DNA of 64,000 bases, taken from Woeseiaceae bacterium (lineage in GTDB: Bacteria > Pseudomonadota > Gammaproteobacteria > Steroidobacterales > Woeseiaceae). Both the position numbers and the translations under genes were made by a program. The notes beneath the pieces were generated by a model, which was not told the DNA's origin, did not search any database, and saw nothing but the letters and a program-made list of their open reading frames with translations. Below, in pieces: positions 1 through 64,000 of the stretch. Positions within the stretch are counted from its first letter, which is position 1; every line of letters begins with the position of its first letter. Where the stretch lies: contig JBFIHC010000001.1 of NCBI GenBank assembly GCA_041601995.1, positions 31,468 to 95,467 on the forward strand, written 5' to 3'.

Positions 1-991
1 ATTGCTGGGTTCGCGTCGGCATCCCCGTCGAGGGTCCGGTACGCTGCACGTTGAAAATGACCGCCGGTATCTCGGCATAGTAGCCGAAACCGATGAACTC
101 GCTCATGAGCGAGATACCGGGGCCGCTCGTCGGCGTAAAAGAACGCGCACCCATCCAGCTTGCGCCGAGCACCATGCCGATTGCGGCGAGCTCGTCCTCG
201 GCCTGGATAATCGCGTAGGTTCTTTTCCCGGTTTCGGGATCGACGCGGTACTTGGCACAAAACGCCCGGAAGCCGTCCATCAGTGAGGTAGACGGGGTAA
301 TCGGATACCAGGCACCTACGGTGGCGCCTGCGTAAACGCAGCCAAGGGCGGAAGCCGTGTTGCCATCGATTACGATGTGCTTGCTCGTCGCGTCCATCTT
401 TTCCACCTTCGGCGGCGCGGGACCATCGAAGTTCTCTTTCGCGTAGTTGTAGCCGAGGTGGATGGCTTCCATGTTGGCTGCAATGAGATGCTGCTTCTCG
501 GCAAACGTTTCTTCGAGCAGCCCCTTGATCACTTCGAGATCGATATGCGTGAGCGCAGCAATAACGCCCACGTAAGCAATATTCTTCATCAGGATGCGCG
601 TGCGCACACCGTCGAAATGCTCGTTGCACATACGCGAGAGCGGCACGCCGACGATGTTGATATCGTCCCGGTTCATCTGCCGGCTGCGCGGCCAGGTCGA
701 GTCGTAAATCAACCACCCGCCCGGCACGACGTCCGCCATGTCCTGGGCATAGGTCTGCACGTTCATCGCCACCATGATGTCGACGCGATCCGACCGCGCC
801 TGGTAACCGTCGCTGGTCACGCGGATCTCGTACCAGGTCGGAAGGCCCTGGATATTCGACGGGAAATAATTTTTCCCGACGACGGGGACGCCCATCCGGA
901 ATATGGCCTTGCGCAACAAGCCGTTCGCGCTTGCGGAACCGGTGCCGTTAACCGTGGCGATCTTGATGACGATGTCGTTGGTTCCTGCCAC
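1..991 (-). CDS. korA: 2-oxoacid:acceptor (ferredoxin) oxidoreductase alpha subunit with N-terminal gamma domain. Partial: the C-terminal part lies beyond the window start.
   Basis: My own minus-strand translation from GTG at 991 gives VAGTNDIVIKIATVNGTGSASANGLL...GNTASALGCVYAGATVGAWYPITPSTSL...GASWMGARSFTPTSGPGISLMSEFIGFGYYAEIPAVIFNVQRTGPSTGMPTRTQQ, which are typical OFOR gamma+alpha motifs. It is absent from the ORF track because it runs off the window. Confidence 0.85.
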   Translation of the reverse strand, partial: MAGTNDIVIKIATVNGTGSASANGLLRKAIFRMGVPVVGKNYFPSNIQGLPTWYEIRVTSDGYQARSDRVDIMVAMNVQTYAQDMADVVPGGWLIYDSTWPRSRQMNRDDINIVGVPLSRMCNEHFDGVRTRILMKNIAYVGVIAALTHIDLEVIKGLLEETFAEKQHLIAANMEAIHLGYNYAKENFDGPAPPKVEKMDATSKHIVIDGNTASALGCVYAGATVGAWYPITPSTSLMDGFRAFCAKYRVDPETGKRTYAIIQAEDELAAIGMVLGASWMGARSFTPTSGPGISLMSEFIGFGYYAEIPAVIFNVQRTGPSTGMPTRTQQ

Positions 992-1006
992 TCGATGACC
1001 TTCCGT

Positions 1007-2824
1007 TCAGGCGGCGGTTACGCCAGCCTTTTTCTTCGGTTTTGCGTCGGCCGCCTCGTCCGTTGCGTAGGGAATGAGAACTTGCGATTTCTGCATGTCC
1101 CATGCTCCGGTCGGGCAGCGCTCCGCGCACAAACCGCAGTGCACACAGATATCCTCGTCCTTCACCATGACGCGAGACGTGTGGGGAAGCTCGGCGGACA
1201 CGTACAGCGCCTGCTCGAGATTTTCCGCCGAGGCGGACAGCCGTGTGCGCAGATCCGCCTCGTCGCCGTTGTGGGTGATCGTCAGGCAGTTGACGGGGCA
1301 GATATCGATGCAGGCATCGCACTCGATACACAGTTTCGCCGTGAATACCGTCTGGATGTCGCAGTTCAGGCAGCGCTCGACTTCCTGGATCGTCTGCTCC
1401 ACGGTAAACCCGAGCTCGACCTCGATATCGAGTTTCTTGAACCGCTCCCTGAGGTCCACGTGCGGCATGATGCGCCGCTCTGACGGGTCGAAATCGTTCG
1501 AGTAACTCCACTCGTGCATGCCCATCTTCTGAGACAGGAGATTGACGCCCTGCGGCATGCGCTCCGTGACGTCCTCGCCCTGGCAATACTTATGAATGGA
1601 GATCGCGGCTTCGTGGCCGTGCGCGACCGCCCAGATAATGTTCTTGGGGCCGAAAGCGGAGTCACCTCCGAAGAACACGCCTTCCCGGGTGCACATCATG
1701 GTGTTCTCGTCGACCACCGGGCAATCCCACTCATTGAATTCGATGCCGATGTCGCGCTCGATCCAGGGAAACGCGTTGTCCTGCCCGATCGCGAGGATCA
1801 CGTCATCACAGGGAATCGTCGTTTCGCCCGTGACCGTGCCGCGATCGATGCGTCCGTCCTCGCCAATCTTGTATTCCATCAACTCGAAGGTCATGCCCAC
1901 GAGTTTGCCGTCCTCGATCACGAATTCCTTCGGCGAGTGATTGACGAGAATCTCGACGTTCTCCTCCTCGGCGTCTTCGAGCTCCCATTCGGACGCCTTG
2001 AAGAACCCGCGAGGCTTGCGAGCCATCACCTTCACGTCCCTCGCGCCGAGACGAAGCGAAGTTCGGCAGCAATCCATCGCCGTATTTCCGACGCCGATGA
2101 TCAGTACGCGTTCGCCGATCTCCTCGATGTGCTCGAATGCGACGGATTCCAGCCAATCGATCCCGATATGTATGCGCTCGCTGTCGTAACGACCCGGGAT
2201 CTCGAGATTCTTGCCACGGGGTGCCCCGGTGCCGACGAAGACAGCGTCGAATTCACCGCTGTCGAGCAGCTCTTTCATGCTGTCGATGCGGTGGTTCATT
2301 TTCAGGTCGACGCCCATTTCGACGATGTAGTTGATCTCTTCGTCGAGAACCTCGGGCGGCAGGCGGAAGCGCGGAATATTGGTGCGCATCAGGCCGCCGG
2401 TGGCGTCGAGCGCCTCGAAAATCGTGACGTCGTAACCGAGCGGCCGGAGGTCGTTCGCGACGGTCAGCGATGCGCAACCGCAGCCAATCAGCGCCACCTT
2501 CTTGCCGTTGCTTTCCGCTCCTTTGGGCAGTTGTTCCGTAATGTCTTCGCGATGATCGGCGGCGACGCGTTTCAACCGGCAGATGGCGACCGGCTTCTCG
2601 TCTACACGTCCGCGCCGGCAAGCGGGTTCGCAGGGTCGGTCGCAGACGCGGCCGAGTATGCCCGGAAATACGTTCGACTTGCGGTTCTCGATGTAGGCGT
2701 CACCGAAGCGACCCTGTGCGATGAGTCTTATATATAGAGGGACGTCAGTATGGGCAGGGCAGGCCCACTGGCAATCGACCACCTTGTGAAAGTAGTCGGG
2801 GTTTGAGGTATCAGTCGGCTTCAT
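1007..2824 (-). CDS. Glutamate synthase small-subunit-like NAD(P)H-dependent FAD oxidoreductase fused to a C-terminal 2x[4Fe-4S] ferredoxin domain
   Basis: 605-aa ORF. It has an N-terminal Cys cluster (CQWACPAHTDVP...CDRPCEPAC), dinucleotide folds (VALIGCGCASL, VLIIGVGNTAMDC) and C-terminal CIECDACIDICP and CVHCGLCAERCP motifs. It ends 16 nt upstream of korA on the same strand. Confidence 0.85.
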   Translation of the reverse strand: MKPTDTSNPDYFHKVVDCQWACPAHTDVPLYIRLIAQGRFGDAYIENRKSNVFPGILGRVCDRPCEPACRRGRVDEKPVAICRLKRVAADHREDITEQLPKGAESNGKKVALIGCGCASLTVANDLRPLGYDVTIFEALDATGGLMRTNIPRFRLPPEVLDEEINYIVEMGVDLKMNHRIDSMKELLDSGEFDAVFVGTGAPRGKNLEIPGRYDSERIHIGIDWLESVAFEHIEEIGERVLIIGVGNTAMDCCRTSLRLGARDVKVMARKPRGFFKASEWELEDAEEENVEILVNHSPKEFVIEDGKLVGMTFELMEYKIGEDGRIDRGTVTGETTIPCDDVILAIGQDNAFPWIERDIGIEFNEWDCPVVDENTMMCTREGVFFGGDSAFGPKNIIWAVAHGHEAAISIHKYCQGEDVTERMPQGVNLLSQKMGMHEWSYSNDFDPSERRIMPHVDLRERFKKLDIEVELGFTVEQTIQEVERCLNCDIQTVFTAKLCIECDACIDICPVNCLTITHNGDEADLRTRLSASAENLEQALYVSAELPHTSRVMVKDEDICVHCGLCAERCPTGAWDMQKSQVLIPYATDEAADAKPKKKAGVTAA

Positions 2825-2962
2825 TCTGTTGCCACGCCCGCTTCCCGGCGAACGGGCCGATCACACATTGTGGGCTAGCATAACGACATCGACCGGAAAG
2901 TAAACCGTTTTGGTCGCAGCCAGCGGCAACGGCAAAAAATGAATCGCGGCATGTTATTAGCG

Positions 2963-4303
2963 CTACCTGGCGCGGCCGAACTCCAGCCGCTGCCCGGCGA
3001 TGTTCTTCGTCAGCTCGCCGTCGCGGTAAACCACCTCTCCATTGACAATCGTCGTGTCGATCGTCGACGAGAATTCGTGGCCCTCGAACGGCGACCAGTG
3101 GCACTTGCAGAGCAGGTTGGTCTTGTCCACCCGGAAAGGTTTGTCGGGATCGACGATCACGAGATCCGCGAACCAACCTTCGCGAACGTAGCCTCGCTCC
3201 TTCACGCCGAACAGGTCCGCCGGCGCGTGGCATGCACGATCGACGATCAGTTCGTGAGTAATTTCACCCCGCGCCGCGAGATCGAACAGCACCAGCAAAG
3301 CGTGCTGCACCAGGGGTAATCCCGCAGGTGCCTTGAAATAGCTTTGCCTCTTCTCGTTGACCGTGTGCGGCGCGTGATCGGTCGCGATGATATCGATGCG
3401 CCCCTCGTTCAGTGCTTTCACGAGCGCCACCCGGTCGCTCGCCGCCTTGATCGCCGGATTGCACTTGATCCTCGTCCCGAGATCCTCGTAACGCGACTCG
3501 TCGAACCAAAGGTGATGCACGCAAACCTCCGCCGTGATGCGCTTTTCGGACCGATGCGCCTTCGAAAACAGCGCCATCTCGACCGCGGTCGTCAGGTGCA
3601 GAACATGCAGCAGCGCGTCGAAGCGACGGGCCATGTCCACGGCAAAACTCGACGATTTCAGGCAGGCGGCGGCAGAACGTATGGCGGGATGCTCCGACAT
3701 GGGCACGGAGTCACCAAATTCGGCGCGGGCTTTCGCTTCGTTATCCCAGATTGTCGGCGAGTGCTCGCAATGCGTGACCACCATCACCGGCGCGTGCTGG
3801 AATATGCGCTCGAGCGCTGCCGGGTCGTCAACCAGCATGTCACCCGTCGATGCGCCCATGAATACCTTGATGCCACAGGCTTCCCCGACTTCGAGGCCCT
3901 TGATTTCTTCGATGTTGCGGTTGGTCGCGCCGAGATAAAAACCGTAATTTGCCGTGCAACGGTGCTCGGCCCTTGCGTATTTCTCGGCCAGCGCCTGCCG
4001 GTTCGTCGTCTGGGGATTCACGTTCGGCATATCCATGAAGCTGGTAATGCCGCCGGCGACGGCCGCCGCGGACTCGGTGGCCAGGTCCCCCTTGTTGGTA
4101 AGCCCCGGCTCGCGGAAATGCACCTGGTCGTCGATCATGCCCGGCAACAGCAGCCGCCCGCCCGCATCGATGACCTCGACGCCCTCCACCGGGGCGATGG
4201 AGGATGCAATCTTGCTGATTCGCTCGCCTTCGACGAGTACATCGGCGTCTCGCGTCTCGCTGTCATTGACGAGACGGGCATTGGTGATAAGCAGTCTGTT
4301 CAA
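2963..4303 (-). CDS. pyrC: Dihydroorotase, long (about 445 aa) cyclic amidohydrolase type
   Basis: 446-aa ORF with amidohydrolase signatures DDQVHFREPG, IKVFMGAS, VTHCEH, LHVLHLTT and IATDHAPH. Confidence 0.85.
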   Translation of the reverse strand: MNRLLITNARLVNDSETRDADVLVEGERISKIASSIAPVEGVEVIDAGGRLLLPGMIDDQVHFREPGLTNKGDLATESAAAVAGGITSFMDMPNVNPQTTNRQALAEKYARAEHRCTANYGFYLGATNRNIEEIKGLEVGEACGIKVFMGASTGDMLVDDPAALERIFQHAPVMVVTHCEHSPTIWDNEAKARAEFGDSVPMSEHPAIRSAAACLKSSSFAVDMARRFDALLHVLHLTTAVEMALFSKAHRSEKRITAEVCVHHLWFDESRYEDLGTRIKCNPAIKAASDRVALVKALNEGRIDIIATDHAPHTVNEKRQSYFKAPAGLPLVQHALLVLFDLAARGEITHELIVDRACHAPADLFGVKERGYVREGWFADLVIVDPDKPFRVDKTNLLCKCHWSPFEGHEFSSTIDTTIVNGEVVYRDGELTKNIAGQRLEFGRAR

Positions 4304-4351
4304 TCGACCGTGTCCCTGTTGGGCGCGTAGCCAGCCCTCATTATGAGAGCC

Positions 4352-6409
4352 TCAGTGATCAAAAGCCACGGCCCGGCCTTCCCCGAGGTCGATGAAGCGC
4401 GTGGCTGAGGCGAGCGCGTGGCTGCGATGCGCGATGCTTATCGACGTGACGTCGAGGGCCTCGAGGTTTTCGATGACGCGGCGCTCGATGACGTGGTCGA
4501 GCTGACTGGTCGCCTCATCCAGGAACAGTATGCGGGGCTGCCGGTAAATCGCCCGCGCCAGCAGCAGCCGTTGTGCCTGCCCGCCGGAAAGACCGCCATC
4601 GGCCCCTGAAAGCGGAGTGTGGACGCCCATGGGCAGGTCCTCGATGTCATCCCATACCGCAGCGATTCGCGCCGATTCGCGCAACCGCCCGATGTCGGCA
4701 TCGCCCTCGAAGCCCGAGATATTGTCGGCGACGGAGCCCTCGAAGAGGCGGTCCGACTGCAGCACGATGCCGATTTGCCGACGCAGGACATTGCGGTCCC
4801 AGAGTCTCGAGTCCATGCCGTCGTAACGGATCCGCCCGCGGTCGGCGTCGAGTGAGCAGGACAGCAGGCGCAGCAGCGTGGTCTTGCCACTGCCTGACGG
4901 TCCGCGTATCACGATCGACTCGCGCGCCAGGATCTCCACCGTGACGCCACGGAGCAGCGGCGGCCCACCCGGATAGCGGAACTCGATGGCCTCGCAGGCG
5001 AGCCCGCCCCGCAGTCTCCGCCGCAGCGCGTGGCGCGGAGGATCCGGCTCGGGGGTCTCGGCGACGATCTCCGCGACACGGTCCACGTGTGATCGCACGA
5101 GATAGAGCTGTCGTGCCGCGCCGAGCAATTCGATCGATGCCCCCATCAGGGTACCGCGGAGGCTCAGGAACGCGAACAACACGCCCAGCGTGATCCGTTT
5201 GTCGAGCACGCCGCCGATACCGACGGCAAGAAACAGGGCGTATTCCAACACCATGATCACGCCCTGGCCGCCTCCCGCGACTATCGCCAGCTGTTGCTTG
5301 CGCGTCTCCGCGTTGATCGCCGTGGTAAATCCTTGCTGCCAGTGCGCGAGACGCTGCGCCCCCAGGCTCATCGCGTTAACTGCGGGGTAAGCGCGCAGAG
5401 ATTCGATCAGTGAATTTCCGGCTCTCGCCGCCGCCACGACAAACTCGGTGTTGAGCGCGCGCGAGCGTGGCAGCAGCGACGCGTGCAGCAACGCGATCAA
5501 CAGCACCGATACCACGGTGATCGCGGTTAGCCGCCTGCTGTAGACGAACATCAGCGTCAGCGTCGCGACAAGGACTGCGGCCTGGACCACGAGTTGCAGG
5601 CTGGTATCGGTCAGCGCCACCCGCAGCGGCTGCATTGAATCCACCCGTGACATCAGGTCGCCGACGGACCGGCGCCCGACAGTGGCGGCCGGCAGCCGCA
5701 GCAAGTGGCGGATGATCAGGGTCGTCGAATCCGCCGCTATCCGCATCCCGGCATAAAGGGCGATTCGCCGCCGCAGCGTATCGATAACCACCGCCGCCAG
5801 CATGACCAGCGCGAGGCCGACGATAAGCTTGCGCAGCCACAGCCGGTCCTGGCCGAGCACCACCTCGTCGATCAGCAGCTGCGTGGCAACGGGTGGCGCG
5901 AGCGACAACAGCTGCGTCGCAACGAGCAGGAACAGCATCAGCGCGAGGTACCGCGGCAGACCGCGGAACGACCGCAGGAGGCCCGCGACCGAGGGTGCGT
6001 GCCGCTCCGACTGTTTCGGGGAGCCGGGTGCGGGCGTGAACTCGACAGCAACGCCGGTGAACCCGCGGCTGAATTCCTGCCGGTCGACGATTCGTCGACC
6101 CACCGCCGGGTCGTTTATGACAATGCGGCGGCCGACCCTGACCAACACGACGAAATGGTCGAACTCCCAGTGCAGCAGGGCCGGCAGGCCCAGTTGCCGC
6201 ACTTCCGCGACGCCCAGTCGTATTGGCCGGCCGACCAGCCCGATCGCGTCGGCAACATCGAGCATCGACCGCAGGTCCGGCCGCGGCTCTCCGAAGCGCC
6301 GGCGCATTGCCGTGAGGTCGAGGTCGTGCCCGAAGTGATTGGCGATCATCGTAATGGCGGCCAGGCCGCACTCCGTCCGCCGCGACTGCAGTATGACGGG
6401 TGCCGTCAT
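4352..6409 (-). CDS. ABC transporter with N-terminal C39 (double-glycine) peptidase domain, bacteriocin/peptide exporter type
   Basis: C39 catalytic Cys context QSRRTECGLAAITMIANHFG, plus downstream His (HWEFDHFVVL) and Asp (INDPA). Six-TM ABC membrane domain. Walker A GPSGSGKTT, signature LSGGQAQR, Walker B ILFLDEATS. I chose the start at ATG 6409 (MTAPVILQ), 2 nt after the HlyD stop; the track ORF extends to 6469. Confidence 0.9.
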   Translation of the reverse strand: MTAPVILQSRRTECGLAAITMIANHFGHDLDLTAMRRRFGEPRPDLRSMLDVADAIGLVGRPIRLGVAEVRQLGLPALLHWEFDHFVVLVRVGRRIVINDPAVGRRIVDRQEFSRGFTGVAVEFTPAPGSPKQSERHAPSVAGLLRSFRGLPRYLALMLFLLVATQLLSLAPPVATQLLIDEVVLGQDRLWLRKLIVGLALVMLAAVVIDTLRRRIALYAGMRIAADSTTLIIRHLLRLPAATVGRRSVGDLMSRVDSMQPLRVALTDTSLQLVVQAAVLVATLTLMFVYSRRLTAITVVSVLLIALLHASLLPRSRALNTEFVVAAARAGNSLIESLRAYPAVNAMSLGAQRLAHWQQGFTTAINAETRKQQLAIVAGGGQGVIMVLEYALFLAVGIGGVLDKRITLGVLFAFLSLRGTLMGASIELLGAARQLYLVRSHVDRVAEIVAETPEPDPPRHALRRRLRGGLACEAIEFRYPGGPPLLRGVTVEILARESIVIRGPSGSGKTTLLRLLSCSLDADRGRIRYDGMDSRLWDRNVLRRQIGIVLQSDRLFEGSVADNISGFEGDADIGRLRESARIAAVWDDIEDLPMGVHTPLSGADGGLSGGQAQRLLLARAIYRQPRILFLDEATSQLDHVIERRVIENLEALDVTSISIAHRSHALASATRFIDLGEGRAVAFDH

Positions 6410-6411
6410 TA

Positions 6412-7722
6412 TCAGGAGCGCACCGGGTCTCCGGACACGGAACGCAGGAGCCAGCGGTAGAGTGGCCATCTTGCGCGTACCAGGTCGGCCTGGAAGGTCG
6501 TCCCGGGAGCCAGCGGCCAGCTCCGCTCGCCGGTCTCAATCGCACGGCGCCCGAGCCGCGCCCGGACTACGAACACCGGGCCTGCGAGCGGCACGTCCGC
6601 ATCGATCTCGGCGGGCGGCAGGGCCACGGCAGAGATCGCCGTGACGACGGCACTCAGCGTCCCGAAGAACGGGTGCGGGAATGCCTGCAGCTGCAGTTCG
6701 ACGCGCTGCCCCACGGAGACCCTGCCGGCGCTGGCGGGGCTCAGGAACAGGCGTGCCTCGAGGCGACCCTCCGGCGCGTACACGGTCATGACGACATCGC
6801 CGGCGGCAATGTCTTCGCCGGCGCGCACGGTGAGACCCGTAACAATGCCGGCCCCGGGGGCAGTCATCTCGAGCGTGGACTGCAGCTCGCTCGCGGCAAT
6901 CTGCCGCAGGATCGTCTCCCGCCGGGCGCCTGTCTCCCGGCGCATGGCTGCCAGCATGCTCCTGTCCTGGGCAAGCTGCTGCTCGATCGTCAGGCGCTCG
7001 TCCTGCAGCGCCAGCACCCGTTGCTCCGCCGAAAGGCTCGCTGCCCTCGACGCCAGGACGGCAGCCGCCGAGTCAGCGGCCGCATCCTCGGCAATCGCAT
7101 TCGCTACCCGCAGCCGTGCGACTCTGCCTGCCCGCGCCGCCACGATCACGGCTCGTTCCTCGCGTGTCAGTGCTTCGGCCCGGGCCGCGTCGATCCGCGT
7201 CCCGGTCAGCTGCAGCCGTCGAAGCAACAGGCGCTCGCGCGCGGCGGCCAGCTCGGCCTGCCGTTCGACAACCTCATCGAGCAATTGCAGTTCCCGCTGC
7301 AGCGATGCCATGCGCGCGGCGAGCTCCGGCTCCCGGTCCGGGGCGCGCTGCTGCCCGGACAGGCGCAGGATTACCTGGCCCGGCCGCACCCTGTCGCCGT
7401 TTGCGACTGGCAGGTACTCGACATGACCGGAACGTGGTGCCTTGATTTTCAACAGGCCTTCGGCCGGCAGCAACACGCCGTAGCTCCTCACGCGGTCGGG
7501 AATCTCGATCGACGCGACCGCCCCACCCAGCATTGCGATCACTGCGCATGCAACAGCCATCACGAGCCGCGTCGACGGCGGCAGCGCCACCCTCGCGGGC
7601 CCGAACCAGCGCTGCCGCCTCGAAGCCAGGGCCTGTGCCCGGAACAGCGGCGTGGCTTCCCGCGGGCCGCAATCGGACACGGCTCGGCAAACTGTCGGAT
7701 GATCGTTCACCGCCCCATGCAA
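6412..7722 (-). CDS. HlyD-family membrane fusion (secretion adaptor) protein
   Basis: 436-aa ORF with the N-terminal LFRAQAL motif, one TM, a long coiled-coil region and a beta-barrel C-terminus. It sits immediately upstream of the C39 ABC transporter. Confidence 0.85.
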   Translation of the reverse strand: MHGAVNDHPTVCRAVSDCGPREATPLFRAQALASRRQRWFGPARVALPPSTRLVMAVACAVIAMLGGAVASIEIPDRVRSYGVLLPAEGLLKIKAPRSGHVEYLPVANGDRVRPGQVILRLSGQQRAPDREPELAARMASLQRELQLLDEVVERQAELAAARERLLLRRLQLTGTRIDAARAEALTREERAVIVAARAGRVARLRVANAIAEDAAADSAAAVLASRAASLSAEQRVLALQDERLTIEQQLAQDRSMLAAMRRETGARRETILRQIAASELQSTLEMTAPGAGIVTGLTVRAGEDIAAGDVVMTVYAPEGRLEARLFLSPASAGRVSVGQRVELQLQAFPHPFFGTLSAVVTAISAVALPPAEIDADVPLAGPVFVVRARLGRRAIETGERSWPLAPGTTFQADLVRARWPLYRWLLRSVSGDPVRS

Positions 7723-7813
7723 CCATCCCGGGCACTCCGCCGCGAGGTGTGATTCCGCGCAATTCGCGAATATTTTGCGACGCCAGCCCGTGTGTGCGAT
7801 AACCGCAAGTCAT

Positions 7814-9346
7814 ATGCCGGCAGCCACCAGAAACACTGACGAATACCTGCAGCGCATCGAAAACGCGTGCGTGTACGACGTCGCCCGCGAAACGCCGCTG
7901 GAACTCGCCAGCACTCTCTCTGCACGCTTTCACAACCGCATCTGGCTGAAACGCGAGGATCTGCAGCCCGTGTTCTCGTTCAAACTTCGCGGCGCCTACA
8001 ACAAGATTGCATCCCTGCCCGACGCGGCATTGCAGGCTGGCGTGATTTGCAGTTCGGCCGGCAACCATGCGCAGGGTGTTGCGCTTGCCGCGAAACGCCG
8101 TGGTGTACGGGCGGTGATCGTGATGCCCGTTACCACGCCTTCGATCAAGGTGGATGCGGTACGTGCCCTTGGCGGCGAGGTCGTCCTGCACGGCGATACC
8201 TACGACGACGCGTTCGCGCATGCCAGCGCCCTGCAGGAACAGCAGGGACTCACCTTCATCCACCCGTTCGATGACCCGGATGTCATCGCGGGCCAGGCCA
8301 CGATCGGCGTCGAAGTCATGGAGCAGAGCGGCGGCAAGGTCGATGCGATATTCGTTCCCATCGGCGGTGGCGGCCTGATTGCCGGGATCGCGGTGTACGT
8401 GAAGGCGCTGTACCCGGATGTCAGGATCATCGGCGTCGAGCCGGACGATTCCGCCGCGATGCAGGCGTCACTGGATGCCGGTAAACCGGTCAGGCTCGAC
8501 CACGTCGGCATCTTCGCGGATGGCGTCGCCGTGCGCCGTGTCGGCGAGGAAACCTTTCGCCTCTGCCAGCAGCACGTGGACGAGATCATAACCGTCGATA
8601 CCGACCATATCTGCGCGGCGATACAGGACATCTTCGAAGACACCCGCTCGATCGTCGAGCCGGCCGGCGGGCTCGCAATAGCGGGCGCCAAGAAATACAT
8701 CGTCGACAACGAGGTCTCAGGCGAGGATCTCGTCGCGATCTGCTGCGGCGCCAACGTTAATTTCGACCGCCTCCGGCACATCGCGGAACGAGCCGCCATT
8801 GGCGAGGAGAAGGAGATGCTGCTCGCCGTCGAGATCCCCGAGAAACCGGGCAGCTTTCGCCGGTTCTGCGAAGCGCTCGGGCGGCGCAGCGTCACCGAGT
8901 TCAACTACCGCTACAGCGACTCGGCGAAAGCGCACATTTTTGTCGGAGTGGAGTTGCGCCACGGCCGGCCGGAACGTGGCGAACTGGTAGAGCAGCTTCG
9001 GGCGGAGGGTTACCGGGTGAAAGACCTCAGCGACAACGAGATGGCCAAACTGCACGTGCGGCACATGGTCGGTGGACGATCGCCGAGAATTGCCAACGAA
9101 CGGCTTTACCGGTTCGAATTCCCCGAACGTCCGGGCGCGCTCCTCGATTTCCTGAACGCGATCGGCACCGATTGGAACATCAGTTTGTTCCACTATCGCA
9201 ATCACGGCTCCGATTACGGCCGCATCCTCGCGGGTATCGACGTACCCGAGCGCGACACGGCGGAACTGGAAGCGCACCTCGCAGACCTCGGTTACGCGCA
9301 TTGGGAAGAGAGCGACAACCCCGCCTACCGCATCTTCCTCGCCTGA
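7814..9346 (+). CDS. ilvA: Biosynthetic threonine ammonia-lyase (threonine dehydratase) with two C-terminal ACT-like regulatory repeats
   Basis: PLP motif FSFKLRGAYNK, GGGGLIAG loop, about 510 aa. Start chosen at ATG 7814 (MPAATRNTDEYLQRI). Confidence 0.93.
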   Translation: MPAATRNTDEYLQRIENACVYDVARETPLELASTLSARFHNRIWLKREDLQPVFSFKLRGAYNKIASLPDAALQAGVICSSAGNHAQGVALAAKRRGVRAVIVMPVTTPSIKVDAVRALGGEVVLHGDTYDDAFAHASALQEQQGLTFIHPFDDPDVIAGQATIGVEVMEQSGGKVDAIFVPIGGGGLIAGIAVYVKALYPDVRIIGVEPDDSAAMQASLDAGKPVRLDHVGIFADGVAVRRVGEETFRLCQQHVDEIITVDTDHICAAIQDIFEDTRSIVEPAGGLAIAGAKKYIVDNEVSGEDLVAICCGANVNFDRLRHIAERAAIGEEKEMLLAVEIPEKPGSFRRFCEALGRRSVTEFNYRYSDSAKAHIFVGVELRHGRPERGELVEQLRAEGYRVKDLSDNEMAKLHVRHMVGGRSPRIANERLYRFEFPERPGALLDFLNAIGTDWNISLFHYRNHGSDYGRILAGIDVPERDTAELEAHLADLGYAHWEESDNPAYRIFLA

Positions 9347-9463
9347 CATATCGACCCGGATAGGACGCCATAGCCCGGGCACGCACCGTTATTCCAAAAA
9401 GTTTGCAACCATTACCGGCTCCGGGGCATCCCATTACCAGGAAGGCCGATATCGGGGTGTCGT

Positions 9464-9625
9464 GTGAATGCCAAGGCTGCGATAGTTTCCGTCTTCGCGC
9501 TCATGCTGGCGGCAGCCGCTGTATGCGGCGAGCAACACCGCCTGCGTTTGGAAGCGGATGTCGACGACGGTGCCGCGTTGAAGCCGGCACATGTCGCCTT
9601 TGAAGAGGTTGACGTAACAGACTGA
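9464..9625 (+). CDS. Possible small secreted peptide (53 aa), hypothetical
   Basis: My own translation from GTG 9464 is VNAKAAIVSVFALMLAAAAVCGEQHRLRLEADVDDGAALKPAHVAFEEVDVTD*. It has a signal-peptide-like N-terminus and is followed 33 nt later by a strong intrinsic terminator. It falls below the ORF-track length cutoff, and I recognise no homology. Confidence 0.3.
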   Translation: MNAKAAIVSVFALMLAAAAVCGEQHRLRLEADVDDGAALKPAHVAFEEVDVTD

Positions 9626-9657
9626 ATATCCCTTATGCCGTTTGTTTCGTACTGACT

Positions 9658-9686
9658 GGCGGTGGCTCGCGCCACCGCCTTTTTTC
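9658..9686 (+). terminator. Rho-independent terminator
   Basis: ggcggtggc-tcgc-gccaccgcc forms a perfect 9-bp GC-rich stem with a 4-nt loop, followed by tttttt. The orientation fits ilvA or the small-ORF transcript. Confidence 0.8.
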
Positions 9687-9688
9687 TC

Positions 9689-11788
9689 TCAGCCCCACAT
9701 CTCCCGCATTCTGGAAGCCACGTCGATCTGCCGGCCCGCGGCAGCGGCTCCGGGTGACGCTGCCTCACTTCGACCGTGCCAGCATTGCTGCAGCGTGCCG
9801 AGCAGGGATTCCGTGACGAAACGGCTGCGCGCGCCGTAGACGTGCCTGTCGCCATCGCGGTGTTGCTGGGTAACGTGGAACCGCAGCGGCGCGACCAAAG
9901 TGAGCGACTGCTTTGCGCGCGTCATCGCGACGTAGAGCAAGCGCCGCTCTTCTTCGATCAGCGCGGGTTTTCCGGTAGCGAACTCCGAGGGGAAATTGCC
10001 GTCCGTCACGTTGAGTACGTAAACGGCATCCCATTCCTGGCCCTTCGCGGAGTGAACGGTTGACAGCACGAGGTAATCCTCGTCGAGCAGCGGATCGCCT
10101 GCGAGATCACCCGCGGCACTCGGCGGGTCCAGCGTCAACTCCGTCAGGAAGCGTTCGCGCGTCGCATATCGGCCGGAAATCTGCTCGAGCTGCTCGATGT
10201 CGGCCTCGCGCGTTTCGACGCCATCGTAAATGCGCTCGAGCTGCGGTTTGTACCAGCGTCTCGCGGCCGCGAGCTGGCTCTGCCAGCCAGGGTCGTCGCG
10301 TTCCGCGGACGCCAGCGTCGTCAGCAAATTGCAAAAACCATCCCACTCCGGCCGCGTAGCGGCCGGCGGCCGGAACGATCGCAGCGAATCGACGTGGTAA
10401 TCCGCAGTCGCGAGATGCCGGAAACAGCGGTGGGCGTTGCTTGGCCCCATGCCGGGGAGGAGTTTCAGGACACGGAATGCCGCAACCTCGTTCTTCGGGT
10501 TCTCCGCCCATTTCAGCAACGCGAGCACGTCCTTTACGTGCGCGGCTTCGAGAAACTTCAGACCGCCATACTTCACGTACGGGATGTTGCGGCCGACCAG
10601 TTCGATCTCGAGGCGATCGCTGTGATGCGAGCCACGAAACAACACGGCCTGGCGCTTGAGTTCCAGCCCTTCCTCGCGGCTGGCGAGGATCGATCCGACG
10701 ACGAACTCCGCTTCGGCATCACCGTCTTCGACCGTCACGTAGCGCGGTTTTCCGCCCGTCGACGTCTGCGACTGCAGGCTCTTTTGATACTGGCGCTCGC
10801 TATCTGCAATCAGGCAGTTTGCACTGTCGAGTATCGCCTGGGTCGAGCGGTAGTTCTGTTGCAAACTGATCACCCGGGCGGGCGGCGTGTACTGCGCCGG
10901 AAAGCCGAGGATGTTCTCGACCTCCGCGGCGCGGAACGAGTAGATCGACTGCGCGTCGTCGCCGACGACCGTCATCCCGGCGCCGTCCGGCTTCATTGCC
11001 GAGAGGATCTTTGCCTGTAACAGGTTGGTGTCCTGGTATTCGTCGACGAGCACGTGATCGAACCAGCCGCCGATTTCCGCGCCGAAATCCTCTTCCTCGA
11101 CAAGGTGGCTCCAGTACAGCAGCAGGTCGTCGTAGTCGAGTGCCTGTGTCTGCTGCTTGCGCTCGACGTAGTGACGGAACAGCGATCGCAGCTCGATTTC
11201 CCAGTCGCCGCACCAGGGGAAATGCTGCTGCAGGGTGTCTTGCAATGTCTCCTGCGCATTCACGCAGCGCGAGTAGATGCCGAGGCAGGTGTCTTTCTTC
11301 GGAAAGCGGCGCGACATCCGGGACAAGCCCAGTTCGTGACGTGCGACGTCCATCAGGTCGGCCGCATCGCCCCTGTCGAGAACCGAGAAGCCGGGGTCGA
11401 GACCGAGAGTATGGGCAAAGCGCCGCAGCATGCGATTGCCCACCGAATGGAACGTGCCCGACCAGGGCAGTATGCCGGCCGGGAGCGCACCTGCCGTGCT
11501 GCCGGAGAGGGCCTGCCGCAGGATCGACTCGACCCGCCGCGTCATCTCGAGGGCAGCGCGGCGCGTGAATGTCAGCAACAGGATCCGGCGGGTATCAACG
11601 CCTTCCACCACCAGGTGCGCGACCCGATGAGCCAGCGTCATCGTCTTGCCGGTGCCTGCACCCGCCACGATTAACAGCGGTCCCGCAGCGAACGCCTCCC
11701 CGTCCCTGCGCTCACCGAAAATCGCGGCCTCGCGCTGCGCCGGATTCAGGCTGTCGAGATAACCGGGCCGGCTGCTGCTCGCTTCCAC
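9689..11788 (-). CDS. UvrD/Rep/PcrA-family ATP-dependent DNA helicase
   Basis: 699 aa. Motifs: LNPAQREAA, Walker A AGAGTGKTMTL, LLLTFTRRAA, VLVDEYQDTN, VVGDDAQSIYSFRAA, QNYRST, and C-terminal VLSTVHSAKGQEWDAVYV...EERRLLYVAMTRAK. Confidence 0.9.
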   Translation of the reverse strand: MEASSSRPGYLDSLNPAQREAAIFGERRDGEAFAAGPLLIVAGAGTGKTMTLAHRVAHLVVEGVDTRRILLLTFTRRAALEMTRRVESILRQALSGSTAGALPAGILPWSGTFHSVGNRMLRRFAHTLGLDPGFSVLDRGDAADLMDVARHELGLSRMSRRFPKKDTCLGIYSRCVNAQETLQDTLQQHFPWCGDWEIELRSLFRHYVERKQQTQALDYDDLLLYWSHLVEEEDFGAEIGGWFDHVLVDEYQDTNLLQAKILSAMKPDGAGMTVVGDDAQSIYSFRAAEVENILGFPAQYTPPARVISLQQNYRSTQAILDSANCLIADSERQYQKSLQSQTSTGGKPRYVTVEDGDAEAEFVVGSILASREEGLELKRQAVLFRGSHHSDRLEIELVGRNIPYVKYGGLKFLEAAHVKDVLALLKWAENPKNEVAAFRVLKLLPGMGPSNAHRCFRHLATADYHVDSLRSFRPPAATRPEWDGFCNLLTTLASAERDDPGWQSQLAAARRWYKPQLERIYDGVETREADIEQLEQISGRYATRERFLTELTLDPPSAAGDLAGDPLLDEDYLVLSTVHSAKGQEWDAVYVLNVTDGNFPSEFATGKPALIEEERRLLYVAMTRAKQSLTLVAPLRFHVTQQHRDGDRHVYGARSRFVTESLLGTLQQCWHGRSEAASPGAAAAGRQIDVASRMREMWG

Positions 11789-11804
11789 CGTCGCCTCCCC
11801 AAAT

Positions 11805-11820
11805 CTGTATTTTTATACAG
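11805..11820. promoter_or_regulatory. LexA (SOS) box upstream of the helicase gene
   Basis: CTGTATTTTTATACAG matches the gammaproteobacterial CTGT-N8-ACAG consensus. It lies 17 nt upstream of the helicase start. A degenerate second copy, aCTGGttatatttACAAg, follows directly at 11821..11839. Confidence 0.75.
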
Positions 11821-11844
11821 TACTGGTTATATTTACAAGGCGGG

Positions 11845-12738
11845 TTACCGGCTCGGCTGCAGGAAGTCCTCGATCGCCGCCGCCAGCGGACCCGGCGCCT
11901 CGAAATGCACCATGTGCCCGCAGGTTTCGATAATCCGGGTGCGGCTGCCCGGAAACGGCAGGTCGAGGCCGCCCGCCGCCGGCCTCACGCCGACGGCCTC
12001 GAAGACGGCACTGTCGGCACCGGCGACGAGCAAGACCGGCGCCGCAATGTCGCGCCAGCAGGCCTCCGCTTCCGCGCGGCGATAGAGAACGGGGTTGGGA
12101 AGTTTGTGCGCCGGGTCGGCCCGCAGCACCGGCCCGTCGGGTCCGTCGTCCGCCCACGCCTCGGCGACGAATCGAGCCTGTGCGGCCGACATGCGTGGAT
12201 TGCGCCCCGCGATGTGGCGTGCCAGTGCGTCCATGCTGCCGAAACGCGTGAATTCGGGCACCGCCTGCATGCGCTGCAGCCACTCCCGGTAGCGAGCCGG
12301 TGCCTCATCGGGGCTCGTGTCGAAGAGGCCGAAACCCTCGACGTTGACGAACGCGGCCACGCGCTCCGGCATTACGCCGGCGTACAGCCCGCCGACGTTC
12401 CCGCCCATGCTGTGGCCCACCAGCCGAACCGGCGCAGAAGGACTGTATTTCGAGAGAAGGTCGTCGAGATCGGCGAGGTAGTCAGGGAACCAGTAGGACG
12501 TTGCCCGGCAGTGCGTCCGACCGAAGCCCCGCCAGTCCGGCGCGATGACATGCCATTGCCGCGTCAGGGCATCGACCACGAACTGAAACGTCGCGCCCGA
12601 GTCACCCCAGCCGTGCAGCAAAACCAGCAGCGGGTCGGCAGGGTCCCCCCACTCGTGGATGTAGTAATCCACGTCGCGTACACGATGCGTGTTCCCGCGC
12701 GCCGGTGTGCGTACCTTGTATATTGAATCATCGGACAT
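11845..12738 (-). CDS. Alpha/beta-fold hydrolase
   Basis: 297 aa. HGWGDS oxyanion region, nucleophile elbow GHSMGG, C-terminal GHMVHFE. Confidence 0.8.
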   Translation of the reverse strand: MSDDSIYKVRTPARGNTHRVRDVDYYIHEWGDPADPLLVLLHGWGDSGATFQFVVDALTRQWHVIAPDWRGFGRTHCRATSYWFPDYLADLDDLLSKYSPSAPVRLVGHSMGGNVGGLYAGVMPERVAAFVNVEGFGLFDTSPDEAPARYREWLQRMQAVPEFTRFGSMDALARHIAGRNPRMSAAQARFVAEAWADDGPDGPVLRADPAHKLPNPVLYRRAEAEACWRDIAAPVLLVAGADSAVFEAVGVRPAAGGLDLPFPGSRTRIIETCGHMVHFEAPGPLAAAIEDFLQPSR

Positions 12739-12801
12739 CGATTGAGCATCGTGGCATTATCGGGCCACTTGGGGCAACGGGTTACCTGTCGAACAATTCG
12801 A

Positions 12802-15162
12802 ATGACAGTCGAGATCTTAATAGTCCTGGTCATTCTCGGCGTGTCGCTGGTTCTATTCGTCAGCGAAGTCATTCGCATGGATCTCGTTGCCCTGCTGGTG
12901 CTCGGCACGCTGGCCATCACCGGGCTCGTCGATGCCGAAGGGGCATTTGCCGGCTTCAGCAACAGCGCCGTCATCACTGTCTGGGCCATGTTCATTCTGA
13001 GTGAGGGCCTGACGCGAACCGGCATCGCCGACGTGATTGGCAGGCAGGTCATGCGCGTGGCGGGCCGCCGCGAAGTGGCGATGATCTTCGTCATCATGGT
13101 CACCGGCGCCGTGCTCTCAGCGTTCATGAACAACATCGGCGTCGCGGCGCTGATGCTGCCGGTCGTCGTTGACGTGGCGAGACGGACTCGCATCCCGGCA
13201 TCACGGCTCCTGATGCCCCTCGCCTATTCCACGCTGCTCGGCGGCCTGATGACGCTGATCGGCACACCGCCCAACCTGCTCATCAGCGAGTCCCTGGTGC
13301 TCGGCGGCTATGAACCGTTCGGGCTGTTCGATTTCACGCCGCTGGGCAGCGCGATCATGGTCAGCGGCGTGCTTTTCGTGGCCCTGTTCGGCCGCCTGCT
13401 GCTGCCGAAGAAGAGGGGCGAGCGAGGCAAGCATGTCAGTCAGCGCAGCCTGCGGACCCGCTACAAGCTGCATGAGCGCACTTTTCTTTTGCGAGTGCCG
13501 CGTGACTCCATCCTGGTTGGAAAGACGCTGGCGGACAGCCGGATCGGCACGTCGACCGGCCTTATCATCATGGCATTGATCAGGGACGGTCGCAGCGAGA
13601 CCCTGCCCAGCCGCCAGGTGGTCCTGCGCGGCGGCGACGGCATCCTCGTGCAGGGCCGTGTCGACCAGTTCCGTGAGCTGCGCCGCTGGAGCGATCTGGT
13701 CATCGAGCGTGAGGCACCGGTACTCAAGTCGATGGTTGCCGCCAAAGTCGTCTACGCGGAAGTTACCATCACGGAAGGCTCTCCGCTGGTCGGCGAACTG
13801 GTCCGGCATGCGGCGTTCCGCAGTCGGTTCGATGTCGCCGTGGTCGGCCTGCTGAGAAAGAGCGGCTACCGCCTTACCAACCTGTCCTATGTCCCGTTGC
13901 GGGCAGGCGACCGGGTTCTGGTGCAGGGTGAGCAAGCGGCGATCGAGGCCCTCGACCGCTTCTCGGACTTCACCGATGTGGAATTGCTCGACTACGAGCG
14001 GCTGGCGGAGCAGTACCATACCGACGAGCGCATGTTCGTCGTGCGAATCCCCAAGGGCAGCGACCTCTCCGGGACGACGCTGGCCAAGAGCCGGCTGGCC
14101 GACGTATTCGACTTCCGCGTACTCGCGACCTTTCGCGAGGGTAAATTGCAGGTCATGCCCCGGGGGGACGACGTCCTGGAAGGCGGCGACCTGCTGCTCA
14201 TCGAGGGCCAGCCCGCCGACCTCGACGTACTGCGCGGCCTGCAGGATCTCGAGATCGACACCAGCGTGCCAGCGAACCTCGGTGCATTCGATTCGGAGCG
14301 CCTGACGCTGATGGACGCGACGCTCGACCCTCGCAGCAGCCTCGCGGGACGCACCGTCGGAGAACTCAATTTCCGCGAACGTTACGGCATCGAGCTGGCC
14401 GGCATATGGCGGGAGGGAGAGACGGTCGGAGCCGATCTCGCCGATGAGCGGCTGCAGATCGGCGACGCACTGCTGCTGCTGGGCCCGCGCGATCGGCTGG
14501 AACTGCTCGACTCCGATTCGGATTTTCTCGTTCTCACGCCGCTCGGCCGCAAGCCGCCGGACACGCGGCGTGCGCCGCTGGCCGCCGCCATCATGCTGGG
14601 CGTCGTACTCAGCGTGATGTTCGGTTACGCGCCCATCTCGGTCGCCGCGGTCGTCGGTGGTTCGGTCATGGTGCTCACCGGCTGCCTGACCATGGAACAG
14701 GCCTATCGCGCGATCGACTGGCGTGCGATCTTCCTCATCGCAGGCATGCTGCCGCTGGGCACGGCCATGCAGTCTACCGGTGCCGCCACCTACATCGCCG
14801 ACCAGGTGATGACCCTGCTCGGTGATGCCGGGCCGTGGCCGGTCATCATGGGACTTTATATCGTGACGGCGATGGCCACGATGATCATTCCCACGGCTGC
14901 GCTGGTCGTGCTCATGTCGCCGATCGTACTGTCCGCGATGTCCGACATGGGTTACGCGCCCGAAACCGCGATGATGGCGATCGCCATGGCCGCGTCCGCG
15001 AGTTTCACGAGCCCGATATCGCATCCCGCAAACATCCTTGTAATGGGCCCGGGCGGGTATCGCTTTGTCGACTACCTGAAGGTCGGCGTGCCGCTCACCA
15101 TCGTGGTGTTCATCGCGGTGATGATATTGTTGCCCTTCTTCTGGCCACTCCAGCCCGTCTGA
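12802..15162 (+). CDS. SLC13/DASS-family anion permease with four central TrkA-C (RCK_C) domains
   Basis: Two multi-TM halves (N-terminal ...NSAVITVWAMFILSEGL..., C-terminal ...IFLIAGMLPLG...) flank four repeats of about 85 aa, each ending in G-D-x-L-(L/V)-x-G. Start chosen at ATG 12802 (MTVEILIVLV). Confidence 0.85.
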   Translation: MTVEILIVLVILGVSLVLFVSEVIRMDLVALLVLGTLAITGLVDAEGAFAGFSNSAVITVWAMFILSEGLTRTGIADVIGRQVMRVAGRREVAMIFVIMVTGAVLSAFMNNIGVAALMLPVVVDVARRTRIPASRLLMPLAYSTLLGGLMTLIGTPPNLLISESLVLGGYEPFGLFDFTPLGSAIMVSGVLFVALFGRLLLPKKRGERGKHVSQRSLRTRYKLHERTFLLRVPRDSILVGKTLADSRIGTSTGLIIMALIRDGRSETLPSRQVVLRGGDGILVQGRVDQFRELRRWSDLVIEREAPVLKSMVAAKVVYAEVTITEGSPLVGELVRHAAFRSRFDVAVVGLLRKSGYRLTNLSYVPLRAGDRVLVQGEQAAIEALDRFSDFTDVELLDYERLAEQYHTDERMFVVRIPKGSDLSGTTLAKSRLADVFDFRVLATFREGKLQVMPRGDDVLEGGDLLLIEGQPADLDVLRGLQDLEIDTSVPANLGAFDSERLTLMDATLDPRSSLAGRTVGELNFRERYGIELAGIWREGETVGADLADERLQIGDALLLLGPRDRLELLDSDSDFLVLTPLGRKPPDTRRAPLAAAIMLGVVLSVMFGYAPISVAAVVGGSVMVLTGCLTMEQAYRAIDWRAIFLIAGMLPLGTAMQSTGAATYIADQVMTLLGDAGPWPVIMGLYIVTAMATMIIPTAALVVLMSPIVLSAMSDMGYAPETAMMAIAMAASASFTSPISHPANILVMGPGGYRFVDYLKVGVPLTIVVFIAVMILLPFFWPLQPV

Positions 15163-15184
15163 GGCTCGAAAAAGGAACGGTTCC

Positions 15185-16399
15185 GTGGCACAGCAAGTCG
15201 TTATTGCCGGTGCGGGCCACGCCGCCGGACAGGTCGTCGCCTCCCTCGTCCAGAGCGGCTTCGACGGCAATATCGTGCTGCTCGGCGATGAGGCCTGGTT
15301 GCCCTACCAGCGCCCGCCGCTGTCGAAAAAATTCCTGGCCGGGGAGCTCCCGGCAGAACGGCTCTACTTGAAACCGGCGGACTTCTATGCCGGCCCGGCG
15401 GTCGAGGTTCGCCTCGAGACGCGTATCGTCAGGGTTGATCGTGAACGGCAGCTCGTGACCACTGCGGCGGAGGAGCGCGTTGCCTACGACACGCTGGTTA
15501 TCGCCACGGGCTCACGCGCCCGCCACATCCGGGTTCCCGGGAGCGACAAACGCGGGCTGCATTGTCTGCGTGGCATCGATGACGTCGCGCGTATTCGCGA
15601 AGACCTCGAGACCGCCCGCCACGTCGTCATCGTCGGTGCCGGTTATATCGGCCTCGAGGTTGCTGCCGTCATCCGGCAGCTGGGGCACGACGTTTGCGTG
15701 GTGGAAATGGCGGACCGGGTAATGAGCCGCGTCGTATCGCCCGTCGTGTCGGAGTTTTTCCGCGCGGAACACGAGGCACACGGGGTGCGCTTCCTGTTCT
15801 CGACGGAGCTCGAAGCGCTCGAGGGCGACAGGAGAATCAACGCGGTCCGGACCGAGACCGGCCATTCGGTTCCTGCCGACCTGGTGATCGCGGGCATCGG
15901 CATTGTGCCGAACACCGAACTTGCGGCATCGGCGGGCCTGCACGTGGACAATGGCATCGTCGTGGACACGCACTGCCGCACGGCAGACCCGCGTATCTAC
16001 GCTGTCGGCGACTGCACCGCTCACCCCAACAGTATCTACAACCGTCGCGTCAGGCTCGAGTCCGTCCACAATGCGCTCGAACAGGCGAAGACTGCCGCTG
16101 CCAATATCTGCGGCAATGACGTCGAGTATTCAGAGGTGCCCTGGTTCTGGTCGGACCAGTACGATCTCAAACTGCAGATCGCCGGGCTTTCCGAGGGCTA
16201 TGACGAGGTCGTGGTCCGGGGCGAGCCGGCGAACCGTTCGTTTTCCTGCCTGTACTTGCGGAACGGCGCACTGATCGCCTGTGACGCGGTCAATGCACCG
16301 CGGGATTTCGTGCAGTCCAAGCCGCTGATCGCGGCAAAGCGGAAAATCGCGCGCGACCGCCTTGCGGACATCTCAATCCAGCTGAAGGACCTCGATTAG
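15185..16399 (+). CDS. FAD-dependent NAD(P)H:ferredoxin/rubredoxin-type reductase (pyridine nucleotide-disulfide oxidoreductase family)
   Basis: 404 aa. VVIAGAGHAAG and VVIVGAGYIGLEVAA dinucleotide folds, YAVGDC motif, C-terminal reductase dimerisation region. Confidence 0.85.
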   Translation: MAQQVVIAGAGHAAGQVVASLVQSGFDGNIVLLGDEAWLPYQRPPLSKKFLAGELPAERLYLKPADFYAGPAVEVRLETRIVRVDRERQLVTTAAEERVAYDTLVIATGSRARHIRVPGSDKRGLHCLRGIDDVARIREDLETARHVVIVGAGYIGLEVAAVIRQLGHDVCVVEMADRVMSRVVSPVVSEFFRAEHEAHGVRFLFSTELEALEGDRRINAVRTETGHSVPADLVIAGIGIVPNTELAASAGLHVDNGIVVDTHCRTADPRIYAVGDCTAHPNSIYNRRVRLESVHNALEQAKTAAANICGNDVEYSEVPWFWSDQYDLKLQIAGLSEGYDEVVVRGEPANRSFSCLYLRNGALIACDAVNAPRDFVQSKPLIAAKRKIARDRLADISIQLKDLD

Positions 16400-16409
16400 G
16401 GCGCGTTTC

Positions 16410-17123
16410 TCAGGGTTCTGCTGCGCCGCTGGCGGTCAGTTCGATATTGCCGGTTATGTCGATAGCCAGGCGCCCCTCCATTGCGACCGGCCCCTGGGCC
16501 ACCGAGTAAGCGCTTGCATGGACAGCCTCGACGGCCTCGGACTCGAGTCCGTCGAATTCACCGGTACCCCCCGAAACTGCCGCGGTTCCCAGGGCACCCG
16601 GGCCCACGGTCATATTGCCGTTCCAGACTCCTTTCCAGTGATTCGCCGAACTCCAGTAAGCCGGCACCACGATCTTGCGCAGGAAATTCCAGTAGTTCTC
16701 GGTTTGCTCGACGAACAGGCTGCCGCGCTCGACAAGGTGAATATGCCAGGCGCTGTCGACAAGTGCTTCGCCATTGATAAGGCGGGTTCTTTCCGAATCG
16801 GATGAGAACTTGATGCCGATGCCCGCGGGCACGTTGCGGCTGTTCTTCACAACGGTGACCAGCACCGCGGAATGCCTGATCGGGGCTTCCCACAATTCCC
16901 GTACCTTGTCGGGGTGTGGCTGCACACGCGACTCACCGTTGTTGGTGTATACGATAGAGTCCGTCGGCACGGCTGAATAACCCAGGCTCAGAATCTCGTT
17001 GTTACTAACCGACAGCGGTGACAGTGGGTTGCGCGCCGCGAGCGGGTTGAAATACAGCAGCGTCGCGGCCGCAAACGCGCCCAGCAGGAAACCGAGCAGC
17101 AATCCGGCGACATACTTCATCAC
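16410..17123 (-). CDS. Hypothetical membrane-anchored/exported protein, paralog of the upstream gene
   Basis: 237 aa with an N-terminal hydrophobic helix (MMKYVAGLLLGFLLGAFAAATLLYF). ATGA overlap with the upstream gene. I recognise no family. Confidence 0.65.
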   Translation of the reverse strand: MMKYVAGLLLGFLLGAFAAATLLYFNPLAARNPLSPLSVSNNEILSLGYSAVPTDSIVYTNNGESRVQPHPDKVRELWEAPIRHSAVLVTVVKNSRNVPAGIGIKFSSDSERTRLINGEALVDSAWHIHLVERGSLFVEQTENYWNFLRKIVVPAYWSSANHWKGVWNGNMTVGPGALGTAAVSGGTGEFDGLESEAVEAVHASAYSVAQGPVAMEGRLAIDITGNIELTASGAAEP

Positions 17124-17728
17124 GATGCGCCGTCCTGCAAGTCCGACTCGGAGACGCCGTCGGAGAAGGCCCCCACGAACGACGTCACCAGTTCGATATA
17201 GCCGTCCGGTGCATCGACGTCGTCATCATAGGTATTTGGTACCCAGTGCTCCAAGACTTCCCCCTGCATGGGGCGGAACTCCCTCGTTCCTGCGCGCAGC
17301 ACGCCGACCCGATGGGCACCATCGGCCGCCTCTGCAGGCATGACGACATAGAAAGTGCCCCTGGCCGGAAGGTGCAACACCCATTCGACGCTGTCTTCGA
17401 TCACGTCGCTGTCCGCGACCAGGCGGCTTGCTACGCCGATGACGGCGTCGCGTGTGTTCCTGACCTTGAACAGCTCTACCCGCACGCCGCCGAACAGCTC
17501 GTCCGCCGGCCAGCGCAGCCCCCGGGGGATTGGCTCGGACTGCCGGGGCGCTCCAACCATGATGCGATCGGTCGGTATGTTGATGCGGAAAGATTCGGTG
17601 TTGCCGCCATTGGGCGTGACCGAAATAACCGACGACTCGCGGTACTGATCAACCACCGGCAGGTAATATGCCGCTGCAATGGTTCCGACGATGCCAAGCA
17701 GGAATCCGGAAATGAGGGTTTTCAACAT
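17120..17728 (-). CDS. Hypothetical membrane-anchored/exported protein
   Basis: Start chosen at ATG 17728 (MLKTLISGFLLGIVGTIAAAYYL), giving 202 aa. The track ORF extends to 17914, but that extension lacks coding character. Confidence 0.6.
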   Translation of the reverse strand: MLKTLISGFLLGIVGTIAAAYYLPVVDQYRESSVISVTPNGGNTESFRINIPTDRIMVGAPRQSEPIPRGLRWPADELFGGVRVELFKVRNTRDAVIGVASRLVADSDVIEDSVEWVLHLPARGTFYVVMPAEAADGAHRVGVLRAGTREFRPMQGEVLEHWVPNTYDDDVDAPDGYIELVTSFVGAFSDGVSESDLQDGAS

Positions 17729-17947
17729 GCGTAGTCCGTCGCAAGCTACTGCGAAGACAACGAGTTTAGTTAAATCGGAAGGACCGTCACAGCGTCCCCG
17801 TTTGAAATTGTGACGGACCGCACAGTGAAAAGCGGTTGACGCTCCGTCGAAGCGGAAAAGCCCGCCAGGGCGGTGAATCGATTTCGCCCGCTGCGCGATA
17901 CCATTAAACTGCATGCGCTGGAACCGCGAAAGCCGCCGGATGATGCA

Positions 17948-18694
17948 ATGACAACCGCAATCTGCCTGTGGTCAGGGCCGCGCAACGTCTCCACTGCGCT
18001 GATGTACAGTTTCGCGCAGAACGACCACGTAGCCGTGGTCGACGAGCCACTTTACGGTCACTACCTCCGTACGACGGGGGCCGAGCATCCGGGCGGCGAC
18101 GACGTCATCGCGGCCATGAATTGCGACGGCGATGCGGTCATGCGCGAATTGCTGCGGCGCCAGGCGGCTCACCCCGAACCGCGGCTGTTCGTAAAACACA
18201 TGGCGCACCATCTTGTCGACATCGATCTCGGTTTCCTGCGCAGGACCTGCAATATCTTCCTTGTTCGTGACCCGTGGGACATGCTGCCATCGCTGTCCGT
18301 CCAGCTGCCGGACCCGCGCCTGGCCGATACCGGGCTGCGCCGGCAGTGGGAGTTGTTTTCCGACCTGCGGGAAGCCGGGCAGCAGCCGGCCGTGCTTGAT
18401 TCCCGGGAGCTGCTCACGAACCCCCGCACCGTTCTCGGCGCACTTTGCGAACACATTGACCTGCCGTTCACACCGGCGATGCTTAGCTGGGAGGCGGGAC
18501 CGCGGCCGGAAGACGGCGTCTGGGCGCCGCACTGGTACCATGCCGTCCACCGCAGCACCGGCTTCGGGCCTTACCGCGCAAAAACGAAGTTCCCCGACCG
18601 CCTTCGACCGCTGCTCGACGAATGCCAGCCGTGGTATGAACGACTTTTCGAGCACGCGATCCGCGCTGACACCAAAGGTACAAACAACCGATGA
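17948..18694 (+). CDS. Sulfotransferase-like P-loop protein, of the type found fused to class IV aminotransferase-like proteins
   Basis: Start at ATG 17948 (MTTAICLWSGPRNVSTALMYSF...VDEPLYGHYL). ATGA overlap with the downstream class IV aminotransferase gene. Confidence 0.6.
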   Translation: MTTAICLWSGPRNVSTALMYSFAQNDHVAVVDEPLYGHYLRTTGAEHPGGDDVIAAMNCDGDAVMRELLRRQAAHPEPRLFVKHMAHHLVDIDLGFLRRTCNIFLVRDPWDMLPSLSVQLPDPRLADTGLRRQWELFSDLREAGQQPAVLDSRELLTNPRTVLGALCEHIDLPFTPAMLSWEAGPRPEDGVWAPHWYHAVHRSTGFGPYRAKTKFPDRLRPLLDECQPWYERLFEHAIRADTKGTNNR

Positions 18695-19587
18695 ACGTCG
18701 ATCCACGCAACCAGGACATCCTCGTGTACGTCAACGGCGAGTTGAAGCCTCGCAACGAGGCCCGGGTGTCCGTTTTCGACAGTGCCGTGCAGGGCGGCGA
18801 TGCGGTCTGGGAAGGCCTGCGCGTCTACAGCGGCAGAATCGCAGCGTTCTCCGCGCACCTGGCCCGCCTGCAGAACTCCGCCAAAGCCCTCGCCTTTGCG
18901 GCGGTGCCGACGAGCCAGGAAATTCGCGGCGCCGTCTTCGAGACGCTCAGGGCCAACGATATGCGCGACGGGGCGCACATCCGGCTCACGCTCACGCGCG
19001 GGGAAAAGATCACGTCCGGCATGAATCCGCGCCTGAACCAGTCGGGCTGCTCCCTGATCGTGCTCGCGGAGTGGAAGCCGCCGGTCTATTCCGACGAAGG
19101 AATTCGCGTCATTACCGCCTCGACCCGCCGCAATACCCCCTCGTGCCTCGATTCCAAGATTCATCACAACAATCTGCTCAACAACATACTCGCGGCGATC
19201 GAGGCAAACGTGGCCGGGGCCGACAGCGCTGTGATGCTCGACCTGCACGGCTTCCTATCGGAAACGAACGATACCAACATCTTCATGGTCAGGAGCGGCA
19301 CTGTCTGTACGCCGCACGCCGACGCCTGCCTGCCCGGACTGACGCGGCAGATGGTGATCGACATCTGTCGCGAACAGGGCATCCCCGTTACGGAACGGAA
19401 CCTGTCCCTCACGGAGCTGTATACCGCCGACGAAGCATTTACGACCGGAACCATGGGGGAACTGACACCCGTGCTTGAGGCCGACGGGCGCGTTATCGGT
19501 AACGGAACCGTCGGTGAGACGACCCGGCGGCTACAGAAGCTGCACCGGGAAGTGGCGTGGCGTGATGGAGAGGAAATCCCGTTCTGA
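18691..19587 (+). CDS. Aminotransferase class IV (branched-chain/D-amino-acid aminotransferase or ADC-lyase family)
   Basis: 298 aa. Fold-type IV PLP features: YVNGE...A.VSVFD..VQGGDAVWEGLRVY, THLTRGE-like LTLTRGE, NIFMVRSGTVCTP, GLTRQ, ADEAFTTGTMGE. Confidence 0.85.
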   Translation: MNVDPRNQDILVYVNGELKPRNEARVSVFDSAVQGGDAVWEGLRVYSGRIAAFSAHLARLQNSAKALAFAAVPTSQEIRGAVFETLRANDMRDGAHIRLTLTRGEKITSGMNPRLNQSGCSLIVLAEWKPPVYSDEGIRVITASTRRNTPSCLDSKIHHNNLLNNILAAIEANVAGADSAVMLDLHGFLSETNDTNIFMVRSGTVCTPHADACLPGLTRQMVIDICREQGIPVTERNLSLTELYTADEAFTTGTMGELTPVLEADGRVIGNGTVGETTRRLQKLHREVAWRDGEEIPF

Positions 19588-19588
19588 A

Positions 19589-21157
19589 TCAGTCGGACGC
19601 AAAATAACGGGCCAGGTACTCTTCGAAACTCGTATCGTCGGCGGCTTCGATTTCTCGCTGCCGGCGCACCGATTCCAGCGCCTCGTTCTGCATCTGTTGC
19701 GCACGTTCCGCGGGCATCGGCGCGATCGACGAGAAGTAGCGCTTGTGGCCGCGCGCCAACTCCAGCGCGAACTCGAAAAAGCTGGTCCGGGAGTCACGCA
19801 GCTCGTGTAACAGGCGCGCCGACGGCGTGCTGTCCGGTTCCGCGACGTGGGCTGCCGCCAGCGCAACCGCATCCCGGTAACTGCCGTCATCCCCGCTCCG
19901 GTCGATGAGTTCCGCCACCGCCGCTACCTTCTCGACGAGTTCCGCCGCCCACTTCGACAACGGGACCGGTTTGCCTCTGCGCCGAAGTTGCAGGCCGGGC
20001 TCCCTGCCCCGCTTCGCCGTCAGCGACTGGTTTTGTATTGCTTCCTCGAAAGACACGTCATCGAAAGGCGGGCTTTCCTCGAGCAGGCAGAAGACCAGGA
20101 ATGCCTCGATGAACCGCATCGTGTTCTGGTTGATACCCGCGGGATCAGATACGTTGAGGTCGAGGGAGCGTATTTCCACGTACTCGATTCCGCCGCGCCT
20201 GAGAGCGGCCGTCGGCCGTTCGCCTGACCGCGCGACCCGCTTCGGTCGGATCGGGCTGTAATACTCGTTTTCAATCTGCAATTTATTGGTATTGAGCTGC
20301 TGGTATTCGCCGTTCCTGATGACACCGATCTTCTCGTAGTCCGGCTCCGGAGTCCGGATCGCTTCGCTGAGATCGCGAATGTATTCGTCGAGCCGGTTCA
20401 GCGATATTTTGATACCGGCCTGCGTCTTGTTGTTGTAGCCGAGGTCACTCATGCGCAGCGACGTGCCGTAAGGTTCGTACCAGGTCTCTGCATTGAGCTC
20501 CGGCATCGACAGTGTCCTGCTGGCCCCGAACGACTTGCACAATGCCGGCGACGCGCCGAACAGGTACAGAACAATCCAGCCGTATCGTCGAAAATTACGG
20601 ACCAGGCCGAGATAGTGGGTAGAACGGAATTCGCAGACATCGACGCCCAGCTGGAGAATGTCCCGGTACCCCGTCCAGAAGGTCTCCGGCAGAGAATAGT
20701 TGAAATGCACACCCGCAATGGTCTGCATGGTGCGACCGTAGCGATGACCTAGACCGCGGCGGTAAACGGTCTTCATGCGGCCCACGTTGGAGTTCCCGTA
20801 TCGCGCCAGCGGTATTTCCGCGTCATTCGGCAAGCGGCAGGGCATGCTGGCGCACCATAGTAATTCGTCGCCCAGTTGCTCATAGGTGAACTGGTGTATG
20901 TCACAGATCACCTGCAAGGCTTCCCAGGTGCTGCCGAGTGCCGGCGTGACGAACTCGAGCAGTGCTTCGGAGAAATCGGTCGTGATGAAACGATTGGTGA
21001 GTGCGGATCCGAGGCCCTGTGGATGCGGCGTCTGCGCCAGATACCCGTCGGAAGTTACGCGCAGTGATTCCTTCTCGACACCCCGCTTACCGCCGGCTAC
21101 GGAAACGTCACCACGACTCGACAGGGCGGCGAGGCGCTGCTCAAACACCTGATTCAT
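19589..21157 (-). CDS. gshA: Glutamate--cysteine ligase
   Basis: About 522 aa from ATG 21157 (MNQVFEQRLAAL...GVEKESLRV). Size and motifs match proteobacterial GshA. Confidence 0.9.
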   Translation of the reverse strand: MNQVFEQRLAALSSRGDVSVAGGKRGVEKESLRVTSDGYLAQTPHPQGLGSALTNRFITTDFSEALLEFVTPALGSTWEALQVICDIHQFTYEQLGDELLWCASMPCRLPNDAEIPLARYGNSNVGRMKTVYRRGLGHRYGRTMQTIAGVHFNYSLPETFWTGYRDILQLGVDVCEFRSTHYLGLVRNFRRYGWIVLYLFGASPALCKSFGASRTLSMPELNAETWYEPYGTSLRMSDLGYNNKTQAGIKISLNRLDEYIRDLSEAIRTPEPDYEKIGVIRNGEYQQLNTNKLQIENEYYSPIRPKRVARSGERPTAALRRGGIEYVEIRSLDLNVSDPAGINQNTMRFIEAFLVFCLLEESPPFDDVSFEEAIQNQSLTAKRGREPGLQLRRRGKPVPLSKWAAELVEKVAAVAELIDRSGDDGSYRDAVALAAAHVAEPDSTPSARLLHELRDSRTSFFEFALELARGHKRYFSSIAPMPAERAQQMQNEALESVRRQREIEAADDTSFEEYLARYFASD

Positions 21158-21334
21158 AAGGAGCGTTTTACCACAAGCTTCGCTGACGCGCTGTATCCGC
21201 AAACGACCGCCAATGAACCCTTACACGCCCCCCCGGTCCAATGAAATCATGGGCAGCGTCGCGTGCGCTGCGAATCCTCCGGAAATGCGCTACGGTATGC
21301 GTATTGCGCGATAGCCCGGCTTTCGAAGGCGACG

Positions 21335-21721
21335 ATGAATTTGCTTGCGCCAACATCCATGGGACCCGCACTGCTGGCTGCGCTGCTGCTGCTTTCAGCA
21401 GATCCCGCGCTGGCGTTTCGCTGCGGCACCAAGATCGTCCGCGACGGCATGCACGAGCAACAGGTCATCGCGGCCTGCGGTGAACCGACGACCGTCAGGC
21501 TCCTGGGGCACACGGTACGTGCCTACGACTATCGTTTCCGCTTGCGCAACCCGGGTCTCATTTACTACCGGACTCCCGGCGTCGGGCATTTTGCGACGGA
21601 GGTCGTCGTCACCGAGTTCGTCTACAACTTCGGCCCACGCAAACTCATGCGTCGGCTCATTTTCGAGGGCAGCGTACTCGTGGAGATCGAGACGATCGGC
21701 TACGGTTATATCGAGAAGTAG
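21335..21721 (+). CDS. DUF2845-like small secreted protein
   Basis: Signal peptide MNLLAPTSMGPALLAALLLLSADPALA followed by FRCGTKIVRDGMHEQQVIAACGEP, a pattern I recall for DUF2845. Confidence 0.6.
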   Translation: MNLLAPTSMGPALLAALLLLSADPALAFRCGTKIVRDGMHEQQVIAACGEPTTVRLLGHTVRAYDYRFRLRNPGLIYYRTPGVGHFATEVVVTEFVYNFGPRKLMRRLIFEGSVLVEIETIGYGYIEK

Positions 21722-21822
21722 CGCAGAACCGTTAAACAATTATTCCGGATCGCTGACAAGCCTGTGTAAACGCAGGTAACATGCGCGCTGACACCTGCCG
21801 CTCACCTCGGAGTTCGAGAAAC

Positions 21823-22224
21823 ATGAATGAGACCCGCCGTCGACGAATCCGCGATCGTTCTTCCGGTACCGCCACACTCATCAGCGAGGGCTGCCGGGTT
21901 TCGGGCGTGATAACCGGCAACTGCGACTTCCAGGTCAACGGCGAAGTGGAAGGGGACTGTGAGATCGACAGCACGCTGATGCTCGCGAAGAGCGGGCTCT
22001 GGAAGGGTACGATACAGGCGGCAAATGTCATCGTTTCCGGCCATGTCGAGGGCGACATCATCGCCTCCGGTCGCGTCGAGATTACGGATACCGCGAGAAT
22101 CACCGGGACGGTATCGGCCAACGCCATTGCGGTGGCCGAGGGCGCCGTTGTCGAAGGCGTGATGAAGACCACCAGCCAGCCGGAGCCGACCGGGTTCATC
22201 GAGAAGCGCCAACCCGACGCCTGA
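21823..22224 (+). CDS. Bactofilin-family (polymer-forming cytoskeletal) protein
   Basis: Repetitive beta-helix pattern ISEGCRVSGVITGNCDFQVNGEVEGDCEIDS...VIVSGHVEGDIIASGRVEITDTARITGTVSANAIAVAEGAVVEG. An alternative start is at 21781. Confidence 0.8.
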   Translation: MNETRRRRIRDRSSGTATLISEGCRVSGVITGNCDFQVNGEVEGDCEIDSTLMLAKSGLWKGTIQAANVIVSGHVEGDIIASGRVEITDTARITGTVSANAIAVAEGAVVEGVMKTTSQPEPTGFIEKRQPDA

Positions 22225-22262
22225 TTCGGCTGACCGGGCCATTTGTTTCTTGTGAAATCTTT

Positions 22263-22285
22263 TGCGCCGCAAAAGGCGGCGCAAC
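22263..22285 (+). terminator. GC-rich hairpin, possibly a terminator or attenuating structure
   Basis: ttgcgccgc-aaaag-gcggcgcaa forms a 9-bp stem. No clear U-tract follows on either strand. Confidence 0.3.
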
Positions 22286-22385
22286 TATTGCACGAGTGCT
22301 AAACTCTCTGCAAAAGAACAAATCACCGTGCTCGGCCCCTGTCGGCCGCTACGCTCGGCGCCCTTATTCGCAAGAAAGCAAGGCG

Positions 22386-24434
22386 ATGATCGACTGTAAT
22401 TCGTTCCGGAAGACTGTGCTGGCACAGGCCGTTCCACGGCTGGCGTGGGGCATCGCCGTACTGCTGTTGCCGTTTGTCGCCGCGGCACAGGCAACGGAAA
22501 ACAGCATGACGATGAGCTTCGTATGGGTCGAGGTATTCTCCGCCCTGGTATTGCTGTTGTCGGGCATAGCGATCTGGATCATCGCACACAACCAGACGAA
22601 ACGAATCCGGGAACTGAAACGCGAAGCCGAGAAGCTCCGCAACGCCGACTTCGGCGAGCCGCTGCGCGTCCAGCCGGGCGAACTCGGTGAACTCGCCGCC
22701 GTGTTCAACGACATGCGAGACAAGCTCAAGGCGACGACGATTTCACGCGATTACGTCGACAGCATCCTCTGCAGCATGAACGATGCCCTCATCGTCACGG
22801 CAAGCGACGGCACGATCAAGCGTGTCAACAAGGCAACCTCGCACCTCCTCGGCTACCAGGAACGAGAACTCCTGGGCAAGTCCATAGACGAGATCGTGAA
22901 CACGGCAAGGAGCGAATCGCTCGTCGGGCAAAAGCCTTCTGGCCTGCCTCGCGAGGCTTTCTTCGAAAGCAAGCTCGGCGAGTCCATTCCGGTTTCCTAC
23001 ACCTGCTCCTTCCTGGGGGGCAAGGAGGCCGAGTCCGGCGACCGGATCTATGGGGCACAGAACATAACGGAGCGACGGCGCGCAGAGAAACGCATCCGTT
23101 ACCTCGCGCGAATCGACGCGTTGACCAAGATACCGAACCGAATGCAGTTCCAGCATCTTCTGCAGCGGTGTATTGCCCGGGCGCGCAGGAGCGGTAAACC
23201 TCTCTGCCTGTTCTATATCGACATCGACGCGTTCAAGGAAATCAACGACACGTTCGGGCACCTCGCCGGCGACACCACGCTGGAGACCGTGGCGGAGCGC
23301 CTGAGCGCGGCGCTGCCCGATGACTCCATTATAGGCAGGCTGGCTGGCGACGAATTTGCCGTTATCCTGGACGGGCTCGGCCCGGACGACAGTGGCAGGC
23401 CGCGGACCGACGGCCTCGCGCAGCTTTTGCTGGACAGGCTTGCAGATCCTTTCTTCGTTCAGGGGCACGAGGTTTTCATGACCGCGAGCCTGGGCATTGC
23501 TTACTATCCGAAGGACGCGCCGAACGTCATTGATCTGATTCGCAACGCCGACGCAGCTCTCTATCATGCCAAGAAGTCCGGCGGCAATGTGTACTCCTAC
23601 TACGAACCGACGATGAACGAAGCAGCCGTCGAACGCCTGATGACCAAGAGCCGGCTGAAGCGCTCGTTCGAGCGCGATGAACTGCTGGTCCATTACCAGC
23701 CCAAATACAACCTGGAAACCGGCGAGGTATTTGGCGCCGAAGCGCTGGTGCGATGGGAGTTGCCCGAGAGGGGCATGATCCTGCCGTCCGATTTCATCCC
23801 GATCGCTGAAGAGACGAATCTCATCATCGAGATCGGGGAATGGGTACTGGATAAGGTATGCGAGGACTTCCGCTACTGGCAGCGATCAGTATCTTCGCCC
23901 GGTCGCGTTTCGGTCAACCTGTCGCTGAAACAGTTGCGGCAGCCGAACTTCACGCGTCGAATCAGCTCGATTCTGCGCAGCTACGAAGTTTCGCCCACTT
24001 CGCTTGAGCTGGAGATAACGGAAACGACGCTCATGGAGAATCCCGAGCGTACGATAAAGCTACTCGACCAGCTGTATGCTCTCGGCCTGCACCTTGCGAT
24101 CGACGATTTCGGCACCGGTTATTCCTCGCTGAGTGCGTTGCAGCAGTTTCCGATAAGCACGCTCAAGATCGACAAATCATTCGTGCGTCACATCTCCACG
24201 AATCCCGACGATGCGACGATCGTGAGCACGATCGTCCAGATGGGGCGCAACCTGGAGATGGACGTCGTCGCCGAGGGCGTTGAGAGCGAGGATCAGCTCG
24301 CCTTCCTGCAGAAACTCGGCTGCACCTACGTTCAGGGCCTGTTGTTCGGCGATCCCATGAGCTCAGACAGCTACCTCGAGCTTCTTCTCGCACAGGCCGA
24401 AGGCACTGACAGCCACCGCGCACTTTTTGCCTGA
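22386..24434 (+). CDS. Membrane-bound HAMP-PAS-GGDEF-EAL c-di-GMP signalling protein
   Basis: Two N-terminal TMs, HAMP (ELAAVFNDMRDKL), PAS, a GGDEF domain with an AGDEF variant site (GRLAGDEFAV), and an EAL domain (GAEALVRW, DDFGTGYSSL, KIDKSF, EGVE). The start is uncertain; the track ORF starts at 22296. Confidence 0.9.
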   Translation: MIDCNSFRKTVLAQAVPRLAWGIAVLLLPFVAAAQATENSMTMSFVWVEVFSALVLLLSGIAIWIIAHNQTKRIRELKREAEKLRNADFGEPLRVQPGELGELAAVFNDMRDKLKATTISRDYVDSILCSMNDALIVTASDGTIKRVNKATSHLLGYQERELLGKSIDEIVNTARSESLVGQKPSGLPREAFFESKLGESIPVSYTCSFLGGKEAESGDRIYGAQNITERRRAEKRIRYLARIDALTKIPNRMQFQHLLQRCIARARRSGKPLCLFYIDIDAFKEINDTFGHLAGDTTLETVAERLSAALPDDSIIGRLAGDEFAVILDGLGPDDSGRPRTDGLAQLLLDRLADPFFVQGHEVFMTASLGIAYYPKDAPNVIDLIRNADAALYHAKKSGGNVYSYYEPTMNEAAVERLMTKSRLKRSFERDELLVHYQPKYNLETGEVFGAEALVRWELPERGMILPSDFIPIAEETNLIIEIGEWVLDKVCEDFRYWQRSVSSPGRVSVNLSLKQLRQPNFTRRISSILRSYEVSPTSLELEITETTLMENPERTIKLLDQLYALGLHLAIDDFGTGYSSLSALQQFPISTLKIDKSFVRHISTNPDDATIVSTIVQMGRNLEMDVVAEGVESEDQLAFLQKLGCTYVQGLLFGDPMSSDSYLELLLAQAEGTDSHRALFA

Positions 24435-24539
24435 CAGAGCAACGCTTTCACTGCCCTCGGACATCATGCTTAAATACGCTATCCGATCAACGGGGCACAG
24501 CGCACAGTACCAGAACCCCTGAACGCCGGAAGTGACCTG

Positions 24540-24905
24540 ATGAAGAACCTGACAAGCACCGTAATCGCAGCCGTCCTCCTAGCCACGCCGGTAGCCGGAT
24601 TCGCGTGCGAATACCCTGAACGGCCGGCGCTTCCCGAAGGAAGTACGGCAACCAAACCAGAGATGATCGCCGCACAGACCGCCGTCAAGGCGTTTCTCTC
24701 ATCGATAGATGCGTATCTCGACTGCATCGAGCAGGAAGAGAAAGACGCCATTGCCGCCATGGAAAACCCGGACGAAGAAACCATCAAGCGCCGCGACGAG
24801 TTACTGTCAAAGCGTTTCGATGCGGCAAATGAAGAAAAATTCCTGTTTGGTGAGCAATGGAACCAGCAAGTCCGCGCCTATAACGCCCAGAAAGCCGAGC
24901 AATAA
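24540..24905 (+). CDS. Hypothetical secreted helical protein
   Basis: 121 aa. Signal peptide MKNLTSTVIAAVLLATPVAGFA, then a charged helical mature part. Confidence 0.6.
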   Translation: MKNLTSTVIAAVLLATPVAGFACEYPERPALPEGSTATKPEMIAAQTAVKAFLSSIDAYLDCIEQEEKDAIAAMENPDEETIKRRDELLSKRFDAANEEKFLFGEQWNQQVRAYNAQKAEQ

Positions 24906-24917
24906 CCGGCGCAGGGC

Positions 24918-25376
24918 CTACCAACGATATTTTCGGAAGTTCTGCGGATTGGCCCAGTCCGATGGATTGTTCCAATCGCGCGGCTGGTTGAAGACGTCCG
25001 GATCGAATAGATAACAGCTCCCTTCGATCGACGGGAGCTGCGCCGCCAGGAAACCCAGTGATCGAAGCTCGTCAGGCTTCCATCCCCCGCCGGTATCCAC
25101 AAGCAGGACCTTATCGCAGTGCACATCCCGAAGACGCGACAGGAGCTGCTCCGCGCTGCTGCGAGACATGAATTCGAGGGGCGCAACGACAATACCGAGC
25201 TCCACCTTCAACGATTGCGGCAGCTCATCCGCGCCGGACAGCGATTCGTAAGTCTGCTCGATGCCGACTCCCGGCACCTCCGAATCGGTCATGCCGACGA
25301 CCACCAGGCTCGGGTTACGCTCGCCAAACCCGAGGTCTTCGAGTATTGACGCGATGCGCGGTATCTGCCGGATCAT
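24918..25376 (-). CDS. Hypothetical protein, last gene of the psp operon
   Basis: 152 aa, starting 3 nt after the upstream gene. C-terminal WNNPSDWANPQNFRKYRW motif. I can assign no family with confidence. Confidence 0.6.
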   Translation of the reverse strand: MIRQIPRIASILEDLGFGERNPSLVVVGMTDSEVPGVGIEQTYESLSGADELPQSLKVELGIVVAPLEFMSRSSAEQLLSRLRDVHCDKVLLVDTGGGWKPDELRSLGFLAAQLPSIEGSCYLFDPDVFNQPRDWNNPSDWANPQNFRKYRW

Positions 25377-25379
25377 GCG

Positions 25380-25604
25380 TCAGAGCTTATTGATCTCGTC
25401 ACGAAGATCAAACTTGTTTTCCGTAACGATCCTCTCCAACACCCTGATCCGTTCTTCCAGCGCATCGAGCTGCGCCTGTGTCTCCTCCGCCTGTGCGCTC
25501 CTGTTTTCTTTTCGGTGGCGCAGCTTGAGGTACTGCTGCACCGTGTTCGCGGCGAGCACGATCGCAACGATACAGACCACATAAAACATCGTGTTCATCA
25601 ACAC
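25380..25604 (-). CDS. PspB-like small membrane protein (second copy)
   Basis: 74 aa. One N-terminal TM, then LDALEERIRVLERIV, which mirrors the LEERIETLERIL of the PspB upstream. Confidence 0.55.
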   Translation of the reverse strand: MLMNTMFYVVCIVAIVLAANTVQQYLKLRHRKENRSAQAEETQAQLDALEERIRVLERIVTENKFDLRDEINKL

Positions 25605-25624
25605 ATCCCCTGGTTGCCGCCCGA

Positions 25625-26014
25625 TCAGTCCTTCAGCCTGTCAAATTCACGGTCCAGCTGGTAACGCGACGACGTCACGTACTTCTCGAGGCGCGCAAGA
25701 CGCCGATCCAGCGATTTGAACCGGCTGCGTACATCGCTCATGGTCTGCGAGGGCGAGGAGCGTACCGCCCTGTGGAACTCCGGGTCGACGGGCCGCGAAT
25801 AATCACGCCTGGAGGCGCTGGGAATCAGGATTACGAGCGCCAGGTAGCCGATTATCGTTACCGGCATGGTAAAAAAGGCAATGACCGCCAGTAATCGCGT
25901 TGCCCCCAAATTGAAACCGAAGTAATCGGCGATACCCGCGCAGACGCCGCCAAGCATCGCCTTGTCGGCATTACGGTAGAAACGTCGCTCCGACATGGAA
26001 GTCTCGCTGCTCAT
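25625..26014 (-). CDS. pspC: Envelope stress response membrane protein PspC
   Basis: PspC domain RFYRNADKAMLGGVCAGIADYFGFN, a TM, and a C-terminal coiled/zipper region (LDRRLARLEKYV). ATGA overlap with the upstream gene when the start is taken at 26014. Confidence 0.8.
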   Translation of the reverse strand: MSSETSMSERRFYRNADKAMLGGVCAGIADYFGFNLGATRLLAVIAFFTMPVTIIGYLALVILIPSASRRDYSRPVDPEFHRAVRSSPSQTMSDVRSRFKSLDRRLARLEKYVTSSRYQLDREFDRLKD

Positions 26015-26304
26015 TCTTCCCTCCATTGCCGCCTGCGTTCACGGCGCCAGAATTCATACTCCGAACGCAAACCGGAATAGATCAGCGGTTTTTCCTTTAT
26101 CAAAAGGGCCGCTGCAATATAGACGACCACGGTCAACCAGAAGAATACGAGCAGGCTGATCACCGCCAGGACCCGTACCGCCCCGACCTGCAAATTGAAA
26201 CGATCGGCCAGTCCTGCGCAAACGCCGAATATCCAGCCGTTCTCCCGATCGCGGTAGAAACCTCGGAATGGACCGTAGTCGATATTCCAGGTGCCTTGCG
26301 TCAT
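26011..26304 (-). CDS. PspC-domain membrane protein (short paralog)
   Basis: 97 aa. GFYRDRENGWIFGVCAGLADRFNL plus one TM. It starts directly after the pspB stop. Confidence 0.75.
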   Translation of the reverse strand: MTQGTWNIDYGPFRGFYRDRENGWIFGVCAGLADRFNLQVGAVRVLAVISLLVFFWLTVVVYIAAALLIKEKPLIYSGLRSEYEFWRRERRRQWREE

Positions 26305-26532
26305 TTATTGTCTCCTGTGTGTCGTTGAATCATCGTCGTCCAGAATCCGCTCCAGGGTCTCTATGCGCTCCTCGAGGCGCTGCGACAGCGTCCACAGCTC
26401 CTCCAGCATCCGCTCGTCATCGCCCGAGATCTCACGTGTCTGCTTCCACTTCGTGATGAAATAGAAAATGACGATAATCGGCGCAAGGACCGTCAGGAAC
26501 AGGATGACTGCGAGAGTCATGAGTGCATACAT
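26305..26532 (-). CDS. pspB: Envelope stress response membrane protein PspB
   Basis: 75 aa. N-terminal TM, then DDERMLEELWTLSQRLEERIETLERILDDDD, typical of PspB. Confidence 0.8.
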   Translation of the reverse strand: MYALMTLAVILFLTVLAPIIVIFYFITKWKQTREISGDDERMLEELWTLSQRLEERIETLERILDDDDSTTHRRQ

Positions 26533-26538
26533 GCTCGC

Positions 26539-27225
26539 TTACTCCGCATCCGGGGCTGACCGTGATTCACCCTGTACGCGGCGTTTCAGTGCATCGAGCT
26601 CCTTCTGTACGGACTCTTCCGCTTCCAGGCTTGCGAATTCGTGGTTCAGGTCCTTGGGCAGGCCAAGATCGTAGGCCTCGATACGTCCCTCGACGTCATC
26701 GATGCGTCGCGTGTATTGCTCGAAGCGAACCATTGCATCGTCGATTTTGTAGTCGTGGATCTTTTTGCGGGCCGCGAGCCGGCTGTTGGCCGGTTTGTGT
26801 CTTGCGAGCAGCGCTTTCTGACGCGCCTTGGCATCCTGCAGCTTCGCTTCCAGGCGCGCGATGTCATCGTTCAGTTTGGCGAGCCCGTCGTCCACGGCCG
26901 CGTAATCCGATTTGACGGCATCGGCAGCCGCCTGCACGCGCGATTTTTCAACCAGCGCCGCCTTGGCCAGGTCCTCCCGTCCTTTGCGCAGCGCCAGCTC
27001 GGCTTTTTCGTCCCAATCCTCAATCTCGGACTCGAGGGACTCGAGCTTGCGATTCAGGTCCTTCTTGTCGGCGATCGACCGCGCAGCCGCGGAGCGCACC
27101 TCGACGAGCGTGTCCTCCATTTCCTGGATCATCAGCCGGACGATCTTTTCGGGATCCTCTGCCTTGTCCAGGATCGCGTTGATATTGGAGTTCACGATGT
27201 CGCTGAATCTCGTGAAAATACCCAT
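26539..27225 (-). CDS. pspA: Phage shock protein A
   Basis: Start at ATG 27225 with an AGAGGA RBS. MGIFTRFSDIVNSNINAILDKAEDPEKIVRLMIQEMEDTLVEVR is the canonical PspA/IM30 N-terminus. Confidence 0.93.
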   Translation of the reverse strand: MGIFTRFSDIVNSNINAILDKAEDPEKIVRLMIQEMEDTLVEVRSAAARSIADKKDLNRKLESLESEIEDWDEKAELALRKGREDLAKAALVEKSRVQAAADAVKSDYAAVDDGLAKLNDDIARLEAKLQDAKARQKALLARHKPANSRLAARKKIHDYKIDDAMVRFEQYTRRIDDVEGRIEAYDLGLPKDLNHEFASLEAEESVQKELDALKRRVQGESRSAPDAE

Positions 27226-27263
27226 GATGTGTCCTCTTGATGGCATGAATGTCACCAACATTC

Positions 27264-27281
27264 TTGCAGAAACCGTGCCAA
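27264..27281 (-). promoter_or_regulatory. Sigma-54 (-24/-12) promoter of pspA
   Basis: The minus strand reads TTGGCACGGTTTCTGCAAG, matching TGGCAC-N5-TTGCW. It lies about 40 nt upstream of the pspA start, and the sigma54 activator pspF is divergent. Confidence 0.8.
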
Positions 27282-27335
27282 CCGCCCCGATCTTCATTAA
27301 TCATAGATGTTTCAGTTGATTAGCTTCGCTCGGCC

Positions 27336-27413
27336 GTGCTCGATCAGCACCCCTAGATTGGTGCAATACACCAGCTATTGGCGTTTTCCGCCAATCTATG
27401 GCTGAATACGCCA

Positions 27414-27415
<2 letters not shown>
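27336..27415. promoter_or_regulatory. Candidate PspF upstream activating sites and pspF promoter region
   Basis: Inverted repeats GTGCT-cgatc-AGCAC (27336..27350), TTGGTG-caata-CACCAG (27358..27374) and ATTGGCG-ttttc-CGCCAAT (27377..27395), plus another CGCCAAT at 27409. Confidence 0.4.
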
Positions 27416-28424
<1,009 letters not shown>

Positions 28425-29342
28425 TCAGGAGTCGTCGCGATAGCGGCGCACGTAGATTGCGGCTGTCGCGAATAACCCGCAGACGACCACGCCCACCCAT
28501 ACGGAGGGGCTCAGCAGGAATTTGCCGATGTCGATATGCGCGAGCAGGCTGACTGCTTCCTTGTTTACCTGCATGCGATCTTCATCAAAGAAATGCTCGA
28601 TGTCCATTTCCCTGAACAGGGGGATCATCTCGCCGCGTCCGAATACGGCGCTCGCAAATATCTTCGATCTGAAGAATATCCACTCGACGATCGGAACGAT
28701 GATGAGCGGCATGAACGCCATGAGCAACGGTGATCGCTTCGTAAACGCCGACACGAACAGGAACCAGCCGATGAAGGGCGACATCCATATTGCGCTTGCC
28801 ACGGTGACTACCAGTGCTGCCACCCAGTTATCGAACAGCGATACAGAACCCCAGACGAGATGCGCCGCATTTCCACCTTTGACCATCACCCACCCGGTGG
28901 TTATCACGAGGTTGACGAGATGTGTTGCGATGATTGCCGCGACGGTAAAGAGTGGCAGCACGAAGACCGCAGTCAGTAATTTCGAAATGACGGTCTCGGC
29001 GTCTGTAATCGGCAGCGAACGCCAGAACAGGATGCTCTTGTCCTTGCGCTCGGCATACAGTGAATCGAGGCTGTAAAACGTGGTGAGAATTGCGAGGGCA
29101 AACAGGAAGACCCACGAGGTGCCCAGGAAGAACACCGTCAGCGCCGCTTGCCGCTCGGCGTCGCCGGCGATATTCGCGGCACCGAACAACGCGATGTTGA
29201 CCTCCTTGTCAAACGCGGAGACCGTTACCATCCCCGCCAGCGAGACCAGCGACACGACCACTGCGATCGCGATCGGCGTTACGTAGATCGAGCGATGTTC
29301 CCAGATTTCGCGCTTTATCAATGCCAGCTGATGACCAATCAT
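28425..29342 (-). CDS. ABC-2-type transporter permease
   Basis: 305 aa, six or more hydrophobic segments. ATGA overlap with the upstream ATPase gene. Confidence 0.75.
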   Translation of the reverse strand: MIGHQLALIKREIWEHRSIYVTPIAIAVVVSLVSLAGMVTVSAFDKEVNIALFGAANIAGDAERQAALTVFFLGTSWVFLFALAILTTFYSLDSLYAERKDKSILFWRSLPITDAETVISKLLTAVFVLPLFTVAAIIATHLVNLVITTGWVMVKGGNAAHLVWGSVSLFDNWVAALVVTVASAIWMSPFIGWFLFVSAFTKRSPLLMAFMPLIIVPIVEWIFFRSKIFASAVFGRGEMIPLFREMDIEHFFDEDRMQVNKEAVSLLAHIDIGKFLLSPSVWVGVVVCGLFATAAIYVRRYRDDS

Positions 29343-30214
29343 GCCGCGGCTCCCTTCACCTTGGCGACAAACAGGTCGGCAACCGACGGCGTATGCAATT
29401 CACCCAGTTGCTCGAGTCGCGCACGGTCGGGCTTCTCGAACAACATGACCTTCTTGCCGAAGACGTCGCGCTCCGCGATCGGGCCAATTGCGCGCGCCCG
29501 GTCGGCTTTTTCGCCCGATGCCAGGAGCTCCACGTAGTCTTCGCCCAGGGAGTCCATCGAAGCATCGAGGATTATACGGCCCTCGTTGATAAACATGATG
29601 TCGGTCAGGATGTTCTCGATCTCCTCCACCTGGTGCGTGGTTACCAGGATGGTCCGCTCCTCGTCGAAATAGTCCGACAGCAGGTTCGCGTAGAATTCCT
29701 TGCGGAAGATGATGTCGAGGCCGAGCGTCGGCTCATCCAGCACCAGCAAGCGGGCGTCGATGGCTGCGATGATCGCGAGATGCAACTGCGCGACCATACC
29801 CTTCGAAAGCTCGCGAACCCTGGCATCCCTGCGGCTATCCACCTTGGTCTTCGCGAGCAGCAACTCGGCCTTGTCACGAGAGAAATTCGGATGCGTCGTT
29901 TCGACGAAGTCGAGTAGCTGGCAGACGCGGATCCAGCGCGGCAGGACCGCAACGTCCGCAATAAAGCAGATGTTCTGCATGAGTTCCTTGCGTCGCCGGA
30001 ACGGATCCAGGCCAAGAACGGAAAGCTCGCCCTCGCATTCGGTGAGCCCGAGCACGGCCTTGAGCAAGGTCGTTTTGCCAGCACCATTCGGACCGATAAG
30101 GCCCACGATCTTGCCCTTTTCGATGTCGAAGCTGACGTTATCGACGGCACAGACCTTGCCGAAGTGCTTCGAGACACCGCGAGCGCTCATCAGGCTATTC
30201 ATCGCTGTTTCCAT
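29339..30214 (-). CDS. ABC transporter ATP-binding protein
   Basis: Walker A GPNGAGKTT, signature LSKGMVAQ, Walker B LLVLDEPTLGLD. The start is ambiguous (30214 or 30202), and both options overlap the GntR stop. Confidence 0.88.
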   Translation of the reverse strand: METAMNSLMSARGVSKHFGKVCAVDNVSFDIEKGKIVGLIGPNGAGKTTLLKAVLGLTECEGELSVLGLDPFRRRKELMQNICFIADVAVLPRWIRVCQLLDFVETTHPNFSRDKAELLLAKTKVDSRRDARVRELSKGMVAQLHLAIIAAIDARLLVLDEPTLGLDIIFRKEFYANLLSDYFDEERTILVTTHQVEEIENILTDIMFINEGRIILDASMDSLGEDYVELLASGEKADRARAIGPIAERDVFGKKVMLFEKPDRARLEQLGELHTPSVADLFVAKVKGAAA

Positions 30215-30578
30215 CGTCAGCGGACTCGGCCGACTTGGACAGGAGCTCCGTTGCATCGAGTCCGAGTCTGTCTATGGTCTCCAGAACTTTGGGCCACTCC
30301 TTTTCGACGAAACGCCGGCGCTCGTCCTTCAGCAGCTGCTTGCGCGCACCGTCGGTAACGAACATCCCGCGCCCGCGTTTTTTCTCCACGAGCCCTTCGT
30401 CGACGAGTTCCTGGTAGCCCTTGAGTACGGTGAGCGGATTGAGCCGGTATTCGGCGGCTACGTTGCGGACCGAAGGCAGGGCGTCACCATCGCCGAGTAC
30501 GCCCTCCAATATCATCTCCACCACGCGATCGCGCAGCTGGCGATAGATCGGCAGGTCTTCACTCCACTTCGGATCCAT
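30195..30578 (-). CDS. GntR-family transcriptional regulator, short YtrA-like subfamily
   Basis: 127 aa. PIYRQLRDRVVEMILEGVLGDGDALPSVRNVAAEYRLNPLTVLKGYQELVDEGLV winged-helix domain. First gene of a GntR-ABC-permease operon. Confidence 0.88.
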   Translation of the reverse strand: MDPKWSEDLPIYRQLRDRVVEMILEGVLGDGDALPSVRNVAAEYRLNPLTVLKGYQELVDEGLVEKKRGRGMFVTDGARKQLLKDERRRFVEKEWPKVLETIDRLGLDATELLSKSAESADDGNSDE

Positions 30579-30638
30579 CGATCCCTCGCTATGTGCCGGC
30601 CGCTCGACAGGTCAACACGCCTGCGTCCGCCCGAGCGT

Positions 30639-30672
30639 AAAAAAGTGCCGGCCCGCAGCCGCAGGCCGGCAC
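30639..30672 (-). terminator. Rho-independent terminator (minus strand)
   Basis: The minus strand reads GTGCCGGCC-tgcggctgcg-GGCCGGCAC, a perfect 9-bp stem followed by TTTTTT. Confidence 0.7.
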
Positions 30673-30738
30673 AACAACTCCGTCGCTACCTTACTCGCCT
30701 TGGTGACGGAAAATGAACCTATTGAAAGAATCACGGTA

Positions 30739-30906
30739 CTAGTCGTCGCCCGGCACGCGCACCGCCTGATAAGGCACCCGGTCGGAGCCCTCGTCGGCAC
30801 CGCCCGGCACCGGCGTGGCCGGTCCTGCGATCAGGGCGATCGTCATCAGCAACATGATCGTGATGCTCACGATTTCGTTCAGATATTGGGCCACCTGTTT
30901 TTTCAC
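30739..30906 (-). CDS. Possible small membrane protein (55 aa), hypothetical
   Basis: My own translation from GTG 30906 is VKKQVAQYLNEIVSITIMLLMTIALIAGPATPVPGGADEGSDRVPYQAVRVPGDD*. A GGAGA lies 6 nt upstream, and the terminator follows about 65 nt downstream. It falls below the ORF-track cutoff. Confidence 0.4.
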   Translation of the reverse strand: MKKQVAQYLNEIVSITIMLLMTIALIAGPATPVPGGADEGSDRVPYQAVRVPGDD

Positions 30907-31137
30907 CGCCGGTCTCCGCAGTCGTTGCTTACTGAGCTAGTGTTATAGTTGACTATAACACCATTCCGACAATTTGCAAGCCCCGCAGCCGCAAAACCAA
31001 CCCCGTCGCCGGCCAACGGTCGTTTACGACACTGTATGGCAGCGGAAAGTATTTCAAAACGACAACGGGCCAGGTCCCCGCCGCGGCCAGCGCCGCCCGC
31101 GCTTTCGCAAACGCCGAGCCTCGCCTATGCTGCGCGC

Positions 31138-31695
31138 ATGGAGCACAGACCTGAAGACAGTGCCCTCATGTTGCGCTACCGCGATGGTGACGTGGCCGCT
31201 TTCGAGGTCCTGTACCACCGCCACAAGGACCCGCTGTTCCGCTACCTGCTCAGGCTCTGCCGGCATCGCGCGGCGGCGGAAGACGTGTTCCAGGAAGTCT
31301 GGGGCAAGATCATCAAGTCGCGCGACAATTACCGGCCCACGGCGAAATTCACCACCTTCCTGTATCACGTCGCGCGCAACTGCTTTATTGATCACATCCG
31401 CCGCAACAAGCGCCACGGCGTTACGGCGGATATCGAGCCCGACTCGCAGCCCCACGGCGCGGACTGCCCCGAAACGCTGGTCGAGAAGAGCCTCGCACGG
31501 CGCCGGCTGGACACCGCGCTCAGATCGCTGCCGGAGGAACAGCGCGACGTATTCCTGCTGCACGAAGAGGCGGGGCTCAGCCTGGACGACATCGCCACGA
31601 TCACGGACTGCAAGCGGGAAACGGCCAAGAGCAGGCTGCGTTACGCAGTCGGGAAACTGCGTGCGGCACTTGACGACACACCGGAGACAGCATGA
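31138..31695 (+). CDS. ECF-type RNA polymerase sigma-70 factor
   Basis: Start at ATG 31138 (MEHRPEDSALMLRYRDGDVAAFEVLYHRHKDPLFRYL). Region 2 FQEVWGKI...FTTFLYHVARN, region 4 LPEEQRDVFLLHEEAGLSLDDIATI. Confidence 0.9.
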   Translation: MEHRPEDSALMLRYRDGDVAAFEVLYHRHKDPLFRYLLRLCRHRAAAEDVFQEVWGKIIKSRDNYRPTAKFTTFLYHVARNCFIDHIRRNKRHGVTADIEPDSQPHGADCPETLVEKSLARRRLDTALRSLPEEQRDVFLLHEEAGLSLDDIATITDCKRETAKSRLRYAVGKLRAALDDTPETA

Positions 31696-32360
31696 GCGAC
31701 AAGCGCAAGAACAGCGACGAAACGGTCGACCCGCGCGTCTCGGCGGCCTATCGGGATCTGGCCGATGAACGAACGCCCGGGCACCTCGACCACGTCATCC
31801 TGAACGCCGCACGCGGCGCCGCGACACCGAAATGGAACCGCGCTGTTGCCTGGCTGCGCCCCGCCGCGTGGGTCGCCACGATCGGCGTATGCCTCGCCAT
31901 CGTGATCGAGATCGCGCTGCTGCCCCAACAGGAGCCGGACGGACTCGTGCCTGTTGCCGAGGACGCGTTGCCGGCCACCGCGACGAAGCGCCTCGAGACG
32001 GCCACCCCGCAGGCTGCTGAGCCTGCGGCGGCGCGACCCGCGCAAAAACTCTCCCGCGGCAAGCTCGAGGAAAGGCAGGAGCGCGCCGACGAAGCCGAGG
32101 CATCGAACCGAATGCGGGATCCGGATGCACAAGGGACCGTCGTCAAAGACGATACGGCTTCCTTGCGGCTGCAGAGCGCCCCGGCTCCGGCCAGTGCTCG
32201 GGAGCTTGCGACAGAGCGTTATTGCGACGAATCGCAGACCGTCGATCCGCACACCTGGCTGGCGTGCATACTCGAACTCGAGCGCCAGGGGCTGCTCGAC
32301 GCGGCCCGCCTGGAACGGGACCTGCTGACGCAGGCGTTTCCGCCCCCGGAGCTGCCCTGA
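31692..32360 (+). CDS. Putative anti-sigma factor (single-pass membrane protein)
   Basis: ATGA overlap with the ECF sigma gene. One TM (AAWVATIGVCLAIVIEIALL) at about residue 60, then an Ala/Pro/Glu-rich periplasmic part. Confidence 0.6.
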   Translation: MSDKRKNSDETVDPRVSAAYRDLADERTPGHLDHVILNAARGAATPKWNRAVAWLRPAAWVATIGVCLAIVIEIALLPQQEPDGLVPVAEDALPATATKRLETATPQAAEPAAARPAQKLSRGKLEERQERADEAEASNRMRDPDAQGTVVKDDTASLRLQSAPAPASARELATERYCDESQTVDPHTWLACILELERQGLLDAARLERDLLTQAFPPPELP

Positions 32361-32491
32361 TTTCGGTTCTTCCCGATGTTCCGGGCTGAGGGCGATGCTA
32401 GAATCGCCGGCCCCGGTTATTGCAAAGTCGTGCTGCAGGCTGGCCGGGGGACGGCAGCACCCATTCAGACCGGCAAACAGGGAAAAACACC

Positions 32492-33469
32492 ATGAAATCA
32501 CCCGTTCGCGTAACGATCACCGGGGCTGCCGGACAGATCGGCTATCAACTCGCCTTTCGGATTGCCTCCGGGCAGATGCTCGGCAGCGACCAGCCCGTCG
32601 TGTTGCAGCTACTCGAGATTCCGCAAGCCCTGGATGCCCTGAAGGGCGTGGTCATGGAACTCGACGATTGCGCATTCAGGACGCTCGCGGGCGTCGTGGC
32701 TACCGACGATCCGAACGTCGCCTTCAAGGACAGTGATTACGCGTTGCTCGTGGGCGCCCGGCCGCGCGGCCCGGGGATGGAGCGCAAGGACCTGCTGGAA
32801 GCAAACGCTGCGATCTTCTCGGTGCAGGGAAAGGCTATCAACGATCACGCAAGCCGCGACATTCGCGTGCTTGTTGTCGGCAACCCCGCCAACACCAATG
32901 CGCTGATCACGAGCAGCAATGCCCCCGATATCGATCCCGCCAACATTACCGCCATGACCCGGCTGGACCACAACCGCGCCATCGCGCAACTGGCGCAGAA
33001 GACGGACAGCCACGTCAGCGAAGTGAAGCAGATGATTATCTGGGGCAACCACTCGGCGACACAGTACCCTGACGTCAACCACGCGAGCGTTGCCGGCAAG
33101 CCGGCCAGGGATCTGGTCGACGAGGCCTGGCTGACGGGCGACTTCATCCCCGTGGTCCAGCAGCGTGGCGCGGCAATCATCAAGGCGCGCGGCGCGTCGT
33201 CAGCGGCATCGGCGGCATCGGCGGCCATCGATCACATGCATGACTGGGTGCTCGGCACCGATGGCGACGACTGGGTCAGCATGGCAATCCCCGCGGACGG
33301 CAGTTACGGCATCGGGCCGGGCGTGATCTATTCGTACCCGGTCCGTTGCAGCGGCGGCACGTACGAGATCGTGCAGAACCTCGATATTGACGCATTCAGC
33401 CGCTCGCGCATGGATGCCACCGACGCAGAGTTGCGGGAGGAGCGGGCCGCGATTGAGGCTCTGCTGTGA
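32492..33469 (+). CDS. mdh: Malate dehydrogenase (LDH-unlike, about 326-aa type)
   Basis: [31 protein letters not shown]..., [15 protein letters not shown] motifs. Confidence 0.93.
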
Positions 33470-33551
33470 CGTGACACACTCGATGGCGCGGCTCGCGCGA
33501 CGATGTTAGTGTCTGTTTCAAGAGCAATTTCCTGAATCGGGAGTTTTTCGC

Positions 33552-36119
33552 GTGTCCAGTTTTATCGTGAGCCTTTTCTGGTTTCTGCTGTTCGCAGGCG
33601 GCGGCATCTATCTCGCCTATCAGCGGATCGACTTGCGCACTTCGACGATCGCTGCAGGACTCGCGGTCCTCGCATACACGATCTTCGGCGAAGGCGCTTT
33701 CCTTTGGAAGCTGGTTTTGTGGGCAGCGTTCGGCGCCATGATCGTGCCCAACCTGATCGAGTTCCGCCGTGAGAAAATCACCAAACCGCTGCTCGACGTC
33801 TATCGCAAGATGTTGCCGTCGATGTCCGACACGGAGCGCGAGGCACTCGAAGCCGGCAACGTCTGGTGGGAAGGCGAGCTGTTTTCCGGCATGCCGAAGT
33901 GGGACCGCCTGATGTCCTACCCGGCGCCGAAGCTCTCCGAGGAAGAACAGGCATTCCTCGACGGCCCCTGCGAGGAGCTTTGCCGGATGATCGACGACTG
34001 GGAGATCTGCCACGAGCGTGCGGATATGCCCAGGGAGGTCTGGGATTACATCATCGAGCAGAAGTTCTTCGCGATGATCATCCCCAAGCAGTACGGCGGA
34101 CTGGAGTTCTCCGCCTATGCGAACGCCTGCGTCATCATGAAGCTCGCGAGCCGCAGCGCGACCGCCTCCTCGACGATTGGCGTGCCGAATTCCCTGGGCC
34201 CCGCCGAACTGCTGCTTTACTACGGCACCGAGGAACAAAAGAACCGCTACCTGCCCGGTCTCGCTGCCGGCACGGAAATCCCGTGTTTCGCGCTGACTTC
34301 CCCGCAAGCCGGGTCCGATGCCGCGTCGATCATCGACAGCGGCGTGGTGTGCAGGGGCGAGTGGGAAGGCGAGACCATCGTCGGCATCCGCCTGAACTGG
34401 GACAAGCGCTACATCACGCTTGCGCCCATCGCCACGGTGCTGGGACTGGCTTTCAAGCTCTATGATCCGGATCACCTGATCGGCGACAAGGATGAATACG
34501 GCATCACGGCGGCCCTCATCCCGGCCGACACGCCCGGCGTGACCGTCGGACGCCGGCATCACCCGCTGACGATCGGTTTTCAGAATGGCCCGACATCCGG
34601 TAAGGATGTCTTCGTGCCGCTCGACTGCATCATCGGCGGCCAGGAAATGGCGGGCAAGGGCTGGAAGATGCTGGTCGAGCTGTTGTCCGTCGGCCGGGCG
34701 ATCACGTTGCCGTCGACCGCGGCAGGTGGCGGCCAGGCAGCCAGCTATGCGACCGGTGCCTACGCCATCATTCGCAAGCAGTTCAATACGTCGATCGCCA
34801 ATTTCGAAGGCGTCGGCGAGGCGCTGACCCGCATCGCCGGCTACAGCTACATCATGAATTCCGCCGTCTCCGTCACGTCCGGTGCGATCGACCAGGGCGA
34901 GAAGCCGGCGGTGCCTTCCGCGATATTGAAGTATCACTGCACCGAGCTGGGCCGCAAGGTCAGCAATGACGCGATGGACGTGCACGGCGGCAAGGCTGTT
35001 TGCCTGGGACCGAACAATTACCTCGGTCGCGGCTTCATGGCCGCCCCGATCGCGATCACGGTCGAGGGCGCCAACATCCTCACGCGCAGCCTCATCATCT
35101 ACGGGCAGGGGGCGATACGCTGTCATCCGTTCGTGCTGCGTGAGCTCGCTGCGGCCGGCGACGAGGACATCGACCGTGGCCTGATCGAATTCGACGACGC
35201 TCTCTTCGGCCACATCGGTTACGCGATCAGCAATATCGCACGCTCCTTCTTCCTTGCCCTGACGCACGCGAAATTCAGCAACGTGCCGCTCAATACGCCG
35301 ACGCGCCGCTACTACCAGAATATCAACCGTTACAGCGCCGCGTTCGCGCTCGCGTCGGACTTCGCGATGCTCACGCTCGGCGGAGACCTCAAAAAGCGCG
35401 AACTGCTGTCGGCGCGGCTCGGTGACGTGCTCAGCTCCATCTACCTCGCGTCCTGCGTTCTGAAGCATTTCGAGAACCAGGGTCGTCGGGCAACGGACCT
35501 GCCCCTCGTCGAATGGTCCGTGCGTACGCTCATGTACCAGGCCCAGGAAGCGCTGCACTCGTTTCTCAGGAACCTGCCGAACCGCTGGGTAGCGACATTC
35601 CTGCGGATCTTCATCTTCCCGCGCGGCCGCACCTACTCCGCGCCGTCCGACGATCTCGTCCACAAGGTGGTCGAGCTGGTAACGGCGCCCGGTGAAGCGC
35701 GCGAGCGGCTCAGCGAACAGGCGTACACGACCATCGAGCCCGGCAACCCCATCGGGCTGCTGGAGGAGGCTCTGCGGCTGAGCATCGAGCTCGCCCCGCT
35801 GGAGCGCAGGCTGCGGCAGGCCCACAAGGAGGGGCTCGTCCGTGCCGAGTACCTCGGGCTGCAGATCGAAGAGGCGGCAAACGCGGAGGTCATCAACAAG
35901 GACGAGGCCGCGCAGCTGCGCGATTACCATGACAAGGTGTTTGCGTTGCTCGCCGTCGACGACTTCGCGCCGGAGGACCTGCGGCGCACAGCCGACAGGC
36001 AGGCGGAACAGGCGCCCAGCAAGCCGGCCAAGAAAGCCGCCAAGCGCAAGCAGTCGCCGCGAAAAAAGGTTGCCCGGAAGAAAAAGGTCGATCGCAAGAA
36101 AGATAGCGAAACCGAATAG
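33552..36119 (+). CDS. fadE: Large membrane-associated acyl-CoA dehydrogenase FadE
   Basis: 855 aa from GTG 33552. N-terminal TM helices, an ACAD core, a FadE-type C-terminal domain and a Lys-rich tail. Confidence 0.9.
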   Translation: MSSFIVSLFWFLLFAGGGIYLAYQRIDLRTSTIAAGLAVLAYTIFGEGAFLWKLVLWAAFGAMIVPNLIEFRREKITKPLLDVYRKMLPSMSDTEREALEAGNVWWEGELFSGMPKWDRLMSYPAPKLSEEEQAFLDGPCEELCRMIDDWEICHERADMPREVWDYIIEQKFFAMIIPKQYGGLEFSAYANACVIMKLASRSATASSTIGVPNSLGPAELLLYYGTEEQKNRYLPGLAAGTEIPCFALTSPQAGSDAASIIDSGVVCRGEWEGETIVGIRLNWDKRYITLAPIATVLGLAFKLYDPDHLIGDKDEYGITAALIPADTPGVTVGRRHHPLTIGFQNGPTSGKDVFVPLDCIIGGQEMAGKGWKMLVELLSVGRAITLPSTAAGGGQAASYATGAYAIIRKQFNTSIANFEGVGEALTRIAGYSYIMNSAVSVTSGAIDQGEKPAVPSAILKYHCTELGRKVSNDAMDVHGGKAVCLGPNNYLGRGFMAAPIAITVEGANILTRSLIIYGQGAIRCHPFVLRELAAAGDEDIDRGLIEFDDALFGHIGYAISNIARSFFLALTHAKFSNVPLNTPTRRYYQNINRYSAAFALASDFAMLTLGGDLKKRELLSARLGDVLSSIYLASCVLKHFENQGRRATDLPLVEWSVRTLMYQAQEALHSFLRNLPNRWVATFLRIFIFPRGRTYSAPSDDLVHKVVELVTAPGEARERLSEQAYTTIEPGNPIGLLEEALRLSIELAPLERRLRQAHKEGLVRAEYLGLQIEEAANAEVINKDEAAQLRDYHDKVFALLAVDDFAPEDLRRTADRQAEQAPSKPAKKAAKRKQSPRKKVARKKKVDRKKDSETE

Positions 36120-36125
36120 GGACCG

Positions 36126-37478
36126 ATGACAGTTCGCTCCGGGCCCATCTATGAAAGCCGCGTTTTCGTAGAGCCGGAAGCCGTCCGCAACTACGACGCC
36201 TGGTTCGAAGACCGGGTGCTGCAAGCCGGGCATGATGCCGGCGTCGTCGATATCGTCTGCTTCAGCATCGGGTCGGATGACCGGGGTCGTGCAGGCAGGG
36301 TCTGCCAGTTCACGCTCGAGGACGACGCAGCCCTGGAACGATTCGTCGACAAAGGCGCGACGGACATCGAAGCCGAGGCACTCGAGCGTTTTGGCGAACG
36401 GATATCGTGGCAGGAGCGGATCCTGCGTGAAGACCGCTTTCGCGAATTGCCGGCCGGAGAAATGCCGGAATGCCTGAACTGCGGCGCCCATCTCCGGGGT
36501 CAGTACTGCGGCAATTGCGGCCAGCGAGGGAGCAGCCGGCTCATCAGCCTGTGGGAACTGATCCGCGACGCATTCGGCGACCTGTTCGAACTCGACTCGC
36601 GCCTGTGGCGGACCGTGGTGCCTTTGACTATCCGGCCGGGCCGGCTGACCCATGATTACCTGCAGGGCAGGCGCGCGCGCTACATGCCGCCGTTCCGTAT
36701 GTATCTTGTCCTCAGCCTGCTGTTCTTCCTGGTTGCCTTCTTCGACCCCCGCGAGTCCTTCGGCATCTTCTTTGAGCCCCAGACCCAGGAAGTGGAAGAC
36801 GCCGAACGGCAACGCGAGGCAGACGAGATTGGTCAGGAAGTCCGCAGGGACCTTGCGGAACAAGGGATCATCGTCGGCGCGGGCGAAGCGGCGGTTCCAG
36901 CGGGTGAGGAATCCGAGCCGGGGCTGAATATACGCATCAACGGTGACGGTCCGGCGGAGGCGGATTGCCAGGTCGACGAATTCACTATCGATGGCCCCGA
37001 GTGGCTGAAGCGGCGGCTGACACCCGAGCGCCTCGTACACATCTGCGAGGAGGTGAAGAAGGACAACGGCCGCCAGTTCCTGAGTAATCTTTACGACAAT
37101 CTGCCGCTGGCGCTGATCGTATTGCTGCCGATCATGGCGTTCGTGCTCAAGGTGCTGTACCCGCTGTCACGCCGGTATTACGTCGAGCACCTGTTGTTCT
37201 TCGTGCACTTCCATGCCTTCGCGTTCCTGATCCTGACCCTGCAGATCCTGCTGAGCCGGGTCAATTCCATGCTGCCGGTCCCTGAAGCGATCGGCATACT
37301 GGTCATCGTCGCCGCTTCCTTTTACGTACCGGTGTACCTTTTTATCGCGATGCGCCGCGTGTACGGGCAGGGTCGCCTGATCACGGCGGCCAAATACGCC
37401 GTTCTGACGCTGGCCTACCTGACGGGTCTCACCGTTACGATGCTCGGCGCCGTCACGATGGCGGCGTTTTCCGTGTGA
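36126..37478 (+). CDS. DUF3667-like zinc-ribbon membrane protein with an extra N-terminal soluble domain
   Basis: 450 aa. CLNCGAHLRGQYCGNCGQ zinc ribbon, then the RLTHDYLQGRRARYMPPFRMYLVLSLLFFLV pattern I associate with DUF3667, then several TMs. Confidence 0.65.
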   Translation: MTVRSGPIYESRVFVEPEAVRNYDAWFEDRVLQAGHDAGVVDIVCFSIGSDDRGRAGRVCQFTLEDDAALERFVDKGATDIEAEALERFGERISWQERILREDRFRELPAGEMPECLNCGAHLRGQYCGNCGQRGSSRLISLWELIRDAFGDLFELDSRLWRTVVPLTIRPGRLTHDYLQGRRARYMPPFRMYLVLSLLFFLVAFFDPRESFGIFFEPQTQEVEDAERQREADEIGQEVRRDLAEQGIIVGAGEAAVPAGEESEPGLNIRINGDGPAEADCQVDEFTIDGPEWLKRRLTPERLVHICEEVKKDNGRQFLSNLYDNLPLALIVLLPIMAFVLKVLYPLSRRYYVEHLLFFVHFHAFAFLILTLQILLSRVNSMLPVPEAIGILVIVAASFYVPVYLFIAMRRVYGQGRLITAAKYAVLTLAYLTGLTVTMLGAVTMAAFSV

Positions 37479-37635
37479 GATTGCGGCTGGACGACGCGAG
37501 GGAAACACCTATTATTATGGCAACAGGGGAAGCAAGAAGAACAAATCCCGCCGACCGGCGGCGGTTCCGAAAAATATTTAGTTGAGCAGCAGGGCCGGGA
37601 ACACTAAAATTCCCGGGCTAGCCAAAGTCCAACCT

Positions 37636-39117
37636 ATGAATCAGCCCACCAAGAAACCCATCGGAATATCGGGCCTTGCCGCCTACGTGCCGCCCTATCG
37701 CGTGTGGCTCGAGGACTGGTGCGAGTGGACCGGCGGGCACTGGCCCAAGCTGCGCGAAGTCGTGGGGCGCAGTTTCCGCATGCGCGGGCCCAACCACAGC
37801 GTCTATACCATGGCGGCGACAGCCGTCATGCGCCTGATCGAGCAATACGAGGTGGACCCGACGCGCGTCAAGTTCCTGGGGCTTGGCACCGAATCGAGCA
37901 CCGACAACTCGGCCGGCTCGATCATTATAAAAGGCATGGTCGACAGGGCTCTGGAGGCTCGCGGCCTGCCGCCGATCTCGCGCAGCTGCGAGGTGCCCGA
38001 GTTCAAGCATGCCTGCCTGGGCGGCGTTTACGGCATGAAGGGCGCGATCCGGCACCTCGCACTCGATGGCGCCGGCGGCCAGGCAATCGTGGTCTGCGCG
38101 GATATCGCCGAATACGCCCGCGGCTCCAGCGGCGAACCCACCCAGGGCGCAGGCGCGGTGGCGATGCTGCTGGAGGAAGACCCGAAGCTCGCGGTCGTCG
38201 ATCTCGTCGGCTCCGGCTCCGCGTCCGATTACCGCATCATGGACTTCCGCAAGCCGATGGTGCGCTTCTGCGGCCAGGACCGTTCCGAGTCGCACCATAT
38301 CCAGGACTTTCCGGTCTTCAACGGCAAATACTCGACGACCTGCTACGTCGACGAGACGCTGCATGCGCTGGCCGACATGTACGAGAAGCGCCGGCTGAGC
38401 CCCGGCAAATACCTGCGTTCACTGCGCACCGTGTTCATGCACCGGCCCTATCGCCGCATGCCCGAGACCGGGTGGGCGATTTCCTACCTGTTCGCCCTCG
38501 GCCACGGCGGCGCCGACGACCACGCCGAACTCGCTTCCTATTGCGATGGAGCCGGCGTTGATCCACAGGCCGTACTGGACGAAATGCACGCCAGCCCGCG
38601 TGTCGCGAAGCTCGCTCATCCGGAGCGCCTGCAGTACGAAGCCTACCCCCTGACGATGGCCGTCCTGCGCGCGTTCCGTGCCTCGGAGAGTTACAGCCGG
38701 GAGATCCTCGACAAGCTCGCGCTGGGCAGCAAGATGATGCGCGACCTGGGCAACCTCTACACCGCCGCCCTGCCCGCATGGATGGCAGCGGGATTCGAGC
38801 AGGCGCTGGCGGAAGATCTCCTCAGTGCGGGTGAAGAAGTGCTGACGCTCGGCTACGGCAGTGGCGATGCCGCCGAAGTCATTCCGTTTTTCATGGCCGA
38901 TGGCTGGCGCGAGGCTACCGCGGCAATACGCTTCGGCGATGCCATGCAGCATGCCGTCGACATCACGTTCGAGCAGTACGAGGCCCTGCACGCCGGGCGC
39001 CGCGCTCCCGGTCTCGATTACCTGCCTGTCAACGAGTTTGTTATCGATCGCGTCGGTCGCTCGGACGACCGTCACTTCAGTGATCTCGGGATCGAGTATT
39101 ACAAGTACGTCGGTTGA
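37636..39117 (+). CDS. mvaS: Hydroxymethylglutaryl-CoA synthase (long form)
   Basis: About 493 aa from ATG 37636. Thiolase-fold initiation-enzyme pattern with GLGTESSTDNS and active-site Cys context EFKHACLGGVYG. Located in the mevalonate gene cluster. Confidence 0.8.
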   Translation: MNQPTKKPIGISGLAAYVPPYRVWLEDWCEWTGGHWPKLREVVGRSFRMRGPNHSVYTMAATAVMRLIEQYEVDPTRVKFLGLGTESSTDNSAGSIIIKGMVDRALEARGLPPISRSCEVPEFKHACLGGVYGMKGAIRHLALDGAGGQAIVVCADIAEYARGSSGEPTQGAGAVAMLLEEDPKLAVVDLVGSGSASDYRIMDFRKPMVRFCGQDRSESHHIQDFPVFNGKYSTTCYVDETLHALADMYEKRRLSPGKYLRSLRTVFMHRPYRRMPETGWAISYLFALGHGGADDHAELASYCDGAGVDPQAVLDEMHASPRVAKLAHPERLQYEAYPLTMAVLRAFRASESYSREILDKLALGSKMMRDLGNLYTAALPAWMAAGFEQALAEDLLSAGEEVLTLGYGSGDAAEVIPFFMADGWREATAAIRFGDAMQHAVDITFEQYEALHAGRRAPGLDYLPVNEFVIDRVGRSDDRHFSDLGIEYYKYVG

Positions 39118-39136
39118 TTGAAGACGGACCGGGATT

Positions 39137-39724
39137 TCACCGCGGCGGATATTCCGCGCACGTATAAGCATCGAGCAGGCCCGCATGCTCGCTGCGCAGG
39201 GCATCCCATTCCAGTTTGAACCAGGGCGTGAATCGCTCGGGATCCTGCGCCAGTTCCGCATCCAGCCTCTCGGCACTCACGAAGCGAATCGCCGCAATCT
39301 CCTCCGCATTCGGCCGCACATCGTCACCAATGCGGCCCAGAAAAACGTGGCAAAGCTCATGCTCTGAGCCGAGGTCCTTGTATGAGGCCTGGTAGCGGAA
39401 TCTGTAAACGAACCGGAGATCGGCCGCGAGATTCAGCTCCTCGTCGAGGCGACGCGCGGTTGCGATGGCCATCGATTCGCCCTGCCGCGGATGGCTGCAG
39501 CAACTGTTCGACCAGAAACCCGGCCACAGGCGCTTCGAGGACGCTCGCTGCTGCAACAGCAGTTCGCCCGAAGTGTTGAACAGGAACGCCGAGAACGCTC
39601 GGTGCAGGACGCCGTCACCATCGTGGCATGCGGCTTTCGACAGCTGGCCCTGCTCCCTGTCGTTCTCGTCGACCAGTATCAGTCTTTCGTCATCCGACGA
39701 AACCACACGGTTTACGTTTTCCAA
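39137..39724 (-). CDS. idi: Isopentenyl-diphosphate delta-isomerase, type 1 (Nudix)
   Basis: 195 aa. LHRAFSAFLFN, LLLQQRASSKRLWPGFWSNSCCSHP, HELCHVF motifs. Confidence 0.9.
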   Translation of the reverse strand: MENVNRVVSSDDERLILVDENDREQGQLSKAACHDGDGVLHRAFSAFLFNTSGELLLQQRASSKRLWPGFWSNSCCSHPRQGESMAIATARRLDEELNLAADLRFVYRFRYQASYKDLGSEHELCHVFLGRIGDDVRPNAEEIAAIRFVSAERLDAELAQDPERFTPWFKLEWDALRSEHAGLLDAYTCAEYPPR

Positions 39725-41940
39725 TGAATTTCCCTGCTGCAGTTGAGATCGATCGTGGAATAGCCGGCAGAACGCAACGCCGTGACAACCTCTTTCACGC
39801 TACCCGGGCAGACCGCGACGATCGATCCACCGCCGCCCGCCCCTGTCAGCTTCGCTCCCGCCGCACCCGCCCTGCGCGCGATATCGACCATACGTTCCAG
39901 CTCCGGCGTCGACACGCCGAGCGCGTTGAGCAATCCCTGGCAGATGTTCATGAGTTTTCCGAGTTCGTCGTAGTCGCCCGCGACCAGCGCCTTCGCCCCG
40001 GCGACGCTCAACGCATCGATCTGGTCGAAGATCGCGTCGAACGCAGCGGGCTGCGCGTCGTGGCGTTTGCGAACGCCGGCAACCTGCTCGTGGGTGACGC
40101 CCGGCTGCTGGCTGCAGGCGATCACGATGGGCGGTCGGTCCGCCAGCTCCAGTGGCTCGACAACGAACGACTCGCGCCTGCAGAAAAGCATGGGGCGGGC
40201 GAAGGTGGCCAGGGTATTGTCGACACCCGACGGATTGCCGTGCGCCAGCTTCTCGCACTCGAAGGCGATCTCGTTGACACGGTCGTCGTCGAGCGACAAA
40301 CCGAGCAGTGTGTCGAATGCCCGCACGATCGCGACTGCGAACGCTGCGGAAGAGCCAAGCCCCATTCCGCGCGGCAGCGCTGACCGCACGCGGATCGAGA
40401 AGCCTTCCCGGCCAACACCGAGGTTTTCGAGAATTCGGCGCACGGCCGCGTCGACCCCGTCACCATCCGCCGAGATGTCGCGGGTCAACCCCCAGTCCGG
40501 GACCTCGAGCGTGAGGCTCGCCGCCTCCTCGACGGTCGCCGTAACCCCGCCCGCAATCGGCAGCGCGAGCGCGTGCCTGCCGTACACGGCCGCATGCTCC
40601 CCGAGAAGTATGACCTTGCCGGCGGCCACGCCCATTGGCGTATCGTCTTTCGGCCGCTGCTGTTTTAGTTCTGCTGCGATTTCGCGTGCGCGCGTCTCGC
40701 TGATTTCTCGGCCGGCGATCAGCTTCTCGACGGCCTCTTCGAAACGGTCGCCGCCGATGCCGGTTGCAGCAACCAGGCTGCGCGCATGCAGGCGCATGTG
40801 GCCCTTCTGTATGCCGCTCGTCGCAAGCGCGCGCAGCGCGGCGAAATTCTGCGCAAGCCCGACCGCCGCCATCAGTTGCGCCAGCTCGACCGCGGATTCG
40901 ACGCCCGCGATCCGCAGTCCCAGCGCGGCCGCCGGGTTCGCCGCGAGCGTTCCGCCGACCGTGCCGACCTTCAGCGGTACCCGGATCTCGCCAACGAGCT
41001 CACCTGCAGCGCCTGCGCTCCAGCGGGACAGCGGTTGGTACTGGCCGTCGATGGACGCATACGCGTGTGCACCGGCTTCTATCGCGCGCCAGTCGTTTCC
41101 GGTGGCGATCGCGACGGCATCGATGCCGTTCATGATGCCCTTGTTGTGCGTCGCCGCCCGGTAGGGGTCCGCAGCGGCGATATCACTGGTCATGACGATC
41201 GCGTCGCGGACGGCCTCGCCGTCGAGATCGTCGGCGGCCAGCCGTTCGGCCGGGTAGCTTACCCGCGCGGTCACGATCGACCGGTCGGCCAGGTTCGACA
41301 GGATACGCATCGCAACCTTGCCGCCGCTGATAGCCGCAATGCGCGGCGCGAGCGCTTCGCAGATCGTGTTGACGATATTCGCGCCCATGGCATCCCTCGT
41401 GTCAACGAGCAGGTGCACCGCGAGCGCAGCATCTCCGCCCGGCAGCGAAAGCCGCCGCACTTCGAGGTCGCGGACGCCGCCGCCTCTCTTGCCGAGGCGC
41501 GGGTGCACCGCGTTTGCGGCGGCGAGCAGTTCGTCCGCCGCAGCGCCGATGCGGCGGGCTGCCGTTTCGATATCCGCGATGTCCGTTACGTGGACCTGTC
41601 CGGCCAGCAACGATTCGTCGCAGCGCGCATCGAAACCGCCACTCTTGCGGGCGAGCGCCGCGGCAAAACTCAGTCCCGCGACGATCGAAGGCTCCTCGAC
41701 AACCATGGGCGCCAGGCGGCCGGTTCCGTTAACGACGAAATTGGGCACGATGGCGAACGGCAGCCCGAACACGCCAATGACGTTCTCGATGATCTTGTCC
41801 GCGGCCGCGGGCAGCAGCACATGGCAGCCATCACGCAATGCCTCAGCGTCGGCAGCCGACAGCAGGCCGTGTTGTTCGAGCCGGTCGATGCGCTGCCGGA
41901 TGGTCAGCCGGTAGAATCCGGATATCGGGGAATTGTTCAC
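39712..41940 (-). CDS. Bifunctional fusion: class II HMG-CoA reductase (N-terminal, about 430 aa) and mevalonate kinase (C-terminal, about 305 aa)
   Basis: Single uninterrupted 742-aa ORF. HMGR motifs: ENVIGVFGLP, EEPSIVAG, DAMGANIVN, GTVGG, GHMRLHARS. MVK GHMP motifs: GKVILLGEHAAVYG, GMGLGSSAAFAVA, KLTGAGGGGSIVA. Confidence 0.88.
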   Translation of the reverse strand: MNNSPISGFYRLTIRQRIDRLEQHGLLSAADAEALRDGCHVLLPAAADKIIENVIGVFGLPFAIVPNFVVNGTGRLAPMVVEEPSIVAGLSFAAALARKSGGFDARCDESLLAGQVHVTDIADIETAARRIGAAADELLAAANAVHPRLGKRGGGVRDLEVRRLSLPGGDAALAVHLLVDTRDAMGANIVNTICEALAPRIAAISGGKVAMRILSNLADRSIVTARVSYPAERLAADDLDGEAVRDAIVMTSDIAAADPYRAATHNKGIMNGIDAVAIATGNDWRAIEAGAHAYASIDGQYQPLSRWSAGAAGELVGEIRVPLKVGTVGGTLAANPAAALGLRIAGVESAVELAQLMAAVGLAQNFAALRALATSGIQKGHMRLHARSLVAATGIGGDRFEEAVEKLIAGREISETRAREIAAELKQQRPKDDTPMGVAAGKVILLGEHAAVYGRHALALPIAGGVTATVEEAASLTLEVPDWGLTRDISADGDGVDAAVRRILENLGVGREGFSIRVRSALPRGMGLGSSAAFAVAIVRAFDTLLGLSLDDDRVNEIAFECEKLAHGNPSGVDNTLATFARPMLFCRRESFVVEPLELADRPPIVIACSQQPGVTHEQVAGVRKRHDAQPAAFDAIFDQIDALSVAGAKALVAGDYDELGKLMNICQGLLNALGVSTPELERMVDIARRAGAAGAKLTGAGGGGSIVAVCPGSVKEVVTALRSAGYSTIDLNCSREIHWKT

Positions 41941-42929
41941 GATAGGTCGTCGTCGTGCAGCATCGCGCCGCGAGGATCGATAGTCAGCGCGAGTCGCGCA
42001 AATCCGCAGCGTGCTGCCACATCCCCGAATGATGCCAGCGATGCCCTGTCCGCCGCCAGCGCGACCCCGATGTCGCCGCCGCCCGCCCCGCAGGGTTTGT
42101 AGACCACGCCCTCGCCCGTCGCCAGTTCCGCCAGGGATTCGTGTCCCGCATCGAATATACCAAGGTCATGAACCCCGTCGAAGCGCAGCAAGGCCCGGGT
42201 GTAGTCGCGGGTTGCTGCGAGAACGGATGCGGCATCGCCACTCCCGAACGCGGCCGCAACCGCCGTCGACGCGCTGCTCAGCGCGCTGCGCGAGGTGCTG
42301 TCCGGCTGGTTCGCGAAGCGCGCGAGCCTGGCGCGTGTACCGGCAGCGACACCGCTCCACAGCGCGCTGAAGTGCAGGCCGGCCGGCCACTGCAGTGGCT
42401 TCGACTGCTGCCTCGCCATGCCGTATTCGATTACCCCGCCGGCGATACTGCAGGCAATGTCAATCCCGCTGCCCGAGCCACCCTGAAACTGCCGATGCGC
42501 CGCATGCGCAACCTTTGTCGCGCTCTCTCCGCCCAGCGAATCCAGCGCGGTTGCCAGCGCGGTCGTCAGTGCGGCGCTCGACCCCAGCCCGATCTTGCTG
42601 CCGCTGCCGGGATCGCGGAATGCCTCGGTGTCGAGGGAAATCGCCAGTGAAGCGTCGGCGCCGACGGGCCGCGACGCATTCCAGACCGCTTCGAACAGCC
42701 CGAAGTCGCGGCCGTCGCCCATCCAGGTCACCTTACCCGCCGCCGCGCTGAAGCGCCCGATGGCGGACGTGAACCCGGGGGCCCGCACGACATGGTGTTC
42801 TGCATCGTGCGGTTCGATCACCACGACCGCACGACGATCGACGGCCACGCAGATCGCCGGAGCGCCGTCCAGCACCGCGTACTCTCCCGACAGCACGAAC
42901 TTGCCGGGCGCGCTCGCCACAATCCGCAT
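41937..42929 (-). CDS. Phosphomevalonate kinase (GHMP family, ERG8 type)
   Basis: Start at ATG 42929 (MRIVASAPGKFVLSGEYAVLDG), overlapping the mvaD stop by 1 nt. GLGSSAALTTA and KPCGAGGGDIG motifs. Confidence 0.8.
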   Translation of the reverse strand: MRIVASAPGKFVLSGEYAVLDGAPAICVAVDRRAVVVIEPHDAEHHVVRAPGFTSAIGRFSAAAGKVTWMGDGRDFGLFEAVWNASRPVGADASLAISLDTEAFRDPGSGSKIGLGSSAALTTALATALDSLGGESATKVAHAAHRQFQGGSGSGIDIACSIAGGVIEYGMARQQSKPLQWPAGLHFSALWSGVAAGTRARLARFANQPDSTSRSALSSASTAVAAAFGSGDAASVLAATRDYTRALLRFDGVHDLGIFDAGHESLAELATGEGVVYKPCGAGGGDIGVALAADRASLASFGDVAARCGFARLALTIDPRGAMLHDDDLS

Positions 42930-43891
42930 CAGCCGCCGCTCACTGCTATCGCGCCCGATCCGATGCCGCTCACGAGTACGGTCTCGACGCCGTCGGTATC
43001 CGACAGGGCGTCGACGATGCGTTTCTCGTCCTCGGGCTGGCAAATCACCTTGACCTGCGGCCCTGCGTCGATCGTAAAGAACGCGGCGGCACCCTGCGCC
43101 TGGAGTTCACGTACGCGTTCGAGGCATGCGAGCGTCGCCGCATTCCAGTACACCACGGGAGGCCGCGACGCCCACATGACCGAGTGCATCTTCAGGCAGT
43201 TGTGCTCGGCGATGCTGGCCAGCTTGCCGAAGTCCCGGACGGCAATCGCATCCCTCGCCGTCGCGAGATCCATGTCCTGCTCCTCGATCCAGCGCGAATA
43301 GAAGGGTGAGGTCCTGCGGCTGATCTCCATGGCCTCGCCGGAGCTGACAGGCTTCGGCGCCTTCGATGTGACTGCGGCCACGACTCGCAGCGGCCAGCTC
43401 TTGCCATCGAGTATCGTGGCCACGTCGATGCCGTTCGGAACATTGCGAAGTTCGACGAAACCGCCGTACAGTGAGCGCGCCGCGGACCCCGACGCTCGTC
43501 CGGCCATGCCGGCCAGCCCGTCAACGGACGTTTCGCGACCGCCGGCCGCGGCAGCAGCAACCACCAGGGCGGCGAAGGAAGAAGCGGACGACGCCAGACC
43601 GGCCGCGATCGGAAAATTGCTCTCACTCATCACTCGCGCCCGCAGGCGGTCGGCGCCGAGCACGTAATCGAGACAACGGGCAACCCTCGGCAGCATGGAA
43701 CGGGCCGCGCGCCCATTGACCTCCAGTTCGTCGTGATCGAGCGCACCGTCGAGTGCGACCTCCATCGTGGTGTAAAGCTCGTCGAGCGTCACCGAGATCG
43801 AACCCACGGCAGGAAGGTTGCGCTGACTGTCGCGTTTCCCCCAGTACTTGATGAGCGCGATATTGGGTTGGGCTCTCGCGGTTGCCCTCAT
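42929..43891 (-). CDS. mvaD: Diphosphomevalonate decarboxylase
   Basis: 320 aa. ARAQPNIALIKYWGKRD, GLASSASSFAAL motifs. Confidence 0.9.
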   Translation of the reverse strand: MRATARAQPNIALIKYWGKRDSQRNLPAVGSISVTLDELYTTMEVALDGALDHDELEVNGRAARSMLPRVARCLDYVLGADRLRARVMSESNFPIAAGLASSASSFAALVVAAAAAGGRETSVDGLAGMAGRASGSAARSLYGGFVELRNVPNGIDVATILDGKSWPLRVVAAVTSKAPKPVSSGEAMEISRRTSPFYSRWIEEQDMDLATARDAIAVRDFGKLASIAEHNCLKMHSVMWASRPPVVYWNAATLACLERVRELQAQGAAAFFTIDAGPQVKVICQPEDEKRIVDALSDTDGVETVLVSGIGSGAIAVSGG

Positions 43892-43972
43892 GATGCTGGA
43901 TTCCGGCGTGATCGAGGCAGACAGGACAGCGGATTATAGCCCAGAGAGGGTTGCGCTCCGGCAACGGAAAAA

Positions 43973-44899
43973 GTGTACGCTACAGGGCCGATCAATCGCC
44001 AGCCGAACGCGGTGCCGGACAACTTCGAACAACGCATCCCCCACTACGTCCGCCGTGTCGAGGCAACGCTCGATCGCGTGCTGCCGGGCAGCGACGTCAA
44101 ACCGAGTCGCCTGCACGAGGCAATGCGCTACGCGATCTTCAACGGTGGCAAACGGGTACGTCCGCTGCTGGTCTACGCCGCCGGCGAGTCCCTCGGCGTC
44201 CCGGAATCGCTGCTCGATGCGCCGGCTGCCGCGATCGAACTCATCCATGCGTTCTCACTGGTGCATGACGATCTCCCGGCCATGGACGACGACGATTTGC
44301 GCCGCGGCTTGCCGACCCTGCACCGCAAGTTCGACGAGGCAACGGCCATTCTCGCCGCCGACGCCATGCAGCCACTCGCGTTTGCCGTGCTCTCCAGTAT
44401 CGACGGCGCCGCCGGCGAGGTGTGCGCGCGCCTGGTGAAACTGGTCGCCGATGCCTGCGGCTCCACGGGCATGACCGGCGGTCAGTCGATGGACCTGGGC
44501 GCGGAGGGCCGGTCGCTGGATGCGGCCGAGCTCGAGCACATGTTTGCGCTCAAGACGGGCGCGCTGATACACGCCTCTGTTATGTCGGCATGCGTGCTGG
44601 CGGAGCCGGTTTCGCGCGAATACCCCGCCGCACTGGACGGCTTCGGGCGCACGATCGGACTCGCGTTCCAGATTCGTGACGACCTGCTGGACGTGGAGGG
44701 CGAGACCGCGGACATCGGCAAGCCCGCGGGTTCCGACCTGCGCCTGAACAAGGCGACCTATCCCGCCCTGTTCGGTATAGACGCGTCGCGTCGCCGCTGC
44801 GACCAGCTGCTTGCAGAAGGCCTCGGTTACCTGGAAGCGCTGCCCGACGCCGCGGCGCTCGGATGGCTGGCACGCTTCATCGTCGACCGGGGCAAGTGA
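43973..44899 (+). CDS. ispA: (2E,6E)-farnesyl diphosphate synthase / polyprenyl synthetase
   Basis: GGKRVRPLLV, first DDxxD (HDDLPAMDDDDLRRG), second DDxxD (FQIRDDLLD). The start is uncertain: GTG 43973 or GTG 44012. Confidence 0.9.
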   Translation: MYATGPINRQPNAVPDNFEQRIPHYVRRVEATLDRVLPGSDVKPSRLHEAMRYAIFNGGKRVRPLLVYAAGESLGVPESLLDAPAAAIELIHAFSLVHDDLPAMDDDDLRRGLPTLHRKFDEATAILAADAMQPLAFAVLSSIDGAAGEVCARLVKLVADACGSTGMTGGQSMDLGAEGRSLDAAELEHMFALKTGALIHASVMSACVLAEPVSREYPAALDGFGRTIGLAFQIRDDLLDVEGETADIGKPAGSDLRLNKATYPALFGIDASRRRCDQLLAEGLGYLEALPDAAALGWLARFIVDRGK

Positions 44900-44903
44900 C
44901 GCG

Positions 44904-46064
44904 ATGACCGGTCGCGTCATACTGCATGTCGACATGGATGCGTTCTATGCGTCCGTCGAGCAGCGCGATAATCCCGGACTGCGCGGCAAACCGGTCGTCG
45001 TGGGCGGCGGGACCAACCGCGGTGTCGTCGCGGCCGCGAGCTACGAATCCCGCGAGTTCGGCATTCGTTCCGCGATGCCGATGGCGGAAGCCCGCAGGCG
45101 TTGCCCGGACCTCGTGCGCGTTGCGCCGCGCATGGCCCATTACCAGTCCGTGTCGCGGGAGATCTTTGCCGTCTTCCGCGAGTTTACGCCACTCGTGGAG
45201 GGGCTTTCGCTCGACGAGGCATTCCTGGACGTAACATCGAGCCGCCGCCTTTTCGGGACGGGGCGCAGCATTGCTGAAGCCATCAAGGAGAGGATTCATG
45301 AGCGCACCGCGCTGACGGCCTCGGTCGGCGTTGCCCCGAACAAGCTGGTTGCAAAGATCGCCTCGGATCTCGACAAGCCGGACGGCCTCGTTGTCGTCGC
45401 GCCGGAGCGGATTCACGAGGTGCTGGATCCGCTGCCGGTCTCCGTCATTCCCGGCATCGGCAGGCGCACCCTCGCCCGGCTGCACGCGCTCGGCGTACAC
45501 CGGATCGCCGACCTGCGGCGTGCACCGGACCACGACCTCGAACCGGTATTCGGGCGATTCACGCGCAAAACGCGCGAGCGCGCCGCCGGGATTGACGATC
45601 GGCCGGTCGTCACCTCGCGCGCCGAAAAATCCATCAGCAACGAGCAGACCTACGAGACCGACCTTCGCGATCGCGCGGCGATGGAGCGCCAGATCCTGCG
45701 GCTGGCGGAACGCACCGCCGGGCGTTTGCGCAAGGCGACGCTGGCGGCCGGTACTGTGCAGGTCAAGATACGGCGTTCCGACTTCAGGACGTTTACACGC
45801 CAGAAACGCCTGCAGCCGCCTGGAAACGGCACCGACCAGATCTACGCCGTCGCGCGCAAGTTGCTGGCTGGCTGGCTGAGCGAGAACCCGGGCGCACCGG
45901 TCCGGCTGCTCGGCGTCGGATGCAGCGCGCTCGTGCCGGCGGACCAGCCGGACCTGTTTGGCGACGGCGATGCCGGCCATGCGCCGGACTTCGATCGGGC
46001 CGTCGACGAGATTCGCGACCGCTTCGGCAGCGGCGCCGTGTCTCGCGCCAGGACCTTGGATTGA
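44904..46064 (+). CDS. dinB: DNA polymerase IV (Y-family)
   Basis: Start at ATG 44904. ILHVDMDAFYASVEQRDNP, SLDEAFLDVT, VGVAPNKLVAKIASD motifs. Confidence 0.93.
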   Translation: MTGRVILHVDMDAFYASVEQRDNPGLRGKPVVVGGGTNRGVVAAASYESREFGIRSAMPMAEARRRCPDLVRVAPRMAHYQSVSREIFAVFREFTPLVEGLSLDEAFLDVTSSRRLFGTGRSIAEAIKERIHERTALTASVGVAPNKLVAKIASDLDKPDGLVVVAPERIHEVLDPLPVSVIPGIGRRTLARLHALGVHRIADLRRAPDHDLEPVFGRFTRKTRERAAGIDDRPVVTSRAEKSISNEQTYETDLRDRAAMERQILRLAERTAGRLRKATLAAGTVQVKIRRSDFRTFTRQKRLQPPGNGTDQIYAVARKLLAGWLSENPGAPVRLLGVGCSALVPADQPDLFGDGDAGHAPDFDRAVDEIRDRFGSGAVSRARTLD

Positions 46065-46116
46065 TCGTTAATAAGGTAGAATCGAGCGCTGTTCGGCACG
46101 GTCGTTGGACCTAGTC

Positions 46117-47826
46117 ATGTATACGAGTTTTTTCGGACTCAATGAGAAGCCTTTCGCGATAACGCCCGACCCGCGTTACCTGTTCCTGAGCGAACGCCAC
46201 GGCGAGGCGCTCGCTCACCTCGTCTATGGAGTAACCGAGAGCGGCGGCTTCATGCAGCTCACCGGCGAAGTCGGAACCGGGAAGACTACCCTCGTGCGCA
46301 CGCTGCTGCAGAACAAGCTCCCGAACAACGCCGACGTCGCGGTCGTGCTGAACCCGCGCCTCTCCGTCATCGAGTTTCTCGAAACCATCTGCGAGGAACT
46401 CGGGATTCTCGCTCCGGAGAACCGGGGCAGCGTCAAAGCGCTGGTCGACAGCCTCAACCAGCAGCTGCTCAAGGCTCATGCCGAGGGAAGGCGCGTCATA
46501 CTCGTCGTCGACGAGGCGCAGAACCTGTCGCGTGACGTGCTCGAGCAGGTACGACTGCTCACCAACCTGGAGACGTCAAAACAGAAGTTGCTGCAGATCA
46601 TCCTGATCGGCCAGCCGGAACTGCGCGACCTGCTTGCACGAGAGGACCTGCGACAGCTGGCGCAGCGCATCACCGGGCGCTACCACCTGGAACCCCTGTC
46701 GCGCGACGAAACCGGGCAGTACATCGAGCACCGCCTGCGTGTCGCCGGGGCGCTCGGCGAAGTTTTCGACAGCGCCGCGAAACGCGAGGTGTTCCGGCTG
46801 ACGAAGGGTGTACCGCGGCTGATCAACGTTATTTGCGATCGCGCTCTGCTGGGTGCGTACAGCAAGGAAAGCCGGCGCGTCAATCGCCGACTGGTGCGCC
46901 GCGCAGCGGCCGAGATCAAGGGAATTCCATACGCATCGCCGCTGCTGCGCCTGGCAATCCCCGTCATCGGCGGCGTGGCGGTGGCCGTGATTGTGGCCGG
47001 CCTGTGGCCCCTGCTCGAAGAGCGGAGCAGCCCGGTCACTACAACTCAGGCCAACGTGGTCGCCGCCAGGGAAAACGCCGCGGCACCCGTCGCTGCAGCG
47101 CAGCCGCAACCGGCCGCCGCGGCGCAGGCTGAAGTGGACCCCGAGCCCGAGCCTGAAACCGATCCAGAGGCAGAGCGTGAACCCGACGCGACGCTTGACG
47201 AGCAGCTGCTGCTTGCGGGCGAACTGACGAGGCTTGCGCCTGCATTCGAGGTGTTATTCGGTCTCTGGGGCCTCGAGTTCAGCGAGCCGATCACCAGTGG
47301 CTGCGACATGGCACAGAGTGCCGGTCATGCCTGCCTGATGCAGCGGGGCTCATGGAGCAGCCTACGCCAGCTGGACCGACCGGCAATCCTCACGCTTACC
47401 GACAGCCGGGGAAAGAAGCACCACGTCGTGCTGGAAGCCCTGCAGGGCGACCGGGCACAGCTTTCCATCGCCGGCGTCAGCGTCACGCATTCGTTCCTGG
47501 ACGTCACGGACATGTGGTTCGGCGACTTCATCCTGCTGTGGAAACCGCCGAACGGCAACTCACTCGCGCTCGGGCGGGGTTCGCGCGGGGACAACGTTGT
47601 CTGGCTGCGCGAGAGTCTTGCTGCCATCGATCCTCGCTACCGGGCCGAGCCGCTCGATTCAACCGTCTACGACGTGGAACTCGAGCAGCGCGTGATCGAC
47701 TTCCAGCGCGATCACCGACTCGTCGTCGATGGCCTTGCCGGACAACAGACGCAGATCATCATCAATTCACTGCTCGGGTCGGACGATACGCCCCGGCTGA
47801 CGACTTCGAGACTTGCCCGGGATTAA
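46117..47826 (+). CDS. exeA: ExeA/GspA-like AAA ATPase with C-terminal peptidoglycan-binding domain
   Basis: MYTSFFGLNEKPFAITPDPRYLF..., Walker A GEVGTGKTT, one TM, a Pro/Glu-rich linker, and a C-terminal PG-binding repeat (IDFQRDHRLVVDGLAGQQT). Confidence 0.85.
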   Translation: MYTSFFGLNEKPFAITPDPRYLFLSERHGEALAHLVYGVTESGGFMQLTGEVGTGKTTLVRTLLQNKLPNNADVAVVLNPRLSVIEFLETICEELGILAPENRGSVKALVDSLNQQLLKAHAEGRRVILVVDEAQNLSRDVLEQVRLLTNLETSKQKLLQIILIGQPELRDLLAREDLRQLAQRITGRYHLEPLSRDETGQYIEHRLRVAGALGEVFDSAAKREVFRLTKGVPRLINVICDRALLGAYSKESRRVNRRLVRRAAAEIKGIPYASPLLRLAIPVIGGVAVAVIVAGLWPLLEERSSPVTTTQANVVAARENAAAPVAAAQPQPAAAAQAEVDPEPEPETDPEAEREPDATLDEQLLLAGELTRLAPAFEVLFGLWGLEFSEPITSGCDMAQSAGHACLMQRGSWSSLRQLDRPAILTLTDSRGKKHHVVLEALQGDRAQLSIAGVSVTHSFLDVTDMWFGDFILLWKPPNGNSLALGRGSRGDNVVWLRESLAAIDPRYRAEPLDSTVYDVELEQRVIDFQRDHRLVVDGLAGQQTQIIINSLLGSDDTPRLTTSRLARD

Positions 47827-47829
47827 TCA

Positions 47830-48459
47830 ATGTCGTTCATCCTTGATGCACTGAAGAAATCCGAAACCGAGCGCCAGCAGCAGGGGCCGTCGGATTTCGC
47901 GAACGTCCCGTCCAGCACGGAGTCGCCGGGCGTACCGCGCTGGCTCTGGGTGCTCGGCCTGTTGCTGGCCGTGAACCTGGCAGTGCTGCTCGGCGTACTG
48001 TTGCGTGACGACGGCCCGGAGACCGGCCCGCCGCCGGCAGAGGCTTCGCGGGTGCAACAGGAGCCGGCACCGGGCCCCTCGTTCTCGGAGAGGATCCGGG
48101 AAGCGCGCGAACGGGATTCGGCCGCCAGCGCGAATGCCGCCGCGGCGCCCGAACCGGTTGCGCGACCCGCGGCACCGCCGCCACCAGCGCCCGTGCAGTC
48201 CCGGCCGCAACCGGAATTCACGCTCGCGGCACTGCCGACTGCCGATGAATTGCGCGCGAACGGTCAGCTCCAGCTGTCGGACCTGCACCTCGACATTCAC
48301 GTTTACAGTGAAAAGCCGGCTGAGCGATTCGTCTTCATCAACATGGTCAGACACCGGGAGAAGTCACGTCTCGCGGAGGGCCCGTTCGTGCAGGAGATCA
48401 CGCCCGAGGGCGTCATCCTGGACTACCGCGGAACCCGATTCCTGTTGCCGCGCGAGTAG
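47830..48459 (+). CDS. exeB: ExeB/GspB-like general secretion pathway protein B
   Basis: MSFILDALKKSE N-terminus, one TM, an Ala/Pro-rich linker, and a C-terminal LHLDIHVYSEKPAERFVFIN...G domain. Confidence 0.8.
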   Translation: MSFILDALKKSETERQQQGPSDFANVPSSTESPGVPRWLWVLGLLLAVNLAVLLGVLLRDDGPETGPPPAEASRVQQEPAPGPSFSERIREARERDSAASANAAAAPEPVARPAAPPPPAPVQSRPQPEFTLAALPTADELRANGQLQLSDLHLDIHVYSEKPAERFVFINMVRHREKSRLAEGPFVQEITPEGVILDYRGTRFLLPRE

Positions 48460-48473
48460 CCCGGGCAAGCCGC

Positions 48474-50297
48474 TTGAACGCACCGGTATCGACACAACTG
48501 TCCGGCGACGGCTTTGCCAACGCGTTGATTTCGGGCATTCACCGCGTTATCGACGACCAGGAAATACTCAACCAGATCAACGTATTCCCGGTGCCGGATG
48601 GCGATACCGGAACGAACCTGAGCCTGTCGCTCGGCGCCGTGCTGCCGGTCCTGCAACAGGCCAGGGAAAAACACCTGGGGACACTGCTGGCGGCAGTCGC
48701 CGACGCGCTGCTGGATAGCGCGCGCGGCAATTCGGGCGCGATCATGGCGCAGTTTTTCCAGGGCCTGAGCGACTCGGCCGGCGACCTCAGCCGATTCACG
48801 CCCTACACATTCGCGAAGGCGGTCGCCATGGGTAGCGACTACGCCCATGACGCGATGTCGAACCCGCGCGAGGGCACCATACTCTCGGTCATCGCCGCGT
48901 TCGCCGCGAGCGTCGACGACCAGTGCCGGCGGAGCGCGAACGACGACTTCCCCGCGCTTCTCCGGCATGCACTCGAGCAATCGAGACAGGCACTCACGGA
49001 AACCCAGGAGCAGCTGGAGGTGCTGCGCAAGGCCGGCGTCGTGGATGCCGGCGCCAAGGGATTTGTCGATCTCGTCGACGGCATGAACGAATACATCAGC
49101 ACAGGCAATATCGTCGCCGAACCCGACCTGTCGCTGCTGAGCATCGAAGCGCCCGTCGTTACCGCAGGCACTTCGCTGGAGTCCGGTTACCGCTATTGCA
49201 CAGAGTGCATCGTGACGGGCATCGATATCGACCGGCGCAAGTTGCGCGAGGCCCTCGACGACCTCGGCGACTCGCTGGTACTCGCGGGCACCAAGCGGAA
49301 AGCCAAGGTGCACATCCATGTCGACGAGCCAGACCGCGTTTTCGACGTCGCACGCAGATTCGGGCACATCAGTGCCGAGAAAGCTGATGACATGCGCCGG
49401 CAGCAGGCGAGCAGCCACGACGCTGACAGGCGCTTCGCCGTCATCACCGATTCCGCTGCCGACATACCGGACGAAGACATGGAGCGGCTGGACATCCACA
49501 TGGTCCCGTGCCGGGTCCAGTTCGGCGATCGCGGGTACCTCGACAAGGTGAGCATCACGGCCGACGAGTTCTTCGAGGAGCTGCGTTCGAACCCGAACCA
49601 TCCGACGACATCGCAGCCGGCGCCCGGCGATTTCCGGCGTCAGTACCAGTTCCTCGCAAGCCACTTCGCGGACGTGCTATCGATCAATCTCACCGGTATG
49701 GCGAGCGGCACGCTCGAGGCGGCGCGGTCCGCCGCAGAGCGTGTCAATGCCCGTGGCCGTATTCACGTCGTCAACTCGCGCAACGCATCGCTGGGCCAGG
49801 GCCTGCTGGTGGTGGCCGCCGCGGAATGTGCGAAAGCGGGGCTGAACCTTAAGGATGCGATCGCCGCCGTTGAGCGGCTGATTCCCGAGACCCGCACCTA
49901 CGGCCTGCTGAAGGACCTTCGCTTCGCGGTGCGGGGCGGCCGTGTGCCTCGCTGGGTGAAGAGCATCGCCGACCTGCTGCGTGCGACGGCGATCATCCGC
50001 ACCGTACCCGACGGCCGCGTCGCGTCGGGCACCTTCCTGTTCGGCCGCAAGAACCGGATCAGGCGGTTTGCGCGTTACGTCGCGAAAAAGACGCCCCCGG
50101 CGGAGTCACTCGACGTCGCCATCGGCCACGCGGTCTGCCGTGAGGACGCGGTCGCGCTCGAGCGCGAATTGCGGCGTTGCTTCGACAACATCCACCGTAC
50201 GACGATCACGGATATCGGCGCGGCGCTCGGCGTGCACGGCGGACCCGGGACGCTGATCGTAGCCACCCAGCCGTATACGCGGCCCAGAGGGCCCTAA
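48474..50297 (+). CDS. DAK2 (dihydroxyacetone kinase L-like) domain fused to a DegV-family fatty-acid-binding domain
   Basis: 607 aa. N-terminal VFPVPDGDTGTNL and ARGNSG (DAK2). C-terminal FAVITDSAADIP...TSQPAPGDF (DegV/EDD). TTG start at 48474. Confidence 0.8.
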   Translation: MNAPVSTQLSGDGFANALISGIHRVIDDQEILNQINVFPVPDGDTGTNLSLSLGAVLPVLQQAREKHLGTLLAAVADALLDSARGNSGAIMAQFFQGLSDSAGDLSRFTPYTFAKAVAMGSDYAHDAMSNPREGTILSVIAAFAASVDDQCRRSANDDFPALLRHALEQSRQALTETQEQLEVLRKAGVVDAGAKGFVDLVDGMNEYISTGNIVAEPDLSLLSIEAPVVTAGTSLESGYRYCTECIVTGIDIDRRKLREALDDLGDSLVLAGTKRKAKVHIHVDEPDRVFDVARRFGHISAEKADDMRRQQASSHDADRRFAVITDSAADIPDEDMERLDIHMVPCRVQFGDRGYLDKVSITADEFFEELRSNPNHPTTSQPAPGDFRRQYQFLASHFADVLSINLTGMASGTLEAARSAAERVNARGRIHVVNSRNASLGQGLLVVAAAECAKAGLNLKDAIAAVERLIPETRTYGLLKDLRFAVRGGRVPRWVKSIADLLRATAIIRTVPDGRVASGTFLFGRKNRIRRFARYVAKKTPPAESLDVAIGHAVCREDAVALERELRRCFDNIHRTTITDIGAALGVHGGPGTLIVATQPYTRPRGP

Positions 50298-50971
50298 CCC
50301 TCCCGCACCTCGCCATCAGCTTGGATCAGCTCGTCACCTTCGTTTCTTGCATTGTTGACCCGCCGGTCCACGGGCCAGGCCTTCAGGCGCGGGCTCTCCC
50401 GGGTTGCCGTCGCGATCAGCTCGTCGTCACCCGCGAGCCAGCGTTCGGCCCGGTCGGCATCCAGAATGACCGGCATGCGATGATGCAGCGGCGCCAGAAA
50501 GTCGTTTGCCTGCGTGGTGATCAGCGTCGCGGTCTGCAGTGACTCATCGGTCTCCTTGTCGCGCCAGTTTTCCCAGAGCCCGGCGAAAGCGAACGGCTCC
50601 TCGCTTGCCAGCGAAATGTACCAGGGGATCTTGACGGACCCGTCGCGGTGCCATTCGTAAAAACCGTCGGCCAGGACCAGGCAACGGCGGCGGCGGTAGG
50701 CGGCGCGAAATGCCGGCTTCTCCGCGACGGTCTCGGCACGCGCATTGATCATGCGGTTGCCGATCGCCGGGTCTTTCGCCCAGAACGGCACGAGACCCCA
50801 GCGCAGCGCCACCAGCGCCCGGCCTTCCACCTCGCCCTCGACATCGCGTATTACGGCGATATCCTGGGTCGGCGCGATGTTGTAGCGGGGCCCGAGATCG
50901 AGCGAACCGGACGCGCCGAACAGCGCCGCGGTCGCCTCGGCCGGGGAATAGAATGCGAATCGCCCGCACAC
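50294..50971 (-). CDS. SOS response-associated peptidase (SRAP/YedK family), abasic-site processing protein
   Basis: 225 aa beginning MCGRF (catalytic Cys2), with NIAPTQ, FWAKD, NARAET and YEW motifs. Confidence 0.9.
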   Translation of the reverse strand: MCGRFAFYSPAEATAALFGASGSLDLGPRYNIAPTQDIAVIRDVEGEVEGRALVALRWGLVPFWAKDPAIGNRMINARAETVAEKPAFRAAYRRRRCLVLADGFYEWHRDGSVKIPWYISLASEEPFAFAGLWENWRDKETDESLQTATLITTQANDFLAPLHHRMPVILDADRAERWLAGDDELIATATRESPRLKAWPVDRRVNNARNEGDELIQADGEVREG

Positions 50972-50973
50972 GG

Positions 50974-51747
50974 CTACTCGCGGATCCCGACGCCGCGGTT
51001 CATCAGGTAGAGACAGGCCGAGAACAGTAACAGCACGAACGCGACGAGGATGACGTACGCGTTGACGATACTGATGTCGGACTTGCCGAGGATGCCGTAG
51101 CGAAAGGCATTGACCATGTAGAGGATCGGGTTTGCCTTGGAGACCGTCTGCCAGAAATCCGGCAGCAGCGAAATCGAATAGAAGACGCCGCCGAGGTACG
51201 TGAGGGGCGTGAGAACGAACGTCGGGATGATGGAAATATCATCGAACTTTTTCGCGAATATGGCATTGATAAAGCCGGCGAGCGCGAAAACCGTCGATGA
51301 CAGGAGCACGATCGAAATCGTCATGAGCGGATGCTGGACGTGCAGCCGCGTGAAGAACAGTGCGATTACGGTAACCAGGACACCGACCAGCAGGCCCCGC
51401 AACACGCCGCCCGCGACGTGCCCGACGATGATCGCAGCATTCGACATCGGCGACACCAGCATCTCCTCCAGGTGACGGCCGAACTTGGCACCGAAGAACG
51501 AGGAGACGACGTTACCGTAGGAGTTCGTGATGACCGACATCATGATCAGGCCGGGCGCGATGTACTGCATGTAATCGAAACCGTCCATCGTGCCGATGCG
51601 GCGCCCGATCAGGCTGCCGAAGATGATGAAATACAGCGTCATCGTTATCGCGGGCGGGACGATGGTCTGTACCCATATGCGCAGCACCCGGATCATTTCC
51701 TTGCGGATCAGCGTCTTGATCGCGATGACATTGAGTGCAATGTTCAC
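50974..51747 (-). CDS. ABC-2 type transporter permease (YadH-like)
   Basis: 257 aa, six TMs. ATGA-type overlap with the upstream ATPase gene. Confidence 0.85.
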   Translation of the reverse strand: MNIALNVIAIKTLIRKEMIRVLRIWVQTIVPPAITMTLYFIIFGSLIGRRIGTMDGFDYMQYIAPGLIMMSVITNSYGNVVSSFFGAKFGRHLEEMLVSPMSNAAIIVGHVAGGVLRGLLVGVLVTVIALFFTRLHVQHPLMTISIVLLSSTVFALAGFINAIFAKKFDDISIIPTFVLTPLTYLGGVFYSISLLPDFWQTVSKANPILYMVNAFRYGILGKSDISIVNAYVILVAFVLLLFSACLYLMNRGVGIRE

Positions 51748-52685
51748 GCTTCTACGACCTCCCTGTCGTCGCGCTGCTTGCTTTCGACAAGACGCATGAA
51801 CAGCTCTTCGAGCCGGTTCGCCTTGTTGCGCATACTGACGACCTGGATACCGCGGGCGTTCAAATGCCGGAACAGGTCGTTGAGATCCCGCTCGGCGCCA
51901 AGCTCCACCTCGAGCTCGGTGGCGTCGAGCAGCCCGGTACGGAATCCATCGAGTTCGGGCGCCCGCTCGAGTTCGTCAGCCAGGCTGAGGACGAATACTT
52001 CGCGCTGCAGCTTGCGCAGAACCCGGCTCATCGGTGCGTCTTCGATGATCTCGCCCTCGTCGATGATCGCGACGTGACGGCACAGGGACTCGGCCTCCTC
52101 GAGGTAATGCGTCGTCAGGATGATGGTCGTGCCGGCCGCATTGATCTCGCGCAGGAACTCCCACATCGAGCGGCGTATCTCGATGTCGACGCCGGCCGTG
52201 GGCTCATCGAGGATCAGCAGCCTGGGCTCGTGAACGAGAGCCCGCGCGATCATCAGGCGCCGCTTCATCCCGCCCGAGAGGCTCCTCGAGACATCGTCGC
52301 GACGATCCCATAGCCTCAGGGCGCGCAGGTATTTCTCGGCACGCTCCCACGCGAGGCGCCTGTTGAGCCCGTAGTAGCCGGCCTGGTTCAGTACGATGTT
52401 GCCGACTTTCTCCCCCTGGTTGATGTTGAGTTCCTGGGGCACCAGGCCGATGCAGCGCTTCGCTGCCTCGAGTTCACGGTCGATGTTGTGTCCGAAAATC
52501 TCGACTTCCCCCGCCGTCTTGTTGACGAGCGACGAGATGATCCCGATCGCCGTCGTCTTGCCCGCGCCGTTCGGTCCCAGGAGTGCATAGAAGTCACCGA
52601 CGGCGACGTTGAAGTTGATACCCTTCAGCGCCGCCTTGCCATTGGCGTAGGTCTTGCGCAGGTTTTTGATCGACAGGGCGTTCAT
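51744..52685 (-). CDS. ABC transporter ATP-binding protein (YadG-like)
   Basis: Walker A GPNGAGKTT, signature LSGGMKRR, Walker B LLILDEPTAGVD. Confidence 0.9.
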   Translation of the reverse strand: MNALSIKNLRKTYANGKAALKGINFNVAVGDFYALLGPNGAGKTTAIGIISSLVNKTAGEVEIFGHNIDRELEAAKRCIGLVPQELNINQGEKVGNIVLNQAGYYGLNRRLAWERAEKYLRALRLWDRRDDVSRSLSGGMKRRLMIARALVHEPRLLILDEPTAGVDIEIRRSMWEFLREINAAGTTIILTTHYLEEAESLCRHVAIIDEGEIIEDAPMSRVLRKLQREVFVLSLADELERAPELDGFRTGLLDATELEVELGAERDLNDLFRHLNARGIQVVSMRNKANRLEELFMRLVESKQRDDREVVEA

Positions 52686-52742
52686 CAGGCGGCGTATTGT
52701 AACCGTGCCACCGCCCTATCGACACAGCCCGGGCGGCCCGCG

Positions 52743-53411
52743 TCACCTGTCCTGTTTTTTGGACCTGCGGGTCCGCGCCGGCGGCATCCTGCAGGCCGCG
52801 GCGGCGAGCGGCCGGTAATAGCGCGACGAACCCCGGGTGAGAAGGCTCTGCAGGGCGGCCATGCGGGCCGCGCGCCGCAGATGCCCGCGATTACTGACAC
52901 CCGCGGTCAGGAGCTTGTCCCAGAGATTCGGATTGCCGGCCATCCGGGGCGCAAGCAGGGTCTGATCCTCGAGCGCACGGGCAAACAGGTCCATCAGCGT
53001 GCATGCAGCGAGCTGCTCGCACCAGGACAGGCTCGCACCGCTCACCAGGCGCACCGCGTAGGGATTCCGCAGCGCAAGCTGCCACAGGAACCCAAGGCCG
53101 GCGGCGATCAGCATCGAGGCGGCTTCATCGCGTGCCTGCACACAGTGGAGCAGGTCCCGCGTTCGCTGCTCCGCAAACAGGGACTGCCAGCGGCTTTCGT
53201 CGTCCTCGGCAAACGACAGCAACAGGAACGGTGTCCGGGCCAGGCGCTCCCGTTGCTCGCCCGACAAAGCTGCGAAGCGGGCACGCGTCGCGGGCGGCAG
53301 GTCGCCCGAACCCGGGGTCTCCGGCGGCCTCGCCCTCTGCCAGGCGATGAAGGCCCTGTTCAGCATGAACACATTGGCGAGGTCTGTCCGGTCCGGGCCG
53401 TCATAGTGCAT
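52743..53411 (-). CDS. Hypothetical helical protein (222 aa), divergent from the FlhC-like gene
   Basis: ORF with good coding character and no family I can name. It ends 58 nt upstream of the ABC ATPase start. Confidence 0.6.
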   Translation of the reverse strand: MHYDGPDRTDLANVFMLNRAFIAWQRARPPETPGSGDLPPATRARFAALSGEQRERLARTPFLLLSFAEDDESRWQSLFAEQRTRDLLHCVQARDEAASMLIAAGLGFLWQLALRNPYAVRLVSGASLSWCEQLAACTLMDLFARALEDQTLLAPRMAGNPNLWDKLLTAGVSNRGHLRRAARMAALQSLLTRGSSRYYRPLAAAACRMPPARTRRSKKQDR

Positions 53412-53540
53412 GGCGTGGCTCCTGTGGGCGAATCTCGACGGATTCGGAATTTACGACATAGTTTATTTTTCGACCATTATTAGATGATAATGGGCGTCAA
53501 GGAATTTTATATGGGCTTTTTTCCTCATAATAGGTAGAAT

Positions 53541-54134
53541 ATGCGCCTGACCGACGACCGCTATGCAAATGAGAGGAGCCAGTTCGAACTGGCGTTACGG
53601 ATGATTCGGCATGAAGCGCGCACCCGCACGATCCGCGAGTGCACCGGGCTTTCGGATGACCGAATTCGCAAACTCTACAGCACCTATTTCCGCAATCCGG
53701 GACTCACCGAGGTGCGGCGGCGGCGCGGCAAGTCGCCGCGCCAGATCACCCGCTTCGTAAAGAACGCGGACCACCAGCTGCAGTCCACGACCCTCGTCGC
53801 CCTCTACAATACCGGGCTCTTGCTGCGCATCGACGAGCGTAACCGGGTCCACCCGTGCTGGCCGCGGCCTGACGTGGAGTTCGGGCACCGCCTGTGCCGC
53901 GCGTTCGAGACTTACCTGTTACTGCACGAGCGACCGCTCCTGAGTTTCGAGTGGGCATGGAGCCTGCTGCACAGCATTTGCGGTGGCGAGGAACTGCTGC
54001 TTGCCGCATGCGCCCGCTGCCAGGGACGCTATGTCCGGGATGCCTATGCGCTCGATCTCAAGACCTGCCCGTGCTGTGAGATCGAGGCGGAGCGTCGCAG
54101 GCGGCCCGGCATCAAGAGCTTCGGCGGCGATTGA
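53541..54134 (+). CDS. FlhC-like zinc-ribbon transcriptional regulator (non-flagellar context)
   Basis: 197 aa, the same length class as FlhC. By-eye colinearity with E. coli FlhC: an N-terminal helical block, a central LSDDRIRKLY versus LSRGRLIKLY match, and C-terminal CARC-x15-CPCC versus the FlhC Cys4 zinc site spacing. Confidence 0.6.
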   Translation: MRLTDDRYANERSQFELALRMIRHEARTRTIRECTGLSDDRIRKLYSTYFRNPGLTEVRRRRGKSPRQITRFVKNADHQLQSTTLVALYNTGLLLRIDERNRVHPCWPRPDVEFGHRLCRAFETYLLLHERPLLSFEWAWSLLHSICGGEELLLAACARCQGRYVRDAYALDLKTCPCCEIEAERRRRPGIKSFGGD

Positions 54135-54195
54135 ATGCGCGCCAGGGCAATCGGGTAAACTCTCGCACACGTTCGAGGGTCACCTGGGAGATCGG

Positions 54196-55083
54196 GTGCA
54201 GGACCACAATGTTTTTGCAGGCGCATTCGTGGATCGCAGTGGCGAGCGCCGCAAGGATTCCGAATGGCTCGCACGGGCCGCAAAGAGCGAAGCGTGCCGA
54301 TTCGTGCCGGTCTGGGGGGACCGGTGCCTCGTGGGGGGCGATCCGCCGCACGCGATCCTGCTGCCGCGTGACCCGATCGAATCGCTTGTCGATGACGAAC
54401 ACCTGATCTTCCTCGGCCTGTACCAGGACCACCCGACCTTCGCTTTCTCGATTGACCCGGAGCAACCGCCGCCGTTTGCGGAGCTCGGCGAATTTCATGA
54501 CCTGCGGTTCCTCGGCACGACCCTGTCCCCGGATGAAGCCAATCTCGTGGCCCACGCCCGCGCACTCGTCCTCTGGCACGCGTCGCAGCTTTACTGCGGC
54601 GTATGCGGCACTGCCGCAAGACCGGAAGCCGGCGGCAATGCGCGGACCTGCATGAACAGCGATTGCGGGCGGGTGATATTCCCGCGGGTGGATCCGGCCG
54701 TCATCGTGCTGGTATCCGACGGCGAGCGCTGCCTGCTGGGGCGGCAGGCGCGCTGGCCGGAAGGCCGTTACTCGACGATTGCAGGATTTGCCGAGCCGGG
54801 CGAGAGCCTCGAAGACGCGGTGCGTCGCGAGGTCTACGAAGAGACGAACGTGCACGTGGGCGCGGTCCGATACCACAGCTCGCAGCCGTGGCCGTTCCCG
54901 TCATCACTCATGGTCGGGTTCCTCGCGCAAGCCATCTCCGGCGACATCCGCCTGAATGACGCGGAACTCGAGGATGCGCAATGGTTCACCCGCGGGCAGC
55001 TGCGTTCCGGTTTTCCCAAGCTGCCGTTCAGGATCTCGATTGCGCGCCGGCTCGTGGATCACTGGATCGAACTCGAGTCCTGA
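54196..55083 (+). CDS. nudC: NAD(+) diphosphatase (NADH pyrophosphatase)
   Basis: Zinc ribbon CGVCGTAARPEAGGNARTCMNSDCG, Nudix box GFAEPGESLEDAVRREVYEETNV, SQPWPFP motif. Start chosen at GTG 54196 with a GGGAGA RBS; the track ORF starts at 53983 and overlaps the upstream gene. Confidence 0.88.
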   Translation: MQDHNVFAGAFVDRSGERRKDSEWLARAAKSEACRFVPVWGDRCLVGGDPPHAILLPRDPIESLVDDEHLIFLGLYQDHPTFAFSIDPEQPPPFAELGEFHDLRFLGTTLSPDEANLVAHARALVLWHASQLYCGVCGTAARPEAGGNARTCMNSDCGRVIFPRVDPAVIVLVSDGERCLLGRQARWPEGRYSTIAGFAEPGESLEDAVRREVYEETNVHVGAVRYHSSQPWPFPSSLMVGFLAQAISGDIRLNDAELEDAQWFTRGQLRSGFPKLPFRISIARRLVDHWIELES

Positions 55084-55182
55084 TAATTCGCACCGGGGAA
55101 GCGCCCGCCAGTGCCCGTAACGCTTGTGAACATGGATATGCGGAAACATTCGTGCGTAAGCGGTTATTGATATGCTCACGTC

Positions 55183-55953
55183 ATGTGCCTCCTGGTCTTC
55201 GCATTGCAGCAGCACGAAGCGCTGCCGCTCATCGTCGCCGGCAACCGCGACGAATTTCACGCGCGCCCGGCACAATCCGCGCACTGGTGGCCTGACAACC
55301 CGGAGATCCTCGGCGGCCGTGACCTGCAGGCGGGGGGCACCTGGCTTGCGGCGCACCGGGCGGGGCGGTTTGCGGCCGTCACGAATTACCGCGATGCGCA
55401 CAGGGAAAGTGCGGGGCTCAGGTCGCGCGGCCACCTCGTTACCGGCTTTCTGAACGGCGCCGGCGGCGTGACCGACTACCTCGACTCGATCGACGGCGGC
55501 GGCTACGCGGGATTCAATCTGCTGGTATCGGACGGCCGCGCCGCTGGCTACCTTTCGAATCGCGGCGGGGGCATGCGCGAATTGCCGCCCGGCATCTACG
55601 GCCTCAGCAACGCCACGCTCGACGACCCCTGGACCAAGGTAACGCGAACGAAATCGGGACTCGCCGCGTTGCTGCAGCAAGACACGGTCAACGAGTCGAG
55701 CCTGATGCGGCTGCTCGGGGACCGCGAAAAAGCCTCGGCCGACGAAGTCGAGACGAACGGCCTGTCGTTCGAAATGGCGCATGCGCTGACAGCTCCGTTC
55801 ATCGTGCACCCGGTTTACGGCACGCGCTGCTCGACGGTCCTGATCGTCGACGATGCGGGCAAGGTGTCCTTCCTGGAGCGCCGCTTCGATGCGGACGGCC
55901 GCCAGACCGGCGAATCGCAATATTCGTTCGAATCAGGTAAGGGCGCCAAGTAG
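55183..55953 (+). CDS. NRDE-family protein (TANGO2/DUF833-like)
   Basis: MCLLVFALQQHEALPLIVAGNRDEFHARP is the family-defining N-terminus. Confidence 0.85.
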   Translation: MCLLVFALQQHEALPLIVAGNRDEFHARPAQSAHWWPDNPEILGGRDLQAGGTWLAAHRAGRFAAVTNYRDAHRESAGLRSRGHLVTGFLNGAGGVTDYLDSIDGGGYAGFNLLVSDGRAAGYLSNRGGGMRELPPGIYGLSNATLDDPWTKVTRTKSGLAALLQQDTVNESSLMRLLGDREKASADEVETNGLSFEMAHALTAPFIVHPVYGTRCSTVLIVDDAGKVSFLERRFDADGRQTGESQYSFESGKGAK

Positions 55954-56592
55954 CCAGTTGCGGATGTCGCCGATCTCCTGGGGACACACGGCGTGCGCCA
56001 TCGGGTAGTCGCGCCAGTCGACCTCGAAGCCGGCATTGACGAGCGCGTCTGCCGCCGAGCGCCCGTACTGCATGGGTATCATCGGGTCGAAGCGCCCGTG
56101 CGCCATGAAAACGGGCGTCGAGGCATCCACCGATTCGCCTTGCAAGGTCTCCGGAAGCGGGAGCCAGGCGGACAACGCCATCAGCCCGGCCAGCTTTCTG
56201 CCTGCACGCAATACCGTGTTGATCGCGATCGCACCGCCCTGGGAGAATCCCGCCAGCACGATGCGGCCGGGATCGATGCCGCGCTGCTCTTCGCGGGCGA
56301 CGAGCGACTCGAGCAACGCGCTGCTGTCGTTGATGCCGGCGGCGTCGACGGGCCCGTTGCGGTCGAGCGAGACGATGTCGTACCAGGCGCGCATTGCCAT
56401 GCCGCCGTTGAGGGTTACTGGACGCACCGGCGCGTGGGGAAAGACGAAGCGCAGCGGCAGAGTGTCCGGCAGCCGCAGCTCGGGGACGATCGGCTCGAAA
56501 TCGTGGCCGTCGGCACCGAGTCCGTGCAGCCAGATGACGCTGGCGGATGGTTCGGAACCGGTTTCGACTTCGACGGTTTGCGGATCGGACAT
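55933..56592 (-). CDS. Phospholipase/carboxylesterase-family alpha/beta hydrolase
   Basis: 219 aa. VIWLHGLGADG, nucleophile elbow GFSQGGA, HG.FD and MAH motifs. Confidence 0.88.
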   Translation of the reverse strand: MSDPQTVEVETGSEPSASVIWLHGLGADGHDFEPIVPELRLPDTLPLRFVFPHAPVRPVTLNGGMAMRAWYDIVSLDRNGPVDAAGINDSSALLESLVAREEQRGIDPGRIVLAGFSQGGAIAINTVLRAGRKLAGLMALSAWLPLPETLQGESVDASTPVFMAHGRFDPMIPMQYGRSAADALVNAGFEVDWRDYPMAHAVCPQEIGDIRNWLLGALT

Positions 56593-56677
56593 CGGTGCTC
56601 CGGGAGTTCGTGGATGCGACGTGAGCGTCGGGAAGGCGCGCAGTTTAGCCGGAAATCGCCGGCAAGTCCTTGACGAT

Positions 56678-56718
56678 ATATGTGCATGATGTTATTTATA
56701 TGCGCATATTTATGCGGA
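56678..56718. promoter_or_regulatory. Candidate ARG box(es) / argR-arg operon operator
   Basis: An AT-rich island, tatgtgcatgatgttatttatatgcgcatatttatgcgg, sits just upstream of argR. It contains the palindrome CGCATA-tt-TATGCG (56703..56716) and an adjacent TGCAT-containing half-repeat. Confidence 0.5.
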
Positions 56719-56725
56719 CAAGATC

Positions 56726-57178
56726 ATGCCGAACGCCAACAGCGACCAGGGAGCACGCCGCAGCGCGATTCGCGAGCTGCTCGGCGGGGGTCCCGTGCCG
56801 ACCCAGCAGCAGCTGGTGGCGGAGCTTGCCCGGCGTGGCTTTGCGGCAACCCAGTCCAGCGTGAGCCGCGACCTCAGGGAGATCGGCGCCATCAAGACGC
56901 CGCGCGGCTACGAGCTCGAAGTCGAGGACGCGGACGAGCGGCCGGAGCTAACCGCCATCGGCGAATTCGTGCGCGCGATTCTGCCCGCGGGACCCCATCT
57001 GCTCGTGTTGCGGACGGCGATCGGCGCGGCGCAGCGTGTCGCGCTGGCCCTCGATCGTGCCGGCTGGCCCGAGATCGTGGGGAACATAGGCGGCGACGAT
57101 ACCGTGTTCGTGGCCACCGACTCCGCCAATCACCAGAAGATTCTCGCCGCCAGGCTGGAACGCATCGTCGCGCGCTGA
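56726..57178 (+). CDS. argR: Arginine repressor
   Basis: 150 aa. QQQLVAELARRGFAATQSSVSRDLREIG winged helix, and a C-terminal GTIAGDDT-like GNIGGDDTVFV arginine-binding motif. Confidence 0.92.
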   Translation: MPNANSDQGARRSAIRELLGGGPVPTQQQLVAELARRGFAATQSSVSRDLREIGAIKTPRGYELEVEDADERPELTAIGEFVRAILPAGPHLLVLRTAIGAAQRVALALDRAGWPEIVGNIGGDDTVFVATDSANHQKILAARLERIVAR

Positions 57179-57203
57179 TGCGCGCCTCCCCCGGAGCATA
57201 TTT

Positions 57204-58418
57204 GTGAGCAAAGACCAGACACCCATCATTCTTGCGTTTTCAGGCGGCCTCGATACGTCGTTCTGCGTGCCGTGGCTCAGGGAAACCTGCGGCCGCGAGG
57301 TCGTTACCGCGACGGTCGACACGGGCGGCATCGATGCTGCGGCCGCGAAGCAACTCGAAGAGCGCGCTTACGCCCTCGGCGCCTTGGAACACGTGCTCAT
57401 CGATGCCCGGCAGGAGTTCTTCGACACGGTCATCCGCTACCTGATCGCGGGCAATGTACTCAGGGGCAATGCCTACCCCCTGTGCGTCGGTGCCGAGCGC
57501 GGTCTGCAGGCATCGCGGCTGGCGGCGATTGCCAACGAGCGCGGCGCGACGACCGTTGCCCACGGCTGCACGGCGGCCGGCAACGACCAGGTTCGCTTCG
57601 AGGTCGCGCTGCGCACGCTGAGCCCCGGCCTCGAGGTACTGGCGCCGGTCCGCGACAACAGCTGGGTACGGCACGAGCAGCTTGCGTATCTCGAGAAGCA
57701 CGGCCTGCCGCTGCCGGCGCAGGGTTCCGCCTACTCCATCAACCGTGGCCTGTGGGGCATCACGATCGGCGGCCGCGAGACACTGACGTCGCAGAACTCA
57801 ATCCCGGAAGATGCGTGGGTGTTGTCCGCAAAGGCGTTCAGCGAGCCGCTCGAAGCGAGCACACATACGCTCCAATTCGAGCACGGCGTGCCGGTGGCGC
57901 TGGACGGCGAATCGTTCACGCCCGTTGCGCTGATCGAAGCGCTCGAGCAGCTGGCCGGCCGTTACGGCATCGGCCGCGGCATCCATCTCGGGGACACGGT
58001 TCTCGGCACCAAGGGCCGGGTCGCGTTCGAAGCGCCCGCCGCGATCACGCTGATCAGCGCCCACCGGGAACTCGAGAAACTGGTGCTGAGCGCGCAGCAG
58101 GCGCGCATCAAGGACAGCATCGCAGCGATCTATGGCGACCTCGTGCACGAGGGCAAACAACTCGACCTGGTCTGCAGCGACATCGAGGCGCTGCTCGAGT
58201 CGTCGCAACGGCGGGTCAGCGGCAGCGTCACGTTCACGCTGCGCCCGGGCGCCCTGTTCATCAACGGCGTCGATTCGCCGCACTCGCTGCTCGCGGCAAC
58301 GCGCGGCGTGTACGGCGAATCGGCGGGCGAATGGACGCCGGCGGACGCGGTCGGGTATGCCCGCGTTCTCTCCCTGCCGGGCACGCTGCAGACCCGGGCC
58401 GCGGGAGGCCCGGCGTGA
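57204..58418 (+). CDS. argG: Argininosuccinate synthase
   Basis: 404 aa from GTG 57204. AFSGGLDTS, AHGCTAAGNDQVRFE motifs. Confidence 0.95.
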   Translation: MSKDQTPIILAFSGGLDTSFCVPWLRETCGREVVTATVDTGGIDAAAAKQLEERAYALGALEHVLIDARQEFFDTVIRYLIAGNVLRGNAYPLCVGAERGLQASRLAAIANERGATTVAHGCTAAGNDQVRFEVALRTLSPGLEVLAPVRDNSWVRHEQLAYLEKHGLPLPAQGSAYSINRGLWGITIGGRETLTSQNSIPEDAWVLSAKAFSEPLEASTHTLQFEHGVPVALDGESFTPVALIEALEQLAGRYGIGRGIHLGDTVLGTKGRVAFEAPAAITLISAHRELEKLVLSAQQARIKDSIAAIYGDLVHEGKQLDLVCSDIEALLESSQRRVSGSVTFTLRPGALFINGVDSPHSLLAATRGVYGESAGEWTPADAVGYARVLSLPGTLQTRAAGGPA

Positions 58419-59470
58419 GATCCGTCTTCGTCGACAAGGTCGCCTCGGTTGCGCAACACAGCGACCTCGGCAACAAGCTGCGGCTGTCGCCCGACATACC
58501 GTGCGAAGAGGGCGTGCTGATTGCCGTGCGGGTGCTGAACAACAAGGCACGATACAACCAGCTCGAGCTCACGTCCGGACGCATGGCGACGGTCACCCAG
58601 GGCGACATCCTCGTCGGCGCGCTCGGGCACCGCAAGGCGCTGCTCGGCTATTCCGGGCATCTGCCGACGGAGCTCGCCGTCGGCGACACCATACAGATCC
58701 TCAACATCGGCGGGGTTCTCGGCGTCTGCGATTCCGCCAATCCCGACGTAGGGCCGCCGTTCGACTGCGAGGTCCTCGGCACGGTCCTGCATTTCCCGTA
58801 CCTCGGTGAACGCATCGGCGTGCCGGCCCGTGCCGGCGCACAAACGCTGGATCCGGAGGCGGTCCTCGACACGCAGGGCGTCCCGGTCGTGGCGCTCGCA
58901 GGCACCTGCATGGACTCGGGCAAGACGGCGGCCGCCTGCGCCATCGTCAGCCGCTTGCGGCATCGCGGCCTGCACGTGGCTGCCTGCAAGGCAACGGGCG
59001 TGTCGCTGCGGCGCGATATCCTCGCGATGCAGGACGCAGGGGCTGCGGAGACGATGATCTTCTCCGACCTCGGCATCGTGACCACCACGGCGGTAAACGG
59101 GCCGGCGTTGACGCGGACCCTGCTGACGAACCTGGCCGCCGCGCAACCCGACGTCATCGTCCTGGAGCTCGGCGACGGCCTGCTCGGCGCTTATGGCGTG
59201 GAGGCAATACTCTCCGACGCGTCGATCCGCAACGCACTGACGGCGGTCGTGCTGTGCGCCAACGACCCGGTTGCCGCCTGGGGCGGCGCCAAGATACTCA
59301 GGGACCAGTTCCACATCGAACCGGCGGTCGTTACCGGACCGGCGACCGATAACGCCGTCGGCATCGACCAGATATCGGAGCGCCTCGGGCTCAAGGCGAT
59401 CAATGCGCTGTCGAACGGCGTCGCCCTCGGCGACCACCTGAATGGCGTACTCCGGGGAGCCCGGAAATGA
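58415..59470 (+). CDS. Uncharacterised protein embedded in the arg operon: N-terminal beta-rich domain plus a C-terminal DTBS/DUF1611-like nucleotide-binding-fold domain
   Basis: GTG 58415 overlaps the argG stop (GTGA), and the stop overlaps the argC start (ATGA). 351 aa. GTCMDSGKTAAACAIVSRL P-loop-like motif and a later ELGDGLLG motif. In the ORF track it is hidden as the 3' part of the 57272..59470 ORF, whose first 381 codons shadow argG. Confidence 0.75.
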   Translation: MRSVFVDKVASVAQHSDLGNKLRLSPDIPCEEGVLIAVRVLNNKARYNQLELTSGRMATVTQGDILVGALGHRKALLGYSGHLPTELAVGDTIQILNIGGVLGVCDSANPDVGPPFDCEVLGTVLHFPYLGERIGVPARAGAQTLDPEAVLDTQGVPVVALAGTCMDSGKTAAACAIVSRLRHRGLHVAACKATGVSLRRDILAMQDAGAAETMIFSDLGIVTTTAVNGPALTRTLLTNLAAAQPDVIVLELGDGLLGAYGVEAILSDASIRNALTAVVLCANDPVAAWGGAKILRDQFHIEPAVVTGPATDNAVGIDQISERLGLKAINALSNGVALGDHLNGVLRGARK

Positions 59471-60525
59471 GCCGGGTGCCTGCCGTCGTCCTCGGAGCAA
59501 CCGGCTATGTCGGCGGCGAACTGCTGCGGCTGATCGCGGCACACCCGGTATTCAACCTGGCGGCGGCGGTTTCGGAGAGCCGCGCCGGCACGCCGGTCGG
59601 GCGTACGTTCCCGCACCTGGCCGCCGTCCTTGGCGACACGACTTTTGCGGCCCATGAGGCGTGGCTCGAAGGCATCCCCGGAGGATCGCCGCTCGCACTC
59701 TTCTCCGCCGCTCCGCACGGCGCGTCGGCGGCGATGATCGCAAACGTCCTGGCGCAGGCAGGCGCGCGGGGCATCGACGTCCACACGGTGGATGTGTCCG
59801 CCGACTTCCGTTATCGCGGGGCAGCGGCCTATGAAGCGGTGTATGGAACAGCCCACGGTGCGCCGCCGCTTCTCGGCGAGTTCGTCTGCGCGGTGCCGGA
59901 ACACGTTCCGAGCACGACGACGCAGCACGTCGCCCACCCGGGCTGTTTTGCGACCGCGATACTGCTCGCTGCCGTGCCCCTGCTGCAGTCCGGCCTCGTC
60001 GAGCCCGAGCTGTTCGTTACCGGGATCACCGGCAGCACCGGTTCGGGGCGTACGCCCCAGCCGGGCACGCACCATCCGGAACGCCACGGCAACCTGTATG
60101 CATACAAGGCGCTGGCGCACCGGCACACACCGGAGATCGTGAACCTGGCAGAGGCCGCGTCGGGCGTTCGCGCCAACGTCAACTTCGTGCCGCACTCGGG
60201 TCCCTTCGCGCGCGGCATTTTCGCCACGGTGCAGGCGAAGACGGACGGCAGCGCCTCTGCCGCCCGGCTGCGTGAAGCGTTCGAATCACTCTATGCGGAG
60301 ACCCCGTTCGTCAGGGTCATCGACAGCTCGCCAAGACTGAAGAACGTCGTAGCGAGCAACATGGCCGAGATCGCGATCGAGGTGTCGGGCGATACCGTCG
60401 TCGTAATGTCGGCTATCGACAATCTCGTTAAAGGCGCCGCCGGCGGGGCGATGCAATGGATGAACCGCCTGTTCGCGCAACCCGATACGGCGGGCCTCAA
60501 CGGCATTCCGCCGGGCTGGACCTGA
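59467..60525 (+). CDS. argC: N-acetyl-gamma-glutamyl-phosphate reductase
   Basis: 352 aa. VLGATGYVGGELLRLI, active-site HPGCFAT. Confidence 0.93.
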   Translation: MSRVPAVVLGATGYVGGELLRLIAAHPVFNLAAAVSESRAGTPVGRTFPHLAAVLGDTTFAAHEAWLEGIPGGSPLALFSAAPHGASAAMIANVLAQAGARGIDVHTVDVSADFRYRGAAAYEAVYGTAHGAPPLLGEFVCAVPEHVPSTTTQHVAHPGCFATAILLAAVPLLQSGLVEPELFVTGITGSTGSGRTPQPGTHHPERHGNLYAYKALAHRHTPEIVNLAEAASGVRANVNFVPHSGPFARGIFATVQAKTDGSASAARLREAFESLYAETPFVRVIDSSPRLKNVVASNMAEIAIEVSGDTVVVMSAIDNLVKGAAGGAMQWMNRLFAQPDTAGLNGIPPGWT

Positions 60526-60526
60526 G

Positions 60527-61711
60527 ATGCACGCGATGCAGACGAACACGGCGGATGCCAGGACCCGGGAAGCAGCCGCCACGATCCCGGTATACGGCCA
60601 GTTGCCGTTCGTACCGGTACACGCCGAGGGCTGCGACATCGTCACCGCCAGCGGCCGGCGCGTTCTCGACCTGTACGGCGGGCACGCCGTCGCGGCACTG
60701 GGCTACGGGCACCCGCAGCTGGTCGCGGCGCTACGGGAGCAGTCGGCATCGTTGCTGTTCCAGAGCAACGCAGTAGCGCTGGATGTGCGGGCAAGCGCCG
60801 CGGAAAAACTCGTCTCCATCGCCCCGCCGGGCCTGGAACGCGTACTGTTCGTCAACTCGGGCGGCGAAGCCAACGAGAACGCACTGCGCATGGCGTGCAA
60901 GGTAACGAAGCGCAGCAAGGTGCTTGCGATCACCCACGGCTTCCACGGCCGCACCGCGGCGGCTGCCGCGGTCACGTGGAATTCCGACAAGTGGTACGGC
61001 TTCCCGAGGAAACCTTTCGACGTCGACTTCATCCCGCGCGACGACGCCGCGGCGGCCGCCGCCATGATCGGTCCCGACATTGCGGCGGTCATCGTCGAAC
61101 CGGTGCAGGGTGTCGCAGGTGCGTTCGACCTTTCCCGTGAGTTCCTGCTGGCGTTACGCGAGTCGACCGAGCGCCACGGCGCGCTGCTGATCGCGGACGA
61201 AGTCCAGTGCGGCATGGGGCGCTGCGGGCATTTCTTCGCCGTGCAGGCTTACGGTATCGAGCCCGACCTGCTGACCAGCGCGAAGTCGCTGGGCGGCGGG
61301 GTTCCGTGCGCGGCGGTGCTCTGCCGCAACGACATCGCGGAGCAATTCGGGCCGGGCGACCTCGGAACCACCTTCGGCGGCGGTCCACTCGCGGCGGCGG
61401 CGATCAACGCGGTGATCGATGCGATCCGGAACGAGGACCTGCTTGCAAACGTCCGCGAACGTGAGACGCAAATACGCGATTGCTGCGTGACCGGCCCGGT
61501 CACGGGCATCCAGGGCAAAGGGCTGCTGCTCGGTCTCGTGTGCAGCCGGCTCGCAAAAGACGTGCGCGATGCGCTGCTCGAGCACGACATTCTCACCGGC
61601 ACGAGCGCAGACCCGAACGTGGTCCGTATACTCGCGCCTCTTGTTATCACCGACGATCATGTCGACCGACTCGCGCGTGCGCTGGCCGCAATCCCGGGCG
61701 GCGATGCATGA
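60527..61711 (+). CDS. argD: Acetyl/succinyl-ornithine aminotransferase (class III PLP)
   Basis: 394 aa. NSGGEANE, LLIADEVQCGMGR, TSAKSLGGG (PLP Lys). Confidence 0.9.
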   Translation: MHAMQTNTADARTREAAATIPVYGQLPFVPVHAEGCDIVTASGRRVLDLYGGHAVAALGYGHPQLVAALREQSASLLFQSNAVALDVRASAAEKLVSIAPPGLERVLFVNSGGEANENALRMACKVTKRSKVLAITHGFHGRTAAAAAVTWNSDKWYGFPRKPFDVDFIPRDDAAAAAAMIGPDIAAVIVEPVQGVAGAFDLSREFLLALRESTERHGALLIADEVQCGMGRCGHFFAVQAYGIEPDLLTSAKSLGGGVPCAAVLCRNDIAEQFGPGDLGTTFGGGPLAAAAINAVIDAIRNEDLLANVRERETQIRDCCVTGPVTGIQGKGLLLGLVCSRLAKDVRDALLEHDILTGTSADPNVVRILAPLVITDDHVDRLARALAAIPGGDA

Positions 61712-61729
61712 CGACTGCAAGGAAATCCG

Positions 61730-62737
61730 ATGAAGACCTTTAACGATCTGGCCGAACTTGGCAACGAGGAAATCAGTGCGCTGCTTGTGCTCGCCAACCG
61801 GCTCGACAAGCAACCGGAGCCGCAGGCGCTGCAGGGCAAGGTGCTGTCGCTGCTGTTCCTGAGCCCCTCGCTCAGGACGCTGGCCTCGTTCCAGGCAGCG
61901 ATGACCCGCCTCGGCGGCGGCTCCTTCGTCATCTCGCCCGAGATGTCCATCCACGGACTCGAGACGCGGCCCGGCATCGTGATGGACGGCGTCGCGGCCG
62001 AGCACATCAACGAAGCCGTGCCGGTCATTGCATCCTACGGCGATGCGATCGGCATCCGCGCCTTCGCCGAGCGCAAGAACCTGGAACACGACATGGCGGA
62101 GACGGAGTTCAAAACGCTGACGGGCCTCATCGACACCCCGTGGATCAACATGGAATCGGCGATGAATCATCCCTGCCAGAACCTCGCGGACTGGAAGACG
62201 CTGGACGACCTGGCCATCCCGGCGAACGGCGGCAAGTTCGTGCTGAGCTGGGCATTCCACCCGAGAGCGCTCCCGCTCGCGGTACCGGCCTCGACCCTCT
62301 ACACGGCGGCGCGCCGCGGCATGGACGTGACCGTGTTGCGCCCGGAGGGATTCGAGCTTCCGGAGCCCGTAATGAAGCGCGCGAAAGCCGCGGCCGAAGC
62401 GGCGGGCGGCGCCGTCCGGGAGACCGACGACCGCGTCGAAGCGATGGAAGGCGCGCATGTCATATACGCCAAGTCGTGGTCGTCAACGCGCCATTACGGC
62501 GACCGCATCAGCGACCAGAAGCTGCGGAACGAACTGGTCGACTGGTGCGTCGACGAGCCCTGGTTCGACAACGCGCGGGACGATTGCCGATTCATGCATT
62601 GCCTGCCCGTGCGCCGCGGCGTGGTCGTCGCCGACAGGATCCTGGATGGACCGCGCAGCGTCGTCATCCACGAGGCACGCAATCGCATGCTGGCGCAGAT
62701 GGCCGTCCTGCACCGCATGCTCGGAGGCAGCAAATGA
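61730..62737 (+). CDS. argF': N-acyl-L-ornithine carbamoyltransferase (AOTCase/SOTCase family, argF')
   Basis: 335 aa. SPSLRT in place of the OTCase STRTR, plus VMDG..AEH, HPCQ and HCLPVRR motifs. By-eye colinear with Xanthomonas N-acetylornithine carbamoyltransferase. Confidence 0.85.
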   Translation: MKTFNDLAELGNEEISALLVLANRLDKQPEPQALQGKVLSLLFLSPSLRTLASFQAAMTRLGGGSFVISPEMSIHGLETRPGIVMDGVAAEHINEAVPVIASYGDAIGIRAFAERKNLEHDMAETEFKTLTGLIDTPWINMESAMNHPCQNLADWKTLDDLAIPANGGKFVLSWAFHPRALPLAVPASTLYTAARRGMDVTVLRPEGFELPEPVMKRAKAAAEAAGGAVRETDDRVEAMEGAHVIYAKSWSSTRHYGDRISDQKLRNELVDWCVDEPWFDNARDDCRFMHCLPVRRGVVVADRILDGPRSVVIHEARNRMLAQMAVLHRMLGGSK

Positions 62738-63666
62738 CGTCAAAACGCGAACTCGCCATCGTCGTATCGGCGCTGAAGCACGCGGCGCCCTACCTGCGGC
62801 TCTTCAAGGGCAAGGTGTTCGTCCTCAAGGCCGGTGGCGAAATATTTGCCGACAAGGCCGCGACCAAGGCCCTGATGGAGCAGGTGGGCATTCTTCACCA
62901 GGTCGGCATCCGCGTCGTGCTGATACACGGCGGCGGCCCGCAGTCGACGCAGCTCGCGGCTGCCCTGGGCGTCGACACGACCTTCGTCGACGGCCGCCGC
63001 GTGACGGATGGCGCTTCCCTCGACGTCGCGACCATGGTGCTCAATGGGCAGATCAACACGCGGGTCCTTGCGGCCTGCCGCGACCTGCAGATCCCGGCCG
63101 TCGGCATCAGCGGCGTCGACGCCGGCCTCATCCGAGCACACAAGCGGCCGCCGGTGGAACGTGCGGACAGCTCGACCGTCGACTACGGTTTTGTCGGCGA
63201 TATCGACTCCGTCGACGCGGACGTATTGCGCAAGCAGCTCGACAACGGCCTCATGCCGGTCGTAAGCCCGCTTTCCTGCGACGAGACCGGCACGCTGCTC
63301 AACATCAATGCCGACACCGTCGCCGCAGCCATCGCGGCGGAGCTCGGCGCCGAGAAGCTGGTCCTGCTGACCGGCGCGCCCGGCATCCTCGAGGACGCCT
63401 CGGACCCGAATTCGCTCATCAGCTACATCGACCGTGCGCAGCTCGACAAGCTGCGCGACGACGGCAAGCTCGCCGACGGCATGCTGCCCAAGGCGGCGGC
63501 CATCGATGCGGCCCTCGCCCACGGCGTTAGTCGCGTCCACGTGATCTCTTACAACTTCCCGGACAGCCTGCTGCTCGAGGTGTTTACCAATGAAGGTACC
63601 GGCACGCTCGTCGTCAACGACATTGCCGCCCTGACGCCCGAGGAACAGGCAGGCGGCGCATCATGA
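62734..63666 (+). CDS. argB: Acetylglutamate kinase (kinase domain only, no GNAT domain)
   Basis: ATGA overlap with argF'. About 310 aa. FVLKAGGE, VVLIHGGGPQ, NINADT motifs. Confidence 0.92.
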   Translation: MTSKRELAIVVSALKHAAPYLRLFKGKVFVLKAGGEIFADKAATKALMEQVGILHQVGIRVVLIHGGGPQSTQLAAALGVDTTFVDGRRVTDGASLDVATMVLNGQINTRVLAACRDLQIPAVGISGVDAGLIRAHKRPPVERADSSTVDYGFVGDIDSVDADVLRKQLDNGLMPVVSPLSCDETGTLLNINADTVAAAIAAELGAEKLVLLTGAPGILEDASDPNSLISYIDRAQLDKLRDDGKLADGMLPKAAAIDAALAHGVSRVHVISYNFPDSLLLEVFTNEGTGTLVVNDIAALTPEEQAGGAS

Positions 63667-64000
63667 CGCGCCTGTGGGACAAGGGCCTGCCGCTCAGCGA
63701 GCGCGTGCTGCGCTACACCGCTGGCGAGGATCACCTGCTGGACGCGCGCCTCGTGCCTTACGATGTGCGGGGCTCGATCGCCCACGCGGAGATGCTCGCG
63801 GCAACCGGGCTGATCGGCGACAGCGACGCGAATGCCATTCGTGACGGCCTGCAGCAGCTGCAGGCATCGTTCGAGGCTGGCGAATGGGGCATCACGCTGC
63901 AGGACGAGGACGTGCACACGGCGCTCGAGACGCGGCTCACCCGGGCCATCGGCGACGCCGGTGCGCGCCTGCACCTCGGCCGCTCGCGGAACGACCAGGT
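63663..64000 (+). CDS. argH: Argininosuccinate lyase. Partial: only the N-terminal 112 aa lie in the window.
   Basis: ATGA overlap with argB. MTRLWDKG...YDVRGSIAHAEML...LHLGRSRNDQ, with the N-terminal motifs of the fumarate-lyase family signature. Confidence 0.92.
   Translation, partial: MTRLWDKGLPLSERVLRYTAGEDHLLDARLVPYDVRGSIAHAEMLAATGLIGDSDANAIRDGLQQLQASFEAGEWGITLQDEDVHTALETRLTRAIGDAGARLHLGRSRNDQ

Follow-up and report, generated by a model that had tools for sequence, protein, structure and literature searches.

Among the closest described systems for the N-acylation of glutamate in arginine biosynthesis are the GNAT-type synthases ArgA, NAGS/K and BT3761/Cabys_1732. Enzymes of the NAGS family have a GNAT-kinase architecture, and BT3761 of the Bacteroidetes is the proposed N-succinylglutamate synthase of a route with succinylated intermediates. 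AstE/AspA is the family of the succinylglutamate desuccinylases. Within the BioD-like fold class, the only precedent for acyl transfer is, to our knowledge, DgcN. DgcN is given as a D-glutamate N-acetyltransferase (EC 2.3.1.312, PDB 7XRJ; bioRxiv 10.1101/2024.10.14.618325; PMC11747546). In the GapMind 2026 preprint, an N-succinylglutamate synthase role was predicted for ACG33_RS14135 of Steroidobacter denitrificans, an organism that grows in minimal medium with no recognisable ArgA. The prediction was argued from linkage to an arg operon, from argE candidates in the vicinity and from an ArgF' of the succinyl type; a Foldseek match to DgcN (7XRJ) was cited in support, and the family was never found in the same genome as ArgA homologues (bioRxiv 10.1101/2024.10.14.618325).

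The window analyzed here, a 64-kb stretch of DNA from a Woeseiaceae bacterium, carries an operon in the order argR-argG-X-argC-argD-argF'-argB-argH, with gene X in its middle (Table 1). ArgR, ArgG, ArgC, ArgD, an ArgF' of the AOTCase/SOTCase type and ArgB were identified with Pfam and NCBIfam models, in agreement with the gene content read by the initial annotation. For argD, the nearest NCBIfam models (argD/acetylornithine transaminase) all scored below their cut-offs. Neither an ArgA nor an ArgJ gene was found in the operon of the window, and its ArgB, as had been reported, carries the AA_kinase domain alone, with no GNAT domain.

The overlapping stop and start codons described initially were all located. 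The argG stop (58416-58418) overlaps the GTG start of X (58415) as GTGA, and the TGA stop of X (59468-59470) overlaps the ATG of argC (59467-59469) as ATGA; the same tetranucleotide joins argF' to argB (62734-62737) and argB to argH (63663-63666). A ribosome-binding site, GGGAGG (58403-58408), lies 6 nt 5' of the X start, and that of argC, GGGGAG, lies 7 nt 5' of the argC start. The masking of X by a shadow ORF was also traced: mechanical calling gives one in-frame ORF of 732 aa (57272-59470), that is, 381 codons followed by the 351 of X.

Table 1. Coordinates in the window of the arg operon genes and of the domains and motifs of X
Feature	Coordinates	Strand	Basis
argR, arginine repressor, 150 aa	56726..57178	+	Pfam Arg_repressor, Arg_repressor_C; NCBIfam TIGR01529
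argG, argininosuccinate synthase, 404 aa	57204..58418	+	Pfam Arginosuc_synth, Arginosuc_syn_C; TIGR00032, 310 bits, above cut-off
X, 351 aa	58415..59470	+	No family above threshold; AlphaFold2 pLDDT 97; conserved arg-cluster context
X N-terminal beta-rich domain, residues 1-150	58415..58864	+	Own model, pLDDT 91.7
X P-loop GTCMDSGKT, G163-T171	58901..58927	+	G169, K170 and T171 invariant; aligns with BioD GTGTGVGKT
X codon of invariant K192 ('KLTG' motif after beta-2)	58988..58990	+	HMM alignment to M. tuberculosis BioD
X ELGDG, Walker-B-like, E251 invariant	59165..59179	+	Sequence and family alignment
argC	59467..60525	+	TIGR01850, 295 bits, above cut-off
argD, N-acylornithine aminotransferase, 394 aa	60527..61711	+	Pfam Aminotran_3
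argF', acylornithine carbamoyltransferase, predicted N-succinylornithine-specific, 335 aa	61730..62737	+	NF003384, 318 bits
argB, N-acylglutamate kinase, 310 aa	62734..63666	+	Pfam AA_kinase only; ATGA overlap on both sides
argH, argininosuccinate lyase, 5' part only, runs past the window end	63663..64000	+	Clusters with Lyase_1 genes of related loci

X is a real gene, since it has many homologues, whose N-termini lie no more than a few residues from its GTG start in the alignment, and its AlphaFold2 model is confident (pLDDT 97.0, pTM 0.93). More than 6,900 homologues at E ≤ 1e-3 were found among 8,000 candidates scored, and clustering at 50% identity gave 1,467 clusters at the same E-value limit. 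X did not exceed the threshold of any model in Pfam or NCBIfam, in keeping with its first description as a gene of uncharacterised function, and every Steroidobacteraceae match in the homology search is a hypothetical protein. The P-loop and ELGDG motifs recognised at the outset are encoded as listed in Table 1. In an alignment of 50 diverse members, down to 28% identity, G169, K170, T171, K192, E251, D284, R73 and P84 are invariant; S11, G33, E51, G71, A75 and G81 of the N-terminal domain are near-invariant. X is 71-75% identical to proteins of Steroidobacteraceae MAGs encoded between argG and argC by the sole non-arg gene of the cluster. Through these proteins in the same slot, it is very likely orthologous to ACG33_RS14135 (A0A127FCT3), and the functional idea for X is already known as a prediction from the GapMind 2026 preprint.

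Genes at related loci were called greedily after ORFs had been filtered by their GC content at codon positions, as raw six-frame ORFs were swamped by high-GC shadow ORFs. The metagenome scan was run with a 10-sequence alignment, a 48-sequence alignment being too divergent. As in the window, X lies within an arginine biosynthesis cluster at about 150 related loci. The argG-X-argC arrangement was found in Woeseiaceae and Steroidobacteraceae genomes and in relatives of 33-40% identity from unrelated organisms of low to high GC content; in about 80 diverse metagenomic loci X remains inside an arg cluster. This arg-cluster context is conserved down to about 30-40% identity. After de-replication of the X loci at 70% identity to 26 lineages, the gene upstream of X was argG in 15 and argF in 3, the gene downstream was argC in 18, and most of the other neighbors were contig ends.

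Of 23 diverse loci having both argB and argH, 8 have an M20 (ArgE/DapE-type) gene in the slot between the two and 2 have a gene of the AstE/AspA family there; AstE/AspA occupies the argE slot in some X clusters. GNAT, ArgA and ArgJ genes were found in no X cluster, every other embedded ORF being accounted for, and all cluster ArgB proteins are kinase-only in length. Since the X clusters often have a deacylase gene but never an acyltransferase gene, glutamate N-acylation is the sole step lacking a gene. In addition, a natural X::ArgB fusion (P0223), complete in both its X and kinase parts, was recovered from 4 contigs of 4 samples, all of a single lineage, and points to a place for X at the start of the pathway. 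Two apparent X-ArgC fusions (P0183 and P0282) contain ArgC fragments only and probably stem from frameshifts or gene-calling errors where the two genes overlap (ATGA).

The view that X supplies the enzyme missing from an N-acyl-ornithine route is supported by the conserved context, by the deacylases in clusters lacking acyltransferases and by the X::ArgB fusion. N-acylation of L-glutamate, the role suggested by the initial annotation, is the most plausible reading, and the preprint arrived at the same prediction independently. We put at roughly three in four the probability that X performs the first committed step of a succinylated arginine pathway, being predicted from sequence to convert L-glutamate to N-succinyl-L-glutamate.

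In Woeseiaceae and Steroidobacter, both gaps (N-acylation and deacylation) face the single gene X, which counts against the synthase reading, as does the constant linkage of X to argG and not to argB. M20 and AstE/AspA deacylase genes were absent from the whole 64-kb window, from the flanks searched near the Woeseiaceae clusters and from all 47 Woeseiaceae X clusters, and S. denitrificans also has no recognisable ArgE (bioRxiv 10.1101/2024.10.14.618325). X could accordingly be imagined to remove the succinyl group from N-succinylcitrulline, either by hydrolysis or by an ArgJ-like transfer back to glutamate, the latter filling both gaps with one gene; a position directly 3' of argG, whose product consumes citrulline, would suit such a role. 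We consider it quite improbable. Dedicated M20 or AstE/AspA deacylases share clusters with X, where X would be redundant, and its fusion with ArgB suggests the other end of the pathway. No M20 or AstE_AspA catalytic domain was found in X with Pfam or NCBIfam models; Cys165 of the P-loop is not invariant among the 50 members, so that an obvious nucleophile is missing from this loop, and we know of no P-loop SIMIBI protein that hydrolyses or transfers amide-linked acyl groups. An Abhydrolase_2 alpha/beta hydrolase gene, divergent upstream of argR, was considered separately as a source of desuccinylase; this was unsupported, the adjacency being lost in Steroidobacteraceae.

The acyl group of the pathway is predicted from the ArgF' sequence to be succinyl, not acetyl, because the window ArgF' has A90, P and V where acetyl-type enzymes have E92, N185 and K302. 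In the PDB it matches best the Xanthomonas AOTCase with the mutation E92A. In 96 linked full-length ArgF' proteins, position 92 is A, T, V, S or Q, position 185 is P and position 302 is V, I, E or A; the E/N/K combination occurs in none of the 96. The label 'N-acetylornithine carbamoyltransferase' is probably wrong for many of the ArgF' proteins that bear it. Complementation of an E. coli argA mutant by X would probably give a false negative, because the downstream enzymes of E. coli use acetylated intermediates.

Position 92 is Thr in 19 of 38 ArgF' proteins of the diverse set (TPI in 16, TPV in 3), and the published list of SOTCase residues at this position excludes threonine. This observation, together with dethiobiotin synthetase, an ATP-dependent carbamate-activating enzyme, as the best match of X, would fit another ATP-dependent BioD-like reaction, either carbamate/ureido chemistry or the attachment to glutamate of an N-blocking group that is neither succinyl nor acetyl. 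Such a reaction is very improbable: Pro at position 185 in 96/96 proteins and V/I/E/A at 302 are of the succinyl type, deacylases of the AstE/AspA and M20 families are in keeping with succinyl or acetyl groups, and extra carbamoyl-phosphate or CO2-related genes were not found linked to X.

The AlphaFold2 model shows the beta-rich N-terminal domain anticipated for X, followed by an alpha/beta P-loop domain. The N-terminal domain is predicted to be all-beta save one short helix. Searched alone against PDB structures, DUF1611 included, it gave no match (best E=1.2, TM ≤ 0.24); in the model it looks like a new fold, and it may be a substrate-binding domain. The C-terminal domain is modelled as a BioD-like SIMIBI P-loop domain, with the GTxxxxGK[ST] loop, the lysine after beta-2 and the acidic Walker-B residue of such proteins; the HMM alignment with BioD extends from the P-loop to this lysine, K192, which is presumably equivalent to the catalytic Lys37 of BioD. 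The dethiobiotin-synthetase-like fold suggested earlier was borne out, BioD being the top Foldseek match with a probability of 1.00. Sequence and profile searches of the PDB with X gave matches at the P-loop level only. Curated thresholds were not reached for AAA_26, CbiA or MobB (the best, MobB, 21.9 bits vs 26.6), TIGR00176 scored 26.7 bits against a cut-off of 76.2, and neither a GNAT (Acetyltransf_1) nor an ArgJ domain was detected in X with Pfam and NCBIfam at E ≤ 0.1.

The likeness to DUF1611 proteins did not hold at the family level. PF07755 reached 14.1 bits on X (E 0.031; cut-off 25 bits), over residues 156-195 only, and matched weakly 9 of 50 family members; the Rossmann-like N-terminal domain DUF1611_N, which we take to be PF17396, had no Pfam match in X. 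In Foldseek, BioD, FtsY/Ffh and HypB rank above DUF1611, of which 2OBN came 38th (E 5.5e-5), and the DgcN structure 7XRJ was absent from the top 50 matches. Profile searches from X never reached 7XRJ or 2OBN. The resemblance to DgcN/DUF1611 is a generic P-loop resemblance only. The DgcN analogy is a lead, not evidence, because the DUF1611 match is confined to the P-loop and the N-terminal domains are unrelated.

The structures nearest to X in Foldseek are BioD, which is an ATP-dependent carboxylase, and the GTPases or metallochaperones SRP, HypB and MeaB, and the fold, as modelled, does not by itself point to an acyltransferase. SRP GTPases, HypB and MeaB-type proteins lie at the same E-value level as BioD, MobB (22/50 members) and CbiA (17/50) are the strongest of the weak Pfam resemblances across the X family, and X adjoins argG with translational coupling. 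X might on these grounds be an accessory or regulatory SIMIBI NTPase, in the manner of MobB, HypB/UreG or MeaB/ArgK, serving an arg enzyme such as ArgG, with an unrecognised synthase encoded elsewhere. This is improbable, since X has a BioD/CobQ-type P-loop (GTxxxxGKT) and a BioD-type lysine after beta-2, a GTPase specificity motif was not seen in the conserved columns of X, and the fusion partner is ArgB, not ArgG. The pathway would, moreover, still be without ArgA, with which the family is strictly anticorrelated (bioRxiv 10.1101/2024.10.14.618325). DPANN archaeal relatives of X adjoin ATP-grasp ligases, in clusters with N-acyl-amino-acid enzymes and no arg genes, which also speaks against this reading.

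In the proposed succinylated pathway, X would replace the GNAT-type ArgA, ArgJ and BT3761 enzymes. ArgB would phosphorylate N-succinylglutamate and ArgC reduce the product, ArgD would form N-succinylornithine by transamination, and ArgF' would carbamoylate it to N-succinylcitrulline. Citrulline would then be freed by a desuccinylase (M20 or AstE/AspA in many relatives, presumably encoded elsewhere in Woeseiaceae), and ArgG and ArgH would complete the pathway. Within X, the BioD-like P-loop domain may hold the acyl donor or cosubstrate by its nucleotide moiety, and the N-terminal beta domain, with its invariant R73, may supply the glutamate site. By analogy with DgcN, succinyl-CoA-dependent transfer by X is tentatively put forward as a serious candidate. 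By analogy with the chemistry of BioD and CobQ, an ATP-dependent ligation of free succinate via an acyl-phosphate is possible but rather doubtful. That X is wholly an ATP-dependent succinate:L-glutamate ligase and not an acyl-CoA transferase, with glutamate presented by the unseen fold of the beta domain, seems unlikely by a similar measure. If true, such a ligase would give a CoA-independent entry into arginine biosynthesis, and the DPANN relatives would provide the neighboring RimK-type ATP-grasp ligases with N-blocked amino acids.

If the synthase role is confirmed, the X family would add a third way of carrying out the first step to those of GNAT-type ArgA and ArgJ, with an unrelated structure. 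It would close the 'missing ArgA' annotation gap in bacteria that abound in sediment and soil (Woeseiaceae, Steroidobacteraceae, Acidobacteriota, Myxococcota and Planctomycetota) and that would otherwise be scored as arginine auxotrophs, and the succinylated arginine route would reach well beyond the Bacteroidetes. The remaining value lies in experimental proof and in the mechanism, CoA vs ATP.

Compared with the described systems, X would share its reaction and pathway position with the GNAT-type synthases (ArgA, NAGS/K, BT3761/Cabys_1732), and the X::ArgB fusion has its counterpart in the GNAT-kinase fusions of classical ArgA and bifunctional NAGS/K; the folds, however, are unrelated, and X lacks the GNAT, ArgJ and AA_kinase domains. 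Among the SIMIBI P-loop enzymes (BioD and the CobQ/CobB/CTP-synthase group), BioD gives the top match of X both in Foldseek (E about 3e-6, TM 0.52-0.59 relative to the target) and in the profile search of the PDB (E 2.7e-4), and the GTxxxxGKT P-loop, the lysine after beta-2 and the Walker-B-like E-x-G-x-G motif all align. The two differ in that identity is 13-18%, X has an extra N-terminal domain of 150 residues and a Thr of the BioD P-loop is a conserved Met in X. DgcN resembles X in having two domains with a C-terminal BioD-like P-loop and in N-acylating glutamate, the activity predicted for X; the N-terminal domain of X is beta-rich, not Rossmann-like, and the predicted activity of X would differ in using L- instead of D-glutamate and succinyl instead of acetyl. 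Where the preprint cites the DgcN match, BioD and SRP GTPases outrank DUF1611 here and the N-terminal domain is matchless. From ACG33_RS14135, the very likely orthologue, nothing essential differs: it would be of the same protein family, in the same operon slot and from a sister family of the same order. To that prediction the present analysis adds the confinement of the DUF1611 likeness to the P-loop, the apparently new fold of the N-terminal domain, AstE/AspA in the argE slot of some clusters, the X::ArgB fusion and the DPANN context.

The 351-aa ORF (X) runs where the initial annotation had placed it, with both ends overlapping the neighbouring genes, and the coupled junctions proposed further downstream were recovered (see the table below). 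In the mechanical ORF list X has no entry of its own but forms the tail of a 732-codon frame, and is therefore masked there, as had been noted. The identities proposed for the flanking genes also held: X is flanked by ArgR, ArgG, ArgC, ArgD, an acylornithine carbamoyltransferase of the AOTCase/SOTCase type (ArgF'), ArgB (310 aa, amino-acid-kinase domain only) and the start of ArgH. The window belongs to a Woeseiaceae-like gammaproteobacterium; the closest proteins are 90-94% identical and the closest genomes are Woeseiaceae MAGs.

Coordinates of X, its operon and the upstream genes (window numbering)
Feature	Position	Strand	Remark
X start (GTG)	58415-58417	+	overlaps argG stop TGA 58416-58418
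X stop (TGA)	59468-59470	+	overlaps argC ATG 59467-59469
GGGAGG box	6 nt 5' of X start	+	
732-codon frame	57272-59470		X is its tail
argF'	61730-62737		
argF'/argB junction	62734-62737	+	ATGA overlap
argB/argH junction	63663-63666	+	ATGA overlap
FlhC-like, NudC and TANGO2 genes	53541-55953		upstream of operon
Abhydrolase_2 gene	55933-56592	-	divergent, upstream of argR

Upstream of the operon are encoded a protein of 197 aa that has a faint FlhC-like match, a NudC-type NADH pyrophosphatase and a TANGO2-family protein; this gene order is kept across the Woeseiaceae and partly across the Steroidobacteraceae and, as far as can be told, has no relation to arginine. The Abhydrolase_2 (carboxylesterase-type) gene is placed likewise in the Woeseiaceae-type loci examined, and in 53 loci its gene cluster adjoins that of the arg genes. 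It was not found at the argR-upstream position in the Steroidobacteraceae loci, and its placement beside argR is probably plain synteny.

Gene context is the strongest evidence on X. About 170 X loci were gathered, and their genes were called with a codon-position GC filter and then clustered. The argG-X-argC context is kept in relatives of only 33-40% identity (40-73% GC), in which the genes nearly always run (argR)-argG-X-argC-argD-argF-argB-(deacylase)-argH. De-replication at 70% identity gave 26 lineages, with argG (15) or argF (3) upstream of X and argC downstream in 18; the majority of the remainder on either side are contig ends. Two extra genes recur in the argB-argH slot, an M20 peptidase (ArgE/DapE type) or, in other lineages, a member of the AstE/AspA (succinylglutamate desuccinylase/aspartoacylase) family, and one or the other is found in 10 of the 23 diverse loci with both argB and argH. 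In two low-GC loci (L091, 4401-5273; L092, 14052-14972) the AstE/AspA-family protein occupies the slot where other lineages have the M20 enzyme, and looks like a non-orthologous replacement of the N-acylcitrulline deacylase. GNAT, ArgA and ArgJ genes were looked for in the X-bearing arg clusters and found in none, and ArgB is of kinase-only length throughout. The few remaining embedded ORFs encode a membrane protein, a tRNA-binding-domain protein and a small membrane protein, or are evident shadow ORFs. Since a deacylase is present in some of these clusters, GNAT, ArgA and ArgJ are absent and ArgB is kinase-only, glutamate N-acylation is the sole acyl-ornithine step for which they never supply a gene, and X alone among their constant genes has no assignment.

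X is predicted to be an N-succinyl-L-glutamate synthase, with a probability of about 0.75. The proposal that X supplies the missing enzyme of an N-acyl-ornithine pathway was essentially right, as judged from the context and from a natural fusion (see below), and needs amending to succinyl chemistry and to a family other than DUF1611. It is quite improbable that X acts instead as a desuccinylase or an ArgJ-like recycling transacylase: the Woeseiaceae and Steroidobacter also have no recognisable deacylase, which lends such a role some appeal, but elsewhere X co-occurs with dedicated deacylases, and its fold speaks against this chemistry.

Two small genes recur within the arg clusters of soil lineages, between argC and argD (L114, L121, L146, L150, L151, L159 and L165) and between argD and argF (L103, L108, L115 and L121). 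One encodes a tRNA-binding-domain (PF01588) protein of about 122 aa, the other a membrane protein (about 85-95 aa) that matches nothing in Pfam.

The acyl group was assessed from ArgF'. Acetylornithine enzymes are marked by Glu92, Asn185 and Lys302 (Xanthomonas numbering), and succinylornithine enzymes by A/S/P/V/Q, P and V/I/E at these positions (PMC4581275). The window ArgF' has A90, P and V, and the best-matching PDB entry is the Xanthomonas enzyme with the E92A mutation. Among 96 full-length X-linked ArgF' proteins, position 92 is A/T/V/S/Q, 185 is P in all and 302 is V/I/E/A; the acetyl triad occurs in none. Because the ArgF' residues are of the succinyl type and AstE/AspA occurs as a deacylase, the intermediates of the pathway are predicted from sequence to be succinylated, like those of Bacteroidetes (GapMind, PMC7311316). 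The NCBIfam name of the window ArgF', 'N-acetylornithine carbamoyltransferase' (NF003384, above cut-off), is probably wrong, given that each of the three specificity positions has a succinylornithine-type residue, and would be a systematic mis-annotation for the clade. Complementation of an E. coli argA strain is the wrong test for X.

The hypothesis is already in the literature: the idea in the initial annotation rediscovers a published prediction, which the present analysis reproduces independently. The synthase role was predicted for the family of ACG33_RS14135 from Steroidobacter denitrificans, which grows in minimal medium and has no recognisable ArgA (bioRxiv 10.1101/2024.10.14.618325). 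This hypothetical protein family lies virtually always within arg operons, with some homologues near argE candidates, and none of them occurs in one genome together with an ArgA homologue; of 70 linked ArgF' proteins, 90-97% have a residue of the succinyl type at position 92, and a weak Foldseek match to DgcN was noted (7XRJ, rmsd 5.6 Å, E 1.4e-7) (bioRxiv 10.1101/2024.10.14.618325). X shares 71-75% identity with Steroidobacteraceae proteins, each the sole non-arg gene product of the equivalent cluster, and is therefore very probably the orthologue of ACG33_RS14135. Added here are the weakness of the DgcN argument, an N-domain with no solved relative, AstE/AspA as an alternative deacylase, the natural X::ArgB fusion and the DPANN archaeal relatives beside ATP-grasp ligases.

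The X family is large and old (1,467 clusters at 50% identity, E<=1e-3), and its members are named 'hypothetical' in all sources. No Pfam or NCBIfam model matched X above threshold; the top sub-threshold Pfam scores were MobB (21.9 bits, cut-off 26.6) and DUF1611_C (14.1, cut-off 25, residues 156-195 only), and over 50 members the weak matches were MobB (22), CbiA (17), DUF1611_C (9) and AAA_26 (4). R73, P84, G169, K170, T171, K192, E251 and D284 are invariant in 50 full-length members (identity down to 28%). In an AlphaFold2 model from a 50-member alignment (pLDDT 97, pTM 0.93), a beta-rich domain spanning about residues 1-130 is followed, after a linker, by an alpha/beta P-loop domain. Only the C-terminal domain was aligned by Foldseek against the PDB, first to dethiobiotin synthetase (BioD, E ~3e-6), then to SRP GTPases, HypB and a MeaB-type protein; the DUF1611 structure 2OBN ranked 38th and the DgcN structure 7XRJ was not among the best 50 matches. 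A profile search of PDB sequences reached BioD (E 2.7e-4, with the P-loop and the lysine after beta-2 aligned) and neither DUF1611 nor DgcN. When modelled by itself, the N-terminal domain (pLDDT 91.7) had no structural neighbour in the PDB (best E 1.2, TM <=0.24). X therefore belongs to a separate, unnamed family, with a BioD-like SIMIBI P-loop domain after a beta domain that has no solved relative, and its suggested likeness to DUF1611 does not amount to membership.

DPANN archaeal relatives (about 29-30% identity; L083, 10001-13714; L084, 1234-4947; L085 and L086, 8984-14316), one from an Aenigmatarchaeota MAG, lie outside arg clusters. Their neighbours are two or three RimK-type ATP-grasp ligases and a protein that fuses a C39-like peptidase with a mechanosensitive-channel-like domain; an AstE/AspA-family deacylase is directly upstream in two loci, and the stop of X and the start of an ATP-grasp gene overlap in L083 and L084. 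These loci look like a distinct system based on N-acyl amino acids, perhaps an osmolyte or small peptide.

The analogy favoured for the family has been DgcN, an acetyl-CoA-dependent enzyme (bioRxiv 10.1101/2024.10.14.618325). The likeness of DgcN to X is limited to the generic P-loop domain, which resembles BioD at least as well, and the N-domains are unrelated. In the alignment K170 and T171 (P-loop), K192 (at the BioD lysine after beta-2), near-invariant D201 and invariant E251 reproduce the BioD residue set, which serves Mg-ATP binding and phosphorylation of a substrate oxyanion. For these reasons two donor models are retained for the synthase: succinyl-CoA-dependent transfer, a tentative reading at slightly under even odds, and ATP-dependent ligation of free succinate via succinyl phosphate, which is possible but doubtful. 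The N-domain, with invariant R73, would hold glutamate. Some other BioD-like chemistry is very improbable.

In one lineage only, a short linker connects a complete X with a complete ArgB-type kinase (P0223); the X part has 39% identity to the window X, and the kinase part 31% to the window ArgB (E 2e-33). The gene caller set the start too far downstream, and extension in frame restores the X N-terminus. The gene is identical on four contigs from four samples (L170, ~7860-9881; L171, L172 and L173) and stands alone beside a divergently transcribed arginase-family gene. Two apparent X-ArgC fusions, P0282 (549 aa) and P0183 (687 aa), have ArgC domain fragments only and most likely result from a frameshift or from read-through where the genes overlap (ATGA). 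A role as an accessory NTPase or chaperone, as the MobB, HypB and MeaB resemblances and the close coupling with argG might suggest, is unlikely, for it would leave the pathway without ArgA and the ArgB fusion unexplained. P0223 links X with the pathway step adjoining that of ArgB, and parallels the synthase-kinase fusions of classical ArgA and the bifunctional NAGS/K.
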